From Planctomycetota bacterium (GTDB lineage: Bacteria > Planctomycetota > UBA1135): a DNA stretch of 33,687 bases. The notes under the pieces were generated by a model, which ran no database searches, was not told where the DNA came from, and saw only the letters and a list, made by a program, of their open reading frames with translations. Positions within the stretch are counted from its first letter, which is position 1. Every line of letters starts with the position of its first letter. Location of the stretch: NCBI GenBank assembly GCA_045047305.1, contig JASFYO010000023.1:1-33687 (forward strand), in the 5' to 3' direction. The position numbers and the translations under genes are program-made. Shown here piece by piece: positions 1 through 33,687 of the stretch.

Positions 1-32
1 CCAAAGCCAAAAACAAAAAAAGGGAACAGAAG

Positions 33-584
33 ATGGAAGCTGAAACTCCAGTCGAAGAAGGTGCAGTAGAGGGAAGCCTCGAAGAGACCGAGGTCGAAGA
101 CTCGATTGACCCAGAGGACACTCTTGATTACTGGAAGGACAAAAGCATTCGCGCCCAAGCCGACATGCAGAACATGCGTCGGCGCATGATGGACGATACT
201 GAAGAACGCGTCCGCATGCGCCTCGAAGCCCTTCTTAACGACCTAATTCGGGTTGCCGATTACATGGAAGCTGGGCTGAGCAATGTCCCTGAAGGTGTGC
301 AAAAAGCAGAACAGGCCGATGCCTTCCTCGCAGGAATGTCTGCCATCCAGCAAGCCTTGGAAGGCGTCATGCTCGGCCACGGAATGACCTTCCTTAATCC
401 TAATGCTGACTCTGAGTTCAACCCTGAAGAGCACGAAGCCGTGGAAACTGTGGTAGATGCGGAACTTAAGCAACCTCGCTTGGAACTGCTCAGTCGTGGC
501 TACCGCATGGGCAAACTGATTTTGCGCCCAGCGAAGGTGAAAATCCTCAGCCCAGAAGGTCCCGATGTTCCGGAAAAAGCCTAA
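33..584 (+). CDS. grpE: Nucleotide exchange factor GrpE (the frame is open to the window edge, so the true start may lie upstream)
   Basis: Acidic N-terminus; RAQADMQNMRRR coiled-coil motif; FNPEEHEAV and RGYRMGKLILRPAKV C-terminal motifs typical of GrpE. Confidence 0.93.
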   Translation: MEAETPVEEGAVEGSLEETEVEDSIDPEDTLDYWKDKSIRAQADMQNMRRRMMDDTEERVRMRLEALLNDLIRVADYMEAGLSNVPEGVQKAEQADAFLAGMSAIQQALEGVMLGHGMTFLNPNADSEFNPEEHEAVETVVDAELKQPRLELLSRGYRMGKLILRPAKVKILSPEGPDVPEKA

Positions 585-676
585 GTTTAGGCTACTGAAT
601 CTCCCCTATTGCTTTTCCATTCGGGGAACTTATCACCTACGATAAGGGAGTTCCGTTCGTTACGTAACACTCCATA

Positions 677-2374
677 ATGTCCTCACGTCTGCTTAGCCTC
701 CTTTTATTTGCCTTCAGCCTCCTGTTCCTCGCTCCCGAGGCGCATGCTCAGAAGTCTAGTTCCAAGTATCGAGAATTCCCCGCATATGGCTTTGAGTTTA
801 AGCCGCTGAAGGAATTCCTCGACGTCCCTTCCGACCAAGGTCGGAAATCTGCTGGAGTCATCGGCACGCTTAAAGCAGAGCGCGGACCGACTGTGAAGAC
901 CGAGAGCAACGACCGTATCACCTTTAATCCAACTTGTGTCGTCATCAAGATTGACCCCCAGGCGGCTACGACAGATGGCAGTTCGAAAGGCGGCAGCCTC
1001 CGAGGGCGAGTCAATACGGATCAAGCTGGTGAGAAATCAGTCAAAGAATACGTAAGCATGCTTGCGGGACCCGCCCTGCGCCGCGATGAGTTCAAGCTGG
1101 TGGTTCCGGAAGAATCCACGCTTAAGGCCAAAGGGATTGTGGGCAAACGCGAATCCCTAACCACCTATGTGGTTTACGAGCAAGGCGGCTTCGATGTAAT
1201 TTACGATTGTTACACCTTCCAATTGCCGGATTACAAGATCCTCTTCATTTGGGATTACCCGGCCGACAAGAAAATCGCCAAAAAGTGGGGCAAGGCTGTC
1301 GAGAAATCGATGAAGTCCTTCCGCGTGAACATGGAAGATCGCACTGTTTCTACGGTGCGCAAGGTCAACGCGGAAAGCAGTTATGAAGATTTATTGGAAT
1401 TCCATACCCACGATGTGGCGCAAACTCCGGGCTGGCGCTTACTGGAAGTACCTAGCAAGCAGTATCTAATTAAAACCAATAGCGATAACAAGAAAAACCT
1501 CAACAAGGTCATCAAACGCCTTGAAGCTTCACGTCGTTTATTCGAGAAAGACTTTCCACCGAGCACCCCGATTACTTCGATTTCCGTGGTCCGGATTTGT
1601 GCATCCCTAGACGACTTTCAAGCGTACGGACAGGTTAGTGACGGAGTTGCTGGCTTCTTCTCTCCACGCTCTGAAGAGTTGGTGCTCTACTTTGGTGAAG
1701 GTGGAACGGCATCCACCTTCGGGGTTATGACCCACGAGGCCTTCCACCAATACTGTCACTTCCTATTCAATCGCTCCGAGGCACATCGTTGGTTCGATGA
1801 AGGTCACGGCGATTACTACGGTGCTTGGAAAATGAAGGGCAAGGAATTAGTGCCAGAAGAAGACATGAAGGGCGGCTTGGCACGCACTCCTGAAATTAAA
1901 AAAATGCTGCGCGAGGGAACGATTAAACCCCTCAAACGCCATCTGCGCTACAACCACAAAGAGTGGCAAAGTCAAGGCCCTTCCAATGTCAGTTGCTATG
2001 CCCAATCCTTTTCCATCATCTACTTCTTACGCGAAGGCACTCGCGGCAAAGTAAAAAAGAAGTACTGGAAGGAAGAATACGCCGACATCATCCCGAACTA
2101 CATCAAGAACCTGAATGATGGCTTCACCGAGGCTTACGCCGAAATCGTGGCCGATGCCAAGGCGCAACTTGAGGTATTGCAAAACTCAGATGCCAGCTTT
2201 GAAGAGCTCGAACTGCAGCGTAACCGCATCCAGAGCCCTTGGGATTTCTTGGACCGCATCATGCCGCAACGCAAGCAGGAAATCTGGAACCGCGCCATGG
2301 GTGAATCCTGGGGCAAGATTGACGAACTTGAATTTGAGGCTCGTTGGCTAAAGTACATTGACGACGAGATGTAG
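677..2374 (+). CDS. Secreted DUF1570-like gluzincin metallopeptidase-domain protein
   Basis: Signal peptide ending AHA|Q; GFFSP...LV motif; THEAFHQY (HExxH) followed by WFDEGHGDYY and later CYAQSFSIIYFL, the pattern of DUF1570/peptidase MA-like proteins. Confidence 0.7.
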   Translation: MSSRLLSLLLFAFSLLFLAPEAHAQKSSSKYREFPAYGFEFKPLKEFLDVPSDQGRKSAGVIGTLKAERGPTVKTESNDRITFNPTCVVIKIDPQAATTDGSSKGGSLRGRVNTDQAGEKSVKEYVSMLAGPALRRDEFKLVVPEESTLKAKGIVGKRESLTTYVVYEQGGFDVIYDCYTFQLPDYKILFIWDYPADKKIAKKWGKAVEKSMKSFRVNMEDRTVSTVRKVNAESSYEDLLEFHTHDVAQTPGWRLLEVPSKQYLIKTNSDNKKNLNKVIKRLEASRRLFEKDFPPSTPITSISVVRICASLDDFQAYGQVSDGVAGFFSPRSEELVLYFGEGGTASTFGVMTHEAFHQYCHFLFNRSEAHRWFDEGHGDYYGAWKMKGKELVPEEDMKGGLARTPEIKKMLREGTIKPLKRHLRYNHKEWQSQGPSNVSCYAQSFSIIYFLREGTRGKVKKKYWKEEYADIIPNYIKNLNDGFTEAYAEIVADAKAQLEVLQNSDASFEELELQRNRIQSPWDFLDRIMPQRKQEIWNRAMGESWGKIDELEFEARWLKYIDDEM

Positions 2375-2379
2375 TACCT

Positions 2380-3084
2380 TTAGCGCCGGTTGCGGTCCCC
2401 TGCTCCTTCGCGGTCAGACCACCCCAAAACGCTACGTGTAATCCACAAATACGCCTTCTTCCCGGTACGCCGCCAAAGCCGTGCCGGGAATGATGGTTTT
2501 AAGAGAATGGCATGCTCCCTTGGAGTCAAGCGTTGCGGCAGGTAAGTGCGCTTATGCTTTAATAAATGGCGTAGATCCTCTCGCGCTAATAGGCGGAAGT
2601 AGGCGCTGCGTCGACGAAAGACACGGCCAAGCTGTAAATCGATGATGGCGGGTCTGCCGTCATGACGCACCAAAAAGTTAGGCTCTTTGGCTAAATCATT
2701 ATGCGTTATCCCTGAGCGATGCAACTTCGCAAGTAAACACAGAAGTTGATGGTGAAACTCTGGATCCTGCGGCCGCGCCACCTGCATGGGTTCTCCATGA
2801 ATCCAGTTGCGTATCAACACCCCACCCTTCCAAGAGCACACCCGAGGAAAACTGTGCTCTGCCAATGCGGGCATCTGGGCTTGCATAGCGCGCAAAGCCT
2901 TGGCCTCCCGGCTGGCCAGGTAATAGGCCAATCCACGCGTCCACCATGGAGCGCAACGGGTATCCCGCCGCACCACATCCACCGGCCAAGTATCGGACGG
3001 CTCGGCCTCGGTAGAATGTCCTCGCTCTACACGGCCAAAAAGGTCCGACTTCAGGTGTGTCCAACTCCGGTCGCCCTGCGCCAT
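2380..3084 (-). CDS. Protein-kinase-like phosphotransferase (RIO/Kdo-kinase-like family)
   Basis: Catalytic loop HNDLAKEPNFLV and Mg-binding IIDLQLG; LKSDLFGRVE N-lobe. Start reassigned to ATG 3084 (MAQGDRSW) because the longer ORF overlaps lpxB. Confidence 0.75.
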   Translation of the reverse strand: MAQGDRSWTHLKSDLFGRVERGHSTEAEPSDTWPVDVVRRDTRCAPWWTRGLAYYLASREAKALRAMQAQMPALAEHSFPRVCSWKGGVLIRNWIHGEPMQVARPQDPEFHHQLLCLLAKLHRSGITHNDLAKEPNFLVRHDGRPAIIDLQLGRVFRRRSAYFRLLAREDLRHLLKHKRTYLPQRLTPREHAILLKPSFPARLWRRTGKKAYLWITRSVLGWSDREGAGDRNRR

Positions 3085-3092
3085 CGCGACGC

Positions 3093-4391
3093 ATGCTAGC
3101 ACCCGCCTTCGACGTCTTCTGCGAGTTCCTCTACGCGATTTGCGATTTGGTGCTCGCCTTGCCACGCCATGCCTATGCCTTAACCCAACGCAACAAGCGT
3201 TTGGCAGCATTCGATGAGCTCAAGCAAGCCAAGTTGGAGCCGTTGCCATCCTCTTTGCCGGAGCCCACCTTGAAGCTGAAAAAGATCATTCTGAGTTGCG
3301 GTGATGCCTCGGGTGAAACCCACGCGGTACGTTTGCTAAAGGTCTTGCATGCCCGGCACCCTGAATTGAAGGTGTCTGGTTTTGGCGGGGCTCGTCTCAA
3401 GGCTTTAAATATGCAAGTATGGAAACCTCTTGCCGACCTAAACGTCATGGGGTTTAAGGATGTGGCGGCACAACTTCCCATGTTCTTTGCTTCGGTCTAT
3501 CGTTTTGCCAAAGAAATCCGCCTGAACCCTCCAGACGCGGTCATCTTGGTGGACTACCCCGGCCTCAATCGTCACCTACTGCGCATCGCCCGACGTCGCG
3601 GCATCCGAGTGATCGATTACATCGCTCCGCAGCTATGGGCATGGGCGCCATGGCGGGTACGTGATTTTCGTCGTGCGCACTGTCTTCTCACCATCCTCCC
3701 CTTCGAGCAGGATTGGTATCACCGGCACGGAGCGGAAGCCCAATTTGTCGGGCATCCTTTGGCCGATAGTTTGGCTGCTGACACTGCAACTTGGACGCCA
3801 CCCGAGCATGCCGAATGGATTGCAATTCTCCCGGGCAGCCGACGTCGGGAGATCCGCGAGAATCTAAAACTCATGCTGGAAGCGGCCAAAGAATTACAGG
3901 CAAAACGTCCTCAAGTTCGCTTTGTACTTCCGCACCTACGCGCCAAGGTTTGGCCTTTACTGCACGAGTTACTTGCCAACAGCGAGGTCGCTGTGACTCC
4001 GGCACCCGACCACTTCCACGCCGTTTTGCGTCAATGCTCCGGCGCTTGGGTGGTGAGTGGAACCGCAAGTCTTGAAGTTGCTGCGCTCCAAATTCCATCC
4101 GTCGTCGTCTTCCACATGCCTTCGCGCCTTGGTGCTTGGCTCGCTAGCCATGCGCTCACCGTCCCCTTTGTCGGCGCGGCCAACCTCATTGCACGACGCC
4201 AAGTCGCCCCCGAACAAATTGGCCACCACTTGTCCCCCAGTGCATTGTGTTCTGATTTGCTGGAGCAACTGCAAGAACCAGGGCGCAGTCAGAGTCAATC
4301 TGAACTCCTGGAACTTCAAACCACTGGGTTGGCCCCTGGCACGGCGCAACGCGCAGCTCTTGCTGTGGAAAAGGCACTCAGCTCCCCCTAA
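3093..4391 (+). CDS. lpxB: Lipid-A-disaccharide synthase with an N-terminal extension of about 60 aa
   Basis: SCGDASGE, GFGG, LNVMGF, VDYPGLN, YIAPQLWAW, ILPFE, FVGHPL, LPGSRRREI, SGTASLE are the LpxB motifs; start taken at ATG 3093. Confidence 0.92.
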   Translation: MLAPAFDVFCEFLYAICDLVLALPRHAYALTQRNKRLAAFDELKQAKLEPLPSSLPEPTLKLKKIILSCGDASGETHAVRLLKVLHARHPELKVSGFGGARLKALNMQVWKPLADLNVMGFKDVAAQLPMFFASVYRFAKEIRLNPPDAVILVDYPGLNRHLLRIARRRGIRVIDYIAPQLWAWAPWRVRDFRRAHCLLTILPFEQDWYHRHGAEAQFVGHPLADSLAADTATWTPPEHAEWIAILPGSRRREIRENLKLMLEAAKELQAKRPQVRFVLPHLRAKVWPLLHELLANSEVAVTPAPDHFHAVLRQCSGAWVVSGTASLEVAALQIPSVVVFHMPSRLGAWLASHALTVPFVGAANLIARRQVAPEQIGHHLSPSALCSDLLEQLQEPGRSQSQSELLELQTTGLAPGTAQRAALAVEKALSSP

Positions 4392-4426
4392 TTCAAAGTG
4401 AGAACTTCGAACCGCCGGCTTAACCT

Positions 4427-6049
4427 ATGCGTTCTACCCTTGGGCGCACGCCCTGCCTTCTAATCATGCTCTGCCTACTGCTACTCAGTCCACTGTTGGC
4501 CCTACAAGGCCCCTCCGATAAGGAACTTTTTGATTCCTATCTCAACCGCATTCGCCCCGCTCAAATGGCTGATGGCTCTTATGGCGGCAATGTGGTCATC
4601 ACCGCAGATGTTTTGACCGGCATGGCATTGAGCCCACGTGCTTACCGCGTCGATGACGGCCCTTTTGTGCGCGATGCAGTCACTTATCTCCTCGCCCACG
4701 CCGATGAACGCAAAGATGATTGGGCGCGCGACGAGAGACTTGCTTTGGCCTTGATGCATGTCCATCAAGATCGTTATCTGCCAACGGTCCAGAAATTACT
4801 GCGGCGGCATGGCCATCAGCTCTCCGAGTTACAAAGCACGACTCCAGCTGCTGGAACCCCATTTACTTTAAGGAACTTGCCGCAAGATGCTGGACTAGCC
4901 CAAACCGCCCGTGCGCTTGCCGATGCTGGCATCCTGCGCACCTACGGCAACAAAAACAAGTCTGCACCATCCAACCACCCCGACGCCGCTGCACTCTCTG
5001 CCTCCTATGAACGAGGCGTGGATTTCCTCATTGCAGCTCGTGGCGCATCCGGCGTGTGGGAGTTTTTCGGGCAGCCTGAGCCAGGCATCTCCGCCTTGGC
5101 CGCACGTGCATTATTCGGTAGCTCCAATGAAAAGGCACACAAGATTGGTTATGAAGTCCTCGATTTCTTGCTTACCTTGCAAAAGGAAGATGGTTCTATC
5201 CACGCTGGCCGGGTTGCGGTTTACACCACTTCGGTTGCAGTCGGCGCTCTAGTCGATGGCGGGCGTGAAGCCGACATTCCAGCGATTCAACGTGCGGTAG
5301 CCTATTTGCGCTCAGTGCAAACGGATGAGGGCGAAGGCTACAGTGAGGCCGATAAGTTTTACGGCGGTATTGGCTACGGCGGCGATTTGCGCCCGGACTT
5401 GTCTAATCTGCAATACGCCCTGCAAGCATTGAAGGATGCCGATGTCCCTGCAGAAGACCAAGCCTTTCAACGTGCCATTCACTTTCTGAACCGTAGTCAA
5501 AACCGTTCGGAATCCAATCCAGAAACTTATCAAGATAAAGGCGACCCCACTCCAGTCCGTGCGGGCAATGATGGCGGCGCCGTTTACTATCCCGGCAACT
5601 CCCCTGCAGGTACCGTCCACATGCCCGACGGAAGTTTGGTGGCCCGTAGTTATGGCTCGATGACTTATGCCCTGTTGAAGTGTTTCCTCTTTGCTGGAGT
5701 TCCCAAAGAAGATCCCCGCGTTGTCGCGGCAGTGGGTTGGATTAGTGCACACTGGACTCTTGAAGTGAATCCTGGCTTCGACCCCATGGTTGACCCACGT
5801 GGTGGCTTTCAAGGTCTTTACTATTACTACCTCAGCCTAGCGCAAGCATTGGATGCCGCAGAAATCGAGGTCCTTGAATCTGCTGGTGGCGTGCAGCATG
5901 TGTGGCGAGAAGAACTTGGCGCCAAACTTATCGCCGTACAGCAAGAAGACGGGCATTGGGTGAATCAGGATGCACCACGCTGGTGGGAAGGCAATCCGGT
6001 TCTTTGCACGGCCTATGCACTCGGTGCCATGCGCGTGGTGCAAAAGTGA
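4427..6049 (+). CDS. Secreted prenyltransferase/squalene-cyclase-fold (QW-repeat) protein
   Basis: Hydrophobic signal peptide; QW-like repeats (QMADGSY, LQKEDGSI, QQEDGHW); GGIGYGGDLRPDLSN, SYGSMTYA, GLYYYY motifs; no DXDD cyclase motif. The start may be ATG 4466. Confidence 0.75.
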   Translation: MRSTLGRTPCLLIMLCLLLLSPLLALQGPSDKELFDSYLNRIRPAQMADGSYGGNVVITADVLTGMALSPRAYRVDDGPFVRDAVTYLLAHADERKDDWARDERLALALMHVHQDRYLPTVQKLLRRHGHQLSELQSTTPAAGTPFTLRNLPQDAGLAQTARALADAGILRTYGNKNKSAPSNHPDAAALSASYERGVDFLIAARGASGVWEFFGQPEPGISALAARALFGSSNEKAHKIGYEVLDFLLTLQKEDGSIHAGRVAVYTTSVAVGALVDGGREADIPAIQRAVAYLRSVQTDEGEGYSEADKFYGGIGYGGDLRPDLSNLQYALQALKDADVPAEDQAFQRAIHFLNRSQNRSESNPETYQDKGDPTPVRAGNDGGAVYYPGNSPAGTVHMPDGSLVARSYGSMTYALLKCFLFAGVPKEDPRVVAAVGWISAHWTLEVNPGFDPMVDPRGGFQGLYYYYLSLAQALDAAEIEVLESAGGVQHVWREELGAKLIAVQQEDGHWVNQDAPRWWEGNPVLCTAYALGAMRVVQK

Positions 6050-6885
6050 ACAGTCTCCGCCGTGCTCTAGCACCAGATGGGCGTCCACATTGGTTGTGGG
6101 TTTCCGGCGGAGTTTTTTATGACCTCAGCGAAGCTGGCATTGCTGACGACCTAGCTGAGATAAGTGGCATGCTCTCGGAACCGGCACGTTTCCTCGCGCT
6201 TGTGGATGCGGCACCGGAAGCTGCAGCCAGCAATTGGCCTTTACTTCTTCCAGGACGCCCAGGCAAAGCCTTGTGTTTAGGCAAGAACTTCGAAGCCCAT
6301 GCGCGTGAATTTGGCGCGGAACCACCAGAGGAATTAGTGTGGTTTGCAAAATTACCCGACACCTTAATCGGACCAAACGCCGAAGTGCTTATCCCCGAAT
6401 GGCTGGATACGCGCGTCGACCCTGAAGCAGAAGTCGTGCTTTTGATTGGGCGACATCTTCATCGCTCCAGCCGCGACCAAGCCGAAGATGCCATCGTCGC
6501 CTACACCCTTGGCAATGACATTACCGCACGTAAGCAACAAGGCTTAGATCGAGACCGTGGTTGGCCATGGTTACGTGCGAAAAACCTCGCTACCTTTGGC
6601 TGCGTTGGGCCAGCATGGGTGCCGAAAGCAGAACTACCTGCCTTAGAAAGCATCCAACTGCGCGGCCGGGTCAACGATGTGATTCGCCAGGATGCCTCGC
6701 TCGCTGATTTACTGTGGAAGCCTGCCGAAGCCTTAGCGGAGATTTCCCGATGGACCCCCCTCTGTCCAGGCGACATCATTTTCCTTGGCACCCCCGCTGG
6801 AGTAGCACCTATTCATCCTGGAGACGAATTGGTGGTGGAGGCAGAAGGCCTCGGACGCCTAGTCAATCCAGTGCAGCGCGGTTAA
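6046..6885 (+). CDS. Fumarylacetoacetate hydrolase family protein
   Basis: KALCLGKNF..HARE, FAKLP, VDPEAEV, GNDITAR, W.RAKN, GDIIFLGTPAGV motifs; GTG start overlaps the upstream TGA (GTGA). Confidence 0.9.
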   Translation: MNSLRRALAPDGRPHWLWVSGGVFYDLSEAGIADDLAEISGMLSEPARFLALVDAAPEAAASNWPLLLPGRPGKALCLGKNFEAHAREFGAEPPEELVWFAKLPDTLIGPNAEVLIPEWLDTRVDPEAEVVLLIGRHLHRSSRDQAEDAIVAYTLGNDITARKQQGLDRDRGWPWLRAKNLATFGCVGPAWVPKAELPALESIQLRGRVNDVIRQDASLADLLWKPAEALAEISRWTPLCPGDIIFLGTPAGVAPIHPGDELVVEAEGLGRLVNPVQRG

Positions 6886-6980
6886 ACCTAGGGGCCATGG
6901 CCCTATGGACCAACAAGCGCGTCAAGCCTTGCCTACTAGCAAACGACAATGCACTCGTTGCTGAGTGGAAGCTGCATAAG

Positions 6981-7036
6981 AAAAAAACCGTCGACTGGTA
7001 TCCTTTCCAGGAAAGGGCTCCCAACCAAGTCGACGG
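6981..7036 (-). terminator. Probable intrinsic terminator of queF/RND transcription with a branched inner hairpin
   Basis: CCGTCGAC-TGGT (6988-6999) pairs with ACCA-A-GTCGACGG (7024-7036); followed on the - strand by T7 (6987-6981). Confidence 0.6.
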
Positions 7037-7104
7037 CAAAAAATCAGGTTGCTGATATTCTTCGTCCGCACCGACCCAGTGACTTAAGGATTCTTCTGGA
7101 TTTC

Positions 7105-7482
7105 TTAAAAGTCGGACCGCTCCACTCCATCGAGCGTGGCAGGGCGTTCGCCATGACGGGCCGTAATGGTGGTGGCGATACCGCCACGGACATTGAATTC
7201 GCCGCGGACTTCCATCCACACTGGCTCACACGCGTCTGCAATGGCGCCCAGGATGCGATTGGTCACGTCTTCATGGAAGTGCCCCTCACCGCGAAAGCCC
7301 CACAGGTAAAGCTTGAGGCTCTTCAGCTCCACGCAGCGTGGACCAGGCACATAACGTAAACGAATGGTGGCAAAATCGGGCTGGCCGGTCACAGGACAGT
7401 TACAAGTAAACTCGTGGGTCACGCTCTCAATCATGAAGCAACGTTCGGGGCACGGGTTAGGGAAGGTTTCGAGATTGGCCAT
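7105..7482 (-). CDS. queF: NADPH-dependent preQ0 reductase (unimodular QueF)
   Basis: LETFPNP, EFTCNCPVTGQPDFA (catalytic Cys/Asp), ELKSLKLYL (QueF motif), FHE, FNVRGGI; start at ATG 7482. Confidence 0.95.
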   Translation of the reverse strand: MANLETFPNPCPERCFMIESVTHEFTCNCPVTGQPDFATIRLRYVPGPRCVELKSLKLYLWGFRGEGHFHEDVTNRILGAIADACEPVWMEVRGEFNVRGGIATTITARHGERPATLDGVERSDF

Positions 7483-7511
7483 GGTGAAAGGCAGTGCTTG
7501 CCGCGAGTATT

Positions 7512-10500
7512 TTAGCGTACAGACGCCCGCGTAAAGCCATCCTGCACATCCCAACCAAGAGAGACCAGGGCTGGAACCAGCAAGAGCGTAAACAGGGAAC
7601 TCAGCACCAATCCACCAAGAATGACGGCAGCCAGCCCCTGGTAAAGCTCAGCACCAGCGCCTTGCCCCATCGCCAAAGGCAACATGGCGAAACAAGTCGT
7701 GGCGACGGTCATAAGGATGGGGCGCAAACGTGTTCGCGCAGCATGGGCTAAGGCCAAGCGCCGCTCTTCACCGGCTGCGCGGAATTGGTTAGCCTGATGA
7801 ATGATGAGGATTGCGTTGTTCACCACGATGCCGGCCAAAATCACAAAGCCAAGCATCGCTAGAAGATCATAAGAGGCACCAGGGAACCAACGGTCCGCAA
7901 GCGTGATGCCGATGAGACCGCCAGTCATGGCGAGCGGAACCGTCACCAAGATGACAATAGGTTGCATCCACGAACGAAACAAACTGACTAGCATCAAGTA
8001 GGTCAAAACAATTGCTAACCAGAAGGAGTTGGTGAGCTCATCCAAGGTAGTAGCAAACTTGTCGGCTGCGCCACCTAAACGGACATCGTAGCCAGCTGGC
8101 AAGGCAGCTGCAGTGGGCTCGATAAGGTTGGCACGAACATCTTCCAACACCGCCTGCAAAGCAGCATCGGGCTCCAGACTCACCGTTAAAGTAATACCGC
8201 GTTCGCGTTCAATGCGGTTCACACTTTCCGGCCCCGTACCACGACTAATATTGGCCAGGCTGCCTAGATAAGTCACGCCACCAAGAGGTGTCACCAATGG
8301 TAGTTGCTTCAAACTGTCCAAACTCAATAGACGTTCGCCGGAAACTACTGCAACGACATCAATATCGCGACCGGATCCACCCCATGTGCCCACAATACTT
8401 CCCGCCAATGCTGTTTCCACCACCGAGGCCACATCCTGCACACTCATGCCTGCCTCATACGCCCGTGGACCATTGACTTCGACGCGAAACTCTGGCCGCC
8501 CATCAACATAATCATTTTGCACACCAAAGGCTTGCACCCCTGGCCAAGTACCCAGCTTGGCTTGCAATTCTTTCGCCGTTGCGCCAAGTACAGCAAGATC
8601 GGAACCGCGGATTTCTACGGTGAACTGTTTCCCCGAATCGCGGAATAGAGACTGGCGCACTGGCACCATAAACCTAGTTCCGGGAGCACTGAGGCAAATA
8701 GGCAAAAACTTAGCCTGGAATGCATCAAGCGCTGGTCCATTCGCATATTCTGGCTTCAGAATGACACCACCTCCGTTGAACTGCGAGCCAAACACCATAA
8801 AGTACTTGCCAGTTTCTGGTTGTTCCCGAATCCAATCCTCAACCGGACGTAAGGAAGATTCCATGGCCTCCGGGCGGGTCCCAGGAATAGGCCCAGAGAA
8901 AAAGAACACCATGTTCGCATTCCCGTTGGGCAAATAACCTGCTGCTGGGACTAACTTGATGGCGACCACCGAGAGCAAAACTACGATGGCAAGCAGGGCG
9001 GCCTTGATCATAAGAGAGAAGTTACTTCGCCCAGTAAGGCATGCCACCAAGGCGCTGTAACTACGCATGAGTTGACCAGGAGTTTTTGTCGCAGCTAATC
9101 CCTCACGCTTCAGCTTGCGCCCGCGGTATAGCAAGGAGAGCAAGGTTGGTACGACTGTGAGTGAAACCACCAGCGAAAACCCTACGGCGGCAGCAATGGC
9201 AATTGCGAGGTCTGCAAATAGTTGACCGGCTTCTTCTTGCATCCCGAAGATCGGTAGAAACACAGCCATCGTGGTCAAGGTGCTGGCAAGCACGCCCCCC
9301 CAAACTTCGCGCCCACCATCCTCAGCGGCTACGCGCACCTTCTTTCCCATTTCCATATGGCGGAATACGTTCTCCAATACCACTACTGCATTGTCTACCA
9401 CCATGCCAGCTGCAAAAGTCAGGCCTGCAAGACTTACCACGTTAATCGTCCGTCCAAGAATTTCCATTACCAGGAAAACCATGGCCAGAGAAATCGGAAT
9501 AGAAACGGCAACGACTAAAACACTACGCCAAGAACGCAAGAACAGCAGCAAAACTAAAATTGCCAAGCCAGCACCAAGTCGCATGTTGCTCCATACGAAC
9601 TCCAAGGCCTCTTCGAGATAAGTTGTGTCGCGATATACCGGATTAAACTGAAGTTGCAATCCACGAGCAGCAAAGCGCGCATTCAGCACCTTCAACTGTT
9701 CCTCCACACCATGGATCATGGTGACCACATTGGCTCCAGCTTCACGATTCACGCCAATCGCGATCACCCGCTCTCCATTGCCGCGCACAATGCTGCGCAA
9801 CTCACGATGCCCGTCGATGACATCGGCAACATCGCCAATGCGAATCGTGCCTTCGGCATCGCGACGGATGAGGACCTTCGCAATCGCGGCCGGATCTTGC
9901 TCCCGCCCTACGGTACGCACCACGACCTGGCGGGTGGCCGTTTCCACGGTTCCTCCACGGCGGTCTAGATATCCTCGGCGTAAGGATTGAAGTAGTTCCT
10001 GCCAAGTAACCCCGCGCGAAACTAGACGCTCCGGATCGACCTCAACCCGAATCTCTCGCTCCTCACCACCTACGATCATCAGATTCGACACACCATCAAC
10101 GCGGCTGAGTAATGGCTCCACCTCATCGGCAACAAGCTGGCGTACGCGATTAGCATCGTAAGGAGACTCGCTCACGATCCACATCGCGATTTCGATGTTC
10201 ATCGGTGCACTGAGTGAGACCACTGGCTCGTCGGCGTCGGGCGGCAAGGCTTGCAATTGAGAAAGCTTGTTCACCACGTCGACCATCACGCGGTCCTTAT
10301 TCACCCCCCACCCGAAACGCAATAAAACCGTACTGACGCCTTCGACAGAACCACTACGCAACTCCTCCAAGCCACTAATCCCTTGCAACAAATCTTCAAT
10401 CGGCCGTGTGATTTGCTCTTCCACCTCCACAGGACTGGCGCCGCGGTAAGTGGTTTGCACCGAAAGCACCGGTTGGTCAACAGTCGGCTTTAGCTGGACC

Positions 10501-10598
10501 GGGATTTTACGGTAAGCTAATAAGCTAAAAAGTAGGGCGAAAATTACCGCCACAGCAATGGTGTAGGGGCGAGCAATCGCGTAGCGAATTGGATTCAA
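7512..10598 (-). CDS. RND efflux transporter permease subunit (AcrB/AcrD/AcrF family)
   Basis: 1028 aa; GASPVEVEEQITRPIE, GMVVDNAVVVLEN, ASTLTTMAVFLP, RLRPILMT motifs; two large periplasmic loops. Confidence 0.95.
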   Translation of the reverse strand: MNPIRYAIARPYTIAVAVIFALLFSLLAYRKIPVQLKPTVDQPVLSVQTTYRGASPVEVEEQITRPIEDLLQGISGLEELRSGSVEGVSTVLLRFGWGVNKDRVMVDVVNKLSQLQALPPDADEPVVSLSAPMNIEIAMWIVSESPYDANRVRQLVADEVEPLLSRVDGVSNLMIVGGEEREIRVEVDPERLVSRGVTWQELLQSLRRGYLDRRGGTVETATRQVVVRTVGREQDPAAIAKVLIRRDAEGTIRIGDVADVIDGHRELRSIVRGNGERVIAIGVNREAGANVVTMIHGVEEQLKVLNARFAARGLQLQFNPVYRDTTYLEEALEFVWSNMRLGAGLAILVLLLFLRSWRSVLVVAVSIPISLAMVFLVMEILGRTINVVSLAGLTFAAGMVVDNAVVVLENVFRHMEMGKKVRVAAEDGGREVWGGVLASTLTTMAVFLPIFGMQEEAGQLFADLAIAIAAAVGFSLVVSLTVVPTLLSLLYRGRKLKREGLAATKTPGQLMRSYSALVACLTGRSNFSLMIKAALLAIVVLLSVVAIKLVPAAGYLPNGNANMVFFFSGPIPGTRPEAMESSLRPVEDWIREQPETGKYFMVFGSQFNGGGVILKPEYANGPALDAFQAKFLPICLSAPGTRFMVPVRQSLFRDSGKQFTVEIRGSDLAVLGATAKELQAKLGTWPGVQAFGVQNDYVDGRPEFRVEVNGPRAYEAGMSVQDVASVVETALAGSIVGTWGGSGRDIDVVAVVSGERLLSLDSLKQLPLVTPLGGVTYLGSLANISRGTGPESVNRIERERGITLTVSLEPDAALQAVLEDVRANLIEPTAAALPAGYDVRLGGAADKFATTLDELTNSFWLAIVLTYLMLVSLFRSWMQPIVILVTVPLAMTGGLIGITLADRWFPGASYDLLAMLGFVILAGIVVNNAILIIHQANQFRAAGEERRLALAHAARTRLRPILMTVATTCFAMLPLAMGQGAGAELYQGLAAVILGGLVLSSLFTLLLVPALVSLGWDVQDGFTRASVR

Positions 10599-10610
10599 CG
10601 CTTGAGCCTG

Positions 10611-11777
10611 TTAAGAACCTGAAGTGGAAGAATCACGCAAGCCATCTGGCGACGGGTTACGGTGTGGTTGCAATAACAAGGAAGCATGTGGAAAAATATT
10701 GTCCGTACCAGTAACTACCACAAGGTCTCCAGCCTTCAATGCGCCCTCCTCCGCAGAAGATACCGCTACCTGAGTGCCATCGTTCGCCAAAATCAAAACA
10801 GGAACAAAACGAGCGCTTGGCGGCATGCCTTCATCAGCAACAACGACTGCCCACGCATCGCCCCAGCGCACCATGGCATCTGCCGGCACGATGGTATTCG
10901 ATTGAGCACTTCTGGTTTGCATACGGACAAGCACAAAAGCTCCAGGCAAAAGGCGCTGCTTAGGATCGGCATCAAGTCCAAGCCCAATAAGACCGGTAAA
11001 GGTGCGCGCGGCCGATTGAGTTGAGGGCAAGACAGCATCTAAGCTGGCGGTAAGACTTCCCTGCGGCAAGGATGCACTTTGGATTTCTACAGTCAGCCCT
11101 GGATGCAGGCCAAGCGCTAGGGATTGCGGAAGCTCAACCCGAACTTCTCGATGGATCAGGTCGATGAGCTCAAATACCGTCCCCCCGGGCAACGCGTAAC
11201 CGCCGAAAGTAAGGCGTCGCTTTACCAACACGCCAGTGAAAGGTGCACGCAAAGAACCTTGCTCGAGTTGCCGTTCTAATCGTTGGGTTTCCGCCGAGCG
11301 TTGTGCTTCCCGTGCAGTGCGCAAGGCAATTTCAAAACGCCATTTATCCCGTACCGAGTCCGCCGCAGCTTCGGCCATGCCTTGGTAGCGCTTAAGCTCT
11401 TGCTGAGCAAATGCACGCTGCACTTTGGCGGCTTCTTGGAGTGCGCGTGCGGCCTGCAAGTCGGCTTCCAAAACCCTATCATCTAAGCGTGCAAGCACTT
11501 GCCCAGCTTTCACATAATCCCCTTCCGCGGCAAGCACTTCCACGATACGCCCAGCGCGTTCAAATGCAAGATTGGCCTTGCGCTTGGAAGCGACATCACC
11601 AGAGAACTCGGTAATCTCCTCCACGAATCCGCCTGCGATTTCAACAAAGGTAACAGGGAAGGTATATCCACCACTCTCCACAGCATCCATGCCTGCTCCA
11701 GTGCCCGACAATTCTTTCGAACAGCCGACAAGGACAAGTCCTAGCAGAAGCAAAAATCTACCTGGCGAGGCGCTCAT
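10611..11777 (-). CDS. RND periplasmic adaptor (membrane fusion protein), lipoprotein
   Basis: Lipobox LVGC; GRIVEVLAAEGDYVKAGQVLARLD lipoyl motif; LRAPFTG; directly upstream of the RND gene. Confidence 0.92.
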   Translation of the reverse strand: MSASPGRFLLLLGLVLVGCSKELSGTGAGMDAVESGGYTFPVTFVEIAGGFVEEITEFSGDVASKRKANLAFERAGRIVEVLAAEGDYVKAGQVLARLDDRVLEADLQAARALQEAAKVQRAFAQQELKRYQGMAEAAADSVRDKWRFEIALRTAREAQRSAETQRLERQLEQGSLRAPFTGVLVKRRLTFGGYALPGGTVFELIDLIHREVRVELPQSLALGLHPGLTVEIQSASLPQGSLTASLDAVLPSTQSAARTFTGLIGLGLDADPKQRLLPGAFVLVRMQTRSAQSNTIVPADAMVRWGDAWAVVVADEGMPPSARFVPVLILANDGTQVAVSSAEEGALKAGDLVVVTGTDNIFPHASLLLQPHRNPSPDGLRDSSTSGS

Positions 11778-11816
11778 GCGCTCAGTTTAGCAGTGCCTCA
11801 TAACTAAGGCCGGAAC

Positions 11817-12344
11817 CTAATCACCGTCAAACAGGCGATCTTGAAAATACAGGCGTACCGAGCCATTGTGCTCAAATTCGGGATTCAACTCCGAGCGAAG
11901 GGCACTTAGGCGACAGCGTTGGATTAGAGCTTCCAAGCCCCCGTCGCAGTCGTTTTCCCTTGCTGGGAAAAGTGGTAAAGCTGCTCCCTCAAAGCCAACC
12001 AAAACATGGGATAAGTTTCCATACAGCATGCGTAAATCCACCAGAACTGTATCGCAATTACGCCCATCCAAACTCTGAACTTGGTAATCAAGAGAATCAC
12101 AATAAGCAAGAATCGCGGTTGCACGGCGAGCATTCCCCCGCGTGGCATAACCCTCTTTCCATTCGCTGTAATCCACAAGAAGGAGAAACCCGAACAAAAT
12201 GCCGCCGAGCAAAAATAGAAGTGGAAAGCCTCGTAACCACCGGCCGTCCTGTTTAGGAATAACCCAACAAACCTTCAATAAAATGGCGGCGCCTATAGCG
12301 GCCAGCAACAACGAGGCTAGATTGGGAACCGTGAGTGTAGGCAT
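11817..12344 (-). CDS. Hypothetical membrane protein (two N-terminal TM segments)
   Basis: 175-aa ORF filling the gap co-directionally; two hydrophobic stretches followed by a soluble Cys-containing domain. Confidence 0.6.
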   Translation of the reverse strand: MPTLTVPNLASLLLAAIGAAILLKVCWVIPKQDGRWLRGFPLLFLLGGILFGFLLLVDYSEWKEGYATRGNARRATAILAYCDSLDYQVQSLDGRNCDTVLVDLRMLYGNLSHVLVGFEGAALPLFPARENDCDGGLEALIQRCRLSALRSELNPEFEHNGSVRLYFQDRLFDGD

Positions 12345-12357
12345 GACGGATGGGAAG

Positions 12358-14613
12358 CTACTTTGCCCTGCGTGATTGCTTCATCACAAAGACGCGGTCG
12401 GACTTGGGTGTCTTGGACTCGGTACGGTCAGAATCCGGCCAATCTACGCTAACTTTCAGACGCCCCTTATAACTCCCTAATCCAAACTGAAGAATAGGCT
12501 CATCTTGGGATCCAGTACCACGCGCATTCTGCAACTGCCGCATCCAAACTTGAGGATTTTCCGTCTCTATGGTTTCAACGCGCACGGTAGCACCATTGGC
12601 AAAGGCATCCTTGCCTTTGGATTGCAACCGCAAACGAAGATAGTGATTCGCGTTTCCAGAGTTCAACAGTAGACGCACTCCATTGCTGGAGGCATAGAGT
12701 ACATCGAGAAAACCATCGCCGTTGACATCGAGCCAGGCTTGGCCCCACCCGTGAAACATGGCGGCACCAGAGCGAAAAGTGATCGCTTGGAAATGACCGC
12801 TTCCGTCATTTTGGTAAAGAGCCGAGGAGACGCCTTCGTACACACAAGTAATGGAAAGATCTAAATCGCCATCGTTATCAATGTCGATAAAGGCCGGATC
12901 GGAATGCGTCTCTTGAAAGCGAATCCCACGCTGCTGCCATTCATTTAAGAAGGTACCATCGCCTTGGTTGATGCCTAGCATGGAAAAGTTAGAGAATCCC
13001 TGACGCACAAAACGCGGGTGCGCCAGATTTGCGGAGAATAAATCCAAGTCGCCATCATTATCGATGTCGCCCCAACAAGATCCAATCGTGTGCCCAAAAT
13101 ATTGGCCATCGGCTGGCTCCCTCACACCTTTGATGCCGGATTCTGCGGATATATCATTCAAAGCACTGCCATCCCATTGCCAAAATAAATTCTCGTTCAA
13201 GCGATAATTCGAGACGAAAATTTCGGTATCGCCATCTAGGTCTAAATCGACGGGGCTGACTCCCCGCCCACAAAACGGGCCGACACGGTTCATCTTTACT
13301 TGGAGTGAAACATCTTGGAACTTTCCAGCACCCAAATTTTCTAATAACACATCGGGCTTGGCCTCACCGCCTGCTTCATAAACCGCAAAGTAAATATCGA
13401 GATCCCCATCATCATCAAAATCGACCCAGGAAACGCCTTCGGCACCTGCGGCGAGGTGGACATCTGAAAACCCGGCCTCGGCAGAAACATCCTCAAACTG
13501 AAACTTACCGCGCTTCCCTAAATTGCGATAAAGGAAAGGCTGAGGGGAAGAGGCGATAAGCAGGTCGAGGTCGCCGTCGCCATCGAAATCGCCAAACACG
13601 GCTGCCGATCCATGCTGTTTGATGCCACGTTCATCACTGACATTTACAAAGTTTCCCTTTCGATTTTCAAAAAGCCACCCACCAAAACAAAGGTCTGGAT
13701 CTCCATCTTGATCGAAGTCAGCAGCTGCGACTCGTGTTTCTTGGATACCCTCAAGCCCACTTTCTGTGGTGATGTCGCGAAAGGTCACCGCTGGCTCAGC
13801 CTCCATATCGAACAGAGGATGTCCTGCCTGAAGCGGAGTCTGTGCTAAAAAACTAGCTTGAGCTAAAGTGTTGAATGCGTGATCGGTATCAAGCTCACAC
13901 TCCAATCTAGCTATGCTTGCTTCTGCAGTAAGTGCTCCACCGACGACAGGACCATTGAATCCATGTTTTTCTTTGGCTGCGCTCCAAGAAGCAGACCACG
14001 CCTGTTGAGCCAAATCCGAAACCCGGGGATTGCTCAATCCAGCCCGCAAATAGCCATCAACATAACGCTTATCCAAGTCGGCGAGAATACTTACATCGGA
14101 AGCGGTAGTTGCCTTGGCTCTTTCTTCCGCAAAAAACGTTTCAAAGCGAAGAGCTTCTTCACCATTTTTAGTCTTAAGGGCTGCCATCAAAAGACGGCTT
14201 GCAGCGACGGTTGCATAAGGGCTCTCTGGGAATGCTTCAAAAAGCGGTAACCAACATTCCTGATTGAAGGCAGGGTCGAAATTGGCCCAACATTGTGCAT
14301 ACGTCACATTGACCACCTCCACCATGGGTGCCCCAAAACCAGGAAGGACCTGATTCAATTCGATGCCTAACGATTTCAACTTCAACAAAGTGCCAGTACT
14401 TGATGCAAAATTTTTCAGTCCCGCCTGAGCCACTGCTAAATAAGCTAAGGGCAGGACATCGTCCTTAGAAGTACCTACCTGCTTTTGCGCTAAATCTTGA
14501 AGCTCTTGCCAAGCATCTTTGCCCCGCAAGGCGGAAGCTTCCTCTGCAAAGCAAGTAGTGCCTTGTGAAAGGCCCAAGCATAGACTGGTAACTAGAAGTA
14601 AGGAAGCGAGCAC
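12358..14613 (-). CDS. Secreted CRTAC1/ASPIC-UnbV family protein (FG-GAP/VCBS repeats) with an N-terminal helical domain
   Basis: Signal peptide; repeated DxDxDGDxD Ca-binding motifs; C-terminal NHYLRLRL...ANGATVRV...GTGSQDEPILQFGLG...VDWP ASPIC/UnbV signature. Confidence 0.88.
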   Translation of the reverse strand: MLASLLLVTSLCLGLSQGTTCFAEEASALRGKDAWQELQDLAQKQVGTSKDDVLPLAYLAVAQAGLKNFASSTGTLLKLKSLGIELNQVLPGFGAPMVEVVNVTYAQCWANFDPAFNQECWLPLFEAFPESPYATVAASRLLMAALKTKNGEEALRFETFFAEERAKATTASDVSILADLDKRYVDGYLRAGLSNPRVSDLAQQAWSASWSAAKEKHGFNGPVVGGALTAEASIARLECELDTDHAFNTLAQASFLAQTPLQAGHPLFDMEAEPAVTFRDITTESGLEGIQETRVAAADFDQDGDPDLCFGGWLFENRKGNFVNVSDERGIKQHGSAAVFGDFDGDGDLDLLIASSPQPFLYRNLGKRGKFQFEDVSAEAGFSDVHLAAGAEGVSWVDFDDDGDLDIYFAVYEAGGEAKPDVLLENLGAGKFQDVSLQVKMNRVGPFCGRGVSPVDLDLDGDTEIFVSNYRLNENLFWQWDGSALNDISAESGIKGVREPADGQYFGHTIGSCWGDIDNDGDLDLFSANLAHPRFVRQGFSNFSMLGINQGDGTFLNEWQQRGIRFQETHSDPAFIDIDNDGDLDLSITCVYEGVSSALYQNDGSGHFQAITFRSGAAMFHGWGQAWLDVNGDGFLDVLYASSNGVRLLLNSGNANHYLRLRLQSKGKDAFANGATVRVETIETENPQVWMRQLQNARGTGSQDEPILQFGLGSYKGRLKVSVDWPDSDRTESKTPKSDRVFVMKQSRRAK

Positions 14614-14958
14614 ACCAGCATTCTAAACGACTTACCGCGAAGAAATTACAGTGTGGAATAGGAGCATGTCTTTACGCTTCTGCAAGCAACTTGGAGAATG
14701 AAACTTAGCTACAGTCCTCCAGCTGAGAATGCTGACCATAAAAATGTTCACTTTCATATATCTACGCTTGCAGAAAAGGGATAGCCAACCAATCGGGGAT
14801 CCATAGAAAGACCGGACTTGGATAAAAAATCTGGAAATTGGATGGCATCCATGATGCCCGAGAAAGGTAAGGGCTTAGGAATAGGGATGAACCAGAAAGC
14901 CTACGGCATCATGTCCCGCGCCTTGATCGACGAAGAGGAAGGGAATAATCCATGGATC

Positions 14959-15702
14959 TTAAAAAATTGAAATACGAATCAATCCCAGGTAGAACAAAAC
15001 CAATCCAGTTAACAAGCCACGCCCAACAGAGAAAGCACGGTATTCCACTTCAAAGCTAGCTTCCTGATCCCATGAAGTCGTGCCATATTTTTGCAGCTGA
15101 TTCATAGCATACACTTGACAGAAAATAGATAGCACGGGGATTCCCAAACCCAATCCACGCACGAGGACCTTGTAAGTTCTAGTAAATGCATCGGAGTAAG
15201 TCATCTTGCCCTCGCCGCGGTAATGGACGTGGATTCCTAAAAGCATTTTTCCCGGTGTGGTGCCAAAACTACACAGCAGCAAGGGCTCTATAAATACCAA
15301 AGCGATGAGCAAGTGAAGGACACCGGTGTAACTACCGGCATACTGGTATGCCCCAAAGTTATCGTTCATACGCTCGAAATAGTCTAAGCCCAAAAAGAGC
15401 AGAGCTATATCAATTTTACGCGCGAAAAAACGGCCCCAGGGCCGAACCGCAGACAAGGATTCCGCGCCTTGCGCTTTCGGCGCTGGCTCGCTTGGCGGCA
15501 CACTCGCTGGCGGCGTATCTCGATCCGACTTACTTTTCTTGAAAAACGAGGAGTAAGCGGAAGCCGGCTCCCAATCTTCCATCCCATCCGTCCACACTAA
15601 AGTACTAGGAGGCAAATGCTTGGCCCGAAACAGATCGGAGAGCTCTTGTTCACTGATTGGATCCGAAGTGGTTTCGTCGACTGCGTAGAACCATTCTCTC
15701 AT
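14959..15702 (-). CDS. RDD family membrane protein with an N-terminal GYF_2 (DUF4339) domain
   Basis: WFY...PIS...TLVWTDGMEDWEPA (GYF_2); RPWGRFFARKID and GTTPGKMLLGI (RDD). Confidence 0.88.
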   Translation of the reverse strand: MREWFYAVDETTSDPISEQELSDLFRAKHLPPSTLVWTDGMEDWEPASAYSSFFKKSKSDRDTPPASVPPSEPAPKAQGAESLSAVRPWGRFFARKIDIALLFLGLDYFERMNDNFGAYQYAGSYTGVLHLLIALVFIEPLLLCSFGTTPGKMLLGIHVHYRGEGKMTYSDAFTRTYKVLVRGLGLGIPVLSIFCQVYAMNQLQKYGTTSWDQEASFEVEYRAFSVGRGLLTGLVLFYLGLIRISIF

Positions 15703-16382
15703 GGCACGACTACCGCCAGCCCCTTCCGCCTTCGTCGAAGGAACGCCATGATGACAAGACCTGGAAAAAAGATTCCAATGAAGGCAGCAAGGCTCAAGGT
15801 GTAATGCAGACGACTTCTCTTAGAGGTCGCCCTCAATTGAGTCCGGGCTTCCACCAACTCCGTTTCTGAATCTTCGGTCTCTAAAAAGGCAATATGGGCT
15901 TCTTCAGACGGCTTATAGACCACAAGTTCTCCAGCATCATTCCTCCACACGACCTCGAATCCATAAACGCTGTAAAGATGGGAAGCAGCAAATTCACGGC
16001 CGAGTGCATCTCCCTCCGTAGAATGCGCATACTCAAGCAGTGGACGGTAGGAAATGGAACCCAAGGCATCGACATCGATTCCGAACACGTTGTATTCCTC
16101 CACCACTTGCACATAAACACCTTGAAGCAAGACTTGCATGGTGAACAAACCACCGGCGCCAAGCACTAACACGCTACTAAGCCGCAGAGCTCCCTGAGTT
16201 AAGCCAATCCAAATCCCAAACAATAAGGAGAGTGGTAATCCCAAGGCAATGATCCAAAAGAGTGGCCAAGAAAGATACGGGTTGCACAACCAATCAGGAA
16301 AGTATTCGGTGCATGCAAAAACAAATGCCCAGGCCAACCCAGTGACTAGGGCAGTGGATCGAGCAAAGGCGTTTTTATGCAT
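15699..16382 (-). CDS. Hypothetical multi-pass membrane protein (alternative GTG start at 16430)
   Basis: Three N-terminal and one C-terminal hydrophobic segments followed by RRRRK; stop overlaps the RDD start (ATGA). Confidence 0.65.
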   Translation of the reverse strand: MHKNAFARSTALVTGLAWAFVFACTEYFPDWLCNPYLSWPLFWIIALGLPLSLLFGIWIGLTQGALRLSSVLVLGAGGLFTMQVLLQGVYVQVVEEYNVFGIDVDALGSISYRPLLEYAHSTEGDALGREFAASHLYSVYGFEVVWRNDAGELVVYKPSEEAHIAFLETEDSETELVEARTQLRATSKRSRLHYTLSLAAFIGIFFPGLVIMAFLRRRRKGLAVVVP

Positions 16383-16429
16383 AACTTCCCCCACTATAAC
16401 CGCAGAGGAAGCGACTTCAGGAAGCGACA

Positions 16430-17728
16430 CTAGCGTGAAGTTTGACGGCGGCGATTCCCTCCGCCGCCAGTGCGTGGACCATGGCCACCACCGCCAGCGC
16501 GTGGACCGCGTTGAGTTTGGCGCTTACGGCCACCTCCACCTCCACCTCCGCCCTGATTGCGCTTTGGGGGAACAGGTCGAACGCTTGGATCCACTTCAAA
16601 TCCCGGGATGATTTGCCGCTCGATTTTACGTTTCAGAAGATCCTCAATATCGGCAAGCAACTTGCGTTCGTCGATGCATACAAGAGAAACTGCATGGCCT
16701 TCTTGACCAGCACGACCAGTGCGACCAATACGGTGAACATAGTCTTCCGAAACATTGGGCAATTCATAATTCACCACATGGGGAAGTTGCTGAATGTCCA
16801 AGCCGCGCGCAGCAATATCAGTCGCAACCAAAATGCGCACCTTGCCGGCCTTAAATTCAGCTAATGCACGTGTGCGGGCAGCTTGCGACTTATTTCCATG
16901 GATGGCGGCGGCATATAGGCCATCGGTATCCAACTGCTTAGCAAGACGATTAGCACCATGCTTGGTACGCGTGAAGACTAAAACCTGACTCCACCGCTGC
17001 ATAGTAATTAGATGGGTTAGCAACTCCCGTTTACGTGAACGGTCAACCGGGTGCACGACTTGGGTTACGGATTCAGCGGCCTTATTCCGACGTGCGACCT
17101 GCACCTCAGAAGGGTGGTTTAGAAAATCATTCGCAAGGTTCCGAATGTCATCCGAGAAGGTGGCGGAAAAGAGAAGGTTTTGACGATTACGCGGGAGTGC
17201 TTTCAACACCTTGCGAATATCCCGAATGAATCCCATGTCGAGCATGCGATCCGCCTCGTCGAGAACCAGAGTCTCTACCCGGTCCAATTGAATGGTGCCT
17301 TGCTGCATGTGATCGAGCAAACGCCCTGGGGTGGCAACCACAATATCGACACCTTTACGCAACTTATTAATCTGTGGGTTGATATTCACTCCACCAAAGA
17401 TCACCATGGAGGTAAACGGTAGGTACTTCGCGTAAATATTGACGCTTGCTTCCACTTGCGCTGCAAGCTCACGGGTCGGAACCAGAATTAAGGCTCGAAC
17501 GACAGGCTTCCTTGCCCGCGGTGGGCCTTCTTGAAGGAGCTGAAGAAGAGGTAGGGTGAAGCCAGCAGTCTTGCCAGTTCCAGTTTGCGCTCCAGCGAGG
17601 ACGTCGCCTCCAGCTAGCACCAACGGAATGGCTTCTGCCTGTACAGGGGTAGCCTGTGAATAGCCTTGATCCGCAATCGCGCGCAACAATTCTTTCGACA
17701 GGCCAAGTTCTTGAAAAGATTTTGACAT
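16430..17728 (-). CDS. rhlE: DEAD-box RNA helicase, RhlE-like
   Basis: Q motif, [43 protein letters not shown]; Gly/Arg-rich C-terminal tail. Confidence 0.9.
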
Positions 17729-17763
17729 GGGAAGTTTGTCGGCCGAGGTTTGACGTAGGCCGA

Positions 17764-18534
17764 TTACGTCTTTGGACCGCGCATTATATCGTCAAATGGA
17801 AGTTGCGGCGATGAAAAGTTTTTCTGCAACCAATTCACTACATGTTGCGCCATTTGCCCAGCTGCAGCATCGCTAAATATATGGTCCGCCCCGCGCAAAG
17901 TAATCAACTCTCGGGTACCTCGATGATTCGCTTCCAAGGCCACACTTTCCTCTAGATGTACTACCGAATCAACGTCTCCATGAATGAGCAACCAAGGGAT
18001 GTGGATAGAAGTAGCCGTGTCCTGCAATGACTTCAACTGCACCATATCATCAAGGAAAATCTGCGATAGCGGGCACTCAGGTTTTCCCCACATGCAGTCC
18101 TTACCGGGAGTGAGTTCACCAAACTTGCGGCGAGAGAATTCAGCGGTATGCACCATGCCGGCTAAGGAGACGAGACCCTGCAAACGCTCATCTTCGGCGG
18201 CCACCATCACGCCGACGGCAGCACCCATCGAGTGCCCTACATAAATCACGCTGCAGTCGTGTACTGCATCTAAAATCGCTCTTAAGTCACCAGCGCCTTT
18301 GCTTGGGCATGATTCCTCAAAGCTTCCTTCTGAATTCCCGTTCCCTGAAAAAGAGAAGCGAAGGGAGGCAAACCCGGCCTCCATCAATGCCTGAGAGAGA
18401 GTCAGCGCCCATTCCCGATCCTTATTCGCGGTAACACCGTGTCCAATCACGACCAAAGTGCGGGCACCCTTTATTCCAGGAGCAAAGCTGTAATCCAACG
18501 CCTCGCCCTGTGGATTCTGAATGACTCCAAACAT
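17764..18534 (-). CDS. Alpha/beta-fold hydrolase (esterase-like)
   Basis: HG oxyanion segment, FSGNGNSEG, nucleophile elbow GHSMG, HGDVD acid and GADH catalytic His. Confidence 0.88.
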
Positions 18535-19640
18535 TAGTGGAACTGGATTACGGAGCGAATGCCATCTTGTCGATGCATGAGATCAAAACCATGATTCACC
18601 TCATCTAAGGTGATGCGATGCGAAACAAAGCCGTCAAGATCAAGTTCACCGGACAAATAGAGGTCTACAAGTTGGGGCACATGGGTGCGGCCCTTCGCCC
18701 CACCAAAACTTCCGCCTTGAACCGTGCGTCCGGTAATGAGAAAGCGTGGAGTGATTTTCATTTGCTCGCCCTTACCGGCAACACCAAGCATCGTCGCGAT
18801 GCCCCATCCCATGCGTGCAGCCTCAACCGCTTGGCCCATCACATCTACGATTCCGGTAGCTTCGAAGGTGTAATCCGCGCCGAAACCTTGAGTTTGATCT
18901 AAAACCTCTTGCACCGCATGGGCTCCGCCATCAAAGACGTGGGTAGCGCCAAACTTTTTCGACAACTCACGTCGTTCTGCGCTTGGGTCAATCACCATGA
19001 TCTTTTCTGCTCCACGCAATTTTGCGCCGGCAACAGCACCAAGACCAACCATGCCAGCACCAAAAACAGCAACGCTGGAGCCAACCTCGACCTTGGCCTT
19101 CCACAATGCTGCTGCGATTCCCGTAGTTGCACCACAGGCGAGCAAGCAAATGGCATCGAAGTTGGCATCGCGATTCACTTTAGCTAATGACACTTCAGGT
19201 ATCACGGTGTACTCAGCAAAGGTGCTGGTGCCCATAAAATGCCGCAAGGGGCCCGCTGCGCGGGAAAGGCGGGAGGTGCCGTCAGGTAGAAAACCAAGAC
19301 CTTGCTGCTCACGTACGGCCAAACACAAATTAGTCTTGCCGCTCAGACAGTGCAGGCACTGCCCACATTCCGCGGAGAAAAGTGTCACTACATGATCCCC
19401 TACGGCCACACTATGGACACCTTCACCAATCTCGGCAACGATTCCAGCGCCTTCATGTCCGAGTACACAATCGCAATAGCCACTTGGGTCGGCGCCACTT
19501 GCAGTGTATAAATCAGTATGACAAACCCCACAAGACTTAATCTTGACTAAGACTTCTCCGGCTTTGGGCGCTGCAAGTTCAACCTCTTGCACCACCAAGG
19601 GCTTGCCGAACTCTTCCAAAATTGCTGCTCTCATTTTCAT
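18534..19640 (-). CDS. Zn-dependent alcohol dehydrogenase, class III (S-hydroxymethyl-thiol dehydrogenase)-like
   Basis: GVCHTD, GHEGAG, structural Zn CGQCLHC...NLC, HFMGTSTFAEYTV, GAGMVG Rossmann motif. Confidence 0.88.
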   Translation of the reverse strand: MKMRAAILEEFGKPLVVQEVELAAPKAGEVLVKIKSCGVCHTDLYTASGADPSGYCDCVLGHEGAGIVAEIGEGVHSVAVGDHVVTLFSAECGQCLHCLSGKTNLCLAVREQQGLGFLPDGTSRLSRAAGPLRHFMGTSTFAEYTVIPEVSLAKVNRDANFDAICLLACGATTGIAAALWKAKVEVGSSVAVFGAGMVGLGAVAGAKLRGAEKIMVIDPSAERRELSKKFGATHVFDGGAHAVQEVLDQTQGFGADYTFEATGIVDVMGQAVEAARMGWGIATMLGVAGKGEQMKITPRFLITGRTVQGGSFGGAKGRTHVPQLVDLYLSGELDLDGFVSHRITLDEVNHGFDLMHRQDGIRSVIQFH

Positions 19641-19654
19641 GCGTCACATCCTCT

Positions 19655-19891
19655 CTAGTAATTAAATAGAGCATCCATCGAGAATTTCTCGCCAACAGCA
19701 AATTGCAGGGCGATTAATACCTTTGCTTTGCTGTTTTTGGTCAAACGGCGCCCCTTACAGGCACGTGCAACCGTCTTGTGCGTCAGCTGCGTTGGGGAAG
19801 CTGAAACCAAACTTTGAGCATTCAAATCATGCGTTTTCATTAACGCGATTAATGGCTGTGGTCCTAGATTACGATCAATTTCTTCATTCAT
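19655..19891 (-). CDS. Small basic hypothetical protein, possibly helix-turn-helix
   Basis: 78-aa ORF overlapping the upstream gene end and lying 14 nt before the ADH start; QLTHKTVARACKGRRLT resembles an HTH recognition helix. Confidence 0.65.
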   Translation of the reverse strand: MNEEIDRNLGPQPLIALMKTHDLNAQSLVSASPTQLTHKTVARACKGRRLTKNSKAKVLIALQFAVGEKFSMDALFNY

Positions 19892-20120
19892 CCTTTGGCT
19901 CTCCCAAAAAACATTTCTTACAGGTCAATTGAGTCCCCAGGTGCTCTTGGCGCCCTGCCGCGGATGTGACCCAGTCACGCTCCATGAACGGCGGGTGATG
20001 ACGTACATGCTGGAGATGCCCACAAGCCAACTTCGCTACCCAATGCTGTTCAGCATCGAGGCGAAATCCAACAATGGATTGGCTCACACTCTCTCCGGAG
20101 ACTCGACTTGGATCAACCAT
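19884..20120 (-). CDS. DUF3565 family protein
   Basis: IVGFRLDAEQHWVAKLACGHLQHVRHHPPF...WV...G..L.CKKC matches the DUF3565 pattern. Confidence 0.82.
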   Translation of the reverse strand: MVDPSRVSGESVSQSIVGFRLDAEQHWVAKLACGHLQHVRHHPPFMERDWVTSAAGRQEHLGTQLTCKKCFLGEPKDE

Positions 20121-20141
20121 GGAGCAGAAGTCTAACAGGCA

Positions 20142-20258
20142 CTAAGACTCAAGAACATGCGTAGGGAATCCATCCAGACTTACCTGGTTCCGTTCCTTCC
20201 AGTAGGTCTCGACGCCGTCCTTGCCCTTCACCGCGGCCCATTGATTCAACTGCCCACG
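20142..20258 (-). pseudogene. Probable 3' remnant of a pyridoxamine 5'-phosphate oxidase-like FMN-binding protein gene
   Basis: Manual translation RGQLNQWAAVKGKDGVETYWKERNQVSLDGFPTHVLES* resembles the C-terminus of that family; the 5' part is absent. Confidence 0.5.
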
Positions 20259-20287
20259 AAATGGGTCGCCATAAAAGATAGATGCAT

Positions 20288-20325
20288 AAAAAGTGAGGCC
20301 GCAACGATTTCTCGTTGCGGCCTCA
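20288..20325 (-). terminator. Rho-independent terminator of the putative selenoprotein gene
   Basis: Perfect 14-bp inverted repeat TGAGGCCGCAACGA-TTTC-TCGTTGCGGCCTCA (20294-20325), 17 nt after the stop, followed by a T-run on the - strand. Confidence 0.85.
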
Positions 20326-20342
20326 AAGGTAGGAAAGCCTGC

Positions 20343-21311
20343 TTAGGAATCGACTTTGACCTTCTCGCGCATCTCCTTCAGTTTCAAATCGCCTTGATCA
20401 AAAAAGTCCTTTGCGGCTTCTTCCTCAGCGAATGCAACTTTCAGAGCATTCAAGGCAAGCTCGAACAAATCGGCATCGCCTAATGCTTCGGCATGTTCCA
20501 TGATCAAGCTCCAGAAGGTACCAAGCTTTTCTTGACCTTCTGGGATCTTGCCCGCTTGGTACATAGCAAAGAACTTGGCACCGACCTTCGGCATCATTTC
20601 GTCCGCTTCTTCTTGCGAACGAACCGTGGACATCATCTCCATGATGCTGTCGAACTCGAGGCCAATCAATTGGACCTTCAGTTCTGCCTGCTGTACTGGA
20701 TCAAGATCTTTCAGCTTCGCGGCATCCGCTTTCGCTTCTTCATAGGTGTACTGTCCCATGCGAAGCTTCACGAAAAACAACTCCTTCTCCAATCCCTTCT
20801 CGCCTGCGGCAATCCGGTTTTCAAGATCGGTTACGGCCATCAGTTTATGCAGAGAAGCTTCGAAAGCTTCCACGCTCCGCCCAGATGGTTCACCGAGGAT
20901 CTTGCCCTCGGCGTTCATGAATTTCAAAGTTGGAAATCCACGGCCGCCCTTTTCGCGGAACAGAGCTTCGTGCGGATGATCTTCCATGTGCGTGGTTACG
21001 TGTAAGTACGGAACCACCTTTTCAGCAAAGGCTGGAAATTCTTCTGCGGAGAGCGGACCGCTCTCCAGGGAGTTACAAGGGCCTCATGGGGCGTAGGAAC
21101 GAGTGAAGTAGACGAAAATCAACTTCCCCTGGTCCTTTGCGATTTGACGCGCCTGATCGTAATCAAGGATCCAGTTGCCATAAGTCACGAAGGACTTGGC
21201 CAACTTGGCATCAAGCTTGGCTTGCAAGTCCGCCGTGTCTTGTGCAGCGGCAGGAGCAGCCAGCGCAAGACCGAGCAGTGCCGGTGCAAGCAATTTGGTG
21301 AATGTACGCAT
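20343..21311 (-). CDS. Exported thioredoxin-fold selenoprotein (UGPC motif; in-frame TGA at 21086-21084 read as Sec, codon 76), 322 aa, with a helical C-terminal domain
   Basis: Signal peptide (AAA|Q); W..DYDQA...AK..GKLIFVYFT Trx-like N-terminus; ...YAP-TGA-GPC; the frame continues without stops into the 20343-21017 ORF, which contains the GFPTLKF cis-Pro motif; SECIS-like hairpin 3' of the TGA. Confidence 0.85.
21048..21066 (-). promoter_or_regulatory. Putative bacterial SECIS element
   Basis: GGAGAGCG-GTC-CGCTCTCC: perfect 8-bp stem at +18 to +36 after the UGA, with an apical loop starting with G at +26. Confidence 0.75.
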
Positions 21312-21447
21312 GGTTTATGAAATGAAGCCGGAGAATTCCAGCAGAGTCTATTCTATACGGCTTACTAGGTGTCCTGCATGGCGTTTTCAGCAGGCATTTC
21401 CTCAGAATCGAGGTTATTTCACCGCATGGTGTTACGATAACCCTTCG

Positions 21448-22722
21448 ATGATGGCTTCCGAACCCGCCCAAATTGAGTTGTTGGCACCTGCTGGGTGCTA
21501 TCCGTCACTGCGTGCCGCCATTGCGAATGGTGCCGATGCCGTTTATTTTGGCCTTGCTCAACTGAATATGCGTGCACGGTCTAGGCGCAGCTTTGAGCGC
21601 GAGGATTTGGCTGAAATTTGCCGCATCTGCCGCGAAAGCGATGTCAAAAGTTACATGGCATTGAATACGGTGCTGTATGAGCACGACCTAAACCTGTGCC
21701 GCGAGCTTCTGCAAGAAGCCAAGCTTCAGCAAATCAGTGCGGTGATTTTGTCGGACATGGCCGCGGTGATTCTGGCCCAAGATTTGGGTTTAGAAGTCCA
21801 CCTTTCCACCCAACTCTCCATCTCGAACTCGGAGTCGGTGCGCTTTTATGCCCCCCACTGCGATCGCATCGTGCTAGCTCGGGAACTGAGTCTGCCGATG
21901 ATCAGCAGGGTGCATCAAAGTATCATCAGCGAAGACATCCGGGGACGCTCCGGGCGCCCGATGGAACTGGAAGCCTTCGCGCATGGAGCACTTTGCATTG
22001 CGGTTTCCGGCCGCTGCAGCATGTCTTTGTACTCCTCCAATGCATCCGCTAACCGCGGTGCTTGTGACCAAAACTGTCGCAAGGAGTACATCGTGAAGGA
22101 CGCAGAAACCGGACATGAGATGTTGGTAGACAACAACTACATCATGTCGCCAACCGACATCCTGACTCTAGGCTTCGTCGACAAAATGGTTGAGAGCGGC
22201 GTTCTAGTCTTCAAGATTGAAGGACGTGGACGCGCTCCGGAATACGTCGGTGCGGTCACTGCGGCTTATCGCAAGGCACTGGATGCGGTAAGAGATGGCT
22301 GCTTTAACCAAGAATTGGTAGACGAATTGATGCCGTCGGTAGAAAAGGTTTACAACCGCGGCTTCTCTTCAGGGTACTACCTTGGGCAGAAACAAGGCTG
22401 GGCCAAGGCTGGTGGAAGCAAGGCGTCGCGGGTGAAGCAAATGATTGGCACGGTGAGCAATGTGTTTCAAAAGGCAGGTGTTCTGCAGGTTGATGCCACC
22501 GCAGGAAAACTCAGCGCCGGCGATGAATACGTCATCATTGGGCACACCACTGGCGCAGTGCAAGGAACCGTTTTAGAACTCCGCGTGGAATCCGATGACG
22601 GCCCGCTCACGCCAGAATTTGTCGAGAAAGGCACGCAGTTCACCCTGCCCCACTCGGGAGATGCGCGCCGCGGAGATCAGCTCTACCGCTTGGCTCCCGT
22701 GCCAACTCCAGCGGAAGTTTAA
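21448..22722 (+). CDS. Peptidase U32 family Fe-S protein (TrhP/RlhA-like RNA hydroxylase)
   Basis: ELLAPAG, GADAVYFG, HLSTQ, RIVLAREL, E.F.HGALCIAVSGRC...NRGACDQNCR (Fe-S Cys), KIEGR; C-terminal beta-barrel. Start reassigned to ATG 21448/21451. Confidence 0.9.
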   Translation: MMASEPAQIELLAPAGCYPSLRAAIANGADAVYFGLAQLNMRARSRRSFEREDLAEICRICRESDVKSYMALNTVLYEHDLNLCRELLQEAKLQQISAVILSDMAAVILAQDLGLEVHLSTQLSISNSESVRFYAPHCDRIVLARELSLPMISRVHQSIISEDIRGRSGRPMELEAFAHGALCIAVSGRCSMSLYSSNASANRGACDQNCRKEYIVKDAETGHEMLVDNNYIMSPTDILTLGFVDKMVESGVLVFKIEGRGRAPEYVGAVTAAYRKALDAVRDGCFNQELVDELMPSVEKVYNRGFSSGYYLGQKQGWAKAGGSKASRVKQMIGTVSNVFQKAGVLQVDATAGKLSAGDEYVIIGHTTGAVQGTVLELRVESDDGPLTPEFVEKGTQFTLPHSGDARRGDQLYRLAPVPTPAEV

Positions 22723-22727
22723 TCTGC

Positions 22728-22973
22728 ATGGTCAAGGTTTCGCGAGCCCACGTTGTCATTCGGCATAAGGCGGCCGAATGCATTGGCTGCGCTGTTTGCG
22801 AAGAAGTCATCCCGCAATACTTTCAACTGGATGAAGACGGCATGGCGCAGTTGTTAGATGGCACCTCCGAGGGCGTGTTCTATCGCGCTGTAGGCTTGAG
22901 AATGGATGAAGATGCGATCCAGGAAGCCGTGGATGGTTGCCCGGTCGACATCATCCGCATGGACGCAAGTTAA
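22728..22973 (+). CDS. Single-cluster [4Fe-4S] ferredoxin
   Basis: CIGCAVC...CP motif; acidic; 5 nt downstream of the U32 gene. Confidence 0.88.
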   Translation: MVKVSRAHVVIRHKAAECIGCAVCEEVIPQYFQLDEDGMAQLLDGTSEGVFYRAVGLRMDEDAIQEAVDGCPVDIIRMDAS

Positions 22974-23062
22974 TCCCAGGAGGCACACTCTTCGGGAAGG
23001 GCATAGCTTAGTTTTCATGAAGGGGTAGATGGCTCGGCGAACACTATGAGGAGACGCTTCCC

Positions 23063-24757
23063 ATGCCTCCTTGCAAAATGATTCTCACCTGCTCCACTCT
23101 TCTGTTGGCTCTCTCCCTGCTCGCCCCTCAATCGGTTGGCGGGACACCCCTCCAGCAGATTCGTGGCAGAGTTGCATTTGATCGTTTCGGCCAATCCGTA
23201 GCGGTTGCTGGCGACCTCAACCATGATGGGCATAGCGATTTCCTGGTTGGCTCTCCCGATGCCGATCAAGGCGGATTCGCGTTTTCAGGTGCCGTGCAAG
23301 CTTATTCCGGGGCAGATGGCTCCATTCTCTTCCACTGGGAAGGGAGTGCCGAACTGGATCAGTTTGGAAGGTCGGTCGCCAATGCCGGAGACACCAATAA
23401 CGATGGCACCAATGACATCCTCATTGGTGCTCCTCTCGCTACCGTCAATGGCATCGTTCAAACAGGCCGTGTCACTTTGTACTCCGGTGCAGATGGCTCC
23501 CTCCTGCAACAATGGAATGGAGCGGTTTTCTTGGATCACTTTGGTGATCAAGTAGCCAATGCTGGCGATATTGATGGCGACGGCTTTCCCGATATTCTGA
23601 TTGCCGCTCCCTGGGCTTCCAAACCAGGCACCTTAGGCCACCATGGAGCCATTTATGTTTATTCTGGCGCAACTGGCGCCTTGCTATTTGAACGTTTTGG
23701 CCAGGACGAATTCCATCATGGGACCTATCACGTGTCAGGTTTAGGCGACACAAACCAAGATGGCTTTGATGACTTCCTGCTTGGAGCCTCGCTAATCGAT
23801 GACCGAGTCGCGGATCGTGTTGGCTTCATCACCGTATTCTCGGGGCTAGACGGAACCGAACTTTTCCGCAGACAACTCGACGTCGGTCCCCACTACTTAG
23901 TTCCGGTAGCGTCTACGGGAGACATCAATGGTGATTCCATTCCCGACTTTATGTTTGGGCACGACGGGGGGATTCCCCAAGGCATGGTCAGCATGATTTC
24001 TGGAATCGACGGAAGTCTCATTCGTAATCTCTTACCGCCACCAAACGGTGGCTTCTATTTTGGGCAATCTCTCGCCAATACAGGGGATGTCGATGGAGAT
24101 GGCGTAAACGATTGCATCCTAGGATTCAGCCAGGCTAATTGGGGACGCCAAGAGGAACCTGGCTCTGCCATGATCTATTCCGGTAGCAATGGCCGCCTGA
24201 TTCGCCGACTCGATAGTTTCCAGGGGCAATCCTTTTTTGGTCATGCCGTAGCTGGGAATGGAGACTTCAATGCAGATGGTTCTCCCGATGTTTTAATCGG
24301 CGCCTTAGGCTTTGATTCTGGGCCGGACGAAACGGTAGGTGCTGTTTTTGCCTACAGCTTAAAACCGACACTAAGCAAAAGCGTTCCCGGCATTTCCGCT
24401 GCGCGCGGAGGCCTGGTGGACTTAGCTTTGGATTTCCCGGCGGCGGAAGCGAACCACGATTACATCATCCTAATGTCCAAAAAAGGTCTTGGCCTTACCC
24501 ACAAAGGGGTGGATATCCCCTTGGCCACCGATACCTTTCTCCTAAATAGCGTCCAAGGGATTTATCCCTTTCCTGGAAGCCCCCAACTTCATGGGACCCT
24601 CGATGCCAACGCACAAGCGAGCGTCCAGATTGATTTTCCAGCGGGGCTAGCCCCATCGTGGGTTGGACGTCACCTTTGGTTGGCAGCGATTTCCATGCCA
24701 GCGGGTCGCCTTCCGACTTACAGCTCAGAAACCATTCCACTCCAAATCTTCCCGTAG
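23063..24757 (+). CDS. Secreted FG-GAP/integrin-alpha beta-propeller repeat protein
   Basis: Signal peptide; seven FG..VA..GD.N.DG..D.L.GA repeats with YSG.DG spacers; extra C-terminal domain; AGGAG RBS upstream. Confidence 0.88.
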   Translation: MPPCKMILTCSTLLLALSLLAPQSVGGTPLQQIRGRVAFDRFGQSVAVAGDLNHDGHSDFLVGSPDADQGGFAFSGAVQAYSGADGSILFHWEGSAELDQFGRSVANAGDTNNDGTNDILIGAPLATVNGIVQTGRVTLYSGADGSLLQQWNGAVFLDHFGDQVANAGDIDGDGFPDILIAAPWASKPGTLGHHGAIYVYSGATGALLFERFGQDEFHHGTYHVSGLGDTNQDGFDDFLLGASLIDDRVADRVGFITVFSGLDGTELFRRQLDVGPHYLVPVASTGDINGDSIPDFMFGHDGGIPQGMVSMISGIDGSLIRNLLPPPNGGFYFGQSLANTGDVDGDGVNDCILGFSQANWGRQEEPGSAMIYSGSNGRLIRRLDSFQGQSFFGHAVAGNGDFNADGSPDVLIGALGFDSGPDETVGAVFAYSLKPTLSKSVPGISAARGGLVDLALDFPAAEANHDYIILMSKKGLGLTHKGVDIPLATDTFLLNSVQGIYPFPGSPQLHGTLDANAQASVQIDFPAGLAPSWVGRHLWLAAISMPAGRLPTYSSETIPLQIFP

Positions 24758-24780
24758 CGCCTGAAGCCTTCCGGTCTGGC

Positions 24781-24820
24781 AAAAGAAAACAGGAGGCCTC
24801 ACTTAGTGAAGCCTCCTGTT
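24781..24820 (-). terminator. Intrinsic terminator downstream of tRNA-Met (between convergent genes)
   Basis: AACAGGAGGC (24788-24797) / GCCTCCTGTT (24811-24820) with an inner TCAC/GTGA pairing; TTCTTTT follows on the - strand. Confidence 0.8.
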
Positions 24821-24825
24821 CCGAA

Positions 24826-24902
24826 TGGTAGGGGAAAAGGGACTCGAACCCCCGACCCGCGGATTATGATTCCGCTGCTCTAACCAACTGAGCTATTCCC
24901 CC
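24826..24902 (-). tRNA. tRNA-Met(CAT), probably elongator, CCA encoded
   Basis: GGGGGAA/TTCCCCT acceptor stem, TAGCTCAGTTGGTTAGAGC D-arm, GCGGA-ATCATAA-TCCGC anticodon arm, GGTTCGAGTCC T-arm, ACCA end. It lacks the initiator C1:A72 mismatch and the three consecutive G-C pairs. Confidence 0.93.
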
Positions 24903-24934
24903 GTGCACCCAAGGCGGGTGCTTTTCGGCCGGAC

Positions 24935-24940
24935 ATTCTA
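24935..24940 (-). promoter_or_regulatory. Putative -10 element for tRNA-Met
   Basis: TAGAAT overlapping the gltX stop codon, followed by GC-rich GTCCGGCC (discriminator-like), 32 nt before the tRNA. Confidence 0.45.
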
Positions 24941-26416
24941 GCCCTCTTGCAAAGAATCCTCAAGCGCTGTCGGACATTCTTGAAGACGCTTAAGGCTGCG
25001 CTGCTTACCGAGAATGCGGACGACATCGGCTAATTCGGGACCACCAAGGGTCCCGGTGAGGGCGGCACGTACCGGTTTCATCACCTTGCCCATGCCGAGA
25101 TCAAGCTCCCCCGCTACGGCTTTGACGGTAGCGCTGAAATCTTCCATCGGCCAAATGCTGGCCTCGACCGCCTTAGCCACGGCCTCGAGGACACCAGCCA
25201 CTCCATCGGCGCGGAGAGCCTTCTGCGCCTTGCTGTCGTACTCCGGCATCTCTCCGAACATACCCGCAGCCTGCGCCGGCAACTCCGAGTAAAGCGTGAT
25301 GCGCTCTTGGAAAACGGCAACCAGGGATTCCAGGTCTGCGTCGGCAGAGGCATCGGGCGGGACTAGGCCGGCTTCGATGAGATAGGGAAGAACCGCAGCG
25401 GTGAAAGCTGGTGATTCCATACGTCGGATCCAATCACCACACAGCCAGTGCAATTTATCGGTATCGAAAATCGCGCCCCCTTTGGAGATGCGTTTCAGGT
25501 CAAAGGCGGCAAGCAATTGCTCACGGGTGAAGACATCGGTCTTGTCATCGATGGAGAAACCAAGCAAGCACAGAAAGTTAAACAGGGCGTCGGCAGGATA
25601 GCCCTTAGCGATGTAGTCCCCCAGCGCAGTATCTCCGGTCCGTTTGGAAAGCTTCTTGCCATCTTGCCCGAGGATGAGTGGAACGTGAGCGTATTCCGGT
25701 TCTGCCAAGCCAAGTGCCCGATACACCAAAATCTGCTTGGGTGTATTCACCAGGTGTTCCTCACCACGAATCACGTGACTGATTTCCATGGCGGAATCAT
25801 CTAAGGCACATACGAAGTTGTAGGTGGGCATGCCGTTCGGGCGCACTGCAACCCAATCTTCGACTTCTGAGGAAGTGAACTTCACTTCGCCGCGAATATG
25901 GTCCTTGACCAAAATATCTTCCCCTTCGGGCACGCGGAAACGCAAAACGTTGCGCTCGCCTGCGGCATGACGAGATTCGGCTTCTTTTTTGCTCAAATCA
26001 CGGAAACGAGCATCAAAGCGCCAATTTGTTTTCGCGGCACGTGCTTCCTCGCGCTGCGATTCCAACTCTTCTGCTGTCGCAAAACAGCGATAAAGCCAGC
26101 CTTCTTCTAATCCACGTGCGATAGCCGCAGCGTAACTTGCAACCCGCTCACTCTGGAAATAAGGGCCGAAGTCGCCGCCCGCCTCAGGACCTTCATCCCA
26201 ATCCAGACCCAACCAACGCATGGAATCTAAAATCGACTGCAACGATTCCACCGAGTTTCGTTCGGTATCCGTGTCCTCAATGCGCAGCAAAAAGGTACCA
26301 CCACGACTACGCGCAAATGCCCAATTGAACAGGGCTGTGCGTGCGCCACCGATATGCAACATACCGGTAGGCGATGGAGCGAAACGAACTCGTACAGGGC
26401 GGCTTTCAGTCATCAC
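24938..26416 (-). CDS. gltX: Glutamate--tRNA ligase
   Basis: RFAPSPTG.LHIGGAR (HIGH), LRIEDTD, SHVIRGEEH, KLSKR (KMSKS) and a C-terminal anticodon-binding domain. Confidence 0.96.
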   Translation of the reverse strand: MMTESRPVRVRFAPSPTGMLHIGGARTALFNWAFARSRGGTFLLRIEDTDTERNSVESLQSILDSMRWLGLDWDEGPEAGGDFGPYFQSERVASYAAAIARGLEEGWLYRCFATAEELESQREEARAAKTNWRFDARFRDLSKKEAESRHAAGERNVLRFRVPEGEDILVKDHIRGEVKFTSSEVEDWVAVRPNGMPTYNFVCALDDSAMEISHVIRGEEHLVNTPKQILVYRALGLAEPEYAHVPLILGQDGKKLSKRTGDTALGDYIAKGYPADALFNFLCLLGFSIDDKTDVFTREQLLAAFDLKRISKGGAIFDTDKLHWLCGDWIRRMESPAFTAAVLPYLIEAGLVPPDASADADLESLVAVFQERITLYSELPAQAAGMFGEMPEYDSKAQKALRADGVAGVLEAVAKAVEASIWPMEDFSATVKAVAGELDLGMGKVMKPVRAALTGTLGGPELADVVRILGKQRSLKRLQECPTALEDSLQEG

Positions 26417-26462
26417 TTAGCGCTTTAGTTTAGCTGGGCCGAAGCTGGGCAAAAACCGAAGT

Positions 26463-28127
26463 TTAGCGTTGGTTCAACACAGGGTTCAATTCCTCATCGA
26501 AGGAAAGGGTGTACCCCCAACGGACACTATGGGTGGAGCCCGGCGCCATTAACAGGCGCCAGCGGTAGATACCTTTCTCTTCACGCGCAATGAGGTCAGC
26601 GGCACCTTCCAGCGGATTAGGCTGAAAGTCGTCCATCTCGACTTCAATACGGTCATTCACCTGAATCGGCATGGCTTCTTCTACGAGAACCGTAACCTTG
26701 CTTCGGGCGCTGGCACTTAGGCGCAGAGTGGCGCGATATTTGCGCTTGATATTCGACGTTGACGACAAGGAAAAACGCCCCGGATTACTACGCTTATCCT
26801 CTACCATCTCCCACAACACCGTGAGATTCGGATCGATGCCCAGGTTTAACATGGTGCTATCGCCCTGACGCATGGTTGGGAAACTTGCCTCACCCAAATA
26901 ATCAGGGCCAAGAAATACCTTTGCACGCCCCGGCAACAGAGGTGCTTCTCCAGTGTGGGTCACTTTTGCGCGCAAGTAGGCCTTGTCGGACAAGGACGGG
27001 ACTACATAGCGCTCAGGTCGGACTTCTAAAGGCAACTCTCGTATCCGGAATCGATGGGCTTCACCATTACTGCGCACAGTAGAACTCCCAGGCAAGACAA
27101 ACTGCGTGGTAATACCAAAATCACGCACCTCCGCCACTGGTGCCGGTGTAAAATTCGATTTATCCTGCACGCGCTTATTCAGCGACTGTGGTGCTTCCGC
27201 GTCAGCATCAGCATAACCCAGTTCCATCAACACACCGCGCTCACGTCGAGGGCCATAGGTACGCAATGGAATCTCGGGTGGATCCAACCCAAGATTAGGC
27301 ATGCTAGTGCTCAAGATTAACTTCACGCTATCCCAATCTTCTCCGGTACGCTGGGTAATCTGTCCGACAAAGCCGACATTCACTCCAGTTAAATCCGGAG
27401 CTACGCGTACGTCGTATGCCGGTTCCCACCACGCGCCGTCGGCCAGATAACTCAAACGCAAACGCACCGTCCCGAGGCGTTCGACAAAAATCGAAATGCG
27501 TGCTTCGCGGTAAGTGCGTGAACCAGACTGCTTCAAGTGACCTAACTGATTCTCCAAATCGGTGATTTTCACCTCTAGGTCAACGACTTCACGTTCTTTT
27601 CCCGCGGTCTGACGATCCAAGGAAGACATTTGTGCCTGAAGGTAATCCAAGCGTTCTTGCAAATCAGCTGGTAACAATCCGCCAACCAACGGATCCGTTT
27701 TCTGCGCTTCAATCAACGCCAACAAAGTAGCGCGCGCAGAGCCAATTCCCTTCATGTCGCTCTCAGCCATGCGCACTTGCCAGCGCAGATCCTCAATATC
27801 CTTACGCATGGCATTGGCATCACTACCTTCAGCAGGAGACCCGGTGCGGCGGCGCAACTCTAATCCCTGCACCACCACTTCTCCGCTGATGACCTCGGTT
27901 TGGAAAGAAGTCTCTTGCGCAGATAGCGGCAATGGCCCAACCGCAATCATCATGGGGCCGGTTTCTGTAACCGGAACCTCCACGATGCGCTCGACCAAAG
28001 CGGTACCGGGATATACCGTCACTCGATCTAAGGTGGAGTTGACTGCAATCGTGTCGCCCTGAGGGGCTGCCATCAGGGCGCCAGTCATGAGGAAAGGAAT
28101 GCAAAGTGGGAGAAGGCGTAAGTCCAT
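26463..28127 (-). CDS. Mucoidy inhibitor MuiA family protein (DUF4140 + DUF4139)
   Basis: Signal peptide; VTVYPGTALVER, coiled coil, LSY...A.WEPAYDVR, QRTGEDW..V.L.LST, LLPG.A.VFL, LGIDP motifs. Confidence 0.85.
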   Translation of the reverse strand: MDLRLLPLCIPFLMTGALMAAPQGDTIAVNSTLDRVTVYPGTALVERIVEVPVTETGPMMIAVGPLPLSAQETSFQTEVISGEVVVQGLELRRRTGSPAEGSDANAMRKDIEDLRWQVRMAESDMKGIGSARATLLALIEAQKTDPLVGGLLPADLQERLDYLQAQMSSLDRQTAGKEREVVDLEVKITDLENQLGHLKQSGSRTYREARISIFVERLGTVRLRLSYLADGAWWEPAYDVRVAPDLTGVNVGFVGQITQRTGEDWDSVKLILSTSMPNLGLDPPEIPLRTYGPRRERGVLMELGYADADAEAPQSLNKRVQDKSNFTPAPVAEVRDFGITTQFVLPGSSTVRSNGEAHRFRIRELPLEVRPERYVVPSLSDKAYLRAKVTHTGEAPLLPGRAKVFLGPDYLGEASFPTMRQGDSTMLNLGIDPNLTVLWEMVEDKRSNPGRFSLSSTSNIKRKYRATLRLSASARSKVTVLVEEAMPIQVNDRIEVEMDDFQPNPLEGAADLIAREEKGIYRWRLLMAPGSTHSVRWGYTLSFDEELNPVLNQR

Positions 28128-28135
28128 GACTAGGG

Positions 28136-28142
28136 TATTCTA
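28136..28142. promoter_or_regulatory. Overlapping divergent -10 elements between the muiA-like gene and trmFO
   Basis: TATTCT on + (28136-28141) and TAGAAT on - (28142-28137) within a 25-bp intergenic gap. Confidence 0.5.
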
Positions 28143-28152
28143 TGCGGTTCTA

Positions 28153-29499
28153 ATGGAGACCGTCCCCGTGATTGGAGCTGGCCTGGCTGGTTCGGAAGCT
28201 GCCCTGCAACTTGCAGCGGCAGGTTTTCGCGTGGTCCTGCATGAAATGCGGCCGATTGTGCCAACGGCAGCCCACCAAACAGACCATGCGGCAGAGCTAG
28301 TTTGTTCGAATTCGATGGGCTCAATGCTGGCGGACCGCCCGGCTGGTGTCCTACAAGCAGAATTGCGCAGCCTGAATTGCCATCTACTCCCCCTCGCCGA
28401 AGCCAACTCGGTGCCAGCTGGTGCAGCATTGGCCGTCGACCGTGACGCATTCGGTGCTGCCGTCACTGCACATCTCGAAGCACATCCCAATATTGAGTTG
28501 CGCCGGGGTGAAGTTTTGGAAGTACCGGATCATGGTCCGTGCATCATTGCATCGGGGCCGCTGACCTCGGAATCATTGGCCGCATCGATACAACGCCTCA
28601 CTGGGGAGGAACATTTATCCTTTTTTGACGCGATTGCTCCTGTCGTGGTCGCCGACTCGGTAGACCGCACGGTAGTTTTTGAAGCAGCGCGTTGGGGCAA
28701 TGGGGATCCCGATTACCTCAACATTCCGTTGAACCGGGAAGAGTACACCACTTTTGTCGAGGCCATGATTGCCGCCGAGAAGCACGAACTCAAAGGATTC
28801 GAAGCTGCCGATCCGCGTGCCAAACAGTTCTTCGAACGCTGTCTTCCTGTCGAGATTCTGGCTGCACGTGGTTTGGAATCCCTACGCTTTGGCCCGATGC
28901 GCCCGGTCGGCCTAGATGACCCCCGCAGCGGCCGTTGGCCTTGGGCGGTAATCCAATTGCGGCGAGAAAATGCGGCTGGCACCTTGCACAATATGGTCGG
29001 CTTTCAAACCAACCTCAAGTACGGCGAGCAGGAATCCTTACTGCGCTCCCTTCCCGGCATGCAGAATGCAGAATTCGTCCGCCTCGGCAGTATGCATCGC
29101 AACACCTTCCTCGACAGTCCCAAAATGCTCACTGCGAATCTCGAGTTCCGTGAGCGTGATGGCCTGTTCTTCGCCGGCCAAATTACCGGCATGGAAGGGT
29201 ATTTGGGCAATATCGGCAGTGGATTAATTGCCGGGCGCAACCTCGTGCGCCGTCTCAAAGGCCTGAAGCCAGAGCCACTGCCACGCGAAACCTTGCTTGG
29301 CGCGTTAAGCCATCATGTCGCCGAAGCCCCGACCAAGGACTTCCAGCCAATGAAGGCTCATTTCGGCCTATTGCCCCCACTAGTGCCGCCACGCAAGAAA
29401 GCCGAACGTCGCCCCGCCTATGCCCAGCGCAGTGCTGCGCTGATGGAAGAGTTCAGGCATAATCAGGCCGCCGAAATGGCCACACCCGCCCCATCCTAA
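28153..29499 (+). CDS. trmFO: Folate/FAD-dependent tRNA (uracil-54-C5)-methyltransferase
   Basis: VIGAGLAGSEAA, AELVCSNS, FFDAIAP, FERCLPVE, FGPMRPVGL, VGFQTNL, MHRNTF, FAGQITG.EGY; start at ATG 28153. Confidence 0.96.
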   Translation: METVPVIGAGLAGSEAALQLAAAGFRVVLHEMRPIVPTAAHQTDHAAELVCSNSMGSMLADRPAGVLQAELRSLNCHLLPLAEANSVPAGAALAVDRDAFGAAVTAHLEAHPNIELRRGEVLEVPDHGPCIIASGPLTSESLAASIQRLTGEEHLSFFDAIAPVVVADSVDRTVVFEAARWGNGDPDYLNIPLNREEYTTFVEAMIAAEKHELKGFEAADPRAKQFFERCLPVEILAARGLESLRFGPMRPVGLDDPRSGRWPWAVIQLRRENAAGTLHNMVGFQTNLKYGEQESLLRSLPGMQNAEFVRLGSMHRNTFLDSPKMLTANLEFRERDGLFFAGQITGMEGYLGNIGSGLIAGRNLVRRLKGLKPEPLPRETLLGALSHHVAEAPTKDFQPMKAHFGLLPPLVPPRKKAERRPAYAQRSAALMEEFRHNQAAEMATPAPS

Positions 29500-29503
29500 G
29501 ACC

Positions 29504-31075
29504 ATGCAGACCACTTCTGAGATTACCCCTTTCGCCAACGAGCCTTTCACCGATTTCTCCCTTGAGGAGAATGCTGCTGCCTTCCGTGCAGCTCTAGAGA
29601 AAATCTCGAGTTCCCACCCAATTGTTGGCCGCCTCTGGATTGACGGCGAAGACAGAGAGGGCGGAGCAGGTACTTTTGAATCCACCGACCCAAGCCAGAC
29701 CTCGCGCGTAGTTGCAAACTGTGCCAAGGCCAACCGCAAGGATGCATTAAGTGCTATCGCTGGTGCGCATAAAGCATTCGGTGCATGGTCGATGAAAACG
29801 GCTGAAGAACGCGCCGAATATTTGTTCAAGGCGGCTCGCACCATGCGTTTACGCAAACATGAATTCAGTGCCCAAATGGTTTACGAAGTGGGTAAAACCT
29901 GGGCCGAGGCCGACGGCGACACAGCCGAAGCTATCGACTTCCTGGAGTTCTATGCACGAGAAGCTCTACGCTATGGACGTAAGCAACCCATCACCCCGAC
30001 CCCGGGCGAAGACAATGAGTTGATTTACATTCCACTTGGTGTGGGGGTAGTGATTCCACCTTGGAACTTCCCACTTGCAATCCTTGCTGGCATGACCACC
30101 GCTGCCTTAGTCACAGGTAATGCCGTGGTTTTGAAATGTGCCTCCGATAGCCCAGGCATCGCGACGATGTTTGTGGACCTGATGAAGGAAGTTGGCCTAC
30201 CTGGAGGCGTCCTCCAGTTCTGCCCAGGCGCTGGTTCTGAAGTCGGCAACACTTTGGTGGAGCACCCGCTCACTCGTTTCATCACCTTCACCGGTTCTGC
30301 GGAAGTTGGCAAAGGCATCTACGAGAAAGCTGGAAAGACCGGCGAAGGCCAGATGTGGCTCAAGCGCGTCGTTGCAGAAATGGGCGGCAAGGACTTTATG
30401 TTTGTCGATGAAGATGGCGACATCGATAAGGCCGTAGTTGGCACCCACGCTGCAACCTTTGGCTACCAAGGCCAAAAGTGTTCTGCCTGCTCACGGTTGA
30501 TTCTGCACGAAAAGATCCACGACGAGTTCATGGAGAAGTTTCTGCCATTGGTCGAAGCCACCACTATGGGGCACCCATCCGATGCCAATAACTTCATGGG
30601 CGCAATGATCAACGAAAAGGCTCTCAATGGCGCGCTTTCAGGCATTGAAGCGGCAAAGAAAGAGGGCAACACTTTGGTTGCTGGCGGCGAAAAGGGTGAA
30701 GGCGAAGGCTGGTACTTGCAGCCCACCGTATTCACCGGCGTCGGACGCAAGGACACCATCTTTCAAGAAGAGCTTTTTGCACCACTCCTTGCGGTGCATA
30801 AAGTGTCCAGCTACGAAGAAGGTGTAGAAGCAGCCAATGACACTGCCTTTGGGCTTACCGGTGCTTACTTCAGCGCCGATGAAAGCAAACTTGAACGGGC
30901 CAAGCGCGATTTGCATTGTGGCAATCTCTACTTGAACCGCAAGTGCACCGGCGCGCTCGTCGGCGTACATCCTTTCGGCGGATTCAACCTCTCCGGCACC
31001 GATTCCAAAGCCGGCGGACGCGATTACCTGCTCTTGTTCCTACAAGGCAAATCCATTACGCGTGCCACAAAGTAA
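29504..31075 (+). CDS. pruA: L-glutamate gamma-semialdehyde (P5C) dehydrogenase
   Basis: PFANEPFTDF, AEAIDFLEFYAR, PWNFPLAI, FTGS, EMGGK, GQKCSACSR, GNLYLNRKCTGALVGVHPFGGF..SGTDSKAGG (RocA/PruA type). Confidence 0.93.
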   Translation: MQTTSEITPFANEPFTDFSLEENAAAFRAALEKISSSHPIVGRLWIDGEDREGGAGTFESTDPSQTSRVVANCAKANRKDALSAIAGAHKAFGAWSMKTAEERAEYLFKAARTMRLRKHEFSAQMVYEVGKTWAEADGDTAEAIDFLEFYAREALRYGRKQPITPTPGEDNELIYIPLGVGVVIPPWNFPLAILAGMTTAALVTGNAVVLKCASDSPGIATMFVDLMKEVGLPGGVLQFCPGAGSEVGNTLVEHPLTRFITFTGSAEVGKGIYEKAGKTGEGQMWLKRVVAEMGGKDFMFVDEDGDIDKAVVGTHAATFGYQGQKCSACSRLILHEKIHDEFMEKFLPLVEATTMGHPSDANNFMGAMINEKALNGALSGIEAAKKEGNTLVAGGEKGEGEGWYLQPTVFTGVGRKDTIFQEELFAPLLAVHKVSSYEEGVEAANDTAFGLTGAYFSADESKLERAKRDLHCGNLYLNRKCTGALVGVHPFGGFNLSGTDSKAGGRDYLLLFLQGKSITRATK

Positions 31076-31874
31076 GGGCGAGACCCAAGACCGACGGGTA
31101 GAACCGGTTCCGGATTCATACGACCCTGAAGAAGTCTATGATCCGGAATCGAGTGCCCGTCCTGGTCTCGCGGTTTGGCTCATGCTCGGACCAACCCTTA
31201 GCATCTTCGGAACTTTGGGTTGGCTACGCATGGTTTCGGGCGTACGTTACTCCACCATTCTGGAATTCGATGGCTTCGCGCTATTTCTCGACTTCCTATT
31301 ACTAACGCTTTTCATCGGCTCCCATTCTCTGCTCGCACGCGGCTGGGGACGACGCCTGCTTAACCGTCCCTTTGGCCCCGATGCGGAACGCCCACTTTAT
31401 GTGTTGGTGACTGGCATCACCCTTGCTCTGATGACCTTCTTCTGGATCGATACTGGACCATTAGTTTGGCGCTGGTGGGGTTGGACCTCCATCCTCCCAC
31501 GCTTAGTGCAGATCCCCGGAGCCATTTTGGTGCTCTGCTCAGTGCTGGCGGTTGGTGGTGGCGGATTGCTTGGGATTCCACATCTTCGCGCCCTAGAGTT
31601 CGGACGTCAGGCTCCAAAACAAGAGTTCGTTGCGCTTCCACCCTATTCCTGGGTTCGCCAACCACTGAATCTAGGCATTCTCATGATTCTGGTTGGCATG
31701 CCCGAGGTCACCTTGGATCGCTTACTGCTGTTGTTGGGCATGGGCGTATGGATCTTGTTGGCTGCACCCATGGAAGAGCGCGATGCCGAACTACAATTCG
31801 GTAAAGGCTATGCAGCCTACAAGGTACGGACTCCCCGTTGGCTTCCTCGGCTACGCCTAGCCGACAAGGAATGA
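31062..31874 (+). CDS. ICMT-superfamily membrane methyltransferase, MddA/nurim-like (start uncertain; first ATG at 31182)
   Basis: HSLLAR, ERPLYVL, W...GPLVW, YSWVRQP, EERD...FG..Y..Y...TPRWLP; several TM helices. Confidence 0.7.
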   Translation: MPQSKGETQDRRVEPVPDSYDPEEVYDPESSARPGLAVWLMLGPTLSIFGTLGWLRMVSGVRYSTILEFDGFALFLDFLLLTLFIGSHSLLARGWGRRLLNRPFGPDAERPLYVLVTGITLALMTFFWIDTGPLVWRWWGWTSILPRLVQIPGAILVLCSVLAVGGGGLLGIPHLRALEFGRQAPKQEFVALPPYSWVRQPLNLGILMILVGMPEVTLDRLLLLLGMGVWILLAAPMEERDAELQFGKGYAAYKVRTPRWLPRLRLADKE

Positions 31875-33286
31875 GTAAGTCCTGGATTGATTCTTTGCGC
31901 GGCATAGTTGGCAGCCGCTACGTGCTGCAAGACGCGGCTTCGCTCCTGACTTATGAATCCGATGCCCTAACTCTATTCCGCTGTTCCCCATCAGCCGTGG
32001 TGTTGCCCAACACCGCAGAGGAAGTGATGGCGGTGATGTGTGTTTTGCATCAAGCAAAAATCCCTTGCGCGGCACGCGGTGCTGGAACCGGATTAAGTGG
32101 TGGTGCCTTAGTCCCAAAAGGCGGGGTGGTCATCTCGATGACCCGGATGAATCGCATTCTAGAAATCGATCCTTCCACTCACTCTGCCCGGGTAGAACCA
32201 GGAGTCGTGAATCTGGACTTGTCACGGCAAGCGCAAAAGCATCGACTGCGTTACGCCCCGGACCCAGCAAGTCAGACCGTAAGCACCCTTGGCGGCAACG
32301 TGGCGGAGAACGCTGGCGGCCCTATGTGTTTCTTGCACGGCACCACCACCAATCATTTTCTAGCCGCCAAAGTCGTGCTGGCCGACGGCAGTCTGCACCA
32401 CTGGTCCACCACCGACGACCTCGATTTGCGCGGTTTCCTTTGCGGTTCCGAAGGCACCCTTGGCATCATGGTGGAACTCACCTTAAAACTGATTCCGATT
32501 CCGCAAAAAGTGGTCACCTTGCTTGCCGGCTTCTGCGATGTCCGCCAAGCCTGTGCTGCAGTCGCAGCAATTGTTGCAGCCGGATTACGTCCTGTAGCAC
32601 TGGAAGTTATGGATCAAAAAGCGATTCAGGCGGTGGAGAATTCGGTGTATCGCGCAGGCTTGCCGCTGCATGCTGGCGCCATCTTGATCACCGAGATGGA
32701 GGGCACCAAAACCACGGTTGATGCTGAAGTCCCGAAGCTGGAGGCCACACTGCAAAGTTTCCATCCGCTCTGCCTCGAGCGCGCGGAAACAAAAGAACAG
32801 CGCATTGCGATTTGGAAAGGGCGTAAAGGGGCGGGCGGCGCCATGGGCCAATTAGCCCCAGACTCCTATGTAATGGACGGAGTGGTGCCGCGCTCCAAAT
32901 TGACAGAAATCATGGCCTTCGTCGAACAGGTAGAAGCAGATGTGGGCTTACCTGTCGCCAACCTCTTCCACGCTGGCGACGGCAACATACACCCCCACTT
33001 TGCATATGACGCACGCGATCCGCAACAATGCCAAGCCGTGGAGGAGGCCGGTGCAAAAATCCTGCGTAAGTGCTTAGACCTAGGTGGATCTCTTTCGGGG
33101 GAACATGGAATTGGGTTAGAAAAGCAACATCTCTTAGGGGAACAATTTGGCGCGGCAGAAATCGCCTTAATGACACGCCTGAGACAAGTTTTCAATCCAG
33201 AAGATTTGCTCAATCCTGGCAAGGGCTTACCCATGTCCCGCGGTTGCGCTGAAGCCTTCCATCGCCATCGGGGAGGCAAATCGTGA
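31871..33286 (+). CDS. glcD: FAD-linked oxidase, glycolate oxidase subunit GlcD-like
   Basis: RGAGTGLSGGA, YAPDPASQ..STLGGNVAENAGG, GSEGTLG, DGVVPRS, HAGDGNIHP, SGEHGIG.EK, LNPGK; ATGA overlap with the upstream gene. Confidence 0.88.
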   Translation: MSKSWIDSLRGIVGSRYVLQDAASLLTYESDALTLFRCSPSAVVLPNTAEEVMAVMCVLHQAKIPCAARGAGTGLSGGALVPKGGVVISMTRMNRILEIDPSTHSARVEPGVVNLDLSRQAQKHRLRYAPDPASQTVSTLGGNVAENAGGPMCFLHGTTTNHFLAAKVVLADGSLHHWSTTDDLDLRGFLCGSEGTLGIMVELTLKLIPIPQKVVTLLAGFCDVRQACAAVAAIVAAGLRPVALEVMDQKAIQAVENSVYRAGLPLHAGAILITEMEGTKTTVDAEVPKLEATLQSFHPLCLERAETKEQRIAIWKGRKGAGGAMGQLAPDSYVMDGVVPRSKLTEIMAFVEQVEADVGLPVANLFHAGDGNIHPHFAYDARDPQQCQAVEEAGAKILRKCLDLGGSLSGEHGIGLEKQHLLGEQFGAAEIALMTRLRQVFNPEDLLNPGKGLPMSRGCAEAFHRHRGGKS

Positions 33287-33687
33287 TACAAAACTTGCGA
33301 CCGACTTCACGCGAAGAGGCGCAATCGTTATTGCGCCAAGCGCACGAAAATGGTTATTCCGTGCTCGCAACCGGCCATGGTTCAAGAATGCAACGCAGCC
33401 TCCCCGATGCTGATCCGGATTGCTGGTTGCACCTTCAAGGGCTCAAAGATTTGATTTGGCTCGATGCAGAGGACCAAACCTGTTGCGTGGAAGCCGGAAT
33501 GTCTTTGCAGAACTTGCAAGACCTTCTAGAGCCACATCAACTGCAGCTAGACGTTGTGGTGCCGATGCAAACCGAGGGAACCCTTGGCGGTCTTTTTCTG
33601 TCGCGTGAAAAATCCCTCACCGAAAGGAGATGTGGTGCTCTACGAGACCAAGTGCTCGGTGCGACTTGGTTGATGGCCGATGGAAGC
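33283..33687 (+). CDS. glcE: FAD-binding oxidoreductase, GlcE-like (partial, runs off the window; absent from the ORF track)
   Basis: GTGA overlap with the glcD stop and GGGAGG RBS; translation MIQNLRPTSREEAQ...GHGSR...DQTCCVEAGMSL...GTLGG...GALRDQVLGATWLMADGS is open to the window end. Confidence 0.8.
   Translation, partial: MIQNLRPTSREEAQSLLRQAHENGYSVLATGHGSRMQRSLPDADPDCWLHLQGLKDLIWLDAEDQTCCVEAGMSLQNLQDLLEPHQLQLDVVVPMQTEGTLGGLFLSREKSLTERRCGALRDQVLGATWLMADGS

Follow-up and report, generated by a model that had tools for sequence, protein, structure and literature searches.

A predicted exported UxxC selenoprotein combining a thioredoxin fold with a helical C-terminal domain in Planctomycetota

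Thioredoxin-fold selenoproteins in which selenocysteine (Sec, U) takes the first position of a UxxC motif are the commonest kind known. Many entries of this type figure in a 119-family inventory (Table 1, PMC13188914), including PF00085, PF13098, cd02966, DsbG-like, HUIPC, SaoT and TsoX, and the locus described here shares with them a UGA as the first codon of a CxxC-type motif, an in-frame SECIS element, homologues carrying Cys, and the thioredoxin fold. For bacterial SECIS elements, section 5 of the same source gives as rules a loop 16-37 nt after the UGA with G in the first two loop positions, a stem of 4-16 pairs and an energy of at most -7.5 kcal/mol. Described systems lacking Sec are also relevant. 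Chlamydial DsbH (NF043050, PDB 2ju5), a periplasmic protein of a single domain, is described as a reducing oxidoreductase (PMC5193440), and DsbD/ScsB proteins feed periplasmic thioredoxin-like proteins (PMC3322552). YbbN/CnoX proteins, with and without a full CxxC motif, are built from a thioredoxin domain followed by a C-terminal helical domain (PMC10998233).

Here we compare with these systems a gene in a window of 33,687 nucleotides (the whole stretch of DNA analysed, from contig JASFYO010000023.1 of assembly GCA_045047305.1), in which a first-pass annotation had noticed two neighbouring open reading frames and joined them into one exported thioredoxin-fold selenoprotein. Our preferred reading, to which we give a probability of roughly 0.6, is that a single gene, its UGA read as Sec, encodes an exported thioredoxin-fold disulfide reductase of the periplasm.

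An interrupted reading frame on the minus strand

The two open reading frames of the ORF list (21084-21311, 75 aa, and 20343-21017, 224 aa) do share one frame of the minus strand, and they are separated, as had been described, by a TGA (21086-21084) plus 22 sense codons (21083-21018). Translation of 21311-20343 with TGA as U yields the 322 residues expected, with a single internal stop at codon 76 in the context FTRSYAP-U-GPCNSLESGP. The GFPT loop named at the outset is present at residues 125-128; its Pro127 aligns with the YPT/MPT of solved chains, and we take its geometry to be cis from general knowledge of the thioredoxin family and not from the model. The features of the gene are as follows.

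20343..21311, minus strand: whole gene, 322 codons plus TAA, with one TGA taken as read through; homologues are equally long
21243..21311, minus strand: predicted signal peptide, residues 1-23, cleavage between AAA and Q (heuristic script)
21084..21086, minus strand: in-frame TGA, putative Sec (U76) at the attacking position of U-G-P-C
21075..21077, minus strand: Cys79, putative resolving residue and the only Cys of the protein; invariant in 28/28 aligned members
20931..20933, minus strand: Pro127 of GFPT, putative cis-proline; invariant in 28/28
20284..20325, minus strand: intrinsic-terminator-like hairpin and T tail, 14 pairs, 9 of them G-C
21350..21355, minus strand: TAGAAT, a weak candidate for a -10 element, lying in the 136 bases that separate the gene from the divergent peptidase U32 gene

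On one side the gene has a divergent peptidase U32 gene as its neighbour, on the other a DUF3565 gene. The strong terminator reported 3' of it is borne out (hairpin 20325-20294, 14 pairs, T tail). As for the proposed promoter, TAGAAT does occur at 21355-21350, but a scan of 19900-21700 contains no full sigma-70 site, so that the element is a -10 look-alike only. A monocistronic transcript of its own is plausible for this gene. On the other strand, the mechanically called peptidase U32 ORF (508 aa, window 21196-22722, plus strand) overlaps the start of the selenoprotein gene; its likely start is the ATG at 21448 or 21451, which leaves the divergent gap of 136 bases. Just past the terminator, at window positions 20255-20281, between the selenoprotein gene and DUF3565, lies a variable site at which contigs of the public runs X1 and X3 hold extra sequence (2392 letters in X3). 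Elsewhere in the window, a tRNA-Met gene (24826-24902, minus strand) adjoins a class I glutamyl-tRNA synthetase-like gene.

The 23-residue signal peptide was recovered by a simple script (basic N-terminus, hydrophobic core, cleavage after AAA and before Q), and residues 1-23 contain neither a twin-arginine motif nor a lipobox. The same script is passed by 24 of the 28 aligned members of the family and by 71 of 84 full-length library homologues, and residues 1-20 have low pLDDT in the predicted structure. On these grounds the signal peptide very probably takes the protein out of the cytoplasm.

Conservation of the TGA codon, its hairpin and the Sec machinery

The family is matched in 31 of 41 related genomes, and TGA stands at the exact codon in 29 of the 30 copies whose alignment spans it (the window's gene among them; 30-64% protein identity). 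These copies comprise 17 UPPC, 10 UGPC, one UGFC and one UTPC motif, with Phe in the remaining copy; G-P or P-P separates U from C in 27/29, and His is absent from the motif in 29/29. The U76 column and C79 are both invariant in the 28 aligned members. A profile built from these 28 members matched 117 times across 301 genomes of the phylum, 75 of which (about a quarter) are positive; 103 of the matches contain TGA, 13 contain no stop and one contains only TAG. In a set of 30 loci, U occupies the site in 36/36 copies (34 by script, 2 by eye), and among 79 named loci, drawn from the best 80 of 210 and carrying only titles of Planctomycetota taxa or 'uncultured bacterium', the site reads UxxC in 84 of 88 scored copies, CxxC in two, CxxA in one and WxxC in one, with one further copy lacking the motif. 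Related genomes are not independent, and all of these counts therefore overstate significance. The codon itself was re-checked in contigs (not raw reads) of runs X1, X2 and X3, which span 21084-21086 unchanged; X1 is near-identical to the present assembly and may be its source, and run X5 has no coverage of the codon.

At the protein level, 598 library representatives match the family profile at E<=1e-30. Of the top 150 library relatives, 91 are single proteins that extend across the site, and 61 of these 91 carry the Cys at codon 76 that the first-pass annotation had named as expected support; the attacking-site motifs are 54 CxxC, 6 CxxS, 1 CxxA, 10 SxxC and 20 others. Since the other 30 have no Cys at the attacking position, some members have another redox role or none. 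The remaining 59 of the 150 begin downstream of the site, as expected from gene callers that stop at TGA; their called starts vary among copies and cut the thioredoxin fold. The splitting that had been predicted is thus what the databases contain, with the downstream part held as a separate protein and source names reading 'hypothetical protein'. Conservation runs as a single frame through the two parts and the 22 codons that join them. In six copies from the same genus, these joining codons are 63% identical at the protein level, and 43 of the 83 identities involve synonymous change, as in the flanks. Tests set beforehand for absent machinery, an assembly error, a recent nonsense mutation and two separate genes found none of the four.

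Cys at the Sec position was also seen in 10 of 134 DNA copies. In a tree from a quick search (130 rows, midpoint root, no outgroup; excluding L178, L179 and rows shorter than 200 residues; site column blank for Sec rows and retained for others), the seven Cys rows need six changes, at least three of which are forced by well-supported branches. The scatter of Cys copies among Sec copies on this midpoint-rooted tree without an outgroup fits repeated replacement of Sec by Cys. A separate curiosity is locus L145, which has TGG (Trp) at the Sec position together with a complete hairpin, lies outside these 134 copies, and may reflect a recent mutation or an assembly error; library protein P0091 also has Trp there. 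Tandem paralogues, up to four in a row, occur at L024, L030, L036, L063 and L133, and in some of the tandem arrays one copy lacks the attacking residue.

The element expected downstream of a Sec codon is present within the 22 intervening codons.

21048..21066, minus strand: SECIS-like hairpin, 7-pair stem, loop GGUCC (fold, covariation, loss in non-Sec copies)

In the window, the stem starts 18 nt and the loop 24 nt after the UGA, with 7-9 pairs and -14.3 kcal/mol, within the loop, G-U and spacing rules of PMC13188914 (section 5). Taken alone, the hairpin has modest z values (-1.07 to -2.54), and 5574 of the 56265 TGA triplets of the host genome (10%) satisfy a loose SECIS filter, so that the case for the hairpin rests on conservation. 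Over 29 copies, 95.6% of 203 cells are paired, 22 of them by change on both sides; none of 500 shuffles scored as high, slid controls gave 47-65%, and RNAalifold recovered the same stem. A natural control is provided by 134 distinct copies, 13 regions of which were fetched because they lack TGA, so that the set yields no frequency estimate: the mean number of stem pairs is 6.35 of 7 in 117 Sec copies versus 3.7 in 17 others (the N-terminal motif differs in two of the 17). Where the loop has a Gly codon, GGT is used by 73 of 86 Sec copies and by 0 of 11 others, against a background of 12% (Sec) and 6% (others) among the other Gly codons of the same genes. There are exceptions: in this register, 11 of the 117 Sec copies retain only 3-4 of the 7 pairs, and all 7 are found in one Ser copy. 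In these comparisons, the hairpin behaves like a SECIS element and decays where Sec has been replaced.

The host genome, which had been proposed as the place to look for Sec machinery, proved to contain all of it: selA, selB (its wing domain in a 645-codon frame), the tRNA-Sec gene selC, and selD, which itself contains a TGA. TGA terminates 445 of 1456 frames of at least 300 codons, the tRNA-Trp anticodon is CCA, and the sole tRNA with a UCA anticodon is tRNA-Sec; because TGA is an ordinary stop elsewhere and tRNA-Trp has CCA, a changed code is not the explanation. In the phylum sample, selA is found in 72 of 75 family-positive genomes versus 221 of 301 overall, and the other three have selB, two of them with tRNA-Sec. 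The proposal that Sec replaces the attacking N-terminal Cys is therefore supported by TGA conservation, the covarying hairpin, the sel genes and the Cys homologues.

The host also appears to contain other selenoproteins. A motif-plus-hairpin scan for them was too noisy and was replaced by a coding-potential scan, which, with family scans, found further TGA-interrupted genes of known selenoprotein kinds. Candidates L163-L168 are an MsrA, a peroxiredoxin, a protein that by its motif is presumably DUF3179-like and that has no NCBIfam match, two methylated-DNA methyltransferases and an AhpD-like protein. A VPGUxxT type 2 protein (G000:C56:16190-17095 region; L160:190-1095, minus strand) scores 338.7 bits against a cut-off of 275 and is interrupted in frame by two TGAs, of which the second belongs to an MsrA-like GMS-U-FW motif. 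Further TGA-interrupted thioredoxin-like genes lie at L161:143-1132 (+), L162:208-1254 (+), L160:4421-5350 (+) and L155; two of them encode TlpA-like W-U-GPC proteins that have helical tails, and one a W-U-GWC protein, all three with signal-peptide-like starts and none reaching an NCBIfam cut-off, while the remaining one encodes a W-U-HYC protein on C33. Counting redox genes that are interrupted by TGA and begin with a signal-peptide-like stretch, this genome has at least six besides the present one. A profile comparison of the window protein with an exported TlpA-like selenoprotein of the same genome gave a probability of 1.2%, over the thioredoxin part only, and so lends no support to kinship between the two helical tails.

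Domain architecture and comparison with described families

Downstream of the signal peptide, the protein divides into two predicted domains.

20835..21185, minus strand: thioredoxin-fold domain of the DsbH/Thioredoxin_7 type, residues about 43-159 (PF13899; DsbH 2ju5)
20346..20834, minus strand: all-helical charged C-terminal domain, residues 160-322, loosely TPR-like (predicted model)

The thioredoxin-like character first ascribed to the N-terminal part is confirmed by Pfam Thioredoxin_7 (PF13899, residues 47-134, 27.3 vs 27 bits, E 4e-6), which also matches 70 of 84 homologues at E<=0.001. Structure prediction of the full-length protein, as had been suggested, gave a confident model (pLDDT 92.7, pTM 0.81), in which U76 lies between strand 65-71 and helix 77-83. 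In a sequence alignment with chains of known structure that have the thioredoxin fold, U76 falls on the leading Cys of CGPC. The closest structure to the catalytic domain is DsbH 2ju5 (Z 12.0, rmsd 2.6, 115 aligned); a search against the sequences of solved structures gave six weak thioredoxin-fold matches, none below E 0.1.

The charged helical C-terminal domain of the original description was reproduced when folded alone, with eight helices and a pLDDT of 96.7. By itself it has no Foldseek match at E<=0.001; in VIA its best Z is 8.3 and many TPR rows lie at Z 6.4-8.2, a range that is uninformative for helical folds, and no TPR family of Pfam matches any of 84 homologues at E<=0.001. When the whole model was searched, Foldseek ranked YbbN/CnoX first, with YbbN chains making up three of the four matches at E<=0.001, and the whole-chain superposition on YbbN was poor (TM 0.22-0.23, rmsd about 20). 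Longer family members, with about 390-420 residues after Sec, occur at L093, L095, L097, L099, L102, L107, L108, L115 and L151; in four of them a second match corresponds to a duplicated helical domain.

The suggestion that the family is undescribed holds within the NCBIfam models, the inventory in Table 1 of PMC13188914 and the literature searched. None of the 119 families in that table is recognisable as this one, our literature search (with the BSepDB family table S2, possibly relevant, outside the comparison) found no description of the family, and the main texts of the 2026 review PMC13188914 and of the BSepDB and deep-Sep papers do not mention Planctomycetes. No NCBIfam selenoprotein cut-off is reached by any of the 28 members. 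The models for HUIPC, SaoT, TsoX, TsoY, DsbG-like and GOS_C, assumed to be present in the release, gave no match to the window protein at E<=1 and none to the 28 members at E<=0.01; PF13098 matches 14 of 84 homologues weakly and the window protein not at all. Unlike the UxxC entries listed in Table 1 (PMC13188914), the present family has an FTRSY-x-x-U-x-P-C motif, a signal peptide and a helical domain of 160 residues.

Individual relatives differ in other respects. The Trx7/PDZ selenoprotein NF041199 shares a Thioredoxin_7-type domain but is listed as CxxU rather than UxxC, and the window protein has no PDZ match in Pfam and scores 16.1 bits against a cut-off of 300. The VPGUxxT families NF041382 and NF041383 are weakly similar in the thioredoxin domain (21.8 and 12.5 bits vs cut-offs of 350 and 275), but the VPGU motif is absent here and the C-terminal part is another. 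The DsbH model NF043050 weakly matches 27 of 28 members (best E 6.7e-11; window protein 25.2 bits vs a cut-off of 190), whereas Sec and the added helical domain distinguish this family from DsbH. YbbN/CnoX proteins share the order of thioredoxin and all-helical domains, but here a signal peptide and Sec are present and a TPR profile match is lacking. Judged against the described families other than the three entries with a generic-domain definition (PF13098, PF00085 and cd02966), this is a new family and a new domain combination within the known class of bacterial UxxC selenoproteins. The chemistry is not new, UxxC thioredoxins being well known, and the surprise first attached to the gene was accordingly overrated.

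Proposed function and competing readings

In the reductase reading, SelB carrying Sec-tRNA would bind the downstream hairpin and insert Sec76 at the UGA, a step that established E. coli-type biology and the sequence evidence together make almost certain. The signal peptide would direct the selenoprotein out of the cytoplasm, where the Sec76 selenolate would attack an oxidised cysteine or disulfide of a client and Cys79 would resolve the mixed bond, leaving a selenenyl-sulfide; a DsbD-like membrane protein of the host genome would then recharge the selenoprotein, and the role of the helical domain would be to hold or select the client. For reductase direction, donor of electrons and client taken jointly, we see odds somewhat better than even. 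A reducing role is suggested because the x-Pro motif lacks His, the best structural match is DsbH, and the host genome has a DsbD-like gene (768 aa, G000:C87). An x-Pro pair between the catalytic residues is the reductase type. The host genome (88% complete) has no DsbB match, and a DSBA-family match exists in it. In 79 loci (flanks up to 6 kb), outside the family itself and antisense shadows, no ORF cluster recurs in more than 10; since no neighbour is conserved, the context names no partner, substrate or operon-based function.

The alternatives differ in what they leave intact. The same selenoprotein could mainly serve as an isomerase or redox chaperone, corresponding in the periplasm to CnoX/YbbN or DsbC/ScsC, and its helical domain would hold unfolded exported proteins while UxxC protects or reshuffles their cysteines; we consider this possible but rather unlikely. 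CnoX is a cytoplasmic partner of GroEL, whereas the protein here has a signal peptide. The shared layout, the predominance of YbbN among the Foldseek matches, the many TPR chains listed for the helical domain alone, and the retention of copies without the attacking residue in a family where tandem paralogues are common all point towards a chaperone, but the poor whole-chain superposition on YbbN, the uninformative Z of the helical domain and the absence of Pfam TPR matches argue against it. An improbable alternative is a metal-linked reductase, which in copper or mercury handling would maintain a periplasmic metal chaperone with its thiols or selenols in the reduced state. It draws on three relatives from three genera in which a second TGA (GM[ST]-U-xxx-C/U) leads into a fused C-terminal HMA domain and is followed in every case by a separate hairpin:

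L026:1258-1488 (-): HMA-fused member, GMS-U-AVM-U
L028:2446-2667 (+): HMA-fused member, GMT-U-GVSC
L032:2470-2703 (+): HMA-fused member, GMT-U-RVNC

These domains match CopZ/MerP models with E values of 1e-11 to 4e-14, below the model cut-offs, L026 has two further TGAs and would carry three Sec residues, and library protein P0127 ends at the same place. The fusion is nonetheless rare (3 of 29 TGA copies), the window copy has no HMA domain, and no metal gene cluster recurs among the neighbours; because all three copies fall in one clade, it is probably a single event, a side branch and a lead rather than the general function. A DsbA-type oxidase that introduces disulfides into exported proteins would suit the predicted location and the fold, but we regard it as very improbable given the lack of His in all 29 motifs, the absence of a DSBA Pfam match in the window protein and its 84 homologues, a best structural match to a reducing enzyme, and the missing DsbB match in the 88%-complete genome. 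Least credible of all is that the TGA is a true stop (a pseudogene, an assembly error or two genes), or that a changed code makes it Trp or Gly. TGA does end many long frames of this genome, the downstream part does appear separately in databases, and one homologue has TGG; against this, the same codon recurs in more than 100 divergent copies, homologues carry Cys there and not Trp or Gly, hairpin selection is limited to TGA copies, the only UCA-anticodon tRNA is tRNA-Sec, three other assemblies agree on TGA, and the varying downstream starts would leave a truncated thioredoxin fold.

Returning to the exported selenoprotein reductase, a broader and more speculative picture, unlikely in its entirety, can be drawn from the family as a whole: an exported seleno-chaperedoxin in which Sec is ancestral and the helical domain holds clients, one branch having gained a metal-binding domain with two or three Sec, may be one node of a periplasmic redox network of Planctomycetota that relies mostly on selenium and that gene callers have hidden. 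The family adds to the bacterial selenoproteome a large group (its library representatives are numerous, and a quarter of the sampled phylum genomes contain it), and recognising it puts right a systematic error of annotation by which both signal peptide and active site are lost. Its natural Sec/Cys pairs, in which the hairpin is lost with Sec, would offer a clean test of the benefit of selenium to a thiol enzyme of the periplasm and of the key bases of the SECIS element.
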